From an uncultured virus (IMG/VR IMGVR_UViG_3300002835_009787) (Duplodnaviria > Heunggongvirae > Uroviricota > Caudoviricetes): a DNA stretch of 64,000 nucleotides. The stretch lies in the IMG/VR virus record IMGVR_UViG_3300002835_009787; one strand, given 5' to 3'. Below are positions 1 through 64,000 of the stretch, one piece after another. The notes under the pieces are model-generated. The model was not told where the DNA came from and did no database searches. It saw only the letters and a program-made list of their open reading frames with translations. How positions within the stretch are numbered: position 1 is the first letter of the stretch; the number at the start of each line of letters is the position of its first letter. A program made the position numbers and the translations under genes.

Positions 1-195
1 ATGTTCGATGGCTTTATGCCAACTATTACTGATATTTCCATATCTAAACTTACAGCTTCTATAACTTCAAATGGGGATTTAGTAAACGTACATTGCGTTA
101 CGATTAAAACGCTTGAAAAAGAACATGTTTTTAGTATTGCCCCTGATAACCTGAGCAAAGTATTCTTTTTGATACTAAAGGTTTTGTCGTCTTAA
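1..195 (+). CDS. hypothetical protein (may extend upstream of the window)
   Basis: 64-aa ORF at the window edge, ending 9 nt before the next gene. Confidence 0.5.
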   Translation: MFDGFMPTITDISISKLTASITSNGDLVNVHCVTIKTLEKEHVFSIAPDNLSKVFFLILKVLSS

Positions 196-204
196 AGGTA
201 TTTT

Positions 205-987
205 ATGGGAATTTTTCTTTACGAGAATTTAGATGTTGGATATGTGCCTCCAACTCCAGCTACACCGATCATCAGTTCCCCCAAGCACGCCAGCTCCAAA
301 GAAAGCACTCTGATTCTTCTTGATCATGTTAAAAAATATGGCCATCCGATTGGTTATATTCAGGAACAAAACGGTCAAATAATACAGAACATAGTTCCAG
401 TCCACAAGACTGAGTATCAGCAGATATCTACTTCATCTAAAACTGAACTAGCTCTTCACACAGAGACTGCATTTCATCCTTACAAGCCAGACTATGTAGT
501 TTTGTTTTGCCTTAGGGGCGATCCTCAGGCAGTAACCACGTACGCTAATTTGTCTGACATACTCAAGCATATTAGGATAGAGACTAAACATATGTTGAAG
601 TCAAAAATGTTTACAACAGGAATAGATCTTAGCTTTAGGACAAATGGGGAAGAAGATCAGCAGATACCTACTTCTATAATTGGAGAAGCTGACGGGATGT
701 TAACCTTTACATACGATGCAACTGTCATGAAGCCGAATGACTATTTGGCTAGATTAGTTCTTGAAGAACTTGAAGATGCAATTAAAAAATGCACAAAAGA
801 GATCGTATTAAAAACAGGTGATCTATTAGTTATAGATAATAGAAAAACAATTCATGGCAGAAAACCTTTTCAGGCAAGATATGATGGGACTGATAGGTGG
901 GTGCAAAGAGTCTTGGTCAGAAAAGAGTTGCCACCTCTTGATCAAAGAGATGGTAGTGTTATTACAACTACTTTTTCCGGCTATTAG
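205..987 (+). CDS. TauD/TfdA family Fe(II)/2-oxoglutarate dioxygenase, clavaminate synthase/AsnO/VioC-like
   Basis: LHTETAF (HxE), LLVIDN...HGR and RYDGTDRWVQRV motifs typical of the CAS-like subfamily. Confidence 0.85.
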   Translation: MGIFLYENLDVGYVPPTPATPIISSPKHASSKESTLILLDHVKKYGHPIGYIQEQNGQIIQNIVPVHKTEYQQISTSSKTELALHTETAFHPYKPDYVVLFCLRGDPQAVTTYANLSDILKHIRIETKHMLKSKMFTTGIDLSFRTNGEEDQQIPTSIIGEADGMLTFTYDATVMKPNDYLARLVLEELEDAIKKCTKEIVLKTGDLLVIDNRKTIHGRKPFQARYDGTDRWVQRVLVRKELPPLDQRDGSVITTTFSGY

Positions 988-1103
988 AAAAAAGTCAAAA
1001 ACCAATTTGGCCTTAAAATTTTTTTCCCAATTTTACCCTATATAGAAAAATTAAAATAAAACATGATACAATTTAATTGTGTCCGATCAACGATGGAGAG
1101 CAA

Positions 1104-1841
1104 ATGAGTGTAGATAAGCGTGCAAAAGAAATATCCGAATTCCTGAAAGTACCAGAAGGATACGCTAAGCAAAGATTAGAAAAAGGGTTTCATTATAATC
1201 ATCATGAAGTAGCAAATGATTTTAACGATGCCAGAACAAATGTCGACAACGCTGATTCTCTTTTAAATTGGTATAGGAACACAGATGCGTATATTTGGGA
1301 ATTGTCAGCTTATCATCTGGATCAAGGTTTTAACTATTCAGGGATGTGCGAAGGTATAGCTCTTGGATTGAGACATTCGGGCAAAAACAAGGTTCTTTCA
1401 TTAGGTGACGGGATAGGCTCTTTAAGTATAAGATTAGCCCAAGAGGGTTTAGAGGCAACTTACCATGATTTGGAAGGTGGCAAAACAGCTAACTTCGCAC
1501 AGTACAGATTTAGCCTTGAAGAAAAGCTTGTTATCAACACATTATTCACAAATACTTTTGAGCCTAAACTAGGCGATAGATTGTTCGATGCAGTTGTTGC
1601 GCTAGATTTTTTTGAACACGTCGTTAATGTTGAAGAATGGGCAAAAGCTGTTTATGACACCCTTAAGAAAGGCGGCGTGTTTATTGCACAAAATGCATTT
1701 GCGATTGGAGATATTGAACACGGAAACTCTATACCCATGCACTTGGCTGTAAATAATAAATATGAAACAGAGTGGTTTCCACTATTGCAAAGCATTGGTT
1801 TTGTTTTGCACGAAAATAAGCAGTGGTGGACAAAGCCGTGA
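1104..1841 (+). CDS. class I SAM-dependent methyltransferase
   Basis: VLSLGDGIG motif I, FDAVVALDFFEHV, LKKGG; ATG start (MSVDK) follows GGAG. Confidence 0.8.
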   Translation: MSVDKRAKEISEFLKVPEGYAKQRLEKGFHYNHHEVANDFNDARTNVDNADSLLNWYRNTDAYIWELSAYHLDQGFNYSGMCEGIALGLRHSGKNKVLSLGDGIGSLSIRLAQEGLEATYHDLEGGKTANFAQYRFSLEEKLVINTLFTNTFEPKLGDRLFDAVVALDFFEHVVNVEEWAKAVYDTLKKGGVFIAQNAFAIGDIEHGNSIPMHLAVNNKYETEWFPLLQSIGFVLHENKQWWTKP

Positions 1842-2698
1842 GAATTGATTTTGGAGTATCTAGCTATAATAATCCGGACAAATTAGATAGGTCTATAACT
1901 GCTTTTAGGCAGAACACTCATTGTGATTGGAGACTCTTAGTGTTAGAGAACGCCTCAGAAGATCCAGAAACAATAAAGGTCGCCCAAAAACACGCTGCGG
2001 AAGATCCAAGAGTTGTTATTAAACAATTAACTAAAAACGTAAGATATACTGGTGCTGTTAATCATATTCTTGAGTGGGCAGAAACTAATAACGTAGGCTA
2101 TATAGATAATGACGCCTATATTATGACTCCAGGATGGGATCTAAAATTAGCCTCCTATCTTGAAGGTAACCACGAAGTTGCAATGGCGTTTCCGAATGGA
2201 GGGGCGTATCCTATGCAACGTCCAAGATATTTAGAAATATTATGGGGTGTTGGTTTTTGTTGGATTTTAAATCGTCAAAGATATAAAGAGATTGGTGGAT
2301 TTGATACAGAAATTGGTCATCAAGAAGAAGTTGATTTTCAGACAAGAATAAGATTAGGTGGCTGGAGAATAGTAGCTGACCCAACAGTTTTAGTTGCTCA
2401 TGATGCAACAAGTACGCGTAATCCTGAAGCACAAGAAAGAATTAATCAAGGTGTGATTAATTGGGTTAATAAATGGAATAAGTATTATGTTGGGCCCCAT
2501 GTCACCTACCATAGTCCAAATGTAACTAGATTTGAAGACTGGAATGCGATATACTTGGAAGAATGGTATCAGCAACAACCAGAGCTTAGAGGGATAAATG
2601 ATAACCCTGAGACAGTCTATGTATCAGCTTTGGGTAGAGAAGTAGATTTAATAAAAGTTCCACGTTGGCAACACTTATATAGAGGAAGAATAATTTAA
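1823..2698 (+). CDS. glycosyltransferase family 2
   Basis: SYNN, ENASED, YIDND (DxD), IGGFD...QEEVDF..R motifs. Confidence 0.85.
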   Translation: MVDKAVRIDFGVSSYNNPDKLDRSITAFRQNTHCDWRLLVLENASEDPETIKVAQKHAAEDPRVVIKQLTKNVRYTGAVNHILEWAETNNVGYIDNDAYIMTPGWDLKLASYLEGNHEVAMAFPNGGAYPMQRPRYLEILWGVGFCWILNRQRYKEIGGFDTEIGHQEEVDFQTRIRLGGWRIVADPTVLVAHDATSTRNPEAQERINQGVINWVNKWNKYYVGPHVTYHSPNVTRFEDWNAIYLEEWYQQQPELRGINDNPETVYVSALGREVDLIKVPRWQHLYRGRII

Positions 2699-3238
2699 AT
2701 GAGACTAGAGACAATACCTAAGGGTGCGGGCACAAAAGTTGTAATTGGCACTAGAACATATCTTGGTCCAGACTGGATTCATATTGATATAGATCCAACG
2801 CCGTTGTACGATCACGCTAACAAAACCTATGTTCCAGTCGATGTAGTCTGCGATGCTCGCAAGATTAATCTTCCAGACAATTTTGCAGACATAGTTTATA
2901 ACTCAGAGTGTCTTGAACACTTTCCGTGGAAAGAATATCAAGCTGTTCTGGCCGAATGGTGCAGAATAGTTAAGCCTGGTGGGATGATTAGAATTGAAGT
3001 TCCAGACTTCTTGTTGGCCTGCAATCAGATACTTGAAATGGACTCCCTTGATGGCGATAGAAGAATGCAACAGATCTTTTTTGCTGAACAACTGAATCCT
3101 TTTGATTTTCATTTTGTGGGCTTAACTCATAGAATGCTCCAAGATGATTTTGAGAGAATGGGTTTTGAAATATTAGATGTTAAACGTGGAGATGAATGGG
3201 GTTGGCTTAAGGTGGACGCAGTTAAGCCTGTCAAGTAA
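2699..3238 (+). CDS. SAM-dependent methyltransferase (Methyltransf_11-like)
   Basis: WIHIDID, CDARKINLPD, CLEHF, EWCRIVKPGG..RIEVPD. Confidence 0.8.
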   Translation: MRLETIPKGAGTKVVIGTRTYLGPDWIHIDIDPTPLYDHANKTYVPVDVVCDARKINLPDNFADIVYNSECLEHFPWKEYQAVLAEWCRIVKPGGMIRIEVPDFLLACNQILEMDSLDGDRRMQQIFFAEQLNPFDFHFVGLTHRMLQDDFERMGFEILDVKRGDEWGWLKVDAVKPVK

Positions 3239-3700
3239 ATGAACTGGAATCATGTAGCACATATAATAAGAGACATTTTTAAAAATAACTCTTTTACTGT
3301 TTGCTATCAAGAAGGCTTGGATTTGTCCGAGACTCTCTACACCGCAGAACACGGCATTGGTGCTATGAGACTGTGGAGTGCACTTGAGGCTGCATTGGAA
3401 AATAGCGAGAATAATTACTATTGGCCAGCTGGTTTAAATCCGATGTTATTTTCTGATGATTGTGTTGATTTATTTATTTCAATTAATTATGACCCAGAAA
3501 TATTTAACAACAATTATGATCAAGTAGCTCAAGAAATTAAAAGAGTTTTAAAGCCAGGTGGTTTTATTTTGGCGGTAAACCCGGGTAAGTGGGCATCTAA
3601 TCTTGAGTCTGAATTTATCGCAGATTCGCAGATCGAAAAAGAAATAAAAAGATATTCACTATTTACTGATAAAGATGTTTACGTATATGAAAATATTTGA
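3239..3700 (+). CDS. divergent methyltransferase-fold protein
   Basis: FSDDCVDL and EIKRVLKPGG; SAM-binding motif I not evident. Confidence 0.55.
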   Translation: MNWNHVAHIIRDIFKNNSFTVCYQEGLDLSETLYTAEHGIGAMRLWSALEAALENSENNYYWPAGLNPMLFSDDCVDLFISINYDPEIFNNNYDQVAQEIKRVLKPGGFILAVNPGKWASNLESEFIADSQIEKEIKRYSLFTDKDVYVYENI

Positions 3701-4439
3701 TTGCTTTACCTTCTTTAACGAAGAAGAGATGCTGCGCGTAAGATTTGAAGAGCTTGGTGATATTGTTGATCACTTTGTTATAGTTGAAGCATCCGAAACA
3801 TTTACTGGAAAAGAAAAACCATTTTATCTTGACCAATTGCCTGATTGGGCTAAAAAATGGGAAGATAAAATAATTAGAATTAAAATACATTTCAATTCTC
3901 CAGATCTTTCTACCGTTCAGTCACCTTGGGAAAGAGAGCATTACCAACGCAACGCTATTCGCTTTGGCCTAGATAAAGCGGAAGCAGATGACATTGTAAT
4001 CATTTCTGACGCGGATGAAATAATTAGCTCAAATATTATTAATCAATTAAAGTTAGTTGAAACCCCGGCTAGATTAGATGTTAAACAATATTTTTGGAAT
4101 TATAACTGGCAAGTTCCGGAACACTGCAATCAGGGGGCCAGACCAATTGCTGCTAGATTTAAAGATTTAGAGGCTCAATCTTGCCAAGAGTTGAGAGCTG
4201 GAACCTGGTATACGATACCTGACGCTGGCTGGCATTTTTCTTTTTTCACAGACATTGAAAACATAAAAAATAAGATAGAATCTTTTGCTCATACTGAATA
4301 CAATTTAGAAGAATTTAAAGATGATAAAGAGATACTTCGTAGAATAAGTGAGGGTATGGATCCATTTGATAGGTTCCCGCTAAAATACTATGAGGTAGAC
4401 GATACGTATCCTGATTGGGTTCGTAAGAATTTTAGATAG
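3687..4439 (+). CDS. glycosyltransferase family 17 (MGAT3-like N-acetylglucosaminyltransferase)
   Basis: IFDCFTFFNE, VDHFVIVEA..TFTG..KP, WEREHYQRN, ISDADEI, GWHFSF, KIESFAHTE. Confidence 0.85.
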   Translation: MKIFDCFTFFNEEEMLRVRFEELGDIVDHFVIVEASETFTGKEKPFYLDQLPDWAKKWEDKIIRIKIHFNSPDLSTVQSPWEREHYQRNAIRFGLDKAEADDIVIISDADEIISSNIINQLKLVETPARLDVKQYFWNYNWQVPEHCNQGARPIAARFKDLEAQSCQELRAGTWYTIPDAGWHFSFFTDIENIKNKIESFAHTEYNLEEFKDDKEILRRISEGMDPFDRFPLKYYEVDDTYPDWVRKNFR

Positions 4440-4499
4440 CATAAGCTTCTCTTAGTTACTATTAGTATATCTAAACTATTAAATTAAGGTTTATTTTCT

Positions 4500-7400
4500 A
4501 TGGGCGTAACAAAGGTCAATATAGCTAGTCTGCCAAAGAACGCTCTTGAGTATAATCTGCCTGGTGGATCTGCCAGGCTTCCAGATAATTTTATCAACTT
4601 ACCTATACCTTCAACGACTGAATCAGGGTCATATGCCGCATGGGTTGCGGCTCGGAAAACCAAGGGTTTTATATTTTGGTGAATTATTAAAATATCTTTA
4701 TACTTCTGGCACAAAAAGTTATGGAGCTTTTAATGGGGCTCTGCCAGAAAAATATTTTTATAAGCCATCTATTAAGCTCCCTTTCACTCCGGCGTGGACG
4801 CTGCAAGACATGGCTGCCGCTGCAAAAAAACAGGGCATAACAATACAATATACAACTATATATAAAACTTTAGCTCTTCAAGAGCAAGAGTTTAAAACAA
4901 AAAATAGCAAGACCCCAACTAATGTATCTAGAGCTTCTAGTATTCCAGAGGTAAAAAACGGAAGGACCTATGCAGGTGTGAAGTGGTATCCAACAACCAT
5001 AACATCGTATAACCCGATGCCTGGATTTAGTATTTTTGGAACTGGTCTTTGTATTAGGATAACAAATAATAATGATAAAGTAATTAATTTTATTAAAACA
5101 AATGGCGCGAGCTATGGCTGGAGCTGGTGTAGTGACGTGCCTACAACTGATCCAGATTTTCAAAATATATTAGTTTATTATGCCGCAGGTAGCAAGCCTA
5201 GCAAATACAGAGATAGATCTATGCAGGAGATAGATGGCTTTAAGCCTACTCCAACGCCAAAAGGTGCTCCTGGTCCAGGGCAAAAACAAGTATGGGTTCC
5301 AGATAGAGTAGATAAAGGCGGCGGCAATGCAATAACTGGCATTGATCCAGTGACTGGTAAAACAGCTGAAACTCCCACAATAATTAGTGGTAAAACTGGA
5401 GATACAGGCCGTTGGGCGATTGTGCCAGATTCAACAACAAAAACGACTACTGTTACACCCGTTAAACCAATTGGGTCTTCTCCTTGGGATAATAATATTA
5501 TTCCTACAATTAATGGTCCAACGGTATTGGTAGTTAACACCACCACTCTTTCTGGCTATGCAGCGAGTATTGCCAATACTTTAAGCTATATTGGAATAAA
5601 GGGTCCAGCAGTCGTTACAAAAAAAACAATTGCTAAAGAAGATAGCGTTGGAGAACAACCAACAGCTAGTAACGTAATCAGACTTTTTAATTACATATGG
5701 GGTTTAAGAAAAGAAATTTTAAACAAAAATAAAAACGTATTATACTCAGAAAACTTAAAAAATTCTATAGTTTCTCACGAGAGTACTCCAGGAAATACGG
5801 CAGTAGAAAAAATACAAAACGTTAGTGCAGTGAACTACACGGAAATAGTCTCGTATACAACTTCCAATGGGAATGTATCAGACAATCCTTTGGGCATAGA
5901 CAAATATGAACCAGGTAATGCACCGTATAATTCTACAATATACTATTTACCTGAATATAAAAATTATGTAGAAAAAAATTTTGTTTTATTGTTGGATAAG
6001 CTTAACGGAAGAATATTAAATACATCTACCTTAACCGTGCATCAAAAAGATTCATTATATAAATACAATTTAAAACAAGCACCTGCTGCTTTAGCAGATG
6101 TAATGCAAAACGGAAAAGTTGTAATTTTAAATGACCTAGATTATGTGTATAACAAACTTTTGACTAGAGAGTTTACATTTAATAATTCTTATTATTCAAT
6201 TAAGCCAGGCTCTACTTTCCCTTTTAATGCGGCATTGAGTGGAACTAAAAATATTGTTGACGCATTTAAAAAAGTTGAGAAATGGCCTTCAGGAATGCCA
6301 ACTCCAGATAACAAGCCAACAAATCATTGGGCTCGTGTTACTAGGCTGGATAACAAAGTTTATCCAGTAAAACTTTCAGTTACAACCATTTCGCCATTTA
6401 ATATAATGTTTATTCTTGGAACAGAAAGTATTTTGCAAAAAGAAGAAATCAATCAAGTTATTAGGGGGTTGCCTGCTTTTAGCGTTCCATCTTGGTTCCC
6501 ACTTATCGGCAATGAGATTGGAGATATTGGTGGGTATTTACAGTCTAACGTTATCAAGGAAAGACAAAAAATAGATGAAATATTAAGAAATCCAAATATT
6601 AGAAAAGATATCCCAGTAACAACAACTGTACCTTCTGCGCCAACAACCACTATCCCGGCAAAACCCACAACTAGCACAACAATGCCTAAGGCAACTACAA
6701 CAACAACTGTACCCAAGAAGTCAACGACAACAACTGTCGCGCCAAAGTCTACTACTACAACTGTTGCTCCTAAAATAGTTTATCCAGATCAAAGAGATGG
6801 TCTGTCCCCAACAACAACAATCACCCCATCAAATGTAACAACGATAACCAATAAGGTACCAATTATAATTGGTGACAGTATTGCAGTAGGATTATCTGAT
6901 AGATATGATTCTTTGAATCCAGGAGTGGAAACTTCACAAGTTGTGCCAAACGTTTTTCTTAACGACCCTTCTGCTTGTCAGAATGAAACTTATTTTCCTA
7001 AGTCGAGTGGTTTATACAGCCAGTTTTGCGTTTGGGATGGGTATCATCATAAAGTCGGGGATAACATGTACGAAGTCTCAAGGAGAATAAATAACGTTCT
7101 TAAATACATAGATCAGAAAGATAAGCAGTTAAACAACAGGATATTATGGCTATCTACTGGTGCATCAAATAACATAAAAAAAGCCAGCGATGTAGCTAGT
7201 GCTTTAAATCAAGCAAAAACACAGTTTGATCAAATAAAAGTTTTTACAGATAGAAAACTAGTTGCTTTAGTTTATGTTATGGGAATATCTAAACAATTGA
7301 ACGATAAGTATCCCGGAACATATTTTAATCTCAAGCTAGAGATGCTTTGTAAAAAATATGGATTTATATTTGTTGGAGATTTTAACGCTCCTGGCGATGG

Positions 7401-9429
7401 AATACATCCGCCTAATTATATTAGCATTGTAGACGGTTTGATAAACGGCATCCCGACTGCTCCTATTAACGTGCCACCTAGTTCTTCAACGACTCCAACT
7501 ACAATACAAATTGGGACGACTACTACTTCGTTGCCATCGTCTCCGACAACTGTAACAACATATATCCCAGCTGCACCGGGCGCAAGACCTGGAGCTGGAG
7601 CAGCTGGTATTGGTGCTCCAAGGCCGCCGCAGAGTCCAACTACCAGCACTACGACTACGCCTCAATCGACGACAACTGTTACCACTAACCCTAACGGCTC
7701 TACAACTACTACGACTACTGTTTTCCCGCCAAAAATACCGATGTTACCACCATATATACCTAGCACTTCTACGACAGTTGCTCCAGATGGCGAATCAACT
7801 ACGACTACAATTGTTGCGAATGGGGTTACAACTACAACAGTGGTTACGCCATCCACTACTACGCCGCCAGCAAACGGGTCACCGTCTAGTACGGTTGTTA
7901 CAACGGTGCCGGTCACAACAGTCCCTATGCCTAAGATAACCATCCCAGATCAAAGAGATGGAGTTGCACCTCCCGCAACAACTGTCCCCTTGAGACCAAT
8001 AGTTCCTGAACCAAAATTTTTATCATATTCGGTGACTTCAATAACTCCTGAAAATGATAATCAAAAAGTTAACATAGATGTTAAGTTAACATTAAATTTT
8101 GATTTGTCTATGGTAAGAAATAGCGGGTCTATTTTCTTCTACAAAAAAAATACTACTAAAGCTTTAGCTAAAATAGATATATTTAGTTCTGAAGTTTCTT
8201 TCTTGGACTATAACAGTATAACTATTACGCCTAAAAATGTTTTGCCTTATAACACAGATATAAGTGTTTTTATTGGGGCTCATGTTCTTAAGTCTTCTGC
8301 CGGCAAATCTTGGTCTGGTAACGCAGGTAAGTGGGATAGCATAACGTTCACAACTATACCTGATCCAAATACGCCAGTAGCTCCAGTGGCTCCAGCACCT
8401 TCTCCAACGCCGGCTCCAAAACCTAAGCCGACAAAACCTAAACCAGTAAACCCAAATCCAACTCCAGGAGTCACGCCGCCAAAGCCAGCTCCAGTAATCC
8501 CTGGAAGCCCAGAGGTAACTCCACCAAATGAAACAGTTCAACCACCTACTGATAGCGTAATAGTTATCAATGATCCAGTGAAGAACGAAACAACGCTTCA
8601 ATCTAACGACGGTCTATGGGCACGCGGTGCTGAGTTCGCTGAGACAAAGTTTAAATCATTAAAACAAGATTTAATTATATCTCAAATAGCTTCACACACT
8701 TCTTGGATTTTAGAATTTAATATATTAGATAATGCGGGAGTGGTAAAGAATATCGGAAAAATAGGTTTAGAGAGGGACGCACCTAAGTGCACTGGAGAAA
8801 CAGAGTCTTTGGCGGTATGTTTCTTTTCTATGTATGGTGGAATGAAATCTATTCCTGAGTTAGCAGTCGATAGATACAGGCAAGCACCGTGTGAGAATAG
8901 GGTGACGGATCATGGTCCTGGTTTATCTTTGAGGAACAAATTAATTTGGAGGAATGGTGACTCTTTTGAATTCAGAGTTTCTTTGTCGGAATCGCAAACA
9001 CAAGAATATAATGTTACATACAAGTGTTTGTCTACGGCGAGACCTGTGGCACCAGGATTTTCTGAAACAATATATGAAACTGATACAGATAAAATATATA
9101 TGTGGAATGGTTTAGAGTGGTTCCAAATAGCTTCTGCAACCCTAAACATTGCTCAGGCTGCAATCTTCGATAATCCAAATACATTTATTATAAATGGCAA
9201 CTGGTGGTATGGAATGGTTTGGAATAAAACTTTAAGAAGGACATATCCTTTAGGTAAAATTTTTGTTCCGTCAGACTATCTAAATATTGATGCTACAAGA
9301 AATTATGTTAGATACTCTGGCCCTGAATCAGAAAAAACAAATGTTAAAGAAAGAAAAGCTTCAGCTAAATTTATAACACCGATAGGCTTTAGTTTGGATG
9401 GTGCAAGGGGAGTGTATAAATCACAATGA
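4500..9429 (+). CDS. giant multidomain cell-envelope-acting/virion protein (degenerate M15-like domain, LytR_C-like, SGNH esterase, Ig-like, tail-fibre-type motif), with an apparent +1 frameshift near 4665-4680
   Basis: ATG ORF 4500-4682 runs into the long ORF 4546-9429; motifs GDSIAVG...DGIHP, TVLVVN.T..SG.A, Big_5-like ITP...ITFTT, RP..P....IYETDT.KIY.WNG..W; Pro/Thr linkers. Confidence 0.7.
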
Positions 9430-11442
9430 GTTTAAAAACAAAAGATGATTGGCCTATAAGACAACTAAGTAGAGACCCATTTGAAACATGGACTCATTAC
9501 GATAAGAGTTCTGGCCTATACATACCTAATGAAAATGGAGTAGCTTCCCACTTTAGCCCAACCCTTCAAAGCTTTGGTCTTGGAGAAAGTTTTAAACTGT
9601 CTCGGAACAGCTGCAACATCTTTCAAAATAATGGCAGACGACCTGTATGCCGCAACAAAATATAAACTAAGAGTCACTTCAGCTTTTAGAGATTTAAATA
9701 ACGCAGTAAAAAACTTTAAACAAAAGTATTCACCAACTGCATGGTCTAGAAAATACGATAGAAGATACCCAGCGTATTTTGCTGATAAACCTGAATGGAG
9801 GCGTAACGGAAAACTATTTATTAACAACCATGAGTTCCCGACAGTGGCGGCTAACCCTGTACTTGAAGATGGTGTCAGCCGATATTCTTCTGCATATGGT
9901 GGGAGTTTTGTTGGTAATGATTACATAAAGTATTGGTGGCCAAATTCTTTGTACCCTAATGATAGTGGAAAATGGTGGTATAAAAAACAGAATTATTCTA
10001 AAGTTGGAGACCCACCTGGTGCAACCCCTGGGATGTCAAACCATGGCTGGGGTATATCTGTAGATTTGCATCAAGATATTTTTAGTAACAAAAAAGCTAT
10101 TGATTGGATGGCCAATAACATGTTGCAGTATGGTTGGTCAAGAGAGAGCCTGCCTGATGATCAATGGCATATAACATATTACATAGTAGCTCTTGCTACC
10201 CCCTTGGTTATAAGTAAAATGGAAGATCTCAAAAAAGCTTCAACTATTAAACAAGTTTTAAATAAAGTTAATCCAAACATAGTTAGCGCAACAAAAAAAG
10301 TAAGTTCAACGCCAGCCTTAACTAATCTTTCGGTAAAACCAAATATTATCAATGAAAGTATCAATTCTAATATAGATTTTGATGCTCCTGCACGCAAAAG
10401 TTCAACACCATTTCAAACAGGAGGTGGTGCTTTTGGCAGACAAGCAACAGTAACTAGCGGTAAATTCACAGTGCTTCCTAGCCTGAAAAATTTAGATGGT
10501 CTTTCCCCTAAAATATTTAAAGTAGCTAAACCATATAATGGTTCATCTGATCCAGGTGATTTTTTAACTTACGATGAATTTTTTGAAATGATGATTCATC
10601 CATTAGTCGGAAACTTTTCTTTTGGTTTGGCGGCTGTCTTTACGGCCTTAGCTTCTAGAGAAGGAAACTTAGGTGAAAATAAAATAGGTATAGGTGTGGC
10701 AAATGGTTCTGAGCATTTAGGTTTTTTGCAAATAAGATGTAAACCAGAAGACACCAATAGTTTTGACCCAAAAAATGGGTGGCTTGGTACGTCGATGCTT
10801 TGGTCAGTTCCGTACACTGTGACTGGAGAAGCAGACCTTACAAAAAATAATAAAAAGTATGCATGGGAAGCTTTTATAAAAGATGAAAATATTATAAAAG
10901 ACATTAAAGGCAAAGCATCTAGTCCTTCAAAAGCTTCTCAAGCTTCGGCTCTATCATTGATTAATATCAACACGCCGGCTTTTAGCGGCAATTATGATGT
11001 GGCAGATAGAAAAAATGCGGCATCATATTTAGCTGATTGGGCTAGGATACCCGCTAACCAAGTATGGATGATGAAATCTAAATTTAGTTTGCCTTCTAAT
11101 TATTTAGAAAAACAACTTACAAACATTCAACTTCCGTATATACCTCAAGTGTCGATTATGAAAAAAATAGATAAACCTTGGAATGTTAGGGGCGTAGGAT
11201 TTTTGTTTAACCCATGGAATATTAGTGGAGAAAATACTTGGAAACAAGGGGCAGATGTTAATATAGCTTTTAATGTGTTGGTTAATTGGTTCAAAAAGTA
11301 TGGTGTTTTTTCAGAAAGCGGAAGCAAACCATCACAGGCACAAGCTGAAACTAGAGCGCTAAAAGAACTTAGTGATTTAACTTCTTATATGGAAACAGGA
11401 AAGAAAAATTCTTTTAATTCTTGGCTTCTTGGTATAGATTAA
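9426..11442 (+). CDS. M15 zinc peptidase plus lysozyme-like domain (endolysin or virion lysin), with an apparent +1 frameshift near 9588-9601
   Basis: SAFR, PGMSNHGWGISVDL, WHITY (H/D/H ligands); C-terminal REG...GFLQI...PAN...PW; ATG at 9426 overlaps the upstream TGA. Confidence 0.75.
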
Positions 11443-11488
11443 TCAAAATATTTATTATCCAGTCATTACTATTATTTGCGGAGGGCAA

Positions 11489-14400
11489 ATGAGTATGATT
11501 AATCGATTGAAATATGCTTTTACGCGCAAAGCAGCATGGATTTTTGTTCCATTATTTTTGATAGGATCTTTTGTCCCAGTTTCCAGTCCAGCCCAAGCAA
11601 CATTTACAACAAATACGAAGATTTCTGGGGACCAGGCATTCCTGCAGGGCGAGTTTGCTGAAGTTGGCGTACGAGCAAACGGAGCCTTTGGCTCAACGAG
11701 CGTTCCTTCGGGTTTCCATGCAAACCCAACAAACTGCCTCGGATTCAGAGTTGACCGTGAAATGGACGGCTGGGGTGAAACAACGGACGACGGAGACTAC
11801 TTCTGTCCAGGCTCACCGTTTGAAGGATGGCAAATGAAGGTTGCTGGGAGCATTGGTAAAAACGACCACTTTCAAACACTTATCGCAGGTGCAGTTTCTG
11901 ACATTCAAGACTCTGGCTCCTCGCAGTGTGTTTCTTGGAACAGTACCGACCCCTACAACGGCGTAAGTGTTTCGCAGAGGTACTGCGTTCCGACAGCTGG
12001 CCAGGCGCTTCACACTGATGTGACCCTCACCAACACGACTGGCTCTGCAATTAGTGATGTGTATTTTGGTCGTGGCTTTGACCCGGACAACGCAACTGGC
12101 TCTGGCTCTATGACTTGTGCTGGTGGAACCGTGAGTACATCAATGTTCCAGTCTTGCAACGGTGTAACTGGACAAGGAACCGAAGCACAGGCAACAGCAA
12201 GATGGGGGAATAATGCATTCATTGCACTTCAGTCATTTGATGCTCGTGCTCGTGTGGCCAGACAAACTGGTGGATTTTCTTCACCAGACCCTGCTGATAT
12301 TTGGAACGCTGGAAACACACTTGCGACTAGCGGAACATATCTTGGCAATGTTGGAGAAATGTATGCCGACGCCGGGATATACGTTGCCCTGAATGTTCCA
12401 ACACTTGGCGTTGGCGCTTCGACATCATTCCGTATTAGCTATGTGCTTTCAGCAGAAGGAAATAATGCCCCAGTTCTTGGTGCTCCAGTTGTAAGCGGTA
12501 TTGGCCAGACATCTGCGACTGTTGCTTCAACAGTAAACCCCAAGGGGTTCTCGACTACTGCGACACTGGTCTATTCAACTGATCCAGATTTTGGCACTTC
12601 AAGTTCGGTATCAATGGGAACTTTCACTGGTTCAAATGAATTAGCTATTGATGCAGAGATTACTGGGCTTGACCCAAGCGAAACCTACTATGCAAAGATT
12701 GTTGCAACCAATGAAACTGGAACAACAGAGTCTGCTGTATTTGACTTTGACACTCTTTCAGCAACAGCGCCAACCATTTCCTCAGAAGCACCGACAGTTG
12801 TCGTGGACGATGGTCCTGTGACACTGACTGGAACAGTTAATCCAAACGGTTTTAGCGCTACGGCAGTATTCCAGTACAGCACTACATCAGACTTCTCTGG
12901 AACTATAGTTGATGTGCCAGTTGCTGGAAACTTGACTGGAACATCAGATACGAGTGTTTCTACGACTGTTTCTGATTTGACTGGCTCAACTACTTATTAC
13001 TATCGCCTAAAAGTAACCAACGCTTCTGGAATAGCATACAGTCCAACTGTTTCTTTTGTACCAAACGATATTCCTGCCCCCACTGCTGCTTACCTGAATC
13101 CAGTTACAAACTTGACTGCTGTTGCAAACGCAGATGGCAGTGTTGACCTTGATTGGGATGCATCGGCGGCAAGCAATACCGCTATCTACGGTTACTCGGT
13201 TAGTTTTTACGACCTAACCGTAATTGGTGGAGCAACATCAGGTGGTTGGGGAGTTTGGACTAATCAAGGAACCAACTACTCGTTGAGCACTGGGATGTTC
13301 TCTGGAAGTAATCCTGTCACGACTGGATACGGACCAGTTCGTTTCGGTATCAAAGCGGGAAATCAAAGTTGCTTTTCTAATGCAGGCGTAGGTCCATGTG
13401 TGTACGGTCCTGAAGTAACTGTTGATGCAACTGTTCTTGACCCGACTCCTGCAACTACAAGCACCACAACTACTATTCCAGGTCCAATATATACCGACCC
13501 AGTAGACACTAACCCGGTATACACTGAGCCAATAAACACTGAGCCGGTATATACAGAACCTATAGACACAGACCCAGTTTATACGGAGCCCATAGGCACT
13601 GATCCCGTGTATACCGAACCTATAGATACTGATCCGGTAGTAGTAATAATTCCACCAGATGATTATACCGTCACAGACATAGAAGACAACGAGCCAATCA
13701 CGACAGTCATATTGGACAATATTCTTGAAAATACGTTCACTACTGATATTGAAGCTGACGAGGTTGGTGCCGTTCTTGACACACTCCTTGGCGCAGAACT
13801 TACCAACGCTCAGTTTGACAATGTCCTAGAAGCCGTGTTCACCGAAGATGTTTCGGCAGATGTATTCACCGAAGCACTAACAACGATGCTAGACGCAGAC
13901 ATCACCAGCGCACAGTTAACGGCGGTTTTGGATTCAGCATTCTCCGAAGATACTTCTGCCGAGAATATGGTTTCGGCTTTGGTATCAATCTTTGATGGTC
14001 CGCTTAGTTCTAGCGACTTAGACACAGTTATGGCAGCCGTATTTGACGAGGACATTTCGGTTGCGGACACCATGACGGTTCTTGGGGACTTGCTTGAAAC
14101 AAACCTGAGCATGTCAGAAACAGAAGCAGTCTTTGACAGTGTGTTTGACGATGACCTCTCGGATGCAGAAACCATTGAACTTATCGTTGATGTATTAGAT
14201 GACGAACTCACCTCAGAATTATTGAACGCTGTTCTTGGTTCGGTCTTTGACGAAGAAGTGAGCAACGAGGTTTTGATTGAAACCTTTACCGCTGTCTTGG
14301 GTAATGAACTGAATGCCGAATCAGTCGGTGTCATCGTAGATGTGTTGGAGTCAGATACAATTACAAATGACCAAGTATCACAAGTTGTTGACTTGATCAC

Positions 14401-15127
14401 GGGTCAAGAGGGTGGTATCGAGGCAGGTCAATCAGCTGAGCTGTCTGCAAGTCCTAAGGTTCTAGAAAGTATAACCCCAGATCAAGCCACAGAAGTGTTT
14501 GCTGCCCTAGATGTGGCAAATGTATCACCAGAGCAAGAAGCCCAATTGGCAGAAGCCCTCACTAATGCACCAGACGATATTAAAGATGCTCTTGAGCAAG
14601 AAGTCGATATCTACGGAGAAGGCTTTGACGACTATGTTGCTGTAGGTTCCCAGGTTGACGTAGGAAGCCGTAGAACGCTTATAGCAGCCACCACAGCTGT
14701 TGCTGGCGTAGTTGGAGCTGCAGCCACAGGAGGAGCTTCTGGGGGCTCTACGGGCGGCTCTGGAGGTAGTTCTGGAGGCGGCTCTGGAGGATCTGGTAGT
14801 ACTAATACTGAAGGACGCAGCAGGCGAGAAGAAGAGGGTCAAGAAGCAGCCGGAGAAATTGCCGGCCCAGAAGAAGACGAAAACGAAAAATTCACAAGAA
14901 ATAGTATATTTAAATACGAGGAGGGTACAATGGAAAGAAAGTTCAACTTATGGGGCTTCATTAAGAAGTTCGCTAAAGAAACAGCTGGACTATCGTTTAC
15001 ATTAGCAGGTAGCGTGGTAGTATTTATTACACTGTCAGGTGACACAAGAAAGATAGCTATGATAGCTACTGGTGTTGCTTTGGCTGTGCATTACACGCAC
15101 CAAATGCTACAAAATGATGAGGACTAA
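11489..15127 (+). CDS. large secreted, membrane-anchored surface protein with FnIII-like domains and acidic helical repeats
   Basis: signal peptide ending AQA, FnIII-like repeats (TVNP.G...Y, GL.P..TYY), D/E-rich repeats, two C-terminal hydrophobic helices; GGAGG RBS. Confidence 0.75.
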   Translation: MSMINRLKYAFTRKAAWIFVPLFLIGSFVPVSSPAQATFTTNTKISGDQAFLQGEFAEVGVRANGAFGSTSVPSGFHANPTNCLGFRVDREMDGWGETTDDGDYFCPGSPFEGWQMKVAGSIGKNDHFQTLIAGAVSDIQDSGSSQCVSWNSTDPYNGVSVSQRYCVPTAGQALHTDVTLTNTTGSAISDVYFGRGFDPDNATGSGSMTCAGGTVSTSMFQSCNGVTGQGTEAQATARWGNNAFIALQSFDARARVARQTGGFSSPDPADIWNAGNTLATSGTYLGNVGEMYADAGIYVALNVPTLGVGASTSFRISYVLSAEGNNAPVLGAPVVSGIGQTSATVASTVNPKGFSTTATLVYSTDPDFGTSSSVSMGTFTGSNELAIDAEITGLDPSETYYAKIVATNETGTTESAVFDFDTLSATAPTISSEAPTVVVDDGPVTLTGTVNPNGFSATAVFQYSTTSDFSGTIVDVPVAGNLTGTSDTSVSTTVSDLTGSTTYYYRLKVTNASGIAYSPTVSFVPNDIPAPTAAYLNPVTNLTAVANADGSVDLDWDASAASNTAIYGYSVSFYDLTVIGGATSGGWGVWTNQGTNYSLSTGMFSGSNPVTTGYGPVRFGIKAGNQSCFSNAGVGPCVYGPEVTVDATVLDPTPATTSTTTTIPGPIYTDPVDTNPVYTEPINTEPVYTEPIDTDPVYTEPIGTDPVYTEPIDTDPVVVIIPPDDYTVTDIEDNEPITTVILDNILENTFTTDIEADEVGAVLDTLLGAELTNAQFDNVLEAVFTEDVSADVFTEALTTMLDADITSAQLTAVLDSAFSEDTSAENMVSALVSIFDGPLSSSDLDTVMAAVFDEDISVADTMTVLGDLLETNLSMSETEAVFDSVFDDDLSDAETIELIVDVLDDELTSELLNAVLGSVFDEEVSNEVLIETFTAVLGNELNAESVGVIVDVLESDTITNDQVSQVVDLITGQEGGIEAGQSAELSASPKVLESITPDQATEVFAALDVANVSPEQEAQLAEALTNAPDDIKDALEQEVDIYGEGFDDYVAVGSQVDVGSRRTLIAATTAVAGVVGAAATGGASGGSTGGSGGSSGGGSGGSGSTNTEGRSRREEEGQEAAGEIAGPEEDENEKFTRNSIFKYEEGTMERKFNLWGFIKKFAKETAGLSFTLAGSVVVFITLSGDTRKIAMIATGVALAVHYTHQMLQNDED
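13484..13638 (+). repeat. intragenic 30-nt (10-aa) tandem repeat, about 5 copies, PVYTEPIDTD-like
   Basis: PIYTDPVDTN/PVYTEPINTE/PVYTEPIDTD/PVYTEPIGTD/PVYTEPIDTD with diverged codons. Confidence 0.85.
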
Positions 15128-15129
15128 AT

Positions 15130-15288
15130 ATGAGTAGATTACTTTTAAACAAAGATGACGCAAAACTTGCTAGTGTTAAGGCATCGGTTGAGTCACTATT
15201 ATCAGAGGTAACAAAGCAAAATAGAGAGCTGTTCACTCATCAAGAAATTGAAAATATGTTATTGGATATTTATAATTTAGTTGGTTAA
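15130..15288 (+). CDS. small hypothetical protein (52 aa)
   Basis: MSRLLLNKDD...IYNLVG, starts 2 nt after the upstream stop; GAGG RBS. Confidence 0.65.
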   Translation: MSRLLLNKDDAKLASVKASVESLLSEVTKQNRELFTHQEIENMLLDIYNLVG

Positions 15289-15324
15289 TTTTTTGCTTGT
15301 TAAAAAAATAATAATGATAATATA

Positions 15325-16188
15325 TTAGATAATGATATCATCAGGAGTCAGGCATCGCCCAGTTTTCGTTTCATGATCTTTGATATAATTATATAATTTA
15401 TAATCTAAACTATTGATATTTTTATATATTTCTATTTGTTCTTGCGAAAGAAAAGATTCTGGATCGTTATATTCTGATCTCTGTTCAGAATATAATCTCT
15501 TATTTGCTACTACCTGTTTATCTAAAACAATATTTGTTTTTTTTATTTTATTTAAAGAAGTCTCTAATTCATTTAACAAATATGTTCTATTTTCCAATGT
15601 AGAAAGTTTTATATTTCTTTTTTTAATTATTTTTAAAATTTCCTGAAAAGATATTTGATCTTCCCCTATATTACTGTAACGAAATTCATCGCCCTGCATA
15701 TTGCGCCAAAGAACTTCAACGATACCACTTTCCTCTTCTTCTATGCGTCCCCAATCATAATCACCTAAAAGGTATAGGCATTGAGTATTGCAAGTTTGAT
15801 GTAATAAAAAATTTTTTATTTGATAAATTTTAATATTTACCCAATCTAAATGACTGGTATTATTGTTCATATAGTAAAATTCACTAATTGATCTTTCTAG
15901 TGGATCTCTAACAATAGAAAACGTTTCTAGACTTTCGTTGTAGGGTTCAATATGCGGGCTGGAAAAATGATGTCCATAAAAAAAATCTATGTTTGAATAA
16001 CACTCTTTCACAAAAAAATTATAATCTGCCTTATCTAATTTTTTATTAAAAAAAGGATCGTAATGCTCAATATCGGGTTTACGAAGAATTCGTAATTCTT
16101 TACAAAAAGCAGTGTAGATAGAATTTGATATTGAGGTTCCAGATGTCCTTGGAATGTGGCAAAAATATATCACATGAAAGTATACCAC
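15325..16188 (-). CDS. sulfotransferase family 2 protein
   Basis: HIPRTSGTS (5'-PSB loop) and RDPLERSISEF (3'-PB). Confidence 0.75.
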   Translation of the reverse strand: MVYFHVIYFCHIPRTSGTSISNSIYTAFCKELRILRKPDIEHYDPFFNKKLDKADYNFFVKECYSNIDFFYGHHFSSPHIEPYNESLETFSIVRDPLERSISEFYYMNNNTSHLDWVNIKIYQIKNFLLHQTCNTQCLYLLGDYDWGRIEEEESGIVEVLWRNMQGDEFRYSNIGEDQISFQEILKIIKKRNIKLSTLENRTYLLNELETSLNKIKKTNIVLDKQVVANKRLYSEQRSEYNDPESFLSQEQIEIYKNINSLDYKLYNYIKDHETKTGRCLTPDDIII

Positions 16189-16268
16189 ATGTAGTTTAAA
16201 AACATGCTAGTATATAACCATAATTATGGCATTGCTAAGTGCGCTAAAAAAAGTTTGTTTATTTAAAA

Positions 16269-16907
16269 CTAACGAACCCAAATTCCTAGGCGTTCTAATT
16301 CTTCGCCGTTATCGCTGATAAAGCGGTATCCATCTCTGATCAGGTGGGTGTAATGAAAGTTAACATCAAAGTTTTCTGGGTGTTCATCTTTCCATACTGG
16401 AATCATTGATGTATTCTTATGTGAAAAATCGCTATTGCCACGCAGGTGTATCTCAATTAATTTTCCACCAATAAACTCACAATTAATTTTTTCATACCTA
16501 AGAGGAACGAGACCTAAAAAGTGTGGAAGAGGATGTGTTTGTTCTGTTTTTTCCCAGTAAGTAAATCTTTTGTATGGATGTTTACTGTGTTTAGTCCCAA
16601 CGACAGATAATATTGGTTCGTATTTTTTATAATCAACACTGATGTGTTCGCCGGTAAATATTTCGCACCAAAATTCTCCAGGGTGCAGATGGCATGTATC
16701 TTGTTCAAGATATTCTACTCGGGCTCTCTCCCCCATACCTTCAATGTTAATAACTGGCTTTACAAAATATTCACCAGGTTTTGGTACGGGTATACCACGT
16801 GGCCCGCATAAGTGGCCAGCTTTTTTGGCAACAATTAATTTATCAAAAATCCATAAATCTTCTAATGAACACGTATTCCACGCATTCATTTCTGATGAAA
16901 TATTCAT
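16269..16907 (-). CDS. ATP-grasp-fold protein
   Basis: YFVKPVIN..GMG, EIFTGEHISVD, NCEFIG..LIEIHLR; start placed at MNISSE just after the upstream stop. Confidence 0.55.
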   Translation of the reverse strand: MNISSEMNAWNTCSLEDLWIFDKLIVAKKAGHLCGPRGIPVPKPGEYFVKPVINIEGMGERARVEYLEQDTCHLHPGEFWCEIFTGEHISVDYKKYEPILSVVGTKHSKHPYKRFTYWEKTEQTHPLPHFLGLVPLRYEKINCEFIGGKLIEIHLRGNSDFSHKNTSMIPVWKDEHPENFDVNFHYTHLIRDGYRFISDNGEELERLGIWVR

Positions 16908-16908
16908 A

Positions 16909-17190
16909 CTACTCTTCGTCGTCTGGGATCCCGTTACCGTTTTTATCTTCTTTATTGCCACCAGTAGAAATCATTAATCCAGCTAGTGTTCCAGTAATAA
17001 ATGTCGCAATGCTGGACAAAACACTAAAAAACATTTTGTCATTTTCTGCTTGAGCTCCAATTGGCTGCGTAACAAATACAAGAGCGTAAATGACTCCAAT
17101 AGTTGTAAGGGTTAAAACGGTTGCCATAACGCAACCAACCACAAACTTAAGTCGAGCATCAAGTTCTGCTGGTGTTAAACGTTTTTTCAT
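16909..17190 (-). CDS. two-TM membrane protein (holin-like/lysis region)
   Basis: MKKRLTP..., two hydrophobic helices; ATGA-coupled to the upstream gene. Confidence 0.6.
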   Translation of the reverse strand: MKKRLTPAELDARLKFVVGCVMATVLTLTTIGVIYALVFVTQPIGAQAENDKMFFSVLSSIATFITGTLAGLMISTGGNKEDKNGNGIPDDEE

Positions 17191-17396
17191 GGGGCGACTA
17201 TCTCCTGTGTTGTTGTTGTTTCGTTTGGATTGAATCCAAGTAAAGTTTCTGTGCAGTTTCCATCTACTCTGCATAATGGCGGATTGCACTCTTCTGCTTC
17301 CCATTTTTCTGGGTCCTGACAAGAGTATCTGTAATTTCCATCGTAGCCACATGCAGATAAAATAAGTATTCCAAATGCTAAAAGCACTTTCTTCAT
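17187..17396 (-). CDS. small Cys-rich lipoprotein
   Basis: signal peptide with LSAC lipobox; 4 further Cys. Confidence 0.7.
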   Translation of the reverse strand: MKKVLLAFGILILSACGYDGNYRYSCQDPEKWEAEECNPPLCRVDGNCTETLLGFNPNETTTTQEIVAP

Positions 17397-17650
17397 TTGG
17401 CATCTGCTGCTTTTCTAACTTTTTTGTCTACTCCATTAAAGACTTCATTTATTTCTGCAACAGATAATTTACCGTCATCAAGAAACGCCCTAGATAAACC
17501 TTCTACTACAGTTGCTACGCCAGCAATACCTGCCATGAAAATGGCTTTCCAGAGTGGCACACCGGCTATTGTGCCAGCACCAATTACGCCTAAGCCCGAA
17601 GCTGCGAAAGTCGCAACAATGCGCATTATAATATTTTTAATTTGTTCCAT
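17393..17650 (-). CDS. putative holin
   Basis: 85 aa, two TM helices, charged C-terminus; GGAGG RBS. Confidence 0.6.
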   Translation of the reverse strand: MEQIKNIIMRIVATFAASGLGVIGAGTIAGVPLWKAIFMAGIAGVATVVEGLSRAFLDDGKLSVAEINEVFNGVDKKVRKAADAK

Positions 17651-17707
17651 ATAATCCCTCCTGTTTGCTGGGATTATAGTAATTGCCTATACGAGATACA
17701 CCAGTTA

Positions 17708-17854
17708 CTAGCTAGTTGGCTCGACGCCCACAGACTTTAAAAAGTCGTCTTCTTTTTTCCACAAATCTTTAAAGAATAAATCATAGTCAATAAGTTCAGG
17801 ATCATAGACATATTCTTCTGGTTTTTCAGAGTCATAAAAATTTTCTTGATTCAT
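17708..17854 (-). CDS. small acidic hypothetical protein (48 aa)
   Basis: MNQENFYDSEK...; AAGGAA RBS. Confidence 0.5.
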   Translation of the reverse strand: MNQENFYDSEKPEEYVYDPELIDYDLFFKDLWKKEDDFLKSVGVEPTS

Positions 17855-17865
17855 ACTATATTCCT

Positions 17866-18111
17866 TTATGGTTCTATAAAAATGCACTCACCAGGGCATT
17901 CTTCGGCTGCTTCAATTACATCTGCAAGCCTATCGTCTGCGAAATATGCCATTCCAGCTGCGCCTTCTGGGTTCCCCACAGCGGCCGCATAAATCTTGTC
18001 CCCTTCTTTTACATACGCAAGACCATCTGGCATCATGTGGAATACATCTGGTGCTATCTCTGCGCATAGTCCATCTCCAGTACATAGGTCTTGGTCAATC
18101 CATACTCTCAT
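17866..18111 (-). CDS. ferredoxin (actinobacterial single-cluster type)
   Basis: MRVWIDQDLCTGDGLC.EIAPDVF...AAEECPGECI. Confidence 0.9.
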   Translation of the reverse strand: MRVWIDQDLCTGDGLCAEIAPDVFHMMPDGLAYVKEGDKIYAAAVGNPEGAAGMAYFADDRLADVIEAAEECPGECIFIEP

Positions 18112-18491
18112 TACTCACCGTCTTCTTCTTCGTCATCTTGAGATGATCCAACAACTCCATCGGGTATAGCCGCTAATCTGCAATAGCCTCCAGGTTGAAT
18201 TCTTTGTTTAACAATTTTACAAACAGATGCTGATTCATGAAGAATACAATTCTCGCAACGTACCCCGATCTCGTAATTCTCATTTTCTGCTTCAGGAACG
18301 TACCCAACCCAAATGCCGTTACCGTCGTTATTTGAAAGCTTACCATATTTTTTTACGATTGCCAATAAAGAATCAGCGAATTCTCTCTCAGCTGGGGCTA
18401 CTGTGCCCTGCATGGGCTCATTTTTCATCTCGTTAATATTTTTAACTAACGATTTTTGATAGTTAACGTCAGAAAGCCAGTAATTTTGCAT
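18111..18491 (-). CDS. HiPIP-like 4-Cys domain protein
   Basis: Y...CENC...CKIV...I.PGGYC pattern. Confidence 0.55.
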   Translation of the reverse strand: MQNYWLSDVNYQKSLVKNINEMKNEPMQGTVAPAEREFADSLLAIVKKYGKLSNNDGNGIWVGYVPEAENENYEIGVRCENCILHESASVCKIVKQRIQPGGYCRLAAIPDGVVGSSQDDEEEDGE

Positions 18492-18507
18492 ACTGCTATA
18501 GTAGCAC

Positions 18508-18711
18508 TTAAGCTTTTGGTATGCAATTTCTAGTGCAATAAGTTATGTTGCCGTGCTCATATACAAGGCCTCTGTTAACTTTACTATTGCAGGTGGGGCA
18601 GATATGAAAGACGCCCTTAGCGGCACCAATATATTTAATTATCTTACCAATCTGTTCAGCTTGTTTTACGTTTCCTGACGAATTAACTTTAGCTGGTTTT
18701 TTGCCGGCCAT
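18508..18711 (-). CDS. small zinc-finger protein
   Basis: CPTC...YCTRNC. Confidence 0.55.
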   Translation of the reverse strand: MAGKKPAKVNSSGNVKQAEQIGKIIKYIGAAKGVFHICPTCNSKVNRGLVYEHGNITYCTRNCIPKA

Positions 18712-18765
18712 GGTACACCTCCTAGATTATTAACATTTGGCTATAGTAATAATCTGAGGGAAAAA

Positions 18766-19164
18766 CTAAGATTTAAAAGAAGCTTTTTTCTTTGCTGCTA
18801 CGCATGAGGCACATTTGCAATTTTTATCTTTATATCTTTCTGGGCTACCGTGTCCAAGTAAACTGTTTTCTCTCGAAGTTTTCTCAATATGGTGTGTCTT
18901 ACATAGGACTTGGCACTTAGCCAATTCTTTTTCTCTAACTTCTTTTCTGCGGCTCCAAATTGTAGCTATTCTAAATTCTTTTTTATCAGGATCAATATGG
19001 TCTACTTCTAGACCTTCCCAAGAACCACAAACTTTACACGGACCATTTTCTTTAATCCATTGAGTTCTGCGAATTTGCAACCATGTTCTTTGATACTGTT
19101 TTTTGTAATCAACTTTATTTAAGTTTTTTTCTTTTAATGAAATTAAAATTTCTTTCATATACAT
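18766..19164 (-). CDS. HNH endonuclease
   Basis: CKVCGS...LEVDHIDP...KCQVLCKTHH..KT; HG...Y...CKC..C tail. Confidence 0.85.
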   Translation of the reverse strand: MYMKEILISLKEKNLNKVDYKKQYQRTWLQIRRTQWIKENGPCKVCGSWEGLEVDHIDPDKKEFRIATIWSRRKEVREKELAKCQVLCKTHHIEKTSRENSLLGHGSPERYKDKNCKCASCVAAKKKASFKS

Positions 19165-19176
19165 TCTTTCTAAAGG

Positions 19177-19249
19177 AGCGGTTGAAGGGATTCAAACCCT
19201 CACAAAGTAGGTCGGAAACATACTTGCTCTATCTTTAAGCTACAACCGC
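19177..19249 (-). tRNA. tRNA-Gly(TCC), somewhat degenerate
   Basis: GCGGTTG/CAACCGC acceptor, loop TTTCCGA, T-arm GAGGG-TTTGAAT-CCCTT; one anticodon-stem mismatch. Confidence 0.75.
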
Positions 19250-19302
19250 AAATCTAATCTATCATCCATTGGGAATTTAAATATCCACCAAGTCTTGAAC
19301 TT

Positions 19303-19515
19303 TCATTGAAACCGATCATTAATAATTTTATTTACTTTTTCTAAAGTATTTGGGAAACGACTACCATAGTCAAGACTAAGCTTAAGTTCCCAAACAGCAT
19401 CTGTAATTTTTCGAGCAGATACATTTAAGTTTTCTTCCGGCACAAAGTCATTCTTTAATGCTTTGTATATTTGTTGGTATATATCAGTGTATCCAATGCT
19501 CATATTATTCCTCAT
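19303..19515 (-). CDS. hypothetical protein
   Basis: co-oriented, tightly packed ORF. Confidence 0.55.
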   Translation of the reverse strand: MRNNMSIGYTDIYQQIYKALKNDFVPEENLNVSARKITDAVWELKLSLDYGSRFPNTLEKVNKIINDRFQ

Positions 19516-19876
19516 CTAATTCTATTGGTTTAAACCCTACCATTTTTTCCCAGCTAGTAACAGAAGACTGTTGGATTTTTCCGTCTGTAAACTTAAGATC
19601 ATACTCTAACCAATATCTACAATCTTCGGAAGGTATGGCTATATAAGTATAGCACCTAACATGTTGATGTACATAATGTTCTTCATATTTATCGCCATTT
19701 TTTAGATACATAAACCCTTCTCTATCAAGGTAGTAAACATCTAACATGCATTCAAAATCTTTAGTTTGAAAGTTGTCCGCAGCAATTGCGTTTTTAATAA
19801 AAACTATATGTTCGCTTGTAGCGTTCTCGGGTAAAGGTAAATCATAATTTACATCTAGATAATCAAACATTCCCAT
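19505..19876 (-). CDS. conserved phage hypothetical protein (MGMFD...FQTKD...FTDG type)
   Basis: recognisable phage motif pattern. Confidence 0.65.
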   Translation of the reverse strand: MGMFDYLDVNYDLPLPENATSEHIVFIKNAIAADNFQTKDFECMLDVYYLDREGFMYLKNGDKYEEHYVHQHVRCYTYIAIPSEDCRYWLEYDLKFTDGKIQQSSVTSWEKMVGFKPIELDEE

Positions 19877-20151
19877 TATTGCCCCAATAAAATTTATCGA
19901 TTGTTTCGTTGTGTATTATACTATCATCATGGATAATAAGAAAACTTGGTACGAATCTTTTTTTAGGTATTTGTTCCGCTGTAGGCCATATTTTTACCTA
20001 GTAACCCAAAGGATGAGACCAACAAAAGTTGGCCTCACCCTCGGAGAGCATCTGACTTCGTATGTACAGTATAGCATGTGGTCCGCCATCTGAGGCACTA
20101 TTTAAAAAACATTTTTTTGAGTTAACAAAAGACATTGTCAAACGATTTAAT

Positions 20152-20250
20152 TTAATCGTCGTCTTCTACTCCGCGGTCACCGCAGAATGGGCTTTGGGGG
20201 ATGGGTCCAGAGCAGGCACAGGGGTTGTTGCGTTGTCCCGGGACTGTCAT
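20152..20250 (-). CDS. small Cys-containing peptide (32 aa)
   Basis: MTVPGQRNNPCACSGPIPQSPFCGDRGVEDDD; purine-rich upstream. Confidence 0.4.
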   Translation of the reverse strand: MTVPGQRNNPCACSGPIPQSPFCGDRGVEDDD

Positions 20251-20256
20251 GAGTCT

Positions 20257-20490
20257 TTATCTTTCCTTGACTGATCTTGAATATGCTCTTTGGATTCTTT
20301 GGTAGAATTTGAGATCTACGTTGCCTGTAGCAAACTGATCTATAAGTTCCATCATGTCGTCCATTAAGTCAGAATCTTTGTTTCTTAAAAAGGTTTCTGC
20401 TGACTTTTGCATTTTCATTCCCTCGTACTTCGCTTGAAGTTCTGAGAGTGTTTCTTTAAGTTTCACGATTTCCTCGTTGTTCTGTTGCAT
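20257..20490 (-). CDS. hypothetical coiled-coil protein
   Basis: ORF with heptad pattern. Confidence 0.55.
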   Translation of the reverse strand: MQQNNEEIVKLKETLSELQAKYEGMKMQKSAETFLRNKDSDLMDDMMELIDQFATGNVDLKFYQRIQRAYSRSVKER

Positions 20491-20689
20491 ATTATTTTAT
20501 ATAGTGAACAAAGGCTTGTTTCCGTAAACTAATTTGAATAATAAAAATAATATTTCTTGGAATAAAGATATAAGAAATTTTAAGTCTGTAACTTTAGAAA
20601 TAATTTTTTTAAAGTTATCTTTATTAATCATAGTTTGCACGGAGTGTCCTTTGTGAGATGAAAAGAGTAGTGAAAATATAATATATTAA

Positions 20690-21043
20690 TTATGCTTGCG
20701 CGTCCTGCCGACTAAGGACGAAGGGGATGTAGTTTCTGGCATTGTTCTTGCACCAGTGCATGGGTTCTTCCATTAGGCCAACAAATGTTTGGAAAGTTGA
20801 TTTGCAATGCGGACAGAACCAGGAGTTCTTACCTTTGTATTTGACAGGTGTCTTAATACTTGTGTCCAAAACCTTAATGGTAGGCTTTCGTAGGGACTGG
20901 TCTTCTATGACGATTCTAGAGGCCTTAGAAGCTGTCTGAGGGGCAGATAGACAGTTAGGGCATAAGCGGGGTTTACGTCCTCTTGTTTGTTCTCTTCGCC
21001 ATGATGACTGGCACTCTTCGCAAACTAAACTTTCTTTAGGCAT
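20690..21043 (-). CDS. zinc-finger protein
   Basis: CEEC...RGRKPRLCPNC; CPHC...HWC; GGAG RBS. Confidence 0.65.
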   Translation of the reverse strand: MPKESLVCEECQSSWRREQTRGRKPRLCPNCLSAPQTASKASRIVIEDQSLRKPTIKVLDTSIKTPVKYKGKNSWFCPHCKSTFQTFVGLMEEPMHWCKNNARNYIPFVLSRQDAQA

Positions 21044-21087
21044 TATATGCTCCCTTATTTCTAATTGCCAAACTCTGTACTTTGGAT

Positions 21088-21117
21088 ATTATATATAGGT
21101 AAGCAACAAAAAGTCAA
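21088..21117 (-). promoter_or_regulatory. sigma70-type promoter
   Basis: TTGACT-18nt-TATAAT upstream of 21043. Confidence 0.55.
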
Positions 21118-21124
21118 AAAGTAA

Positions 21125-21739
21125 CTATTTACCTTGTTCCTGTATATGGCAATGGAAAGGTGATCCTGTGTAAGGATCAAATTTTGCAGCTGTAGACAAA
21201 GCTTTTAAAGCCAATTTTTTAGCTTGCGGTATAGTAAGTTTTCTGTTAGTAACTAAAGCTTGGAGTGCACCTAAGGCATAAGATGAACCAGAACCAAGAG
21301 CGTACATACCAGAAGAATCAGAAGTCCAAGAGTAATCTCCGTCAACAACATAAATAATTCCATGTATAACTACAAGTATTGTAGAAGCCTGTTCGGCCAT
21401 ATGCTCTTTGTCTTCTTTAATATCAGGTATTGCGTAACCTTGTTGTTCAAAACATTCTCTTAATGCGGGAATAAACTTGGCAGTAAAGAACTGATCTAGT
21501 TTTTTGCCTCGCATATTTATCGGCGGAGTTGGTGGCTGAAATACGTGGTGAAGAATATTGATAGCTCTAACATCACCTGCAGCACCCAAAAGGTATTTGC
21601 CATTAACCGCAACTTTACCACACCCCTCTTTTAGGGTTGAAATTTGAGAAATATATCCACCGGAATCACTTGAAGATATACGGGAATCAACATAAACAAC
21701 AGCAAAGTTATCGCCCTGCAAACCAACTATAGTTGTCAT
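21125..21739 (-). CDS. Ntn-hydrolase threonine protease (proteasome beta-subunit/HslV-like)
   Basis: MTTIVG N-terminus (Thr1 nucleophile), DSR, conserved Lys, YALGSGS.YALGAL, A.KFDPYTG. Confidence 0.85.
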   Translation of the reverse strand: MTTIVGLQGDNFAVVYVDSRISSSDSGGYISQISTLKEGCGKVAVNGKYLLGAAGDVRAINILHHVFQPPTPPINMRGKKLDQFFTAKFIPALRECFEQQGYAIPDIKEDKEHMAEQASTILVVIHGIIYVVDGDYSWTSDSSGMYALGSGSSYALGALQALVTNRKLTIPQAKKLALKALSTAAKFDPYTGSPFHCHIQEQGK

Positions 21740-21871
21740 GCATTTATTATATCATCATTTTGGTATTCTTGTGTATAATAAAGTGACCCAAAAATCTGAA
21801 CAGCTATTCTGTTTATATCACTTGAATTAGCTGGTTTCCACATTTTTTCGTAATAAGCGTAATTTTTGTTA

Positions 21872-22147
21872 TTACGATGCTTCTTGTTCTTTTTTCTGGA
21901 CATCGATATTACCATTTTCAATTGGATAATTAATTCTTGCAGACGAATATTTATTTCTTATATTTTTATTAAAGTACTCACCAACAGAAACAGATCTAAT
22001 CAAACGATTATATATTTCTTCAGAAACATCATGATATACCCAAGTGGTTCCAGAATTAAATTTTATATATAAAAAATCAGAGTCTTCATCCCAAGAAACA
22101 TTTATAATAAAAGAACTGTCGCGGAAAAAATAAGATTTAATTGTCAT
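21872..22147 (-). CDS. KTSC domain protein
   Basis: SS.I..V.WD...LYIKF.SG..WVY.DV...Y..L..S.SVGEYFN.NIR. Confidence 0.85.
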   Translation of the reverse strand: MTIKSYFFRDSSFIINVSWDEDSDFLYIKFNSGTTWVYHDVSEEIYNRLIRSVSVGEYFNKNIRNKYSSARINYPIENGNIDVQKKEQEAS

Positions 22148-22593
22148 ATGTACCTATGCATCGTTTTGGTGTACTGGTCGATATAGAAATGTAGATCTAG
22201 TATTTGGGTAGATTCTTCTTCTCTGGTCAAATGGTAAAAACCGTTAGACCACAAAGCACCTTCCACTATGTAGCCTGGTTTATAAAAACCTTTTGCACGG
22301 CTTATCGTATGATATGAGCCATCTTCCAACATCTTATATCTTAAAATATCTAATGGTATAGAAGAATTTATCGTTTGGTCAAAGCCATTAACCTGAACCT
22401 TGACTCTAGCATGCAGCGCAGAAAAAGTTGTTGCTAAGTCAAGAGTTTCTTTAAGGCCATATTCACTAGCTGAATAGTGGTAAAACAACGGAAAAACATG
22501 GTAGAAGTTTTCTACAAGACCAAAAGAACTTTGTTCGTCCAAAGTAGATTCAACAGAATGAAGAATTTCTGGGCAATGGATAATGGCCTGCAT
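22144..22593 (-). CDS. hypothetical protein
   Basis: translationally coupled ORF. Confidence 0.6.
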   Translation of the reverse strand: MQAIIHCPEILHSVESTLDEQSSFGLVENFYHVFPLFYHYSASEYGLKETLDLATTFSALHARVKVQVNGFDQTINSSIPLDILRYKMLEDGSYHTISRAKGFYKPGYIVEGALWSNGFYHLTREEESTQILDLHFYIDQYTKTMHRYI

Positions 22594-22594
22594 C

Positions 22595-22996
22595 TTAAAT
22601 GTATTCTATTCTCTCTAATTGTTTTTGCTCTTTTACAATCATCTTTACATAAAGAGTTTTCTTCTCTATAGTCGAAAGAAACTTTATTGCGTTAACTCTC
22701 CACTCAGCTTCAGTATTCTTAAAAGCATTTATAGCTTCTTTGGTTTCTTGATTTTGAATCATTTCATTTACCTTAGCTTTACGCGCAGCAGCTCGAGAAG
22801 ACAAATGGTATTCAACATTTCTTCTAATGGAAGATAAAGAATAAAGCCAAAGATCTAAATTTGATTTTAATATTTCTAATTCTTCTGATGTAGAAGTAGA
22901 CTTAACGTCCTTAGTAACTATTTCTTCAAATTTAGTAAATTGTTTAGCGTCAAGATCAGATATGAGAGAGTGAGTAAATATTGTTTCTTTCATCAT
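22595..22996 (-). CDS. hypothetical helical protein
   Basis: translationally coupled ORF. Confidence 0.6.
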   Translation of the reverse strand: MMKETIFTHSLISDLDAKQFTKFEEIVTKDVKSTSTSEELEILKSNLDLWLYSLSSIRRNVEYHLSSRAAARKAKVNEMIQNQETKEAINAFKNTEAEWRVNAIKFLSTIEKKTLYVKMIVKEQKQLERIEYI

Positions 22997-23742
22997 ACAA
23001 CTTCTTTCTTAGATTGATGTATAAATTGATAAGCTTGAATCATATCAGAGCGGAACTGCTCCACTGCATTAGCACCTGATTTTAAAACATATCCAGGAGA
23101 ATATGTTGGCAGCACGGGCCAATAGCCTAGCCATGTTACACTGCCACGGTAATCTTTTATTTTAATCTCAGTTCCAAATATAACTGAACAAGCAAGACCG
23201 CCCATGGTAACTATGAGCTTAGGGTTCAAAGATTGTATTTCAGTATGTAAATATGGAGAACAATTAATTATTTCTTTGTTATCATACTTACCAAACTTAG
23301 GACATCTATTGACATATGTCAAGCATAAATCGCTTGATTTAAAACCAGCTTCTTTAATAGATTCTACCATCAAATTTATAGCATCTGGTTCTATGGAAGG
23401 AGATTCAGCGACAATCACTACATCTGGATCAACTACATTCCACTTTGGAAGCTCGGCAGTAGATGGTATAGCACACTTCTTGCAGTTACGAGTAACGGTG
23501 TGTACTTCTTTGGGAGTTATCGCAACTTTTCTAGAAAGAAGCTCTGAACGAAACTCTTGAAAAATACTATTAAGTTCAGACTGCGGCAAATGCTTTGACA
23601 TATATTGATGTGTTAAAGCAAGCAGATCTGTTTCTCCAAAGGATAGGTACATCCCAGAAGCTGGTCTTAATAGACTCTCCCCCTTTTCGTTCAGGGCTTC
23701 TTCTATCAAAGAGTTTAATAACTCTTCGCTAAATTCTTCCAT
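22993..23742 (-). CDS. family-4 uracil-DNA glycosylase-like protein with altered active-site motifs
   Basis: CKKC, VAESP, RCP, C.PYL..EI..LNPKLIVTMG..A, PTYSP. Confidence 0.75.
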   Translation of the reverse strand: MEEFSEELLNSLIEEALNEKGESLLRPASGMYLSFGETDLLALTHQYMSKHLPQSELNSIFQEFRSELLSRKVAITPKEVHTVTRNCKKCAIPSTAELPKWNVVDPDVVIVAESPSIEPDAINLMVESIKEAGFKSSDLCLTYVNRCPKFGKYDNKEIINCSPYLHTEIQSLNPKLIVTMGGLACSVIFGTEIKIKDYRGSVTWLGYWPVLPTYSPGYVLKSGANAVEQFRSDMIQAYQFIHQSKKEVV

Positions 23743-24173
23743 TAGAAGCTGTCTGGTACAGAGCTCTGCGTTTCTGTTTCAGATGATGTTCCAGTGGAAG
23801 CTGTCTTAGCTCCTTGAGTTCCAGCAGTTGTCGCATAAGAAATATGCTCTGCAACTACAACAACACGATTCTTGTTCTGATCGTCTTGCTTCCATCTTTC
23901 TTGCACTAAGCGTCCAACAATTTGAAGCTTTGCGCCTTTCTTAATCTTATCAGCTTTTACTTGACCGTGAATAAAGGTCGCGTTCTTGCCAATAAAACCA
24001 TTGGCATCTTTGAGATAATACACCACATCAAAATATCCTGATGTATTATCTGAGCCCTTTTCTGATCCAGCGTAATCTACCGCTAAACGAAACTTTGCAA
24101 TTTTGTCGTTAACCAATTCAACATCGGTAACAACTCCTCCGGTAAGGTTAATTAAGTTGCGTGGGTCTATCAT
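23742..24173 (-). CDS. ssb: single-stranded DNA-binding protein
   Basis: N.I.LTG, FRLAVD, KKG..LQIVGRL.QERW, VVVAEHI. Confidence 0.85.
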   Translation of the reverse strand: MIDPRNLINLTGGVVTDVELVNDKIAKFRLAVDYAGSEKGSDNTSGYFDVVYYLKDANGFIGKNATFIHGQVKADKIKKGAKLQIVGRLVQERWKQDDQNKNRVVVVAEHISYATTAGTQGAKTASTGTSSETETQSSVPDSF

Positions 24174-24175
24174 AG

Positions 24176-24418
24176 CTATTCCTTGCTTTCTGTATTGTTA
24201 TTTAGGATTTGTTTAAAGTTAGTTGATATTTCGTCAAGAAACTGCGTTGATAATTCTACAGCCTTAACAGGACCAAAGTCAATCGTGTAATCGTTAAAAA
24301 GGGAAACAAACAAATTGTATATCCCACTCTTTAAGTCAAGAACTTTATCAGTAGATACGTACTCATCTACCTGATCAATTAATCCGTCTACCTTTGTGTT
24401 ATCGTCTTCGTCCTGCAT
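24176..24418 (-). CDS. hypothetical protein
   Basis: tightly packed ORF. Confidence 0.55.
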   Translation of the reverse strand: MQDEDDNTKVDGLIDQVDEYVSTDKVLDLKSGIYNLFVSLFNDYTIDFGPVKAVELSTQFLDEISTNFKQILNNNTESKE

Positions 24419-24419
24419 G

Positions 24420-24716
24420 TTATTGCGTCCTTCTAGATAAAGCTGAATCTATCATCTTGCCAAGCTGTTTTACATCTTCAAACCCTTTGTCATACATTAT
24501 TGATATGATTGGCTTTGGATCAATGTGGTTGTAAGTTATAAGTTGAAGATTAAAAACATCATTCAAGCTGTAAACTCTATAGTTGTTTAAGTCTCTTTTA
24601 GGACTAGGGTACTTATTGTTTTTTTCTCTATTAGAAATTGTAAGAGTAGAAACATTAAGTATTTGGGCTACTTCGGACCTGTTAAAGATTGGTTCAGTGA
24701 TAGAATTACGGGACAT
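24420..24716 (-). CDS. MerR-family HTH DNA-binding protein
   Basis: SEVAQILNVS..TI.NRE...P.PKRD.NNYRVYS..DV. Confidence 0.8.
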   Translation of the reverse strand: MSRNSITEPIFNRSEVAQILNVSTLTISNREKNNKYPSPKRDLNNYRVYSLNDVFNLQLITYNHIDPKPIISIMYDKGFEDVKQLGKMIDSALSRRTQ

Positions 24717-24751
24717 TTTATCTACCTTTATTTAAGTTTATATATGATAAT

Positions 24752-24780
24752 ATAATATCATTTATTTGATAAAAAATCAA
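24752..24780 (-). promoter_or_regulatory. sigma70-type promoter
   Basis: TTGATT-17nt-TATTAT with TG extension, upstream of the merR-like gene. Confidence 0.45.
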
Positions 24781-24789
24781 CCTTAATGG

Positions 24790-25968
24790 TCACACATTAT
24801 TTGTGGTCATTACTTGAATTTCGCGCTCAAAGCTGCAATCAGCGGTATTTAATTCAGCACCGAGTGTTGCAATAAGATGAGGGAGTAAAGAAGAATAAGT
24901 ATAAGTTATATCCCACGGTCTTCCAGAAGGGATGCTGATTAAACCATTGTCTAATAAATATGAGACATAATCGCCATGGTCATAATCGTCATTTTCCATA
25001 ACTGCTTCTATATCCTCAGGGTCATAATGGCCAGAAAGGTAATCTGCTAAGTTATCGTAGTAAGCACTCTGGTCACGGACACTGTCGGTTCGATAATCAA
25101 AAGTGCGAGTAGGACCAGACACATTCGGCCATGACATTTCGCAAACATCGGATAAAGAAAATTTTTCCCAAACACTTAGGATAAGTTTAACCTGCGCTGG
25201 AGAAGCACTGTATCTGTTTATGGACATATTGCTAGTGGGAAAATTTAATTGATATACTTGCTCAGGGATGTTCTTTAGCACTGTTTGGTTCTGCGGCAAC
25301 TGCATAGAAAGATGTAAACAAGCTTCTGTCAAATCATGGTTCGTGCCAGAATTCCAAACCCAGTCATAAGCAGACTGTATTATGCCTGCATGATTCTTAG
25401 GATATCTATCAACATCCTCCATGTTTGACATTGTTGGGGAACAAAGTAAACCGTCAGTATAAAAGTTTGGAATAGGTGGAAGAAATAACTCTTGGTCAGT
25501 AGAAGATAAGCTGCTCTTCATGAAGAACATTCTTACTTCATAGGTATACATGTTAGGATTAAACTTAACAAAATATAGTTGCCAAGGTATTGGAATACGA
25601 TAAACCTGTTCAAGATCTTCACAATCATCTGGGACATCAGATCTAGATGCAGGAACATAAAATATATTTTTAAATGTGGGAGGTTTTTCAAAAACTAAAT
25701 AATTAGTTCCGATTATTTTGACTCCAGGAGGCAATATACCTGTATCTGTAGAGTTAGTTTTTACAGGATTAAAAACAGAAAAATATTCACCTATAGTTCT
25801 TTTTGCGGTGTCGCCAACAAGAAGCATGGTATTGTTTCTCTCGGCATCAAACAAAAAAGGATTAGTAATGTTTATATGAGTCTGAAGACTGGCGGCATTG
25901 TGTGTCCGATAATTAGAATCTTCTAAATTAAAGTCTGCTATTGTGAGTCTGTAACCTTTATCGTTCAT
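24790..25968 (-). CDS. prokaryotic E2-like (Prok-E2_D/PRTRC-B-like) protein, paralog 3
   Basis: YRIPIPWQLYF...LFLPPIPNFYTDGLLC...WNSGTNHDL. Confidence 0.7.
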   Translation of the reverse strand: MNDKGYRLTIADFNLEDSNYRTHNAASLQTHINITNPFLFDAERNNTMLLVGDTAKRTIGEYFSVFNPVKTNSTDTGILPPGVKIIGTNYLVFEKPPTFKNIFYVPASRSDVPDDCEDLEQVYRIPIPWQLYFVKFNPNMYTYEVRMFFMKSSLSSTDQELFLPPIPNFYTDGLLCSPTMSNMEDVDRYPKNHAGIIQSAYDWVWNSGTNHDLTEACLHLSMQLPQNQTVLKNIPEQVYQLNFPTSNMSINRYSASPAQVKLILSVWEKFSLSDVCEMSWPNVSGPTRTFDYRTDSVRDQSAYYDNLADYLSGHYDPEDIEAVMENDDYDHGDYVSYLLDNGLISIPSGRPWDITYTYSSLLPHLIATLGAELNTADCSFEREIQVMTTNNV

Positions 25969-27419
25969 ACAACATCCTGTTCAATATTTTGTTTCGGCTT
26001 GCAAAGGTGGTCTATAGATCTTGCCAAAAATGATTCATCTACTGTATTAAACCAGGTTCTAAATCTAGATCTTTCTTGTGTTTCTTCAAGGCGTTCTTTG
26101 CAATGCGCAAGTATAGTGTTATATATTTCAGAAATAAATTCTCTATCATTATAATTAATAATTACTTCATAAGTGTTATCGGTCAAATCGTAAACAAAAG
26201 CAATTTGTTCATTCTCACTTCTATTAGCCATAAAGTCTATAAGCTGACGCTGAATTAAAGTAAGCTGTTGAGGAGGAATTTGTTGAAAAATTGATTCATG
26301 TCTAGATATCATAGTTCTATTTCTTACAAAATAAAAATCAAATACATTACTTTTATAGGTGTACTGTATAGAAGAATCAGTTAGTTTAAGTATTGAACTT
26401 ACGCCAGAAGCGGAAGTTTCACAATGACTTCTACGCTCATGTTCTTCAATTAAATTTGAAAGTTTATAACCATCTATTTTATTTAAAGAATTGTAAGTTT
26501 GAATTTCTTTGATAAAATTAATTTTTTGTTCTAAAGTAAAAGCAGAAAATATACCAAAGTTTCTAGTGTAGAGTTTTTCTCTACTAATTCTAGACCTATT
26601 TAATTCAAAGTCTTCTTTATAAAATCTTTTAATTTTAGAAAAAAATTCTTTAGAAAAAACAGAAGATAGCTTAGAATAAAAATCTTTATCAGAACTAGGG
26701 TTAAGAAACAAGTTTGTTATAGGATAATCTTTATTATTCTTCATGTAACGAATGCGCACTAAGTTCTGTTCAAGATCAGCATTCCATCCACCCATCATAT
26801 AATTATTAAATATGTAATTATAGATATAACCAATGTTTCCTTTTTCAAATTCTTCAAGATCTAAAACATCATTAAAGTCACTTAAGGAAGCAGAAAAACA
26901 TATCTTAGAATTGCTATAAGAATTAGGGTAAAGACAAGGAATAAGTTGGTCATCAAGAGATTCAATTGGCCCACTGTTTAGGAAAAGCTGAACATCAGAA
27001 AAAGATCCAGTAACAAATGAGTTAGCCTTGAATATCATAACTGTCCAAGGAATCCAGACTTTAACAGCTGGCATTTTAGGATGCCCTGAATGAGCGCCAC
27101 CCATGCGAAAATCAACTTCTAATTCAAAAGGAGGACGTTCTATAACATAGGTATTATTTTGGGAAATATACCTTACTGCCATTGGGTAAACAAAATCTTT
27201 ATATCGTTCAAAAGAACGAACTTTTTTTATGCTGTAAAGTCTAGGAGTTGGAATCTGTATCATTTCTTGGAAAGCAACTTTTTCTAAATATGGAGGAACA
27301 TACCTAGCAGAGTCGTAGTGTCTAATCCAATCAGTAAACTCTGAATAGGCATAAGGTTGGGAGGATTCAATTGTATAGATCCTCGTGTGGTCACTGTTAG
27401 AATCAAAGATATGTTGCAT
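25965..27419 (-). CDS. prokaryotic E2-like (Prok-E2_D-like) protein, paralog 2
   Basis: IERPP, VWIPWTVMIF...LIPCLYPNSYSNSKIC...WNADL. Confidence 0.65.
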   Translation of the reverse strand: MQHIFDSNSDHTRIYTIESSQPYAYSEFTDWIRHYDSARYVPPYLEKVAFQEMIQIPTPRLYSIKKVRSFERYKDFVYPMAVRYISQNNTYVIERPPFELEVDFRMGGAHSGHPKMPAVKVWIPWTVMIFKANSFVTGSFSDVQLFLNSGPIESLDDQLIPCLYPNSYSNSKICFSASLSDFNDVLDLEEFEKGNIGYIYNYIFNNYMMGGWNADLEQNLVRIRYMKNNKDYPITNLFLNPSSDKDFYSKLSSVFSKEFFSKIKRFYKEDFELNRSRISREKLYTRNFGIFSAFTLEQKINFIKEIQTYNSLNKIDGYKLSNLIEEHERRSHCETSASGVSSILKLTDSSIQYTYKSNVFDFYFVRNRTMISRHESIFQQIPPQQLTLIQRQLIDFMANRSENEQIAFVYDLTDNTYEVIINYNDREFISEIYNTILAHCKERLEETQERSRFRTWFNTVDESFLARSIDHLCKPKQNIEQDVV

Positions 27420-27428
27420 AATTGGGCC

Positions 27429-28304
27429 TCAAACTAAAGATAGAATATAGCTTTTTTTTTCAAAAGAATTTAAAGATTCTTCGTGTTTTTGATTTGGCTT
27501 AAGAATATAATGATCATAAGAAGACATAACTTCATCCATAACTGAAATTATACTATCTCTTAATTCTTGAGTATCTTTTTCATGAACAACATAATTTATT
27601 TGACTGTTTGTTTTGTCAAACAATTGGTAAGTTGCAAAACCATTAGATAATTTAATATATCTAATTTCAAAACTTTGAGCCTTAGAAGTGTTTGAATTAA
27701 CCTCTACGGATTTAATGAGTTCATAATCATATTCATAAAAAGGACAAGAAGAAAAACCGTAAGTTGAATTAGAAGGATTAGAGTAAACGCAATGATGAGG
27801 GGTAAGCTTGTTTACATAAACCTTGGGACTAGAACAATTAGTGTCTACGGTAGATGGTTTGTTGGCAAAAAGATAACCAGAAGAAATATGTATAGAACCA
27901 TCTTTGGTCATCCCGGTAAAATTCTTGCATACTGGAACAGGAACTGATGAAGGAGAAACTTTAAATATAAGAGTTAAATCTAGCATCCAACCATTTAATT
28001 TATCGTCTACATATCTTTCGGTCCAATGAGGAATTTGACTTTTGTCCGGATCTAACTGTTTCATGAAACTATCTTTCATAATATAGTTAGAATATATAGT
28101 TTGGATAGTTTCGCTCAAAGCAGTGATTTCACCTAAGTGTGCAGGATAATTAATGTACAATTCACCGCTATTAAAAAAATCATAAACTACTTTATTAACA
28201 GGAATTTTATTATAATTATTAATGTAAAAATTTACAGTGTGCTCACTGTCCATTTTTACTGTTGAAAACTTTGAACCTATTTCACTTAATTTTATTTTAT
28301 ACAT
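27429..28304 (-). CDS. hypothetical protein with a Cys/His cluster
   Basis: long co-oriented ORF with RBS. Confidence 0.6.
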   Translation of the reverse strand: MYKIKLSEIGSKFSTVKMDSEHTVNFYINNYNKIPVNKVVYDFFNSGELYINYPAHLGEITALSETIQTIYSNYIMKDSFMKQLDPDKSQIPHWTERYVDDKLNGWMLDLTLIFKVSPSSVPVPVCKNFTGMTKDGSIHISSGYLFANKPSTVDTNCSSPKVYVNKLTPHHCVYSNPSNSTYGFSSCPFYEYDYELIKSVEVNSNTSKAQSFEIRYIKLSNGFATYQLFDKTNSQINYVVHEKDTQELRDSIISVMDEVMSSYDHYILKPNQKHEESLNSFEKKSYILSLV

Positions 28305-28337
28305 AAAATCCTTTAAATATATTAGATGTTTATAATA

Positions 28338-28997
28338 TTAATGCCAACTTAAAAGATAACCGTTAAGTCCCTGTTTTTGTTGCAAGTCTATTTGCTTGTT
28401 CAAGTGAAGAACAGCTGTTTCCAACTCTGCTATATAAGTACGGTAAGCTTCATTGTCTTTTGTCAAACTATCTAAACACTCTACTATCTTCTTAGCATGC
28501 CCTATAGAGTCGAAAGGGGTCGCTTCGAATACGTTGTTATGTATAGAGACTAGTGCTGCGTCGTCGGGTGTATATTTGGCAATAATGCAACCTTTGAAGC
28601 CAGTAGTGGAAGGCTCAAATTTATCTTTTATGAATAATGAACTATCAAATAACACATTGAACAAGTTGTCTTTTGCTGATGGAAGAACATTTTTAAACAT
28701 GTGATTAATAAATTTAGTAGAACTATATGGATAAACATAGAATTCTCTTTCAGAATAAAAGTAATTGTAGTTACTTACAAACTGATCATATTCTTCTTTG
28801 TGTGAAGCAGAATATTGTTCTACATAATTTGTAATGCTAACATCATTTTCGATGTGAGCTTTAATAATATCTATCCGGTTAAATTTCCACAGGATATATA
28901 AATCAAAAGTTAGCCGCTTACTACCATGAAGGTTCGGCATTGCTTCATTCCAGAAAGCATTAAAAGAAGAATGAGACTTAAAATCAGTTATTAACAT
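28338..28997 (-). CDS. hypothetical protein, C-terminal coiled coil
   Basis: coupled ORF. Confidence 0.6.
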   Translation of the reverse strand: MLITDFKSHSSFNAFWNEAMPNLHGSKRLTFDLYILWKFNRIDIIKAHIENDVSITNYVEQYSASHKEEYDQFVSNYNYFYSEREFYVYPYSSTKFINHMFKNVLPSAKDNLFNVLFDSSLFIKDKFEPSTTGFKGCIIAKYTPDDAALVSIHNNVFEATPFDSIGHAKKIVECLDSLTKDNEAYRTYIAELETAVLHLNKQIDLQQKQGLNGYLLSWH

Positions 28998-29284
28998 TAG
29001 TTGACCTCTATAGAGTATAGTTCTATTTTTGATTGTCGAAGATAGGTTAAGAGTGAACTTTCAACCATATGAAGAGATTTAAATTCAGGACAAATAGATT
29101 TAACAATTGGATAAATTTGAGACAGATAAGCTATATTCTGTAATAATAAATAGTTCTGTTTATCTACAAACAAAACGCATTCATTATTATTTATCTGTGT
29201 TAGATAACTTTTCCTTAACCACGTTGTTAATGGCTCTGGCAAGTCCTGGATCTTTATCGGCCACAAATCCTTTAGATCCTTCAT
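28997..29284 (-). CDS. hypothetical protein (start uncertain; overlaps the neighbouring gene)
   Basis: stop is coupled to the next gene. Confidence 0.4.
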   Translation of the reverse strand: MKDLKDLWPIKIQDLPEPLTTWLRKSYLTQINNNECVLFVDKQNYLLLQNIAYLSQIYPIVKSICPEFKSLHMVESSLLTYLRQSKIELYSIEVN

Positions 29285-29576
29285 TTAATGTCTCCACCAT
29301 CTTTTTTCTTTGTTCCGAAAGCGAATCGGTAAAAGCTTTTTGTGCTTCAGGTGAAGCATAGTTCAACTGAGTTGCTAAAGCTTCCATCACTACTGCTTGT
29401 TCGCCGTAAGCATAAACTATTGTAGCGACCTGATCTTCGTAGGCTTCTATCTTCTTGATGATATCCTTAAATTGATTTTCAATATCGTCATAAATTTTTT
29501 TATAAACTTCTTCCATCAAGGTAGAAAGTAAACCAGTAATTAAACTAGCATCTGGTTGTTCAATAGGCGTTTCCAT
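29187..29576 (-). CDS. hypothetical helical protein
   Basis: tightly packed ORF. Confidence 0.6.
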   Translation of the reverse strand: METPIEQPDASLITGLLSTLMEEVYKKIYDDIENQFKDIIKKIEAYEDQVATIVYAYGEQAVVMEALATQLNYASPEAQKAFTDSLSEQRKKMVETLNEGSKGFVADKDPGLARAINNVVKEKLSNTDK

Positions 29577-29578
29577 AA

Positions 29579-30226
29579 TTAAATATTATACCAATCTGGG
29601 TTGTTTGTAACGTGGGATGTAAGTGATAGCTTCAATATAAAAGCTATACTAACAATATCTTGTCTAGTTACTTTGATAGAATCAACAGAAACTGGTGAAG
29701 ACATGTTGGGGATGAAGGCTCCGCTCTCTGTTTTGCGTGCAGCAAAGTGGCCGCACTTCCAGGTGAAAGCATTGCTGTCATAAGACTTGTCTGAATTCTG
29801 CCAATAATGAGATTTAAATATTCTAGATATTGGCTTAGAATCTATTAATCCTCCGCCATAAGAAACAAAAGATTCATCGGTGGGGCTGCCATTCTTTTCA
29901 TTAGTAGGAAAATTAATTTTAGCTGTTCCATTAATGATAGAATCAAGATATGCGGCAAAATCAATTGCGTCAACAAAAACCATAGTGCTACCGAGTAACT
30001 TGCCATCAGGCGAAGTCTTGCCAATATCTATTTTAAATTTAAGTCCTTGGTACCAAGGTTTAATTGAAAGAAAACCGCTCTGAGTTTTAGAACGAAACCA
30101 TTTTTTATAAAGGTCCTGATCATACTGCTTAGCGTCAGATATAGAATGGTTCGACGGGATATCTTTATCCATTTCGATACTGTTTAATACTTCTTCAATA
30201 TTAGAAAAATCTATTTGATCTGACAT
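29579..30226 (-). CDS. hypothetical protein
   Basis: ORF directly after the AAA ATPase; AAGGA RBS before MSDQ. Confidence 0.6.
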   Translation of the reverse strand: MSDQIDFSNIEEVLNSIEMDKDIPSNHSISDAKQYDQDLYKKWFRSKTQSGFLSIKPWYQGLKFKIDIGKTSPDGKLLGSTMVFVDAIDFAAYLDSIINGTAKINFPTNEKNGSPTDESFVSYGGGLIDSKPISRIFKSHYWQNSDKSYDSNAFTWKCGHFAARKTESGAFIPNMSSPVSVDSIKVTRQDIVSIAFILKLSLTSHVTNNPDWYNI

Positions 30227-30234
30227 GTGCATCC

Positions 30235-31839
30235 TTAAATCTTCCAAGCTAACTCTGATTCAGAATTAGACTTTCTTCCTGATAATATTAGTTTAGCATC
30301 TTTTTGTTGTTGTGTCGAAGCCCAGTCCCACTGTTCAAGGGCGTATTGGTACATACCCTTGATCATGTCTCTGTTCTTGTTCCAAAGTATATTGCGAACG
30401 TTTGGAATATAAGATATAATATCATTAGTATTTATAGATCTAAGTTCAGATGAAACTACAAAGAACTTAACTTCTTTGATCAATGCAGTTATTTCTGCGC
30501 CAGTAAAGTATTCTGCTTTTTCAGCTAGGGCATCTAGATCAAATTGGTGATCTGTTTCAATTGTCTTCAAGCATATCTTAAAGATATCTTTTCTTTCCTC
30601 AAGAGATGGAAGACCAACAAAAACAATTTTATCGAAACGATCTGCGCGAAGCATCTCGGGACGAAGGTTCTCTATTTGATTAGCTGCACACATAAGAAAT
30701 GTATCTTCTGGAAGTTCTTGAAGACCAGTTAAGAATTCGCCGTGTACGCGATCAGTAGTGCCCGCATCTACAGAAGCAGAAGAAGCACCACCTGAAAGAT
30801 CTCGACCAAACTCGTCGATCCAAACACAAAGTGGAGTCATCATCTTAATCTGTTGAAAAACTGCTCGCATGTTCTGCTCTGACTGGCCAACAAAAGAATT
30901 CATAACTTGGCTAATTCCAGTACGAGCTAAGTCAAGACCTAGTTCATGAGCAGTTGCTTGGCAGATAGCTGACTTGCCAGTGCCTGGAACGCCCACCATA
31001 AGAACTCTTCTGATTGGTACAACGCCAAAAGATTTTGCTTGCTCTCTGTTATCCCAAAGAAGTTTAGTTCTTTGAATAATATCTTTAATATTATCTAAGC
31101 CACCAATGTTAGCAAAAGATATAGTTGGCTTAATGATTTCAAGAATGCCGGCTTGTTTAATCTTAGCCATCTTTTGATCATATATGTACTTTGGGTTAAC
31201 TTCGTTGTGATGCAAAATGGAACGCAAACAAAGATCTACAAACTGATCTTCAGCAAGACCTAGACCAGAACGAACAATATCTTTAACTGAATCTTGTTTT
31301 ATAAATCGGCCCGCAGAAGCATTGTCGATATGGTTTACAACAGTGAATAGTTCTTCAGCATTTGGGTAAGAAAATTCAACATTCTTAAACATGTGAGCGT
31401 ATTCTTCTGGTGCATCAGTAGAAGATAAGAATATAATCTGTATTGATCCAGCATTGGCGTCATCAGCCCAGAAGTTTTTTCTATACTTACTATTCAAAGA
31501 AGCAATAAATGACATGTATGGAGGCAATGTCATGTCTGGCTTACCAATAATAGAAAGAATAAAAGTAACAGGTTTTTCAGACTTTAAATTAATAAGATAA
31601 TCTAAAGAAACAGAAGGATCAAAAGTTGATTGTGCAACTCTTTCATTTGTTTCTGGATTAAGTGTTTCAATAAGAACAGTCTTCCATGAGCCATCAACAT
31701 ACTGAGAAAAAGCAGATTCAAAATCAATAGTATAAAAATCTCTAAAATTATAAGAGATTAAGCTTTCGGCGGCCCTGGAAAATTCAGTGGTCTTAAGCCA
31801 TAAAGCTGGATAGCCTAGTTTTATTTCATCAAATAACAT
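30235..31839 (-). CDS. AAA+ ATPase (Ycf46/SpoVK-like: degenerate N-terminal AAA plus active AAA)
   Basis: IGGLD.IK, Walker A GVPGTGKS, Walker B VWIDE, PEMLRADRFD second region of homology. Confidence 0.9.
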   Translation of the reverse strand: MLFDEIKLGYPALWLKTTEFSRAAESLISYNFRDFYTIDFESAFSQYVDGSWKTVLIETLNPETNERVAQSTFDPSVSLDYLINLKSEKPVTFILSIIGKPDMTLPPYMSFIASLNSKYRKNFWADDANAGSIQIIFLSSTDAPEEYAHMFKNVEFSYPNAEELFTVVNHIDNASAGRFIKQDSVKDIVRSGLGLAEDQFVDLCLRSILHHNEVNPKYIYDQKMAKIKQAGILEIIKPTISFANIGGLDNIKDIIQRTKLLWDNREQAKSFGVVPIRRVLMVGVPGTGKSAICQATAHELGLDLARTGISQVMNSFVGQSEQNMRAVFQQIKMMTPLCVWIDEFGRDLSGGASSASVDAGTTDRVHGEFLTGLQELPEDTFLMCAANQIENLRPEMLRADRFDKIVFVGLPSLEERKDIFKICLKTIETDHQFDLDALAEKAEYFTGAEITALIKEVKFFVVSSELRSINTNDIISYIPNVRNILWNKNRDMIKGMYQYALEQWDWASTQQQKDAKLILSGRKSNSESELAWKI

Positions 31840-31871
31840 TATGTCCCCTAATAGATAGACTCTAGCCTTTT

Positions 31872-31921
31872 AAAAAAAATGTGGGAAGACTCTTACGCGG
31901 AATGTATAGAGCCTTCCCACA
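31872..31921 (-). terminator. intrinsic terminator-like hairpin after the Ubl gene
   Basis: GTGGGAAGGCTCT...AGAGTCTTCCCAC stem followed by a T-run on the - strand. Confidence 0.6.
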
Positions 31922-31939
31922 AACCTGAGACTGAATGTA

Positions 31940-32191
31940 TCAGCCCTTTTCTCCAGCACGACGGTGGAATTCTACGTTGTCACCTGGTTGGATAACATAG
32001 TTCTCGTCGAGCTTCTCTTTGCCCTTGTAGGCAACTGCGTCTGTTGGGATGCCCCAAATTTTTGAGAACTGTTCACGAGTCTGCTGTACTGACTTGCCAG
32101 CTACGTTAGTAGGTTGATTGTAAACGCCAAATCTAAGATTTGCCATTCCTGTTGCTTGTGATGCTGATGCACCTGACATATTGTTTTCCAT
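31940..32191 (-). CDS. ubiquitin-like beta-grasp modifier (Prok_Ub/PRTRC-C-like)
   Basis: 83 aa; GKSV..R, L..NYVIQPGDNVEF.RRAGEKG with a free C-terminal Gly; next to E1. Confidence 0.85.
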   Translation of the reverse strand: MENNMSGASASQATGMANLRFGVYNQPTNVAGKSVQQTREQFSKIWGIPTDAVAYKGKEKLDENYVIQPGDNVEFHRRAGEKG

Positions 32192-32210
32192 GATTGCTCC
32201 TTGTTATTGT

Positions 32211-32969
32211 TTATGCTGTAATATATTCGGAAACATGAGATACCATTCGATTGTAAGGCTCAGCTTTGCCTACGCCTAAATCAAAATATATTTCAGTTTC
32301 TTCGGGGCTTTGGTCTAGTACAATTGTCTTTTGTACGCGGCCAAGGATTAGTGCAGCTACTGCCATATTGGTGGCTAGTAGTTGAGTACCACCTTCTATT
32401 TCTGATCTTTCCTGACATGATAGTTCACCAGGGTTTTTGTCTGGAGCATTCTCATATTCAGGATGAAATGTTGAAGGATGTTCGGTTATTGCAACGCCGT
32501 TTCTTTTTTGGTAATGATATATAGAACCAAACAAAGCGTCGTCATTGCCACCAGTAAATACATCTACGTTGTTTAACCTCGCAGCTGCATCAAAAATAAT
32601 CTTACGCGCAGCGAAGTTATCGACAACTGCAAAAACAACATCTCCTTCAGATATGAGATCCGACGCTTTAATCTTCGGAGAGTCTTCGTCTGCACTGACT
32701 CCTTTGAAGGTGTCACTGACAACCCACTTCGGAACCGGTATAATTGTTGTTTTCTGGAATTGAGGCGTAAGTTCGTGCGCTTTGACAACAGCTTTGTTGC
32801 CAATTTTAGCGAACTCTTGACGTTCTTTATTTTTTTCTTCATAGTTATCTCCATCTACTATAATTAAACCAGAACCAGGAAACTTCCATTCAAGAAGTCT
32901 TACTAGGCCAGCGGTAAGCCAAGTGCCTACGCCTCCTGCTCCAATAACTACAAATCTTTTAGTTGCCAT
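32211..32969 (-). CDS. E1/ThiF-family adenylyltransferase
   Basis: VIGAGGVG, VDGD.YEEKN..RQ, KA, VDNFAARK, candidate catalytic Cys in ELSCQE, QLLATN. Confidence 0.9.
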   Translation of the reverse strand: MATKRFVVIGAGGVGTWLTAGLVRLLEWKFPGSGLIIVDGDNYEEKNKERQEFAKIGNKAVVKAHELTPQFQKTTIIPVPKWVVSDTFKGVSADEDSPKIKASDLISEGDVVFAVVDNFAARKIIFDAAARLNNVDVFTGGNDDALFGSIYHYQKRNGVAITEHPSTFHPEYENAPDKNPGELSCQERSEIEGGTQLLATNMAVAALILGRVQKTIVLDQSPEETEIYFDLGVGKAEPYNRMVSHVSEYITA

Positions 32970-34698
32970 TTTTTGCTCCTGTTGATTCAAATGAACTATA
33001 TACAGAATGATAGTTTTCGCAAGGAATTATCGTGTTTCTGTGTTGATCAAGATTTAGTGTAAACCCCTGCTTAACATAAGTAGTTAAAGCAGAACGAAAT
33101 GCTGGACAGGTAGCATTATAATAATGAACGCATTCCAAACATGAAGTTCCTTCAGCGTACATTTCTGTATCCCTAATATGTTCTTCAAAATTTGTTAAAT
33201 CTTCAAATAATATAGCTGGATTGCACGAACAATCAGATACAAAATCCTCCATAGGAATATTGCAACAGACAGTTCTTGTTCCGTTTATATCGTAGATAGA
33301 ATCATATGGGTCTTCTTCAGGAAGATAAACATAATCGGAATCTTTTTCATAAACATAATCATATGTATGAATATCGGTAAGTTCTTCTTGAAGATTTAGC
33401 TTCATTAAAAAGACTTCATCTTTTTCAGATTGACCATAAAGATAAGGAATAGTTTTAAGATAATCTAAATTTCTTTGTTCACAATATTTAGCAAACTGAG
33501 CAGCAATCTGCATGATACCATGTGTAGATGATATAACTGGAACGTCGCATGAGCAACAATATCCAGCATTTACATCTGGTGTATCTAAATCAAAATCACA
33601 ACTTGGACAAATTGAAGTTCTAGAAAGTTGAAGATCTACTTCTACAATTACAATAGCTTGAGGCTCTAAGCCTTCTACCATTTGTTGCCAGCTAAGATTT
33701 CTGCTAGTAAGTGTTCCACCCACCATAGGTGTTGTCCCATTTTGTAATGAGGTCATTTTTTGTGCTTGTTGTTGATACTGTGCCTGCGCCGAAGCCAGCG
33801 GTGTTGTACCCCCCGCTATAGGGGGGAGCGCTTTTTTTACTTTACCTGACCATTCAACTACGTCTGGGTCTGGTTCTTTTTGAAAAGTATAATCCTCAAA
33901 AACATCTTCAGGCTTTAAGGTGTAAGCAGTTCCTGCCATTTGAAGCTCTAAGTGGTACTGAGTAGCACCATTGTTTTGAGACTTCTGCCAACCGTAAGTA
34001 ATGTGAAGACCATCAAAATCAGCCTGGTCAGCGTGGTCTGTGCCAGAAGCATAAGCCGACATTTCTGGGTGACTATGAACAGATCCGACAATCAAAACAT
34101 CTTCTGGCTTAATAAGAGCGATGCTGTCTGCATCATACTTACAATGTGCTGCGGTATTTGACTGTTCAGGAACTAAAACTCCCCAACCTTCTGGACCAGT
34201 CTTAGTCATATCATATGTCAACAAGACAATTGATTCAGTGCCATGTTGAGAATAAACAAGTCTAAAGAATTGATCCATTTTGTCAACAAGAACATGCGGC
34301 ATAGCGGGCATATTGTACTCGCATGTTTCTTCAGCTACAAAGAATGTTTCTGGAAGTTCATCGTCGGAAAGCTCTATAACTCTACCAACAAAATTATTTA
34401 TAACTTTAAACAAAGAAGAGTTATATGTTATAACTTGTGTTGGCTGAGCACTCGGATAGTTGTATGTTGTAGCGCCACTTGAATAACCAGTTGTGGTCGT
34501 GGTTTTAACACTGTTGTTTGGAATGGTTTTAACAGTTTTTTTATTAGCTAGAAGATAATAAATATTAAAACCAAAATCTTCTACTATGTCGCAAATATTA
34601 TCCCTGTCTGCGACGAAGCAAGGCAAACCTGATGGCATCCAAAAGTATTGGAGTTGATCAAGAGTTATCTTGCTAGTTTGTTCAACTTGCTGAGACAT
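32959..34698 (-). CDS. JAB/MPN+ metallo-isopeptidase with a Cys-rich C-terminal extension
   Basis: HGTE...GSVHSHPEMSAYASGTDHADQ (E...HxHx7Sx2D), DGLHITYG; several CxxC. Confidence 0.9.
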   Translation of the reverse strand: MSQQVEQTSKITLDQLQYFWMPSGLPCFVADRDNICDIVEDFGFNIYYLLANKKTVKTIPNNSVKTTTTTGYSSGATTYNYPSAQPTQVITYNSSLFKVINNFVGRVIELSDDELPETFFVAEETCEYNMPAMPHVLVDKMDQFFRLVYSQHGTESIVLLTYDMTKTGPEGWGVLVPEQSNTAAHCKYDADSIALIKPEDVLIVGSVHSHPEMSAYASGTDHADQADFDGLHITYGWQKSQNNGATQYHLELQMAGTAYTLKPEDVFEDYTFQKEPDPDVVEWSGKVKKALPPIAGGTTPLASAQAQYQQQAQKMTSLQNGTTPMVGGTLTSRNLSWQQMVEGLEPQAIVIVEVDLQLSRTSICPSCDFDLDTPDVNAGYCCSCDVPVISSTHGIMQIAAQFAKYCEQRNLDYLKTIPYLYGQSEKDEVFLMKLNLQEELTDIHTYDYVYEKDSDYVYLPEEDPYDSIYDINGTRTVCCNIPMEDFVSDCSCNPAILFEDLTNFEEHIRDTEMYAEGTSCLECVHYYNATCPAFRSALTTYVKQGFTLNLDQHRNTIIPCENYHSVYSSFESTGAKNGN

Positions 34699-34737
34699 AT
34701 GTTCTCCCTAATGTTATATTGTATTCGTTGTTTTTGA

Positions 34738-36381
34738 TTAGAACGGTTCTTCATCAGAAGATATAATTAAAGTACCATCTGTAAGTTCTGACAATAGTTG
34801 TAATAAATTTTTAGCTTCAGCTTGGTTTGATTCTGCTACGTCTTCAGAATTGGCTGATTGAAGGATTTCAACACACACCGCACAATGGTAGTATTGTGTG
34901 GAAGGATCATACTTTACTGTTGTTGGATCAAAATGTTGAGAAGTGTGACTTGGTACATTGACGCCACAATTAATACAATCAGCAACATTTTCTCCACCTA
35001 TACAAAAAGCACAAAGTGAAGAATGTTCTTCTTGTTGATTTTCCCAAATTAAGAATAATTGTTTATCTGGGAATGGAGAAATGTGAATACCTCCGCAATT
35101 AGAGCAGTTGCCCCAAGGAGTCTTTATGGCACTAGTGTCGTAATACTGATCGTGGTGTGTATCATAATAAAGGCTGTCGCCCATATGATCAGGGATATAA
35201 AACTGCATGGTGTTTTCTGCGTAAACCATCTCGTGACTGCTTATGCATTCAGAACAAATCTTCATGCATTTGCCTGTATTAACATTGTAATAAGAATGAT
35301 CTTTTGAACAATCTTCGATTGGTGTAGCTTCACCTGTCATTGTACAGGCTATGTAGTCTTCGCTGTCTTCATCAATTTCTTCTTCGTCTTCATCAAACAA
35401 ATTAGGTACAGCTACAGAATTTTGTTCTCTGATTTGTGAACTAGCAGAATATGGGTCTAACCCAGAAAATGTAGTTTTAGATGAATTATAAGATTTAACA
35501 AACCAATCAGTAACTTGTATTGGATTAATTTCAAGATCTGAACGAGTCAAAGCGTTTACTGGTTTTGGCAAATAAGTATCTCCATAGTATGAACTATAGT
35601 TGCCAATAATTGCGTCTACTAAAGTAAGGGGAATGCCGTTTTCTTTGTGTTGCCCTTGGCTGTCTCTGCTTTCAACATGAATTGGTATCCAATTAGATGA
35701 ATCTAGAGTCCATTCCCAACCTTCTTCAGTAGATTTTTTTTCCCACTTACTTGGGGACCAAGTATACAAAGGCATTTCTCTTTCTTGGTAAAAGCGTGGG
35801 CCGTCTGTTTCACTCATGTTGGCATCGTTATATACTTCAACGCCAGAACAACGCTCAAGAGCTCTGTTCAATCTTTCATTAAATGGAAGAGTAGACCAAT
35901 CTTCATTATGGTATAGGCAAATCCAACCAACACCGTTGCCTCGGTAACCTCTGCAATTAATGTTTGGTAAGTTTACATGGTAAAGCTGAACAGCAGAATG
36001 GATAGCCGGCTCTACAGTATAAAATGTTCTAGCACCTAAAAGGTTGTCGCTAAGAAAGTCTATAACAACAATCCTGTAAGGTTGAGCTAAATAATACTTA
36101 GTGTAATCAGAGTCTCTTTCATATGCACCCCAATTAACATAATACATACCAGGCTTATACTGGTATATAACTTGAGTGTGGTCTCCTGCGCGTCTGATAC
36201 CTAATAAGCCAGTTCCATCAACAGGAAGCAAGCCAGTATCAAAGTAAGCATAATTAGAAAAAGATGTAAAAAATGAAGTTATATCTTTATCTGTAACGTG
36301 GTCAAGATTAAATGAATTTACTTTAGACCGAAAGATAAGATTGCTGTCTTCTTTTACAAAACTGTAAGAAACTTTATCCAT
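34738..36381 (-). CDS. prokaryotic E2-like (Prok-E2_D-like) protein with C-terminal Zn-finger repeats
   Basis: YYLAQPYRIV...LYHVNLPNIN...GWICL; multiple CxxC; ends DEEPF. Confidence 0.7.
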   Translation of the reverse strand: MDKVSYSFVKEDSNLIFRSKVNSFNLDHVTDKDITSFFTSFSNYAYFDTGLLPVDGTGLLGIRRAGDHTQVIYQYKPGMYYVNWGAYERDSDYTKYYLAQPYRIVVIDFLSDNLLGARTFYTVEPAIHSAVQLYHVNLPNINCRGYRGNGVGWICLYHNEDWSTLPFNERLNRALERCSGVEVYNDANMSETDGPRFYQEREMPLYTWSPSKWEKKSTEEGWEWTLDSSNWIPIHVESRDSQGQHKENGIPLTLVDAIIGNYSSYYGDTYLPKPVNALTRSDLEINPIQVTDWFVKSYNSSKTTFSGLDPYSASSQIREQNSVAVPNLFDEDEEEIDEDSEDYIACTMTGEATPIEDCSKDHSYYNVNTGKCMKICSECISSHEMVYAENTMQFYIPDHMGDSLYYDTHHDQYYDTSAIKTPWGNCSNCGGIHISPFPDKQLFLIWENQQEEHSSLCAFCIGGENVADCINCGVNVPSHTSQHFDPTTVKYDPSTQYYHCAVCVEILQSANSEDVAESNQAEAKNLLQLLSELTDGTLIISSDEEPF

Positions 36382-36399
36382 GATATTATATTCCTTAGG

Positions 36400-36783
36400 C
36401 TATTCTTGGGTAAAAAATTTTTCTAGATCAAGATCAATTTCTTGGTCAAAGTCACCAAAAGCTAGAGCAAACCAATTTGGGTCTGACTCTGCAGCTTCGA
36501 TAACTTTAAGCTTATTACTTAAGGCAGTATTGACATCAGCTAAATCAGCGAGTCTGTCTATAGCTTTAGCTAGCTTCTTTAATTCTACACGAGAAGTAGT
36601 TACATGCAGTATGTAGGAAAGAATAGGTACATCGTCTATCGTAAAATGGTTAACGATCTTGTCTATTCTTTCCTTTACTGCATCGCGTTGTTCTTGGAGC
36701 TCAGCTTTACTTTTTGTTACCATATCAAAAGAAAAGTTAAATTTTTTAATTTTATCTAACTTTTTATAATCTTCTGAGCTCAT
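36400..36783 (-). CDS. hypothetical protein
   Basis: AGGAG RBS; directly upstream of the E2-like gene. Confidence 0.6.
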   Translation of the reverse strand: MSSEDYKKLDKIKKFNFSFDMVTKSKAELQEQRDAVKERIDKIVNHFTIDDVPILSYILHVTTSRVELKKLAKAIDRLADLADVNTALSNKLKVIEAAESDPNWFALAFGDFDQEIDLDLEKFFTQE

Positions 36784-36792
36784 TATTTCTCC

Positions 36793-37035
36793 TTACAAGG
36801 ATTTGCGATTTTTAATAAATTGTCTAAGTTCAATAACCGACCACCACACAGTCGCAGAACCAACAGCAATTTTAGATATCATTTTTATGATATATGCTTC
36901 TGTTCCAGATAGTGTGCTGTTTGGGTTTACTTGCATATCAAAACAACAATCATCTAAATAAGATTGTATTTTTTTAGAATTGATTGCGCTTTGGTTTTTT
37001 GGTGAATTGTCGTATATTGTTTCTGTCGGTGTCAC
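36793..37035 (-). CDS. hypothetical protein
   Basis: packed ORF. Confidence 0.5.
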   Translation of the reverse strand: MTPTETIYDNSPKNQSAINSKKIQSYLDDCCFDMQVNPNSTLSGTEAYIIKMISKIAVGSATVWWSVIELRQFIKNRKSL

Positions 37036-37189
37036 TGGTATCTGCCTCTTTGGTTATCTGTTGCATGAATTTGGAAAGCTCACTGTTAAATAACAATGAG
37101 TCATTATTTTGTTTTTGTTTATCTATTTTATTGTTTATTAGCTTTGCAGCTAAACCTATTAGCACCAATGGTGCAATTATGAAATACAT
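36974..37189 (-). CDS. small membrane-anchored hypothetical protein
   Basis: N-terminal TM helix; GGA RBS. Confidence 0.45.
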   Translation of the reverse strand: MYFIIAPLVLIGLAAKLINNKIDKQKQNNDSLLFNSELSKFMQQITKEADTSDTDRNNIRQFTKKPKRNQF

Positions 37190-37635
37190 AAAGATAATTC
37201 CTGTTCTTTTATTTGACGATATTTTTTACCATCGGAACCAAAATAATTAAATACCAATTCAGAAAAACAAATAAATAAAAGTGGAGCTGATGGGAGTGAT
37301 GAAAAGAGAAGTGATAATAATAAAAAATAAAAAGCTGTAATGAATCCAGTTATGGGACCATAAGCCAATATTTTCTTTCTAGTAGATTTAGAAAGAAACT
37401 TCATATTCTTAATATGTGTTATGCCAATAGAAATTATTGGAAATGGGATAAAGTATGGAAGATCTGCTTTAGCGCCATTCATTCTTGCTGTTATATAGTG
37501 ACCAAGTTCGTGAGCAATTAAAACCATTAATACTACAAAAACAAAATGACTATGAAATATAGTATAGTTTATTGCAGCAACAGCAGAAGCTGTAGCCACG
37601 GACAGTAAAAATTGTTTTAAATGCTTTTTGCTCAT
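37177..37635 (-). CDS. M50/site-2-protease-like membrane metallopeptidase
   Basis: LIAHELGH within hydrophobic helices, AYGP, N...SDG. Confidence 0.75.
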   Translation of the reverse strand: MSKKHLKQFLLSVATASAVAAINYTIFHSHFVFVVLMVLIAHELGHYITARMNGAKADLPYFIPFPIISIGITHIKNMKFLSKSTRKKILAYGPITGFITAFYFLLLSLLFSSLPSAPLLFICFSELVFNYFGSDGKKYRQIKEQELSLCIS

Positions 37636-38375
37636 ATTTGAGATAGCCTAACTTTGTCAGAATAAAGATCAGAAAGTTTATCTGTATACCCAGAATCAGC
37701 TAATGAAGCGAACATGGCTTCATACATTTCTTGATGATATCTGTCTACAGAAGTTGGAAGAGACCCTACCAAATCGTCTAGTGTTGGATTTGAATTAGCA
37801 ATGACGTGGTGTGGGTTTAAGTCTAAGCGTTCTGCTAGTTCCATGTACAAAGACCGTTCGTTATTAATGACATGATTGTTGATATCTATATTACTTTGAA
37901 TATAGCAACCAATAAAAGTTTCATCTAAATCTAAACCAACTCTTTTAAGAAATGTTTGAAAATCTTCAGAAGATGGTTCACCGGTATCTAAAAAAGTATT
38001 CTCTAAGATATACTTAACATTTAGCCGGCGCAACAAGTTATGCTCTAAATGATTAAACATGTATATCATAGAGAATCTACCAGAAGTTAATTGATCTAAA
38101 GTTTGGTGTACAGCTCTATGGAAAAAGGTGTTACTAGTTTGAATGAAATAAGTATATGATTCAATAAAGGATTGAGCAAATCTTATTTTCATACTAAAAG
38201 ATCCAAGGATATCATCATCCTTTGCGCCATCTATCCGTTTAGATATGTCTTCTAATATGTCAGAATTAACTTTGCCTGAGGCACTAGCAGAAAAATCTGA
38301 TTTATCAATTACTGGTTCTTGCGAAGGGTCGTAAGAAAACAGGTCATCATCGTTGGAGAAAGCTTCGTTTGTCAT
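37632..38375 (-). CDS. hypothetical protein
   Basis: long co-oriented ORF. Confidence 0.6.
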   Translation of the reverse strand: MTNEAFSNDDDLFSYDPSQEPVIDKSDFSASASGKVNSDILEDISKRIDGAKDDDILGSFSMKIRFAQSFIESYTYFIQTSNTFFHRAVHQTLDQLTSGRFSMIYMFNHLEHNLLRRLNVKYILENTFLDTGEPSSEDFQTFLKRVGLDLDETFIGCYIQSNIDINNHVINNERSLYMELAERLDLNPHHVIANSNPTLDDLVGSLPTSVDRYHQEMYEAMFASLADSGYTDKLSDLYSDKVRLSQI

Positions 38376-38416
38376 TATGCTACCTACTCTTTTGATCTAT
38401 AAGGCTTTTTTTAGAA

Positions 38417-38749
38417 TTAATATTTTTGTTCATATCTAGATGAAATTGGTATTGAGTAGTAGTTGTTTTCTATTATTTTAATAACTGCCTTCATGTTAAC
38501 ATTTTTTGAGTTATCATTAAATAATTTAGATAAAAGCATGAGTCGTTGGTATTCGGTTGTTCCGCCCCATATGCCAACAGAATCAGTAATCATTGCCTCG
38601 TAAAGACAGTCGGCTTTAACTAAACATGTGTCGCATAGAGAAAATGGCTTAGCCACTGTAGCTTCAGTATATCTGTTAGGGAAAAATACAATTGTATCTT
38701 CTTCATTACAAGAAGATTCCTGCATCCAGGGCTTTCGTTCTATTAACAT
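38417..38749 (-). CDS. whiB: WhiB-family Fe-S transcription factor
   Basis: W....SC...FFP...CDTCLVKADC...GIWGGTTE.QR. Confidence 0.85.
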   Translation of the reverse strand: MLIERKPWMQESSCNEEDTIVFFPNRYTEATVAKPFSLCDTCLVKADCLYEAMITDSVGIWGGTTEYQRLMLLSKLFNDNSKNVNMKAVIKIIENNYYSIPISSRYEQKY

Positions 38750-38765
38750 TTTGATGCCTGACTAG

Positions 38766-38841
38766 TAGGGCGGGTGGGGATTGAACCCACGTGGACCAAC
38801 TAACCTTTCAACACTTTATAAGAGTGAGGGTATACCGCCCT
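38766..38841 (-). tRNA. atypical D-armless tRNA-like gene, anticodon TAT (Ile)
   Basis: AGGGCGG/CCGCCCT acceptor plus A73, T-arm GTGGG-TTCAATC-CCCAC, CACT-CTTATAA-AGTG; no D-arm; 21-nt variable region. Confidence 0.7.
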
Positions 38842-38897
38842 GTATATTAGCGGCTACCTATTCGGTTAGTTGACATTTAATTATCTTTCTATAAAAG

Positions 38898-38984
38898 GTG
38901 ATAGTAGTGATAGAGTTCCACAACGGGAAGTTGTAGTACGCATTATATTCTATCATTACCAACATTGAAATGCGCTACTATCAT
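38898..38984 (-). ncRNA. candidate pseudoknotted RNA, copy A
   Basis: closing stem, CGCAU/AUGCG pseudoknot, UGAUAGA/UCUAUCA stem, internal hairpin; homologous to copy B. Confidence 0.6.
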
Positions 38985-38992
38985 GAAAATAA

Positions 38993-39083
38993 AAGACAGC
39001 AGTGATGCCAAGAGAATATGGGTCTCACGTGCTTATTGCATCATTGGGTTCGCCCACGATTAAGTAGGACACGCTACTGTCTT
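38993..39083 (-). ncRNA. candidate pseudoknotted RNA, copy B
   Basis: AAGACAGUAG/CUGCUGUCUU stem, CGUGU/GCACG pseudoknot, UGAUGC/GCAUCA stem; begins 2 nt after tRNA-Thr. Confidence 0.6.
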
Positions 39084-39085
39084 AG

Positions 39086-39157
39086 AGCCCGCTCTCGGGA
39101 TTGAACCGAGGACCACTGCATTACAAGTGCAGAGCTCTACCACTGAGCTAAACGGGC
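39086..39157 (-). tRNA. tRNA-Thr(TGT)
   Basis: canonical cloverleaf, CTGCA-CTTGTAA-TGCAG. Confidence 0.95.
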
Positions 39158-39163
39158 GATGGT

Positions 39164-39619
39164 TTAACAAATGCTAAAGCCACCAGAATTAATTAAGAAT
39201 TCAGAAAACTCTTGAATATTTTCTTTACTAAAAGGATAATTAGCTGCCCAATGCTTTACTTTGCCTTCGCCTTTGCAAGCGTTACAAGTGCCCTGAACAT
39301 ATTCGTCATTGCGTATTCCAGTACCGGAACAATGTTCACATTTGCCCATAGGTAATGATTCAAGTTCCTGTTTGTATTTTTCTTCATATGAATCCACTTT
39401 ACCGGAAAGTATATCCTGTTTTAAAAGTGTACCAAGTTTTGTGGCATCTGTAGCATTTAGTCCATCTCCATCATTGGAATGTCCATTTTCTACTTTTGCT
39501 GCAGGATCTGGATGATGAGTCAAACAGTAGTCCCAGAGTGGACGCCACCACCAAACATTATTGCGGAAGTACTCACCTTTTGGATCAATAGGTTCTGTTC
39601 CGTAAACATCCATACCCAT
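39164..39619 (-). CDS. phage protein with a DnaJ-type zinc finger
   Basis: MGMDVYG...YFRNNVWWWRPLW; CEHCSGTG...CNACKGEG; SGGFSIC. Confidence 0.7.
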   Translation of the reverse strand: MGMDVYGTEPIDPKGEYFRNNVWWWRPLWDYCLTHHPDPAAKVENGHSNDGDGLNATDATKLGTLLKQDILSGKVDSYEEKYKQELESLPMGKCEHCSGTGIRNDEYVQGTCNACKGEGKVKHWAANYPFSKENIQEFSEFLINSGGFSIC

Positions 39620-39620
39620 G

Positions 39621-39845
39621 CTAAATATCTTTTCTGTTAACGCGTGTAGTTCTTGTGGCTACAAGTACCGCTTTGTCGGTATTAATAATAAAATTAAGAT
39701 CATCTCTTTCAAAAGATTGAATTGTCATTTCTTCGACTAAGTCTCTTGGGCCTATATAAAGTACATCACCAACAGATAAATTAGTTACTGCTGGCAATGT
39801 GCCAAAGTAATTGGCTGGGTTCAAAGGCAGTGTTATTGTTTGCAT
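39621..39845 (-). CDS. hypothetical protein
   Basis: AAGGAA RBS. Confidence 0.6.
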   Translation of the reverse strand: MQTITLPLNPANYFGTLPAVTNLSVGDVLYIGPRDLVEEMTIQSFERDDLNFIINTDKAVLVATRTTRVNRKDI

Positions 39846-39869
39846 GTTGTTCCTTTTTTATAATTAAGA

Positions 39870-40133
39870 TTATAATAAATAACCGCACCACTCAAGATCT
39901 TTGCGGTATTGTTCTGATGGGCCTGTTGCTCTAGCATAAGATGTAAATGTTTTAAAATTCTTCAGTGTTGCTGCAACAAAACAGTCACATCCTTTAGAGT
40001 ATGGTTGTTCTTCCATAAGATCAACGCAAAACTCTTGTCTTAATTTTTCAGTACGTTCTTGTGACCAAGGTTCACCAAAGGAACATGCTGCTAAGATTAA
40101 ACTTAATATTGGTATAATAATATATTTTTTCAT
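39870..40133 (-). CDS. small lipoprotein
   Basis: LAAC lipobox. Confidence 0.65.
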   Translation of the reverse strand: MKKYIIIPILSLILAACSFGEPWSQERTEKLRQEFCVDLMEEQPYSKGCDCFVAATLKNFKTFTSYARATGPSEQYRKDLEWCGYLL

Positions 40134-40139
40134 AAAGTC

Positions 40140-40310
40140 CTAAAAACAAGTATCGCAGGTACAGTGACTGTGATGCCCTGATTGGCACCTAGGAGACGCT
40201 GTGTGAGGCGGAAAGAAGCCAGTAGGCTTATCATACTCTAGGTCGCAATAAGTGCATTCACCTTTAGACATTTGTTTAATATAAGGTTGTTGTTCAGATT
40301 CTGTATTCAT
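40140..40310 (-). CDS. small Cys/His zinc-binding protein (56 aa)
   Basis: CTYC...FPPH.AS.RCQSG..SHCTCDTCF. Confidence 0.65.
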   Translation of the reverse strand: MNTESEQQPYIKQMSKGECTYCDLEYDKPTGFFPPHTASPRCQSGHHSHCTCDTCF

Positions 40311-40323
40311 AATTTTAAATCCT

Positions 40324-40686
40324 TTACCAAAAATTTTCTTCTTCGTTTAATCTATGAACAGCAAAAAGAAAAATAAACACAAATGCACCTAAATACATTT
40401 CGTGTTTTAATCCTTCTGGATCTTGAATATATTGTGGGTTTTTATCAACTTCACCACAAACTATATCACCATAAGCAGGATGGCCTTCAGTCCAACATTC
40501 TTCAATAAAAACTTGGCCTAAAGATGGATCATAGTTTGGATTAGGAATATTAGACCAAGATTGTAATTCATAAGGAGTGAACAAACCAAAAAGAACATAA
40601 GACCATAAAAAAATGAACCAGCTAATACAAGATCTAGCCCAAATTTTACCATTCCAAAAACCAATGTAATTTAAAAATTTTTTCAT
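40324..40686 (-). CDS. membrane protein
   Basis: two hydrophobic segments. Confidence 0.55.
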   Translation of the reverse strand: MKKFLNYIGFWNGKIWARSCISWFIFLWSYVLFGLFTPYELQSWSNIPNPNYDPSLGQVFIEECWTEGHPAYGDIVCGEVDKNPQYIQDPEGLKHEMYLGAFVFIFLFAVHRLNEEENFW

Positions 40687-40687
40687 A

Positions 40688-40897
40688 TTATTGATCTTTT
40701 AATATCAAACCAACAAGTACAATGGCTAAACCAGCAAAAGCTTGTGCAATACCAATCCATTGGAGTGTTTCAGCAAGACATGGATAAGTGTAACAAGCTC
40801 TGTCAGCTGCTGCGTAACTACGTTCGTGAAAGAAAAACCAAACTCCAATAAGAGTTGATAGTGACCCAAGACCAATTATAATATTACTCTTGTTCAT
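40688..40897 (-). CDS. small two-TM membrane protein
   Basis: two TM helices; AGGAG RBS. Confidence 0.55.
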   Translation of the reverse strand: MNKSNIIIGLGSLSTLIGVWFFFHERSYAAADRACYTYPCLAETLQWIGIAQAFAGLAIVLVGLILKDQ

Positions 40898-41717
40898 TTA
40901 AAGTCTTCTCCTTTTTAGGCTTACCAAAAGTATATGTTTGTAAATCTTCTACTAAAGATTGAAAATCTTTAATTTTAAGATCCAACTTATTTTTTTGATC
41001 ATCTAATTTTTCAAAAACTTTTTCAAATTTATTTAAATTGTTTTTTGAAGCTTTAATATGAGAATCATATATATCATGAAAATGATAAGCAATTGTTGAA
41101 ATTACAAGACCAACGATAACACCAAGAGAAGATAAAAGAGTGTGTTCAAATAAGGTACCAGATTGAGTAAATCTAAAAGCTGCAGAAATTAAACTAATAC
41201 CAGTAAACAATATAAGCCATACAGGACTAGAATCTTTAAGTGAATTAAAGATAGCTTGTTCTTTTGGATTTGTTTGAAGGTCAACATCTCTATTGGAAAT
41301 AACACGACGTTCTTCTTTTGAAACGCCAAGCATGGTTGCAACAAAAGCATAAGCAAATGTTAAAACAATAGCTGATGCTTTTTCAGCAGAATTTGCCCAG
41401 TAACCTTGACCAAATTTGTTGTCAAATATATTGACCCACAAAAGTAGATCAAATAAAGCTCCAAGAATAGCAGAAAATATAATTATCTGTTTTGCAAATT
41501 CTGTTGAATTAGAATATGGTGATAGTGAATTGGAAATATCTTGATGTTCAGATAAAGCGTTTTTATAATTCTTATTAGCTTTATCATGTTTAATTAAAAG
41601 CTGTTCGCGCAAAGCTAAAAGATTACGAAATTCTCTTTGCTTAGTATTAAAGTTATTTTGTTGAGCAGCTTTGGTCCTGGAAGTCTGTGTTTTTTTTGAG
41701 AGTAAAAAAGTAAACAT
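40884..41717 (-). CDS. four-TM membrane protein with flanking coiled coils
   Basis: hydrophobic helices between heptad-rich termini. Confidence 0.6.
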   Translation of the reverse strand: MFTFLLSKKTQTSRTKAAQQNNFNTKQREFRNLLALREQLLIKHDKANKNYKNALSEHQDISNSLSPYSNSTEFAKQIIIFSAILGALFDLLLWVNIFDNKFGQGYWANSAEKASAIVLTFAYAFVATMLGVSKEERRVISNRDVDLQTNPKEQAIFNSLKDSSPVWLILFTGISLISAAFRFTQSGTLFEHTLLSSLGVIVGLVISTIAYHFHDIYDSHIKASKNNLNKFEKVFEKLDDQKNKLDLKIKDFQSLVEDLQTYTFGKPKKEKTLNEQE

Positions 41718-41722
41718 TATAT

Positions 41723-42220
41723 TTAACTTTCTAAAGTAGTTTCAGTTGATAAAAGAGTTTTAATAACACCAGTTAATTGGCAAGATCGATTTAACATTTT
41801 TCCTTCTGGAGTAGACTGATCAACGCCAGGTAATGGAGAAGTGTCTCCATAAGAGTTGATATTTATATCTAAAGAATTAACTCCACGATCCATTAAAATG
41901 TACTTTAGTTGCTTAGCCCTATCATCGCTTAACTGTTGACGTTCTTTAGAATCGCCATCTGCTGAAGCTCGACATTCAATTAACAAAGAAACATAAATAG
42001 AATTAGAATACTGTCCAATGTAAGTATTTATGCATTGGTTGTCTTCTACTAAAAATGTATCTTGATTTGAATTAAACAATATATTACAAGGTGGATCTAC
42101 AACTGGAATAGTAGTAGAAGTGGTAACAGCAGGTTCTGATTCAGAATTTGGTATTAAAATATAAGCAAAAATAGCAAGTATTAAAATAACTAAAGTAGTG
42201 TTAATAATAATTTTTTTCAC
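41723..42220 (-). CDS. OmpA/MotB-like peptidoglycan-binding protein with an N-terminal anchor
   Basis: LSDDRA..L...L...GV....I...SYG.T.P...NR. Confidence 0.75.
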   Translation of the reverse strand: MKKIIINTTLVILILAIFAYILIPNSESEPAVTTSTTIPVVDPPCNILFNSNQDTFLVEDNQCINTYIGQYSNSIYVSLLIECRASADGDSKERQQLSDDRAKQLKYILMDRGVNSLDININSYGDTSPLPGVDQSTPEGKMLNRSCQLTGVIKTLLSTETTLES

Positions 42221-42235
42221 ATAATCTCCTTTTAG

Positions 42236-42307
<72 letters not shown>

Positions 42308-42308
<1 letters not shown>

Positions 42309-42850
42309 TAGTTGTTATAGTTTGGCAATGAGTCAATAGCAAAGTCTAATGCTGCTTCATAACCTTCCCAATAATAGGTGTTCTCAGCATCACTAACATC
42401 TTCTGCTGCAACTCTAAGTTCTTGAGCTTCGCCTGCTTTTGTACAAATTAAAGTTGCATAATCATGTATGCCATCAAAAGCTCTTTGTTTAGTTGATGGG
42501 CTAACATACATTCTTTCGCGGACTGTATCGCATAGTCCACTGCTAATATCTTCATAGCAGTCTATAGCCAGGTAAGGATCACCTGCGTCTGTTGCTAGTG
42601 CAATAGCTGCTTGTCTCCAGTCATCAGCAATTTTTTTCCAGCGTTGAATTTCAGATTCTAAATTTTTAATTTCATTAAATGATTCTTTATTTGTTACAAG
42701 GATTTTAGTTTTGTCCATGATATTATCCAATACTTCCGCGGCTTGTGCGCCACACTTGCCAGTGCCTTCGTATGAGCACTGCTCTTTCCAAGGAGTGATA
42801 AGGTAAACATCACACCATAGGGCTCCACAAGGGATTGTTTCTTGTTCCAT
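42308..42850 (-). CDS. hypothetical protein
   Basis: ORF whose TAG shares a base with the tRNA 5' end. Confidence 0.6.
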
Positions 42851-42926
42851 GATAACACCTATCTATTTTAGAGATACTACTGGTTGGCAGGTTCACTTAA
42901 CGTGATAGCATGATACTATGTAGAAC

Positions 42927-43091
42927 ATGATAATCACACTAATAATTTTAACAGCAATAGCATTTACATTTCATAAATTTACAATGAAAGCAGTAAACAA
43001 CTACGAATATCACAATACACCTAGAAGTTACGAAGATCGCGTAGGACAAATGTATTGGGATGCGATCAAAGAACCACGCAGATTTAATTAA
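42927..43091 (+). CDS. leaderless small membrane protein (54 aa)
   Basis: MIITLIILTAIAFTF...; TG-A-TACTAT extended -10 ends 7 nt before the ATG. Confidence 0.55.
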   Translation: MIITLIILTAIAFTFHKFTMKAVNNYEYHNTPRSYEDRVGQMYWDAIKEPRRFN

Positions 43092-43420
43092 TCATCGTTG
43101 TGATGTTTAGTTCTGTGTTGATAAGTAGGGCTGCTAGCTAGACGGTTTGCAACTATATAAGGTATGCGAGAACCTAATTCTGTAATAGAATAATAATCAA
43201 TACCTTTAATTTTTTTTTTGACAACATAATCTGCTTTAAGTAAATTATCTAAAGCATGTCTAGCATCCGCGCCCTGCTTAGTTCTTTTTTGTAACTTATG
43301 TGAAAAAAACTGAGCTATATTTAAATCTGTTGCCCAAGGTTTATCCATACGCTTTCGCATACCTAAGTAATTTAAAATAAGAATTGTAGAACTACCCTGC
43401 TTGATCTGTTTGGTGTCCAT
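43088..43420 (-). CDS. winged-helix-like DNA-binding protein
   Basis: L.NLLK..YV.K.....YYSITELG. Confidence 0.55.
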   Translation of the reverse strand: MDTKQIKQGSSTILILNYLGMRKRMDKPWATDLNIAQFFSHKLQKRTKQGADARHALDNLLKADYVVKKKIKGIDYYSITELGSRIPYIVANRLASSPTYQHRTKHHNDD

Positions 43421-43637
43421 TCATTTCTTCCTGTTCTGGCTCATGTAATTCTTCATCATCAGGTAAAACGTGCACTATGGATTCTAAAGCACTTATGTAT
43501 CCATCCCAATAACGAATAGTTGAAATATCATTTTCTAAAATTTCAGATCGTCTTGTTCTAGCATGTTGGATATTACGTGTAACTAAAGATTTAAGCAATC
43601 TCATTAGAAGATTCTTTTGCTTTGAAGTAACCTTCAA
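43392..43637 (-). CDS. hypothetical protein
   Basis: YWDGYISALE resembles YWEGYEAALD in 42308-42850. Confidence 0.5.
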   Translation of the reverse strand: MKVTSKQKNLLMRLLKSLVTRNIQHARTRRSEILENDISTIRYWDGYISALESIVHVLPDDEELHEPEQEEMNGHQTDQAG

Positions 43638-43926
43638 GAGCAGAATAAACAGCTTGCCAATCAGGATCTAGATTGGCAGCAAATGTTTCAATCTCGCGCA
43701 TCATTTTTTCTTTAAGACCTTTTTGAGCAAGATCATAAAACAACTCAAAGAATTGTGGATCTTCTACGCTAAAGAGTGGGTCTTTACCAGTAAGTGGATT
43801 TTTAATGCGTACATTTTTAGCTTTATAGCCTGGAACCAAAATAGTATAGTGTGAAGTCACTGCCGATTGGATGGCAATTTCTTCTGGAGTACGTGTATCT
43901 TTAACGGGTTGTTTTATTGGCGGCAT
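43591..43926 (-). CDS. hypothetical protein
   Basis: packed ORF. Confidence 0.6.
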   Translation of the reverse strand: MPPIKQPVKDTRTPEEIAIQSAVTSHYTILVPGYKAKNVRIKNPLTGKDPLFSVEDPQFFELFYDLAQKGLKEKMMREIETFAANLDPDWQAVYSALEGYFKAKESSNEIA

Positions 43927-44605
43927 GTCGGACTACTTTCTTAAGAATAATTTTCTTTTTGTTAATAACTTTTTTATTAAAAATAGCTTTGTTAATAATA
44001 GATGGCTGAAGAGTTAAAACAACTGGAGCAACATATGAAGAAAGTGGCTCAAGAAATACTGTGGGCTCTATATGCTGTGGTGTATTATCTAATAATATTT
44101 GTGGTGCTGGTGCTTGTTCTTGCGGTTCTGGCTGTTGAATTAAAACAGGTTGTTGAACAACAATCTCCACTATTTGTTGGACAGGTTCAGGTTGTTGAAC
44201 TGTTCCATCGCAAGCTATAGCACAATCACCGTTGGTAGTTACTGGACTGCTAGGTACATTAAAGTAACTTTTAATAGTAGCCAATCCAAAAGATTTGTCA
44301 AAGACTGCATCAGTCCATACGGCGATAGTAACAGAAGGCCTATAACCGAGGCCACCTGAACCAATGCCAAGGCCGATACCTGGGTTCTGTTGCATATTTT
44401 GGGCATCCCCAAGTATAGCACCTAATGCAGCATGACCGCCATTGCCGTAATTAACCAACTGCTCAAAAGCTTCAGTGCCAATATCAGTATCATATATTTG
44501 AATCAATATAGGCTCCTGATTATTAGCAAGTAAAGCTGTTGGAAAAGATAAAGATCCTAGTATTAATAAAGATGTAACTAAAGATAATTTAATTTTGTTT
44601 TTCAT
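43901..44605 (-). CDS. secreted protein with a Pro/Gln-rich linker and basic tail
   Basis: signal peptide; AAGGAA RBS. Confidence 0.6.
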   Translation of the reverse strand: MKNKIKLSLVTSLLILGSLSFPTALLANNQEPILIQIYDTDIGTEAFEQLVNYGNGGHAALGAILGDAQNMQQNPGIGLGIGSGGLGYRPSVTIAVWTDAVFDKSFGLATIKSYFNVPSSPVTTNGDCAIACDGTVQQPEPVQQIVEIVVQQPVLIQQPEPQEQAPAPQILLDNTPQHIEPTVFLEPLSSYVAPVVLTLQPSIINKAIFNKKVINKKKIILKKVVRHAANKTTR

Positions 44606-44670
44606 ATTGTTCCTTTTGTAGTTCTTGTGCCAAAAGACATATCACAGTATGTTTTTATTTCGAGCACTTG

Positions 44671-44743
44671 TGCGCTCTCTGGGGTTCGAACCCAGGACCA
44701 ACGGATTAAAAGTCCGGTGCTCTACCGACTGAGCTAAAAGCGC
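44671..44743 (-). tRNA. tRNA-Lys(TTT)
   Basis: canonical cloverleaf, loop CTTTTAA. Confidence 0.95.
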
Positions 44744-44756
44744 AATCTATTAAATG

Positions 44757-44915
44757 TTATTCCCAATCACTATCAAGTTCATCTTGAATGTAATCCCAAT
44801 TTCTTTTTATATAATTTCTCATATAAAAAATCATTGATGCCAAAATAATAATTAGTAGTCTTAAGTCTGGATCAAATGGACCAGGTAAAAATATTTTTTT
44901 TATAATTTCTATCAT
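44757..44915 (-). CDS. small membrane protein (52 aa, MIEIIKK...)
   Basis: one TM helix; the ATG overlaps the tRNA-Asn CCA. Confidence 0.5.
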   Translation of the reverse strand: MIEIIKKIFLPGPFDPDLRLLIIILASMIFYMRNYIKRNWDYIQDELDSDWE

Positions 44916-44990
44916 GGCTGGCGAGGTAGGGCTCGAACCTACGACCCAGGGATTAACAGTCCCTTGCTCTGCCAACTGAGCTACTCGCCA
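44915..44990 (-). tRNA. tRNA-Asn(GTT), CCA encoded
   Basis: canonical cloverleaf, AGGGA-CTGTTAA-TCCCT. Confidence 0.95.
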
Positions 44991-45170
44991 ATATAATAGG
45001 GCACACCACAGTGTCGTTTAAGCCGAGCTATACGCTAACGGATCCCCTATTAATATTTATTTGTTTTGTTTAATGTCATCAACTAACACTAAAATTAATC
45101 CAATAACAGCTAAAGTAGCTGGAATAACAAGTGCAATTCTAAGCCAGTCAAACCAATTCATAATGTTTTA

Positions 45171-45413
45171 CTACTTAGCTTCAAACACTGATTTTGATTT
45201 GATGTCTAGTATATCAAAGATGCGCACTAATGTATCAAGGTTTGGGGAAAAATGTCCATTTTCAATACGATTAATTGTTTTGCGGTCTATAGCACAAACA
45301 TCAGCAAGCTGTTGTTGTGTATATCCGAGACTAGTTCTTCTAGTGTAAATAGCCGTTGCTAAATGATCTTTGATATCATTAATTTTAGAATCAATTTTTT
45401 TGTTCTTAGTCAT
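45171..45413 (-). CDS. XRE-family HTH regulator
   Basis: R..LGYTQQQLAD...DRKTINRIENG...P.L.TL. Confidence 0.9.
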   Translation of the reverse strand: MTKNKKIDSKINDIKDHLATAIYTRRTSLGYTQQQLADVCAIDRKTINRIENGHFSPNLDTLVRIFDILDIKSKSVFEAK

Positions 45414-45724
45414 GATGTTTTATTTTCCTTTTTAATTAATTTTTGTTTTCTTTCTAAATAAATCTGAGCAGATCTTAAAAAAGCACCAAATGAAACTCTT
45501 GGTTTAAAACCTAACAAATATCTATCATATTCATTTTCTCCAGCCCAATATCCTAGCTCGCCATGAGCTCTAGCATGTTGTCTGCATTCGTTAAAGACTG
45601 GACATTTTGCGCAAATAGAATATGCAATTGCTTCTCTACGAGCTGTAGTTTGTGGTCTTTCAGCAAGTTTACCATAAAATATATGGGTAAACCCTTTGCA
45701 ATAAGCTCTGTCTTGCCAGTTCAT
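45410..45724 (-). CDS. whiB: WhiB-family Fe-S transcription factor
   Basis: WQDRAYCKG...ICAKCPV..EC...GYWAGE.E.DR. Confidence 0.85.
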   Translation of the reverse strand: MNWQDRAYCKGFTHIFYGKLAERPQTTARREAIAYSICAKCPVFNECRQHARAHGELGYWAGENEYDRYLLGFKPRVSFGAFLRSAQIYLERKQKLIKKENKTS

Positions 45725-45796
45725 AGAACTCCGTTAGTTAAGTTAAAAGTACAACAAGTATAATTAATATGCCAATTAATGGAAGTATATACATAA

Positions 45797-47236
45797 TTAT
45801 TTCACCAATATGTATTTGGAGAATTGACCGACAGTACCATCTGTTGATACTGCGGCCATTCTACATGAGCGAATATTTAATGAAGATATTGATATAAAGT
45901 AAGAATTAGTTGTTCTGTTTCTATTGCTAATAACTTTATCAACAATTTTATTGTCTGCATATCTGCACCTTAAAATAAAATTAGACACAGGTATATTTGT
46001 ATATCTGTATGTAAAGTCTAATCGAATATAAGATAGTCTAGTTGCAAACTTTTTCAAAGTTATAATGTAAGGAATATTTAAATAGTCTTCTGATTCATCA
46101 TCTTCATCAAGTACGGTGGTAGTAGGTGATGGAGTTGTTGTAGTTGGTGAGGGAATAGTTGTGGTGGGTGGTGGGGGTGTAGATCCAGCTGTTGAAAACA
46201 GGGATCTAAAATCTATTCTTTTTGTAACAATTTTGGTGTAATCATCTACTGCGTTGATTCCAGTAGATTGAAAGTCAGATACTACTTTATCTACTGATTG
46301 TACGCCAAACTTAGAACGGTATACTGCAAATGCGCCAGCAACCATAGGTGCTGACATAGATGTTCCTGAAGATGCACCATATGCACCCATAAGTTTGGAA
46401 GACACTATGTTGTAGCCGGGAGCTGATAGATCAGTTAGTTCGTTGACATTGCTAAAGCTAGTAACTCTGTCACTACCGTCTCCAGCAGTGTACGTTGCAG
46501 CAACACTGACAGTGTCTGTAATGCATGCTGGGGAACTCATTCCACGCTGGCCTTCGTTGCCGGCCGAAACTACAGTAGCAATATTTTTAGACTTCAATGT
46601 AGAAATAATTGAAGTTAAATCTGGTATATAAGAGTTGCATGAAGATTTAAATGTTCCTGGTGTACCAAGAGACATGTTAATAGCTGCAATGTTATATTGG
46701 CCAGATATAGAATCAATCCATTGTAGTGCTCGGATAAGATCGTCATCTGACGCAGAACCGTCAAAAGCAAATACATTGACAGCAATGATCTTTGCACTAG
46801 GGGCTACACCTCGAATGGATGAATTAAACCCAGCTGCGATGCCTGCGGTATGGGTACCGTGCCAGTGGACTGGGGCTGCTGCACCAGGGCCTACCATAGA
46901 GTTTTGACCGTTAGGGCATTTGGTAGTGAAGCAAGCTTCAAGTGCTACTCTGCCACCAAAGAACGAGTGGACAGTTTCAATGCCAGTATCAAGAATAACT
47001 ATATAGGAATCCTGACCTTTGTAGTTATTATTGTAAGCTATATCTGCACCCATTCTTGGGATTGCAGATGATAAGTTGGGAGAGTAATAGTTGATAAGTT
47101 TTCGATAAAACTTAACTGTTGAAACAGCTGGGGCGACATCGCCTGCGTTAGCTGTATTAGTTTTTGAGTTAACAAGAACTGTTAACATTAATGCTGTTGT
47201 TAACAACAGTTTTAGATAGTGGCTCTTATTCCGCAT
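45797..47236 (-). CDS. secreted subtilisin-like (S8) serine protease
   Basis: ILDTG, HGTHTAG, SAGN, GTSMSAP; signal peptide; Thr/Pro linker. Confidence 0.9.
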   Translation of the reverse strand: MRNKSHYLKLLLTTALMLTVLVNSKTNTANAGDVAPAVSTVKFYRKLINYYSPNLSSAIPRMGADIAYNNNYKGQDSYIVILDTGIETVHSFFGGRVALEACFTTKCPNGQNSMVGPGAAAPVHWHGTHTAGIAAGFNSSIRGVAPSAKIIAVNVFAFDGSASDDDLIRALQWIDSISGQYNIAAINMSLGTPGTFKSSCNSYIPDLTSIISTLKSKNIATVVSAGNEGQRGMSSPACITDTVSVAATYTAGDGSDRVTSFSNVNELTDLSAPGYNIVSSKLMGAYGASSGTSMSAPMVAGAFAVYRSKFGVQSVDKVVSDFQSTGINAVDDYTKIVTKRIDFRSLFSTAGSTPPPPTTTIPSPTTTTPSPTTTVLDEDDESEDYLNIPYIITLKKFATRLSYIRLDFTYRYTNIPVSNFILRCRYADNKIVDKVISNRNRTTNSYFISISSLNIRSCRMAAVSTDGTVGQFSKYILVK

Positions 47237-47256
47237 AGAGTTCCTTTGTTCTTTTG

Positions 47257-47342
47257 TGCCCAAGACGGGGATCGAACCCGTACGATCATTTCTAATCGAG
47301 GGGGTTTAAGCCCCTTGCGTCTACCGGTTCCGCCACCTGGGC
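47257..47342 (-). tRNA. tRNA-Leu(TAA)
   Basis: class II cloverleaf with a long variable arm, AGGGG-CTTAAAC-CCCCT. Confidence 0.9.
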
Positions 47343-47350
47343 ATAACCGG

Positions 47351-47551
47351 TTATAATGTTTCGTCTAATAATTCAGACGTGTCATACATTTCTTGACCAA
47401 AGTTTTTATCAGTCAAGATGCTATGTATACCCTTTAACCAATCAATAACTTCATCTGTTTGATTGTCGTTATTAAGTTGCTGTAATTTATCAATAGCAGT
47501 ATTTAATTTTTCTACATCTTTGATGTCGTTACCTATAACTACACTTAACAT
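47351..47551 (-). CDS. hypothetical protein
   Basis: AAGGAA RBS. Confidence 0.55.
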   Translation of the reverse strand: MLSVVIGNDIKDVEKLNTAIDKLQQLNNDNQTDEVIDWLKGIHSILTDKNFGQEMYDTSELLDETL

Positions 47552-47607
47552 ATTGTTTCCTTATTTATTGTATGGGTTTGTGTCTATCCCCGAGGTTTTG
47601 CTGTAAC

Positions 47608-48069
47608 TTAAATTTCGTAACAATAATTGTCATATAATCTAAATGCTTGTTCTATTACTTCGTAAGGAACAGAACAATTTTTATATTTAGAATTAAGTGA
47701 ATCAATTGAAGTTCCGTAAATCATTACAGGTCCATGTATTATTTCTGTACTGTTTCTTCCAATGTTATTAGCAAAAGCTAATCTATATATTTTTGTTGCA
47801 ATAATATTAATAGAATCGGGATCAACATAATACAGTAAATCAACGTACATATGATAGCGGCTATGTAATGGAATTATATCAAGCTTGCTATCATAAGATA
47901 TGTATTCTTCTAAAGCATCGTTGGGATCAGCGTATATTATTTTAGGAGTTTCTACAGGATCAGATGGAATGTATAATCCTTTTAAATAATTATATCTTTT
48001 ATCTGATTTATTTAAGATATATTTTTCAGGAGTTATTTGAGGATGTTTAATATCAAATCTATTCACCAT
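47608..48069 (-). CDS. DUF3846-like protein
   Basis: MYVD...N.IAT...I.GPV.I.G pattern. Confidence 0.45.
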   Translation of the reverse strand: MVNRFDIKHPQITPEKYILNKSDKRYNYLKGLYIPSDPVETPKIIYADPNDALEEYISYDSKLDIIPLHSRYHMYVDLLYYVDPDSINIIATKIYRLAFANNIGRNSTEIIHGPVMIYGTSIDSLNSKYKNCSVPYEVIEQAFRLYDNYCYEI

Positions 48070-48083
48070 GAAAGTATATCAGG

Positions 48084-49763
48084 TTAATTCCATTTTTTAG
48101 AAGCTATCTTGTTTTCAAGCCATTTAGGCTTGGGATTAGCTTCATAGTATTTAGATATAATCTGACTAGCAGTTCCTTTAGTCATATCAGCAGTGATTGG
48201 GATACCCATGCGCTTAAGCATCTTGTGCTGTTTATCTGTTGGAGAATCAGATCTCCAAGCAGCAGTATTATCTAAAAGGTTTAGGTTATAAGATCTGTTA
48301 CTTGTAATCCACCTGTCGGTACGAACAAATGCTTCACGCATATCTTCTGGATGACCAAGCACAGTATCTTTAGAACCGTCTTTTATTTTTTGTTTTAGAG
48401 TGGTAGTCCATCTGCCTAAAGCATCAACATGAATTCTAATAGATTCATCTTGATTGATACCTAAATGAAAATCATTTTCGGCTACTTCGGCCCAAACAAA
48501 ACGAGAATAGGTTTGAACTATTTCGTTAGGTGGTGGTGGCATAAAGAGATCGATACGTTTGTAAGCTAGTTCTATATCATCTAAAGATAAAACACGAACA
48601 GCTTCACCAGGACAGTAGTCTTCAAGCTCTTTATATTTTTCTGCTACATCAACTAGGTCTTGACCCTTCAGGTCGAATTCAGGTGGCATTCCCAACAAAG
48701 TTGGTAATCCCAAAGGCTTCTTGCCTTTAGTGGTGTCAGCAATATCTATGATAATGCAGTTGTCTTTACCTTCGTAAAGTCTAGTACCACGACCTACTAT
48801 TTGTGTATACAGTAGGGAAGAACGTGTTGGTCGGGCAAGTATAATCGCACCGATAGAAGGCTCATCGAACCCTTCTGTTAGTACGCCAACGTTAACTATT
48901 ACCTTGATAGTACCAGATGCAAAGTCAGCAAGTGCTTGTTTTCGTTCATCATCTGGAGTGTCTCCAAGTATTACTCGTACAGGTATCTGCTTTTGCGCAA
49001 AGGATGCGGCCAAGTCTCTGGCGTGCTTAACACCGGATGCGAATACGACTGCTTTTTTGTTTTGCGCAAACTCAAAATAAGATTTAACAACAATAGCGTT
49101 ACGAGTAGGAGTATTGATAGTATCTTCCAACTGGGATGCCATGTAGTCGCCATGCGAAGTCTCCACTTCTGAAATGTCAGTGTCGGTCTTTATTCTATAG
49201 CCAACAAGTCTACATAAGTATCCTTCTTGGATCAAGTCTTGAATAGTTTTATAGTAGGTGATTTCATCAAATACATCAGTTAATCTAACAGAGTCAGATC
49301 TCTGAGGAGTTGCTGTAACACCCAATAGAAATTTAGGAGTAAAGTAATCAAGTATTCTACGGTATGTTTCAGCAGCAGCGTGGTGTGCTTCATCAATGAT
49401 AATAGTTTTAAAATAGTCTTTAGGATATTTTAATATTCTTTGAGAATCAGCTCTACCCAAAGTGGGTACAGATGCTACGACAACGTCACATAGATCAGCT
49501 GTGTCTTCAGCTTTTTCAATTTGAACATCCAGTTGAGGATTAGACCAAAGAATTTTATCTTTAGCTTGGGTTAATAACTCACCACGGTGAGCTAAAACCA
49601 GCATAGGTAAACTGTCTTTTATGGTCTGAGGAATATTACTAAAAATTACAGTCTTGCCGGCTCCAGTTGGGAGCACGACAAGTTGTTTAACTATGCCTTT
49701 GTCTAGATGATTTTGAATAGATTCAAGTGCTTCTATCTGATAAGGTCTTAAAGTTAAAGTCAT
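48084..49763 (-). CDS. SF2 DEAH helicase (ResIII/IRC3-like)
   Basis: LRPYQ, PTGAGKT, DEAHH, TATP, LTEGFDEP, QIVGRGTR. Confidence 0.92.
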   Translation of the reverse strand: MTLTLRPYQIEALESIQNHLDKGIVKQLVVLPTGAGKTVIFSNIPQTIKDSLPMLVLAHRGELLTQAKDKILWSNPQLDVQIEKAEDTADLCDVVVASVPTLGRADSQRILKYPKDYFKTIIIDEAHHAAAETYRRILDYFTPKFLLGVTATPQRSDSVRLTDVFDEITYYKTIQDLIQEGYLCRLVGYRIKTDTDISEVETSHGDYMASQLEDTINTPTRNAIVVKSYFEFAQNKKAVVFASGVKHARDLAASFAQKQIPVRVILGDTPDDERKQALADFASGTIKVIVNVGVLTEGFDEPSIGAIILARPTRSSLLYTQIVGRGTRLYEGKDNCIIIDIADTTKGKKPLGLPTLLGMPPEFDLKGQDLVDVAEKYKELEDYCPGEAVRVLSLDDIELAYKRIDLFMPPPPNEIVQTYSRFVWAEVAENDFHLGINQDESIRIHVDALGRWTTTLKQKIKDGSKDTVLGHPEDMREAFVRTDRWITSNRSYNLNLLDNTAAWRSDSPTDKQHKMLKRMGIPITADMTKGTASQIISKYYEANPKPKWLENKIASKKWN

Positions 49764-49934
49764 TTTAGTAGGACTCCGTCCAATGAAATGTTTTGTGGGT
49801 TGCCATTAGCTTGTCTATTTCATCATCTTCGTCTTCATTAATTATAGTAGAAATTAACACAGACTTGTCTGAAATAGAACAGATTTTTTTGTTGTTTTGT
49901 TTTGCGTTATTTTTATATTCTTTATGTTTCATAA

Positions 49935-50537
49935 TTAGTTTTTAAAACTATAGTCTATATAAAAAGTTTTTAAATCTTTAAAAGATCTAAAGTTATAACC
50001 TTTCAATGAATAGTAGGAAAGTAATTCAGATTGAGTGAATGGTTCTCTGTCAAGATGAGTGTGAACAAATAGTAGTTCAACTATTCTATTCGGTGAATCT
50101 TTAGATTTTAGATCTATTACTTCATGCTCATCTTCAGATTCAATCCATTCAATTGAGTTAGACTCAGTTTGGTGGTAATAAAGTTTGATGCTTGCAGCTG
50201 CATCGTCTGACGCAAAGTAGATAACTAAAGCGCCAGAAGAATGATCATTTATTTTAGAATTAGAATCTAATACTAAAAGACATGAACCAGCATTAAAGCC
50301 AGAATAAGCGTAAAGCATTTCTGAAATTGAAATATAGAAATCTTTTTCGGTGTCATATTGTTTAGATGATATACCAAATTTCTTACTTCCAAAGAAATCA
50401 AACAACATAAGTTTAGGCCTAAACTTTGTATCGGGAACAAGTGATACGTGTTCTTCGAATGATTTCTTTATGTTGGTTATTTCTTGTTGTGGTTCTTTAC
50501 AGAACATTTCTAAGTTAGAATATTTAATATCAGACAT
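49935..50537 (-). CDS. hypothetical protein
   Basis: long ORF. Confidence 0.6.
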   Translation of the reverse strand: MSDIKYSNLEMFCKEPQQEITNIKKSFEEHVSLVPDTKFRPKLMLFDFFGSKKFGISSKQYDTEKDFYISISEMLYAYSGFNAGSCLLVLDSNSKINDHSSGALVIYFASDDAAASIKLYYHQTESNSIEWIESEDEHEVIDLKSKDSPNRIVELLFVHTHLDREPFTQSELLSYYSLKGYNFRSFKDLKTFYIDYSFKN

Positions 50538-50548
50538 ATAAATCCAAT

Positions 50549-50779
50549 CTATTTAGATAGCATTATTGAAAACAATGCGTAACTACCGTAAGCGTAAATA
50601 GCTAAAAAGAGCAATGCTAGTAAAGGGGAACCAATTACAAGCAATGCGTAGACTGTTGTAGCAAATGCTAAAGTACTTGCGGCCCATTCTGCTGTTAGCC
50701 ACGCTGCGCGTGTTTCTCTTCGTTTCATAAAACGACAGAATTTACCTGTGTACTTGCCAAGTTTAGATGATATTTTCAT
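50549..50779 (-). CDS. small membrane protein
   Basis: two TM helices; AGGAG RBS. Confidence 0.6.
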   Translation of the reverse strand: MKISSKLGKYTGKFCRFMKRRETRAAWLTAEWAASTLAFATTVYALLVIGSPLLALLFLAIYAYGSYALFSIMLSK

Positions 50780-50788
50780 GTTGTCTCC

Positions 50789-53422
50789 TTAATACTTTGA
50801 AGTAGTTCGTACTTCCGAAGAAAGTAACGAAGCAGAATTTGTAACAAATTGAACTTTAGAATAAACAGACTGAGCTTGTTGAAATTCAATTGGATCATTG
50901 AATAAAGTTGAGTTGCCTTCAGGATCGGTAAACTTCCATTCGGTAACTAATGTTTCGAGAATCTTAACATCACCATCTTCCTGCATCAGGAAGTTGACAG
51001 ATTTGCCCAAACCATAATACTGCAAAGCAGATTCTAGATATGGATAAACAAATCTGTTCATCATATAATGGTCTGTAATTTTGCCGCCTTTAGTTGGCAC
51101 ATTAAGACAGACAGAATATAGTGCAAGTACGAAGTCATGACGATCAGATTCAAGTTCAAATGAATTAATGATGTCAACTTGTTTGGAATATAAATATTCC
51201 CAAGAGTTGCGTACAATAGATCCATTTTCAGCTGTTGCTTCAGATGTGTTGATTGACCATATGCCTGAGCGGAATTGGTTGACAATTGGTAGTGCATGAT
51301 AGAACATTTGCAATTGGCTATTGCCCAATTCTGCTATGCGTGGATCGGATGGACGGGCATTATTTTGCGCCCATTCACGAACGCGAGCAGTGTGTTCTGC
51401 AAATTTATCATAGCATAATTTAGACATCATGGTTAGCTTGCCGTTTTCATCTATCAGAAGATCATCATCTTCTTCAAGTAAACGGGCTGAACCACGAGTA
51501 CTCCAAACGAATTGATCGATTGGGGTTTTGCTTTCGATAACTTGACGAACAATAGCTTTAGCTTCGTTGTCAATTGCTATAACATCTTCTATAGAATCTG
51601 GGTTAATGCATTTGTCGAGAGCAGTCTCTAAAGTGCACAATTGGATTGGACGGTGACGGTGAATCACCGAAGAATAAAGCATGCAAGCATTTACATATCC
51701 ACCGATTTGACCGCCAGCCATTGCGATATTCATATCTCGAATGACGTCGTCAGGTGTATAGGGTGCTTGTTCAGGCTTAGTTTTAGGTAGTGATTTAGAT
51801 GGCAAACCTGAATAAGTAATGTCGCCATCAAAGATAGCTTTACTTAAACGCTTTGGCCAGTCACGTCCGCTTATTTCTGGAAATTCTGTTGGAATCCCAG
51901 CAGCGTTGTGCCATACTGGAGACCAATCACCTTCGGTGTATTCAAAGATTGAATACTCACCAAGGTCATTGGGTGAACGGCAGATGATAACTACCTTCTT
52001 GCCGTCGTATTCGCCACCACGCATGGTGCGATAGAACAGCTTGAAGTAGTCGTCCTCGTCGTGACCGCCATGGCTCTCATACATTTCTAGCCAGTCAAGG
52101 TCACTAACTACGTGTACACCAAGTTCTTCGATACGTCGTATCTTGCCTTGGTCTACATCGAGGTCATAGCCAGCCATACGAGAAAGTGACTCAGGAATAA
52201 CCTGTTCACTTATTGCGCATGGAACTGGTATACGAGGCTTAGATGAATCGGCAAATGGTCGGGCATGACTGATCGCCAAGGTTTCAAACAACCATGGTGA
52301 ATCAGTGATCTTCATGCCAAGCTTACGCCAACGATAGCCCACATAGTTCATGCGGGCATATGCCTCTTCGTCTTCTGCTTCGTGGATTTTGCGGAACTGA
52401 CGCTTGTAAACTGCACGCCAGTTAGTGAGTAGCTTGTCGGATACAGCAAGATCAAAGATCTTTTTGTATTCTTCGTCAAGCCAATACTCTAGATCAGCGT
52501 TAGGGAATAGTTTAGGAAGATTAATAACAGTTTGGGTGTCAGTAAGAACAGAATCATACGATCCCACTGGCTCAGCTAGAAACTGAAAGCCATTGTGATA
52601 CTTGATTTCGTTCTTTATATTTGTGCGTGTAGTGATAATATCTACACCTTCTGGCATGTTGTCAGATACGATGGCATTGCCCTTGAGGAAACCCTCTTCG
52701 AATACAATACGAGTATTGAATATAGAGCATTCCATCATATCTTTAATAAAGTTCTTACGAACACGCCAGTCGTAATAATATTCTTTAGTATCTAAAGTTT
52801 TGTGTGGTTCGTATACTGGTAAGTTCTCAGCTGCACGCTGAATAAACTTACGAGAGATTACGAAACCGCCATCAAGCAAACGCTCGATGACTTTAGGATC
52901 TGTAACGTCGATATTAGGATATTCTTTTGCAGCCCATTGCTGAAAGAATGGATCTTCAAATGACCAGGATGAATACTTATCTGGCTCTACGATCTGAACA
53001 TTGATTTCGTCTTTGGTAAAGTGAGCATTTAGTAGTGCTGCACGGTGAAAGGTTTTGAGTCGCTTAGCTGTCTTATCGCCGCTAAGGATCTCATAACCAA
53101 GTTTTTTGTATACATCAAGCCAACCATCGTTGCCATTGATGTGTACTAGTACAATCTTGTTTTTATCTACTATGGAATAGCAGATGTTGGGGTTACGAAT
53201 GTATGCTTCTGCAATCTTTGCTTCAATCTTATTGGAAGGAATTGGCATTGTAGCCATTCTAAAGATTGGATTTTCAAGACCTTCTACTTCGTGAAGATAT
53301 TGAAGAGCTTGCCGACCGAAGCCGACATCATAGAATCCAAATTGATAATCGTTAATGCTTCGCAATGGTCCGTTGTGCATTGTTTGTAAACGGACGGCAG
53401 GCTGATATATTGGCATGTTCAT
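50789..53422 (-). CDS. putative single-chain two-barrel (QDE-1/YonO-like) RNA polymerase
   Basis: R...GFLKG, RIPVP, HGGHDEDD, VIICRSPN..GE, IG.YVN, ALD; 877 aa. Confidence 0.55.
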   Translation of the reverse strand: MNMPIYQPAVRLQTMHNGPLRSINDYQFGFYDVGFGRQALQYLHEVEGLENPIFRMATMPIPSNKIEAKIAEAYIRNPNICYSIVDKNKIVLVHINGNDGWLDVYKKLGYEILSGDKTAKRLKTFHRAALLNAHFTKDEINVQIVEPDKYSSWSFEDPFFQQWAAKEYPNIDVTDPKVIERLLDGGFVISRKFIQRAAENLPVYEPHKTLDTKEYYYDWRVRKNFIKDMMECSIFNTRIVFEEGFLKGNAIVSDNMPEGVDIITTRTNIKNEIKYHNGFQFLAEPVGSYDSVLTDTQTVINLPKLFPNADLEYWLDEEYKKIFDLAVSDKLLTNWRAVYKRQFRKIHEAEDEEAYARMNYVGYRWRKLGMKITDSPWLFETLAISHARPFADSSKPRIPVPCAISEQVIPESLSRMAGYDLDVDQGKIRRIEELGVHVVSDLDWLEMYESHGGHDEDDYFKLFYRTMRGGEYDGKKVVIICRSPNDLGEYSIFEYTEGDWSPVWHNAAGIPTEFPEISGRDWPKRLSKAIFDGDITYSGLPSKSLPKTKPEQAPYTPDDVIRDMNIAMAGGQIGGYVNACMLYSSVIHRHRPIQLCTLETALDKCINPDSIEDVIAIDNEAKAIVRQVIESKTPIDQFVWSTRGSARLLEEDDDLLIDENGKLTMMSKLCYDKFAEHTARVREWAQNNARPSDPRIAELGNSQLQMFYHALPIVNQFRSGIWSINTSEATAENGSIVRNSWEYLYSKQVDIINSFELESDRHDFVLALYSVCLNVPTKGGKITDHYMMNRFVYPYLESALQYYGLGKSVNFLMQEDGDVKILETLVTEWKFTDPEGNSTLFNDPIEFQQAQSVYSKVQFVTNSASLLSSEVRTTSKY

Positions 53423-53489
53423 GTACCTTTCAGTTTAAGTTTTTGCTATACTTTTGAATTAGCAAAAAAAGATGTTTTTTGGGTTAACT

Positions 53490-53515
53490 AAAAAGGGGGG
53501 CCTTTCGGCCCCCCG
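53490..53515 (-). terminator. intrinsic terminator
   Basis: GGGGGGCC-GAAA-GGCCCCCC stem followed by TTTTT on the - strand. Confidence 0.8.
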
Positions 53516-53548
53516 TCTTATTCCTATAAACCTAAATGATTATTATCA

Positions 53549-54145
53549 TCAAGGCATTTTAGGCATTGTTTTGCATCTGCTTGCGTACTCTGGGCCCCAC
53601 TGACATGGGTCCCAAGGTCCCCAACCAGCTTCTTCATAAAGAAGAAGTCCCACTTTAAGATTGTTGACAGGATCTAATATAGCTTCCTGTGTACATATCC
53701 TAAGTCGAGCACAAGCAATTTGTGTTCCTGGTCTTTTAGGATCCCAGTTAACACCGTTGATCTGTAATAATCCTGAGTCGGATTTATTGGTAGCACCTGT
53801 GTGTCCAATAATATTACAGTTCTTATCAACTATGGATCCACCAATGCGGTTAGGACAACCGCCTGATTCGCGAAGAACAATGTGCTCTAAGCGAGGTATT
53901 GTTTTCTTGGGCCAGCCTACTTTAATAGCTAGGTCTGCCAACCATGATACATCACCATGTTTAAAGGCAATTGGTTCTTGTGCTGTTTTACTTTCAATTA
54001 TGTCGGGAATGTGTCTAAGTACCCAAGGGGTACTGGGAGGTTCCATGTCAGGAACTTTTTGCGCAAGTAGCGCATTGGCTCCAGTTGTTAAAGCTAAAAA
54101 TATAGCTATAACACCTATAATTGATTTGTTATATTTATTCTGCAT
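53549..54145 (-). CDS. secreted lysozyme-like lytic transglycosylase (SLT/Rpf-like)
   Basis: signal peptide; RESGG catalytic Glu, DSGLLQIN, DP.NN, GWGPW. Confidence 0.85.
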   Translation of the reverse strand: MQNKYNKSIIGVIAIFLALTTGANALLAQKVPDMEPPSTPWVLRHIPDIIESKTAQEPIAFKHGDVSWLADLAIKVGWPKKTIPRLEHIVLRESGGCPNRIGGSIVDKNCNIIGHTGATNKSDSGLLQINGVNWDPKRPGTQIACARLRICTQEAILDPVNNLKVGLLLYEEAGWGPWDPCQWGPEYASRCKTMPKMP

Positions 54146-54243
54146 ATTCCGTGTTCGCTCCTTTTCGTCTTTGTCTGATTTCCGAAATGGAAACCATTAG
54201 TACGGCGCAGGTTGCGAAACCGAAGATGTGCGGACATATACGA

Positions 54244-54339
54244 AATGCCCGTCACAGTGGCAAGGTTAGCCATCTCCGACTTCACAGTATTTCTCTGTTA
54301 CGTTAGGGATTATTCCCCTGCCCGCTGGTTACGGGCATT
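54244..54339 (-). promoter_or_regulatory. structured 5' leader, candidate riboswitch-like element
   Basis: AAUGCCCGU/ACGGGCAUU closing stem plus 3 hairpins, starting at the predicted TSS. Confidence 0.5.
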
Positions 54340-54345
54340 GGTATT

Positions 54346-54374
54346 ATTCTATCACATATATGGTGGTGTAACAA
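54346..54374 (-). promoter_or_regulatory. sigma70-type promoter
   Basis: TTGTTA-17nt-TAGAAT with TG extension. Confidence 0.6.
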
Positions 54375-54511
54375 GTATCTATTCAATACATATCCTTGTT
54401 TAGGGGATGGGTAAGTGTTAACTTACCTGCGCTATCGTTTATTAACGATAGATGAATAGTACCTGTATAAAGAATAAAAGTTAAGTTTCATTCTTTATTT
54501 GTATATATGTT

Positions 54512-54715
54512 TTAGTATGTAGCCTGTATGTTTACTTCGATCTTGTAGACGCCATAGCTCATTGAGCTAAAGGTGTCTGGATTGTTTTTGATGAATGCAA
54601 GAAGAGTAGGAAGACTTACTCCGATTTCTTTGCACATTTCTTTTGTGGAAAATGTCTTTCCATTATTCATTGAAATGAATTCCTGAATAAGAGGTGTTTT
54701 TGAAGGCTTAGCCAT
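54512..54715 (-). CDS. small HTH protein
   Basis: FSTKEMCKEIGVSLPTL. Confidence 0.6.
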   Translation of the reverse strand: MAKPSKTPLIQEFISMNNGKTFSTKEMCKEIGVSLPTLLAFIKNNPDTFSSMSYGVYKIEVNIQATY

Positions 54716-54905
54716 GATAATATGTCCTTAATGTGAGTTAATTTGAGTTATGAAAGGTATATATAGGTATATAAATAATATCTTATTTTTACTAGAAATA
54801 TAGTATAACACTTAATTTATTAGAATGCAACATTACAAGAAATATATATATAATGTATGCGTGAACACCTAAGGTGTATAAATTAAGGTGTCCAACATTT
54901 TTGAG

Positions 54906-55367
54906 TTAATATTTTGATTTGTGTGTAACGTAACTTGCATAAGTTGGATTGGTACAATAAACAACTTCTGTGTTATCGTTGATATATCTTTCGACAAGAA
55001 TATCTTTTTTGCCATCAAAATAAACACAAGTTTTAATAAGAGCGCAATAATAAAATTTATCATTGCTGTTATCAACTATCCAAGTGATACGTTTATCGTC
55101 TCCTTGAGAGCGAGCTCTTTTAATTTCGAATGAACCGTAAGATGACTTGTTTAAATTTTGTGTAATCCACAAAAAGTTTTTGCCGTTGTCATTAGATAGA
55201 ACAGTAGATGTAAAGCCATTATGTTCTGGCTTGTATATATCATACTTACTGCCTTTATAGTCTAATTTTAAACCGGCATAGGAGTCTGAGAGAGCATCCC
55301 ATAATGTATTGTGTACATCAAGTAATTGCTCTATATGTGCTGGTATTTCTGTTTGTGTTATGGTCAT
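54906..55367 (-). CDS. hypothetical protein
   Basis: AAGGAA RBS. Confidence 0.6.
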   Translation of the reverse strand: MTITQTEIPAHIEQLLDVHNTLWDALSDSYAGLKLDYKGSKYDIYKPEHNGFTSTVLSNDNGKNFLWITQNLNKSSYGSFEIKRARSQGDDKRITWIVDNSNDKFYYCALIKTCVYFDGKKDILVERYINDNTEVVYCTNPTYASYVTHKSKY

Positions 55368-55385
55368 AATATTCCTTTAAATAAA

Positions 55386-55508
55386 TGCCAGACTGGGGCT
55401 CACGCCTGGGGAAGCGGAGCGGACTTAAACTCTCAGGAAGTTTAAGTTGAAAGGGACCCTGTGCAATCAGACCATGAACAACCTTGATTACATAGCCCAG
55501 TACTGACA
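55386..55508 (-). ncRNA. candidate structured intergenic RNA
   Basis: long closing stem plus two internal hairpins in a GC-rich intergenic gap. Confidence 0.4.
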
Positions 55509-55521
55509 ACTTGTTAACCGT

Positions 55522-56166
55522 TTACACGGTTAGTTCTGTGAATCCTTTAGGGATTATGATTGGTGAATTCTTTGCTGGCGCAGAGGAATTCTGTGTCTTT
55601 GTTTTAGTACGCGTAAGTGTTCTGTTAACTTTAAACTTAGGTTTAGCAAGACGAGTAAGCTGTACTAAAGTATTCTTACTCATTACTTGCGAGCTAACTT
55701 CAACGGTGCTACCAGCTTCGCGTAGACGGCGTATAGCAAATGTGACGGTGCTTGTTGGCGCATTAGAAAGACGCTTAAGCTCTTGCATGCTGTGTATTTC
55801 GCGATCCATTAAAATGGCCGCCACATAAGCTGCTTTGCCTTTAGACTTTGTTCTGCTTGGGGCGTAGAAGAATATTGAGTCCAATACTTCACGCTGTGGA
55901 CGACTGATTTGTGATGATACTGGAAGGTCAGCAATGATTGTTTTATTAGCTGGAGCCTTCTTGTCTTTGACAATCTTGGCTTCAAGCTCTTTTAGTTCGG
56001 CTTCAAGCTTAGGTTTAATTGCCGCATTCTGAGCTTTAATTCTGCTAATACGCTGATCTTCAGTCTCTGCGTTAGGGGTAGACAGCTTGGCTAGGATAGC
56101 AACTGCTTGGTCGGGTGTTGCTTCAATAGTGATGTCATTTGGGAGGTTGATTCGGACGGTACTCAT
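55522..56166 (-). CDS. basic protein with an HTH-like domain
   Basis: S..EL.RL...P.STV..AIRRLR.AG. Confidence 0.55.
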   Translation of the reverse strand: MSTVRINLPNDITIEATPDQAVAILAKLSTPNAETEDQRISRIKAQNAAIKPKLEAELKELEAKIVKDKKAPANKTIIADLPVSSQISRPQREVLDSIFFYAPSRTKSKGKAAYVAAILMDREIHSMQELKRLSNAPTSTVTFAIRRLREAGSTVEVSSQVMSKNTLVQLTRLAKPKFKVNRTLTRTKTKTQNSSAPAKNSPIIIPKGFTELTV

Positions 56167-56528
56167 GATTTAGCCTTTGTGTTTGTTTTGGTGGTTATTG
56201 AGAAATTAATATTCACTGTACTTCTTCTGAGGAGCGCAAAGCGTCCTTGGTCCAGAGTGTACAGTTGGCGTTCATATTCTTTAGGTATAAGGTCACCAAA
56301 TTGTGGTGTCCATATGTTATTGATAAAACTGAAGACTCCCCAGCGTTCTGCGTCTGACGGTATAAAAATACCGTATTTGCCGGCTCGAACGCCGTAGAAT
56401 GCTTCGTTGTATTTGTTATTACAAAGGGTTATTTCCTTTGGTGTACCGACAGAAGTTATAGTTCTGTTGCGGTTCATCTTGTAGAAGATAAAGTAGTGGT
56501 CTTCCCATGTCATAGAGTATTTGGCCAT
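56163..56528 (-). CDS. hypothetical protein
   Basis: ATGA-coupled ORF. Confidence 0.6.
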   Translation of the reverse strand: MAKYSMTWEDHYFIFYKMNRNRTITSVGTPKEITLCNNKYNEAFYGVRAGKYGIFIPSDAERWGVFSFINNIWTPQFGDLIPKEYERQLYTLDQGRFALLRRSTVNINFSITTKTNTKAKS

Positions 56529-56573
56529 TACATGTCCTTTGCTTTGGTTGTCACTTCTTTGATTTTGAGTGGG

Positions 56574-56646
56574 CGCCTTGGGTAGGAATTGAACCTACGA
56601 CCTGCGGATTAGAAGTCCGTTGCTCTATCCCCTGAGCTACCAAGGC
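56574..56646 (-). tRNA. tRNA-Arg(TCT)
   Basis: GCCTTGG/CCAAGGC acceptor, loop CTTCTAA. Confidence 0.95.
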
Positions 56647-56705
56647 CCGTTCGGCGCGAAATTTTTTTGTAATTTTTTGTTATATTGCTTTCGCTGACAG
56701 GATGT

Positions 56706-56957
56706 CTATATAGTTTTAAGTTGTTTAGTTTCCTGTAGGGCTTTGATGTAAGCGTATGTGGTGACGGGTGTGCCGTCTTGGTCAATGTCTTCTTGGGTAA
56801 TTTTGACTATTTTTAGACCTGTTATTCCCAGGTAATCTAAAACGTCAAAGAGGTTAATTACTTGGTCGTCATTGTCTTGGTTGAAGATCTTTACAAATTC
56901 TTGTGTGTTGGTGATAAGCTGGTCAGCTTGTTTGTTTATTTCTTCTTTGGTTGTCAT
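56706..56957 (-). CDS. hypothetical protein
   Basis: AAGGA RBS. Confidence 0.6.
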   Translation of the reverse strand: MTTKEEINKQADQLITNTQEFVKIFNQDNDDQVINLFDVLDYLGITGLKIVKITQEDIDQDGTPVTTYAYIKALQETKQLKTI

Positions 56958-57025
56958 GTTTGTCCTTTGTTATAGCTGTATTGTTATGTACCAGATTAAG
57001 AATAGGGCTGCCGCTATAGCTAATT

Positions 57026-57457
57026 TCATACAGCCCTGCGTGCTTTAATGGAATTGATCTTTTGTATAGCTGCTCTGGTAGCCCATATTGGGAATGTGAT
57101 TATTCTAATGATTCCGTAAATAACCTTTGCTAGGTCTTTGAATGCTTGCATCCATTTGCCGCGAAGGTAATGCGTCATGTTACCACCATGCTTTTGTGCT
57201 TCCTTGGAATCATAATTCCAGTGTAGGATAGCATAGCCTGGGATGGATAGGACGGTGGATATCATGGCTGCACCTAAGGCGATTAGTCCGGCTGCACCGA
57301 ACATTACACCTAGGATGAATGATAACAGTAGGGAGAGGGTCATGTTAACCCATTTGTATTTGTGTGCGTTCTTACGCCAGGCTGGGATCCTCGCCGCGAA
57401 CATCATTTCTACTACGGTAGAAGCTACAGCTAACCATATCATCATCATAAAGAGCAT
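57026..57457 (-). CDS. multi-TM membrane protein
   Basis: several hydrophobic helices. Confidence 0.65.
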   Translation of the reverse strand: MLFMMMIWLAVASTVVEMMFAARIPAWRKNAHKYKWVNMTLSLLLSFILGVMFGAAGLIALGAAMISTVLSIPGYAILHWNYDSKEAQKHGGNMTHYLRGKWMQAFKDLAKVIYGIIRIITFPIWATRAAIQKINSIKARRAV

Positions 57458-57920
57458 ATAAGTATCCTTTCACGATACATTGTTTAGTCTAATACTATTC
57501 TAATACTATCCTATACGGACTAGGCATTGTTGATCTGTCTTATTCCTATATCAGAATTCAGTGGATTTGAGAGAGACAAATCCTATAGGGAGAATTCTTT
57601 ATTGTGTACACAAGTGTACTGTATAAGGAATAGATGTGTGTACACATGTGTATCTATATGTTTATATCGATTTATACTGAGTTATATAAGTTATAATGGG
57701 TGCTGGGGCGAGAGGGTTCCATTTATTGGTTTGTCTAACATTTTTGTTGGGTTGGGTTTAGGTTTTGTGTGTGTGTGGTAGGGGTAGTGTAAGCTTAATC
57801 TTATTATTAATCTTATTTTAATACTTATAGTGTAGGGGGGCGGGAGAGCCCACCCACCCAAGTATAGCTACCACCACCTAGTAGAGATACGAGATGAGCT
57901 CTCCCATGGAAGCAAACACC

Positions 57921-58136
57921 TTAAACGTTGATATCTATGTTATAATATTTTTTAAAGTCACGGCGCATCGGATGCAATGCTGATTCCGTGCCATGTGTCG
58001 TATACAGTGGACCATCTACCCCTGGGGGTGGAGTGATCCGATAGACACCTGATTTCTTTTGTTCAACGTTAAAGCCTAGTCTGGTTAGTTCTGCGAGAAC
58101 TTTCCGAACAGCTTTAGATTGATGCTGCCGAGGCAT
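57921..58136 (-). CDS. HicA-like protein
   Basis: L..LGF.V...KSG.Y.I.PP...YTTHGT. Confidence 0.55.
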   Translation of the reverse strand: MPRQHQSKAVRKVLAELTRLGFNVEQKKSGVYRITPPPGVDGPLYTTHGTESALHPMRRDFKKYYNIDINV

Positions 58137-58173
58137 ACATAATCTCCTTTTAGTGTTTATTTCCTAGGATATC

Positions 58174-58204
58174 AGTATAGCAGTCTCGTGTACTCACTTG
58201 CAAC
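58174..58204 (-). promoter_or_regulatory. sigma70-type promoter
   Basis: TTGCAA-18nt-TATACT with TG extension. Confidence 0.6.
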
Positions 58205-58365
58205 ATCTGTACTCTTTTTTTCTCGGCGGTCTGAGGACTACCTCGAATTTTTTTATAAGCTTCCATACGGAAGTCTACTAGGGTAAGGGAGGCCTCGCTT
58301 CGCTCGGCCCCCCAAGAAAAAAGGTTTGGGGAGTAGTATTGTGATAGAGGGAGTAATAGAGAGTG

Positions 58366-58773
58366 TTATTGGATGATCCATTGTTGGCCATCTTCTGAAG
58401 CTAAATAGTTTATGGCACTGTTGCCTATCCATTCTGCTTTCCATGCATATTGGCAGCATGGTTTTTCATTGGGGCCTGACTGGCTGTGGCATCCTTTGCC
58501 TACTAGTACACTGAGTAGTGGGAATGTGTCTAGGAACTTTATTACGCAGTCGTGACATAGTCTGACTAGTTGTTCTGGTTCTCCAATTGGATCTGTGAAG
58601 CCGGCATAGTATCCGAAGTGATTGAGATTAAATGCCCATCCATTATCTGGAAAGTTTTCTTGAGTATGATGCGGAGCCATAGACCCGCACCCATGACACA
58701 TGTGAAAGCCATGACGAGGATAATTTGTTGGGTATTCATTCACTTTTTTTTCCTTCGGCTCGCATTCTGCCAC
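58366..58773 (-). CDS. zinc-binding hypothetical protein
   Basis: CHGC...GYY.GF.D...LCHDC; true start may be 58743. Confidence 0.6.
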   Translation of the reverse strand: MAECEPKEKKVNEYPTNYPRHGFHMCHGCGSMAPHHTQENFPDNGWAFNLNHFGYYAGFTDPIGEPEQLVRLCHDCVIKFLDTFPLLSVLVGKGCHSQSGPNEKPCCQYAWKAEWIGNSAINYLASEDGQQWIIQ

Positions 58774-58999
58774 GCTTGCGTGCTGTTACTCCACCCCAGA
58801 TGCCCTGTAGTTCTGGTCGTGACATAGCATAATCTAAACATTCTTGTTTGACTAGACAATCTTTACATATGGCTAATGCTATTTTTACTGTAGGGTAATT
58901 GCCTGGGGCTTCTGGGAACCAGTCACCTTCAGTGTTTCCTTTACATGCGGCGTCTTTCATCCAACGCTGGATATTTAGCATTTCAAGTGGGGTGCTCAT
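58736..58999 (-). CDS. whiB: WhiB-family Fe-S transcription factor
   Basis: WMKDAACKG...WFP...ICKDCLVKQECLDYA...GIWGG.T.R.R. Confidence 0.9.
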   Translation of the reverse strand: MSTPLEMLNIQRWMKDAACKGNTEGDWFPEAPGNYPTVKIALAICKDCLVKQECLDYAMSRPELQGIWGGVTARKRGRMRAEGKKSE

Positions 59000-59169
59000 G
59001 TTAATCCTTTTTGAGTTAATAAAATTTTTTTTATTATACTTAAATAGTGGGTAGCAAATGGTTGGTTCGCAGCATTCATCGGGAATGTGCACACTTACTA
59101 CCCACTAAAAGTTTATTAGTAGGGTTGACCCGCGATCAGTCAGGCCAACCCCACCAAATTTAGATAACC

Positions 59170-60213
59170 TTAGAACGGTACCTCAGCGGTTGCGATATCG
59201 CTGATCTGCTGTTCTGCGGTCTGTACTGGTGCTTTTGTCGAGTTTGACCATACATCGAAGTCGATGGTTTGACCAGCAACTACGGCAGACCAACGACCAC
59301 ATGGGGCGTTTACTGCGTTGTACTTGTTCTCAACGATCTTGCGACCATTGTCAATCTTGGTTTGACGAGCAGCACCAGACCAGCAGTTAGCATAGTCTTT
59401 AGCCATGTCAAGTTCAATCTTGATTTCTGTCTGTGCCTTCTTGATTGCTTCTTGGCTCATTGAACCGATGTTTGTGTTCAACTTGTCTTGCAATACTTTA
59501 GCAACAGACTTGTGGTTCTTTACACGCTCAAAGTTTTCGGTCACTGCACTGACGATGTCAATGAAGCCTTGTCCTGTCTTTGAGAGTGAACGGTCAGATG
59601 TACCAAGTTCAAACGATACAACTTCAAGACCAGCACCATCGCCAGGAATCTTGTAAGCAGTGTTGAATGACTTGCTTGATGCAACAGACTTCATATCGTC
59701 AATTGCTCCAGCTGTACGGAACGCTTCTACTGCGTGTGCGATACCAGCAGGATTTGCACCCATTTGTTGGAACATCAGAGGGCCACCGTTACGAATGCCG
59801 TTGAGCGAAAGGTTGCTCTCCAACATCTTGTTTACTTGGTCATCTGTAAGGGATGTACCGAACGATTCGATGCAGAACTGCTTCATGAGTTCATACAATG
59901 ACATTTCAGTACCATCAACTTCAAGCGTGATGTCTGCTTGGAAGTTATTGAATACACCACCGAATACTTGGCTGATGCGTGGCTCTGCGTCCTGACGACG
60001 GATAACATGGTCACGCACGGTGAGACGGCTCCAGTTAGCATTCTTTACTAGAATGGTGGTTGGAACAGCAACGCCATTGATAGAACCAGCAATTTTGGCT
60101 GGTGTACCAACAGTGATTTTGGTGGTAGTTGAGTTTGATGCAAACAACTCTGGGTTTTCCAAAGCGATTGCGAACTCGTCTTTCTTGTAACCGAATTTTT
60201 CGAGTAATGACAT
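59170..60213 (-). CDS. hypothetical protein with an SSB-like C-terminal tail (ATAEVPF)
   Basis: 347-aa ORF; AAGGAA RBS. Confidence 0.7.
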   Translation of the reverse strand: MSLLEKFGYKKDEFAIALENPELFASNSTTTKITVGTPAKIAGSINGVAVPTTILVKNANWSRLTVRDHVIRRQDAEPRISQVFGGVFNNFQADITLEVDGTEMSLYELMKQFCIESFGTSLTDDQVNKMLESNLSLNGIRNGGPLMFQQMGANPAGIAHAVEAFRTAGAIDDMKSVASSKSFNTAYKIPGDGAGLEVVSFELGTSDRSLSKTGQGFIDIVSAVTENFERVKNHKSVAKVLQDKLNTNIGSMSQEAIKKAQTEIKIELDMAKDYANCWSGAARQTKIDNGRKIVENKYNAVNAPCGRWSAVVAGQTIDFDVWSNSTKAPVQTAEQQISDIATAEVPF

Positions 60214-60292
60214 GTGTTTATTCCTTATGTGTTTATTATGTGGATATGATATGTGTTTATTGCTTATTTTGGGACTAGCCCAAATCTTTGTA

Positions 60293-60472
60293 TTAGTCCT
60301 CGTTAGTTACTTCAGGCTTGTTGTATTCAGCCTTGAAATCAGTTACGAATCCATCTTTTGCACCCTTGAGTGCTTCCATAGTCGCTTTAGTGTTCGTCTT
60401 TAGAAATTCTGGCGTAGCAGTAACTACTTCCACTGATTTGCCAGTAACTTTACCTAGAAATTTACCTAACAT
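60293..60472 (-). CDS. small hypothetical protein (59 aa)
   Basis: MLGKFLGKVTGK...; AAGGAG RBS. Confidence 0.55.
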   Translation of the reverse strand: MLGKFLGKVTGKSVEVVTATPEFLKTNTKATMEALKGAKDGFVTDFKAEYNKPEVTNED

Positions 60473-60577
60473 AATGTTTTTCTCCTTAGTTGAATATTGA
60501 ATCTAATATATCTTGGATAATATCGAATAGCCAATCAAACAACGGTCACCCCCCTCCGAAAATATCCCGACTTATTC

Positions 60578-60844
60578 CTACTTCTGTCGGTTCGTTGGAT
60601 GGTTTAGACGGCCTACAATGCTATTGAATCTAGCGTCTTCATCAGTGTTTACCCATTCAGGGAAATCTAAGTCTTGATTATGATAGTGTCCGTACACTTC
60701 TTGAAATGCTTTACTGGCAGACAATGGGTTATTGCGTAAGCGACGCTTGATTTTTTGTTGCTCAATGCCGCGCACAATGCCAATGACAAAGCCAGTGATA
60801 GCACTAAATGCCATGTAGCCCCAGAATAGTTTCTTATAGTTCAT
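60578..60844 (-). CDS. single-TM protein
   Basis: N-terminal TM helix; AGGAG RBS. Confidence 0.6.
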   Translation of the reverse strand: MNYKKLFWGYMAFSAITGFVIGIVRGIEQQKIKRRLRNNPLSASKAFQEVYGHYHNQDLDFPEWVNTDEDARFNSIVGRLNHPTNRQK

Positions 60845-61039
60845 GCTTATTCTCCTTTGAACAATGTCATCTTTTTGATGTATAATGCTAAGCCGGCAAT
60901 AACGAATGCTATTGTTGTAGTGATTATTGCAAGTTTCTTCACAAGGTTCCTTTCATTGTTTTATTGAATATCTTGCGAAGCCACATCATCATGGTGATAC
61001 TGCCTGCTGCAAATGATATTGAGATTAGCCCGAATGTTT

Positions 61040-61333
61040 TCATGCTGACATCTTTAGAATGTAAGAGTCTAACATGGTTGCATACATATCTACAATAGCT
61101 TTAGCGCGTTCAAATGAATTGATTTCTAGCATAGTGTAGGTTAGGAAGTCAGATGAATCTGGTGTACCACTTGGGCTTTGAATGTTGAATTCAATATGAA
61201 CACTACCATCGTTGTATTTTTCAGCTCGCATTGAACTGATCATACCTTGAGGGCGTGTGTGATATTCGGTTAGTACATTAAGAAAACCATAGGATTCCCA
61301 GTTTTCATCTTTTGTTTCATATTTTGATATCAT
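61040..61333 (-). CDS. hypothetical protein
   Basis: ORF with RBS. Confidence 0.55.
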   Translation of the reverse strand: MISKYETKDENWESYGFLNVLTEYHTRPQGMISSMRAEKYNDGSVHIEFNIQSPSGTPDSSDFLTYTMLEINSFERAKAIVDMYATMLDSYILKMSA

Positions 61334-61501
61334 GTTTTTGCCTTTCAGCGTAGTGTGAGTGTTTTATCTTGTAGAGTGTGGAAATCTTCTAAGCACCAAT
61401 CTTCAGTGGTGATTATAGGACTTCCTTTGGATATGATGGATACTGTTACTGTGAGTTTGGTCTTGTGACATATGGCACACAAACCTTTGCGTGGTATGTC
61501 A

Positions 61502-61744
61502 TCAATCATTTGTATTTTCATGGGTTATTCCCTCCCGACTTATTCCTTTAGAATAATATTCAATGTCTATGTCCTTGTGACATACGCCACAATATATTCC
61601 ACGACAATCTATTTCTTCAAAGTAGAACTGGTGGTTCATACAACGATGTAATTTCCATGGGTTGCCGGCAACATATCGCACAATGCCTCGCACGAATACA
61701 GCCGATATGAGGATTAGAATGACGAGAGGTAAGATGATGTCCAT
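61502..61744 (-). CDS. single-TM protein with Cys motifs
   Basis: TM helix plus C..H and C..C; TAATG coupling. Confidence 0.5.
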   Translation of the reverse strand: MDIILPLVILILISAVFVRGIVRYVAGNPWKLHRCMNHQFYFEEIDCRGIYCGVCHKDIDIEYYSKGISREGITHENTND

Positions 61745-62022
61745 TAGTAGTCTCCATGTTTAGCTGCATCGAGTGATTCGAGGCATGGGTTGCTTCCACA
61801 GCATTGGCAAGGCTTGAGATTATCAAGTGCATCCTGTAAAGAAATAACTTTATCGGACAACTGCTCAATAAGTATTTGGTGTGATTCACAGATCTCAAGC
61901 AATGAGTCTGTACGGCGGTTCATTTCCTTGACCGTTTCTAGCAAAGTCATCTGACTAATCTTTATTAGACCTTCTTTAGTCGCAATAAGATTAACATCAA
62001 ATGAGTCGTCTTGAATTCCCAT
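61744..62022 (-). CDS. coiled-coil protein with a Cys-rich tail
   Basis: start likely MGIQDD after AAGGA. Confidence 0.55.
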   Translation of the reverse strand: MGIQDDSFDVNLIATKEGLIKISQMTLLETVKEMNRRTDSLLEICESHQILIEQLSDKVISLQDALDNLKPCQCCGSNPCLESLDAAKHGDY

Positions 62023-62522
62023 AACAATCCTTTCAATTGAGATGAATAATATAACATATTGATACAACGCTATTCCTGCATATGTCAGACAGTACAATAA
62101 TGTCGCCCTTGTACCAGTGGCCTAGGTTACCCTAAATGTTTAAAAGTCGCTGTAACTCGACTGTTCATCATCAACTTTACATCGGTAGAACGACCGTATG
62201 TATATATAAGTGTTGATTACTCAGCCTGATTCGACATCCATTGGTTTACAGGCTACCAGTACATAGGCTTTTATATGTGTCCTATGATTATTTACACAGA
62301 TTTCTTGCTTTTTTAGCTGCTTCTTGAGCTGCTGTCCATGTTGGAAACCAAGATAGACATTCTTGACAAGTAGCGTCATGATGTTCTACGCTTTCAAATT
62401 CGCAAGGATCAGGTGCTGCTGTTCCGCAAATGTAAGGTTCACTCATGCTATTCTCCTTTTCTCCGACTTATTCCTAAGGATTAGAATACTAGGAACAAAA
62501 AAAAGATTAGGGAACTAGTTGC

Positions 62523-62577
62523 AAAAAAAAATGTCAGTCAAGCCGATATGCGGGGGGGCATACCGACCTGACTGACA
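62523..62577 (-). terminator. terminator-like hairpin
   Basis: TGTCAGTCA/TGACTGACA stem followed by a T-run on the - strand. Confidence 0.6.
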
Positions 62578-62598
62578 AAACGGGCTAAAACTAAAGTG

Positions 62599-63135
62599 TC
62601 AGAAAGGCACTTCAGCAGTAGCAGTGGATGTAACAACTGGCGCAACCAAAGCAGCACCACGGAAGTCAACGAGGATATCGAGGTCATCGATATTGCCACG
62701 CTGAGGGGAAACAGCCAACTCGGCAATGTCATAAGTCAAAGCCGTGTCGTCCTTCAACCAAATGGTCTGGTTGGTCACAGTGTATGTGCCACCAAACTTG
62801 TTGGTCAAGTCTTTCGTCCGCAGTTCGCCCGCAGTAAAGCACTCGCTGTCGTTGAGTACAGCAAGACGGCAACTTGGGTGATACAGTTCACCGTTACTGT
62901 CAGTGGCTGTGCCATCAATGAATGCCTGAGCAATCGCGACGACTTTGCTTGCACGAGCAGCGTCCATCCAGACAGTGTAGTTCACACCAATCTGAAAGCC
63001 TGCTTCCTCACCGAACTTAGCCTGTAGGGTTACAGGAATTTCGGTCTTGCTGAACGAGCCTGAGCCGTCCTTCAAGTTATGTGTGTGCGTTGTAGGTGCA
63101 CCAACCTTAGTGATGAGAAGAGTCATTAGACCCAA
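62599..63135 (-). CDS. hypothetical protein with an SSB-like C-terminal tail (ATAEVPF)
   Basis: 178-aa beta-rich ORF. Confidence 0.7.
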   Translation of the reverse strand: MGLMTLLITKVGAPTTHTHNLKDGSGSFSKTEIPVTLQAKFGEEAGFQIGVNYTVWMDAARASKVVAIAQAFIDGTATDSNGELYHPSCRLAVLNDSECFTAGELRTKDLTNKFGGTYTVTNQTIWLKDDTALTYDIAELAVSPQRGNIDDLDILVDFRGAALVAPVVTSTATAEVPF

Positions 63136-63355
63136 CCCCTTTCTGTGACCGTAGTCACATAAACTACCAGCAACCCGATGTTACCAGTAGGCGAAGTCCC
63201 GAAAGACCCCGACTTATTCAACGGCCAGACCCGTGATGGGGGCCAGACCGCGGAAAATCTCTTGAACCGTGTTTAGAATCAAAGTGGAACCAAGTCTTGG
63301 GGACTAGGCAGAGCACGGTGCTTGTTTAGAATATAACATTAAGATAATACTTATC

Positions 63356-63997
63356 CTAGAGGCCCAGATCCTTGAGCCCCTGGATAAGCAGATCCATCAT
63401 TGATTTCTGCCCACGCTTGCCGGCTTGGAACATTACACGGTCAACTAGACCATAACGCAGATGAGCATTGGCCTTGATGTATTCGCCACGACCTTCGTGA
63501 TACACCCTCTCGTAGCTCATCTTTGGATCAGTCATCCAGCGATAGATAGCAACAGCCATCTTGGTTGGTGACTTGGACGTTTCAATCTCATCGACCATCA
63601 TCTTGACAATGGCTTCCAACTCGGTTGAAGAATACACAGCGTTCCATGCCTTGAAGTAGCGGCTTGACCACTTTGTCTCTTCTGCCTTAGCTTCTGCCTT
63701 ACGCTCGTCAAATGCACGCAACATGTGGATATACTTGGTGTTGAATGCTTCACAGACAGCCTGTGTTTGATCTGACAGTGTAGGGATTAACTGTTGCAGT
63801 TGAGGAATTAACTCAGAACGCATGCGGAGATAGATGGTGTTCTTCTTCTCTTCGCGTACATCCTTGAGTACCTTGATGTAGTGCTCACTGAGCTCTGCCA
63901 ATGGTCCATCATAGACATTACCTTCCAACTCATGCTTGAACCGATCAGGGATACGACTCATCATGTAGCTGTCAATCTTGATATCTTGTTTGACCAT
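63356..63997 (-). CDS. hypothetical protein (may extend beyond the window)
   Basis: 213-aa ORF at the window edge. Confidence 0.6.
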   Translation of the reverse strand: MVKQDIKIDSYMMSRIPDRFKHELEGNVYDGPLAELSEHYIKVLKDVREEKKNTIYLRMRSELIPQLQQLIPTLSDQTQAVCEAFNTKYIHMLRAFDERKAEAKAEETKWSSRYFKAWNAVYSSTELEAIVKMMVDEIETSKSPTKMAVAIYRWMTDPKMSYERVYHEGRGEYIKANAHLRYGLVDRVMFQAGKRGQKSMMDLLIQGLKDLGL

Positions 63998-64000
63998 ATC

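What the first reader, a model, noticed from the sequence alone, without database searches (positions are those of the whole stretch)
38898..39083. Tandem pair of homologous pseudoknotted RNAs with covariation between two tRNA genes
Seen: two ~90-nt elements on the - strand share topology and conserved linkers while their stems differ. A: AUGAUAGUAG-CGCAU...AAUGAUAGA-AUAUA-AUGCGU-[hairpin]-UCUAUCA-CUACUAUCAC. B: AAGACAGUAG-CGUGU...AAUGAUGC-AAUAA-GCACGU-[hairpin]-GCAUCA-CUGCUGUCUU. All three helices (closing, pseudoknot, inner) show compensatory changes. Several apparent mismatches become G-U pairs only on the tRNA-sense strand. Copy B starts 2 nt after tRNA-Thr. I do not recognise the family; B partly resembles pistol ribozyme topology but lacks its conserved GCG. 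Inference: a tRNA-processing ribozyme, a nuclease-resistant RNA, or an antitoxin/decoy RNA.
Basis: seen in the sequence. Interest (0 to 1): 0.78.

Follow-up and report, generated by a model that had tools for sequence, protein, structure and literature searches.

The report
Undescribed modular phage pseudoknot RNAs
A group of large aquatic phages keeps one to three small, tightly knotted RNAs of a fold that matched no catalogued RNA family beside its tRNA genes; they look like stable RNAs cut out of the tRNA transcript, possibly decoys against host defences, but their job is untested.

Summary
Two units (B 39083-38993, A 38983-38899, minus strand) share one fold: a 9-10 bp closing helix, two crossing helices and a hairpin. 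I collected 29 distinct units in four subtypes from 17 loci. 576 of 580 positions in the three helices pair, with 45 G-U and no A-C juxtapositions, so this is RNA on the tRNA strand. No Rfam family matches. Units come singly or in arrays of two or three, are gained and lost between related phages, and also occur in a distant 52% GC phage. The tRNA-processing ribozyme reading is not supported: only 13 of 29 units touch a tRNA, tRNA-Thr occurs without B, and HDV, pistol and hammerhead cores are absent. Best explanation (0.40, inferred): stable trans-acting RNAs excised from the tRNA transcript, with subtype-specific display loops, acting as decoys. Rivals: RNA-end/terminator element, new ribozyme, aptamer. 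The second 'tRNA' is a non-canonical Ile(UAU) tRNA-like RNA behind a CGA-AUA leader ORF. The scan held no sequence look-alike; one unchecked note describes a module in a similar setting in marine phages.

The parts
39086..39157 (-). tRNA-Thr(UGU), no encoded CCA; unit B starts 2 nt after it
   Evidence: Rfam RF00005 68.4 bits, ARAGORN
38993..39083 (-). Unit B (91 nt): P1 10 bp, PK 5 bp, extra hairpin in loop 1, P2 6 bp, P3 4 bp with a conserved 9-nt loop
   Evidence: 15 distinct B/B' homologues
39014..39022 (-). P3 loop of B, containing C(C/A)CAUAU; kept in all 15 B/B' and both D units, absent from A and C
   Evidence: 17 of 29 units
38984..38992 (-). 9-nt U-rich spacer between B and A; likely processing site (inference)
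   Evidence: sequence; U-rich spacers of 5-9 nt separate all tandem units
38899..38983 (-). Unit A (85 nt): P1 9 bp, PK 5 bp, P2 7 bp, variable P3 hairpin
   Evidence: 10 distinct homologues
38956..38964 (-). Conserved single-stranded end of loop 1 of A (invariant except one position in 10 of 10 A units)
   Evidence: alignment A5
38847..38876 (-). 9-codon leader ORF ending CGA-AUA, three codons, stop, 5 nt before the tRNA-like RNA
   Evidence: same ending in frame behind an AUG in 15 of 15 distinct contexts of this clade, stop codon TAA, TAG or TGA; 0 of 14 contexts outside the clade
38763..38841 (-). Non-canonical tRNA-like RNA: acceptor and T arms, Ile anticodon loop (UAU), no normal D arm
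   Evidence: not called as tRNA; tRNA-like ends only; 26 viral loci, 84 phage records; acceptor stems vary with pairing kept
38417..38749 (-). whiB-family gene; points to an actinobacterial host (inference)
   Evidence: Pfam PF02467, E 1.3e-12

Best explanation
A and B are members of an undescribed family of small, stable, trans-acting phage RNAs. Shown: one conserved scaffold in the order P1-5', PK-5', loop 1 ending in AA, P2-5', 2-6 nt linker, PK-3', U, hairpin P3, one base, P2-3', P1-3'; four subtypes at 45-71% identity; arrays of one to three units in tRNA regions; gain, loss and decay of single units. Inferred: they are co-transcribed with the tRNA genes, host endonucleases cut the short U-rich spacers and the tRNA 3' trailer, and the 9-11 bp closing helix hides both ends from exonucleases, leaving discrete 77-125 nt RNAs. 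Further inferred: P1 stacks on P2 and PK on P3 side by side, and this compact core displays subtype-specific single strands (the CAU-containing P3 loop in B and D, the loop-1 segment in A) that bind and titrate host RNA-binding proteins, most plausibly tRNA-directed defence nucleases or other translation-control factors.
For: 260 of 261 P1, 144 of 145 PK and 172 of 174 P2 positions pair across 29 units; 45 G-U, 0 A-C. P1 has two-sided changes at 9 of 10 pairs, 0 of 500 shuffles reach the score. Arrays with different interiors: B+A (window and 8 other loci), B'+C+D (L258), B'+D (L500, L502), single B (L244, L284), single A (L028), single C (L496), a decayed A (L245). Related phages lack the units at the same place (L058, L061, L172). 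Each subtype keeps its own unpaired segment while stems change, which a plain terminator or end-cap does not need. The genes that follow differ between loci and their ribosome-binding sites lie outside the fold, so no shared cis target is visible. Positional precedent: T4 rnaD and rnaC lie in tandem 1 nt after tRNA-Arg and are annotated as small stable RNAs, of unknown function (PMC9697503, passages). Weak: relatives of A appear on short contigs of depth 2.4-4.4 in 3 of 4 RNA libraries laid.
Against: No binding partner was identified and no experiment exists. The CAU loop is in only 17 of 29 units, has 8-9 nt and no U at the position before CAU, so it is a poor anticodon-loop copy; A and C lack it. 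No RNA contig covered B, and the RNA contigs were low in depth, chosen by words shared with this stretch and laid without a DNA or silent control. Every unit is followed by 2-7 U in 8 nt, which fits a terminator-like role as well. Units were found with patterns taken from A and B, so the invariance of AA, of the U after PK and of much of P2 is partly built in; only L255-B, L258-C and the D units were found by adjacency. The family is narrow: 0 true units in 120 loci from cellular genomes and none in 50,697 cultured-phage records.
Confidence: 0.4

Rival explanations
1. Cis-acting RNA-end element: the pre-folded core brings the P1 strands together so that P1 plus the U-rich tail stops or pauses RNA polymerase, or blocks 5' and 3' exonucleases after the tRNA is cut out, tuning the downstream leader ORF, tRNA-like RNA and whiB.
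For: U-rich tail after P1 in B (4-7 U in 8 nt) and in C and D (6 in 8). B buries the 5' end left by tRNA 3' processing within 2-3 nt. A lies 22-27 nt before an AUG in 10 of 10 cases. RNA contigs from three studies begin near the B/A boundary, at about 38975-39003 (weak, ends do not coincide). An unchecked scan note reads a marine-phage pseudoknot module this way (e1-5976978).
Against: A has only 2-5 U. Three different units in a row directly before a gene with a good ribosome-binding site (L258) would silence it. Conserved subtype-specific loops and a crossing helix are more than an end-cap needs. The terminator scan finds nothing at either unit, although it only looks for short loops.
Confidence: 0.25
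2. A new class of self-cleaving ribozyme that cuts within the core (for example next to the purine that ends P1-5' and can pair with the U after PK), releasing or trimming RNAs in the tRNA operon.
For: Compact crossing-helix core with zero- and one-base junctions; independent placement right after tRNA-Thr and tRNA-Met, as theta ribozymes are placed (PMC10879173, passages); ribozymes are reported to cluster near each other and near phage genes (PMC10085705, passages). The PK, P2, P3 order resembles HDV P1, P2, P4.
Against: Across subtypes the only invariant unpaired bases are AA and U, both partly fixed by my search, against 10 highly conserved nucleotides in pistol (PMC6154101, passages). The HDV P3/L3 domain is replaced by 2-6 nt and the junction equivalent to J4/2 is one base, G in B and C. 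A core cut would fall 11-12 nt from the tRNA end. 16 of 29 units have no tRNA directly upstream. No RtcB in 0 of 5 related records to use cyclic-phosphate ends (a host enzyme is not excluded).
Confidence: 0.13
3. Riboswitch-like aptamers, acting in cis or as sponges for a nucleotide signal or metabolite, each subtype with its own ligand.
For: Size and pseudoknotted multi-helix core are typical of aptamers (own knowledge); tandem arrangement; the two crossing helices have nearly equal energies when formed alone (A: -19.0 and -18.7 kcal/mol), which would allow a switch.
Against: No expression platform, no consistent downstream gene, no riboswitch family at E up to 10, few invariant unpaired bases.
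Confidence: 0.12

Closest known systems
T4 rnaD and rnaC (species 2 and 1 RNAs)
   Same: Two tandem small RNAs starting 1-2 nt after a phage tRNA gene, 6-9 nt apart; function unknown.
   Different: rnaC ends in a T-loop arm and both end in tRNA-like tails; different predicted folds. The units here have no T-loop at a T-arm position and no CCA end.
Theta ribozymes (minimal HDV-like, tRNA-associated)
   Same: Small pseudoknotted phage RNA directly 3' of a tRNA; similar order of three helices.
   Different: No P3/L3, no catalytic C junction, extra closing helix, putative cut site far from the tRNA end, most units not next to a tRNA.
UG27 reverse-transcriptase ncRNA arrays (bioRxiv 10.64898/2026.09.22.753630)
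   Same: Phage arrays of structure-conserved, sequence-diverse units with a pseudoknot, with gain and loss of single units (section 9 read).
   Different: UG27 units are about 135-167 nt long hairpins beside an RT and two accessory genes; here 77-125 nt, one to three units, and no RVT_1 match in 10 record searches.
GOLLD and ROOL RNAs
   Same: Structured ncRNAs near tRNAs in phages, function open (PMC5737381, passages).
   Different: Several times larger; no Rfam match.
Pistol ribozyme
   Same: Short 5-bp helix starting C-G, A-rich linker, one pseudoknot.
   Different: Different helix connectivity; no G40-C41-G42 segment after the pseudoknot strand and no G-U junction between P3 and P2.
Type III toxin-antitoxin RNAs and phage pseudo-ToxI decoys (recalled)
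   Same: Tandem pseudoknotted RNAs; a phage RNA used as a decoy is the working model.
   Different: Those are near-identical short direct repeats without a closing helix; the units here are 45-71% identical between subtypes.

Membership tests
Any Rfam 15 family | Covariance-model match at the gathering score | tested here: not met
   Window: 7 tRNAs only; at E up to 10 the only overlap with A/B is an opposite-strand frameshift element at E 8; L258: 6 chance-level hits.
Theta / HDV-like ribozyme | Cleavage site within 5 nt of a tRNA 3' end | tested here: not met
   The G1-equivalent (39074) is 11-12 nt from the tRNA end; 16 of 29 units have no adjacent tRNA.
Theta / HDV-like ribozyme | Catalytic C at the first position of J4/2 | tested here: not met
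   The equivalent junction is one base: G in all 17 B/B'/C units, C, U or A in A and D.
Theta / HDV-like ribozyme | P3/L3 domain between P2-5' and P1-3' (recalled) | tested here: not met
   Only 2-6 nt lie there.
Theta / HDV-like ribozyme | Self-cleavage | not testable with these tools
   needs an in vitro assay
Pistol ribozyme | 6-bp pseudoknot between the P1 loop and the P2-P3 junction; G40/G42; G-U cleavage junction | tested here: not met
   Connectivity differs and the motif after the pseudoknot strand is absent in 29 of 29 units (the exact motif searched was recalled).
Hammerhead, including non-circular permutations | CUGAnGA block | tested here: not met
   0 of 29 units; GAAA in 4 of 29 at unrelated places.
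UG27 RT ncRNA array | Adjacent RT with two accessory genes | tested here: not met
   PF00078 in 0 of 5 and 0 of 5 records, three of them at least 97% complete; neighbours in the window are not RTs. A very divergent RT could be missed.
Bacterial Y RNA (YrlA) with Ro60 | Ro60/TROVE gene and tRNA-like T arm | tested here: not met
   PF05731 in 0 of 5 records; no Rfam match.
T4 rnaC/rnaD-type stable RNA | Same fold or sequence | tested here: not met
   Different folds and tRNA-like ends; no blastn match of A/B to T4-like records over the units.
T4 rnaC/rnaD-type stable RNA | Accumulates as a discrete stable RNA in infection | tested here: inconclusive
   Low-depth RNA-library contigs of A relatives only.
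Intrinsic terminator | GC-rich short-loop hairpin followed by a U run | tested here: inconclusive
   No hit in the scan; U-rich tails of 2-7 U in 8 nt follow a helix with a 60-105 nt structured loop.

The most novel reading that the evidence does not exclude
The units are a new kind of phage tRNA-mimic decoy. Their helix order equals a tRNA cloverleaf (acceptor, D, anticodon, T) in which the 5' strand of the T stem has moved into the D loop, and B and D show CAU in the anticodon-equivalent loop. They would soak up host nucleases aimed at CAU-anticodon tRNAs (Met, Ile2), as part of a cassette in which a CGA-AUA leader ORF senses failing AUA decoding and releases a non-canonical UAU tRNA-like RNA as replacement.
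Probability: 0.12. Interest if true: 0.88.

Novelty: categorically new. Interest (0 to 1): 0.62.

Why it matters
The fold is well supported, small enough to synthesise and probe at once, and matched nothing in Rfam or in the searches made; 'categorically new' refers to the fold, and its role may prove ordinary. If the RNAs are decoys, they add an RNA-only, modular counter-defence to the conflict over tRNAs between phages and bacteria, and give a handle on the old question of what the non-tRNA RNAs in phage tRNA clusters (T4 rnaC/rnaD, GOLLD, ROOL) do. If they self-cleave, they are a new ribozyme class. The neighbouring tRNA-like RNA is unannotated in most of 84 records that include cultured Streptomyces phages, so it can be tested genetically.

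Tried and rejected
Rfam at gathering and E-value thresholds: nothing for the units. blastn against cultured phages: only the tRNA and tRNA-like parts match; L258 array and L496 unit give no real match. Pattern scans of viral contigs were mostly chance: 3 of 56 loci real, 4 of 33, 3 of 3 already known, 6 of 7 (two already known). Cellular genomes: 0 of 120 loci, scan also cut at its limit. Model R1 on records of related viruses: 6 of 45, 4 of 5, 0 of 50; many are fragments. No further copies in the window or in the related records scanned by descriptor. No RT, RtcB, Ro60 or CCA-adding enzyme. The ORF before the L258 array has no relatives or family, so that contig's lineage is unknown apart from sharing B' and D with G045. 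Pairing of B's P3 loop with A's loop 1 or with B's own G-run: no consistent covariation by inspection. Complements of the display segments are not enriched in carrier genomes. Window 59044-59108, the third model hit, is an unrelated long hairpin. RNA runs held only 0.05-0.09 of the words; 4 of 11 were laid; B had no cover, which proves nothing. Not in print as far as searched. Supplements of PMC10690425: four files searched without a hit, two zip archives and three large files unread; the supplement of PMC5737381 could not be read; bioRxiv supplements were closed. Any of these may list the motif.

Full report
1. Setting. The window is part of a large AT-rich phage genome. It carries seven tRNA genes on the minus strand and whiB genes, which points to an actinobacterial host (inference). 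No assembly of its own is held. Record G002 (204.9 kb) matches 45 of 50 window ORFs at 97.8% mean identity; G003, G006, G004 and G045 match 45, 42, 38 and 29 of 50 at 67, 63, 52 and 46%.

2. Observation. A descriptor of the topology gave 6 hits in the window: B, A on both strands and 3 AU-rich background hits. A stricter descriptor gave 13 hits in 40 shuffled windows. Folding z-scores are about -3.1 for both on the minus strand, but B scores -3.36 on the plus strand too. Rfam has no family for them. A model built from 14 B-like units finds A in the window at E 0.011 and nothing else below 0.6, which supports homology of A and B; their global identity is 55%.

3. Homologues. Pattern scans and neighbour searches gave 29 distinct units from 17 loci: 12 B, 3 B', 2 C, 2 D, 10 A. 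Left out as duplicates: L035/L057/L175/L213 (window), L059/L140/L170 (L244), L040/L173/L177 (L028), L279 (L255), L501 and the D of L502 (L500); left out as decayed: the A of L245. L258 holds B', C and D in a row with 5-6 nt spacers. D shares no recognisable stem sequence with A or B in PK and P2, yet the descriptor recovers it directly behind C and again behind B' in the complete genome G045. L496 lies in a 52% GC record that shares 1 of 50 window ORFs; its C unit starts 1 nt after tRNA-Met(CAU).

4. Structure. Over 29 units, 260 of 261 P1, 144 of 145 PK and 172 of 174 P2 positions pair, with 45 G-U and 0 A-C juxtapositions. PK positions 2-5 and all six P2 positions show two-sided changes, nearly all between subtypes. 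Within B-like units P1 has two-sided changes at 9 of 10 pairs and P3 at 1 of 4, while PK and P2 have none. Within A there is one two-sided change, in PK, not beyond shuffles. These counts are not tree-aware, and the units were found with patterns from A and B, so AA before P2, U after PK and much of P2 were selected for. P1 joins PK and P2 with no unpaired base, so the two crossing helices cannot stack end to end as in a classical H-type pseudoknot; a side-by-side arrangement, P1 on P2 and PK on P3, is the simplest model (inference). The two crossing helices have similar energies when formed alone, so alternation or pairing between molecules is not excluded.

5. Context. All 12 B units start 2 nt after tRNA-Thr(UGU), of three different alleles. 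One C starts after tRNA-Met. The other 16 units follow another unit or the stop codon of an ORF. G005 has A without B, and its tRNA-Thr lies 17 kb away with no unit behind it. L058, L061 and L172 lack units at this place. Downstream genes vary and their ribosome-binding sites lie outside the fold. No RT, RtcB, Ro60 or CCA-adding enzyme was found in the records tested.

6. Expression. Eleven RNA-labelled runs held 0.05-0.09 of the words. Of four laid, three gave short contigs of A relatives at depth 2.4-4.4; one spans 38996-38768, from the end of B to the end of the tRNA-like RNA; none covers B. There was no DNA control and contigs cannot show ends, so this is a weak hint.

7. The neighbour. 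The element at 38841-38763 is not a standard tRNA. It has acceptor and T arms that covary, a nearly invariant interior with an Ile anticodon loop (UAU; GAU in Streptomyces phages) and no normal D arm. It matches 84 cultured-phage records, mostly unannotated, one labelled tRNA-Leu. G006 and G045 have a canonical tRNA-Ile(UAU) at the corresponding place. In 15 of 15 distinct contexts of this clade an ORF of 9-74 codons ends CGA-AUA, three free codons, stop, 5 nt before it, with all three stop codons used; 0 of 14 contexts outside the clade show this. A ribosome stalled at AUA would leave the tRNA-like 5' end free and one at the stop would cover it, so this could be an AUA sensor (inference; a DNA motif is the alternative). 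AUA is 290 of 859 Ile codons in the window's long ORFs.

8. Mechanism. Best reading (0.40): stable trans-acting RNAs cut from the tRNA transcript, sharing a scaffold and displaying subtype-specific loops as decoys for host RNA-binding proteins. The scaffold, modularity and loops are shown; excision, stability and binding are inferred. Rivals: cis RNA-end or terminator element (0.25), new self-cleaving ribozyme (0.13), aptamer (0.12). That tRNAs are targets of bacterial defence and that phages counter with their own tRNAs is stated in the abstract opening of PMC12409363 (listing only).

9. Known families. Theta ribozymes cut within 5 nt of the tRNA end and need a C at the start of J4/2 (PMC10879173, passages); neither holds. 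Pistol features (PMC6154101, passages) and the hammerhead CUGAnGA block (PMC10085705, passages) are absent. UG27 arrays (bioRxiv 10.64898/2026.09.22.753630, passages and section 9) are longer and need an RT. T4 rnaD/rnaC share the position but not the fold (PMC9697503, passages). GOLLD and ROOL share the setting only (PMC5737381, passages). Passages of bioRxiv 10.64898/2026.10.21.760802 showed nothing on this motif. Nine literature searches and four supplementary files of PMC10690425 gave no description; several supplements could not be read, and subscription journals are not covered. The scan's own notes hold no sequence look-alike; one note describes a module in a similar setting.

10. Verdict. 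A real RNA family with a fold not found in the libraries searched, narrow in known range, function untested. Interest 0.62.

Noticed in passing
window 38763-38876 (-): Non-canonical Ile tRNA-like RNA with a leader ORF ending CGA-AUA-NNN-NNN-NNN-stop 5 nt upstream in 15 of 15 clade contexts; homologues unannotated in most of 84 cultured-phage records (82 Streptomyces, one Rhodococcus, one Bacteroides phage). Deserves its own study.
   Followed up: partly
L258:58-398 (-): Array of three units (B', C, D) with near-identical U-rich spacers, after an ORF of no known family and before a gene with a good ribosome-binding site.
   Followed up: yes
L500:1038-1272 (-), G045: B'+D pair 102 nt upstream of a canonical tRNA-Ile(UAU) in a complete 210.8 kb genome; D has a long conserved loop 1 that folds as an irregular hairpin.
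   Followed up: partly
L245:561-625 (+): Decayed A unit: closing-helix ends remain, interior partly deleted, behind an intact B.
   Followed up: partly
window 30235-36381 (-): Cluster of AAA ATPase, 83-aa possible ubiquitin-like protein, ThiF (E1-like), weak JAB-domain protein and a 547-aa unknown: looks like a phage-borne ubiquitin-like conjugation system (Pfam for AAA, ThiF, JAB; the rest is inference).
   Followed up: no
window 59043-59109 (-): Unrelated long hairpin (about 16 bp, with an inner hairpin) followed by a TATAAT-like hexamer, upstream of a probable whiB-like ORF.
   Followed up: no
window 45797-47263 (-) and 41723-42220 (-): Subtilase-family protease with a Pro/Thr linker, and an OmpA-domain protein, among the tRNA genes.
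   Followed up: no
L495:1409-1672 (-), phage T4: rnaD and rnaC sit in tandem 1 nt after tRNA-Arg, the same layout as tRNA-Thr, B, A, with different folds.
   Followed up: yes
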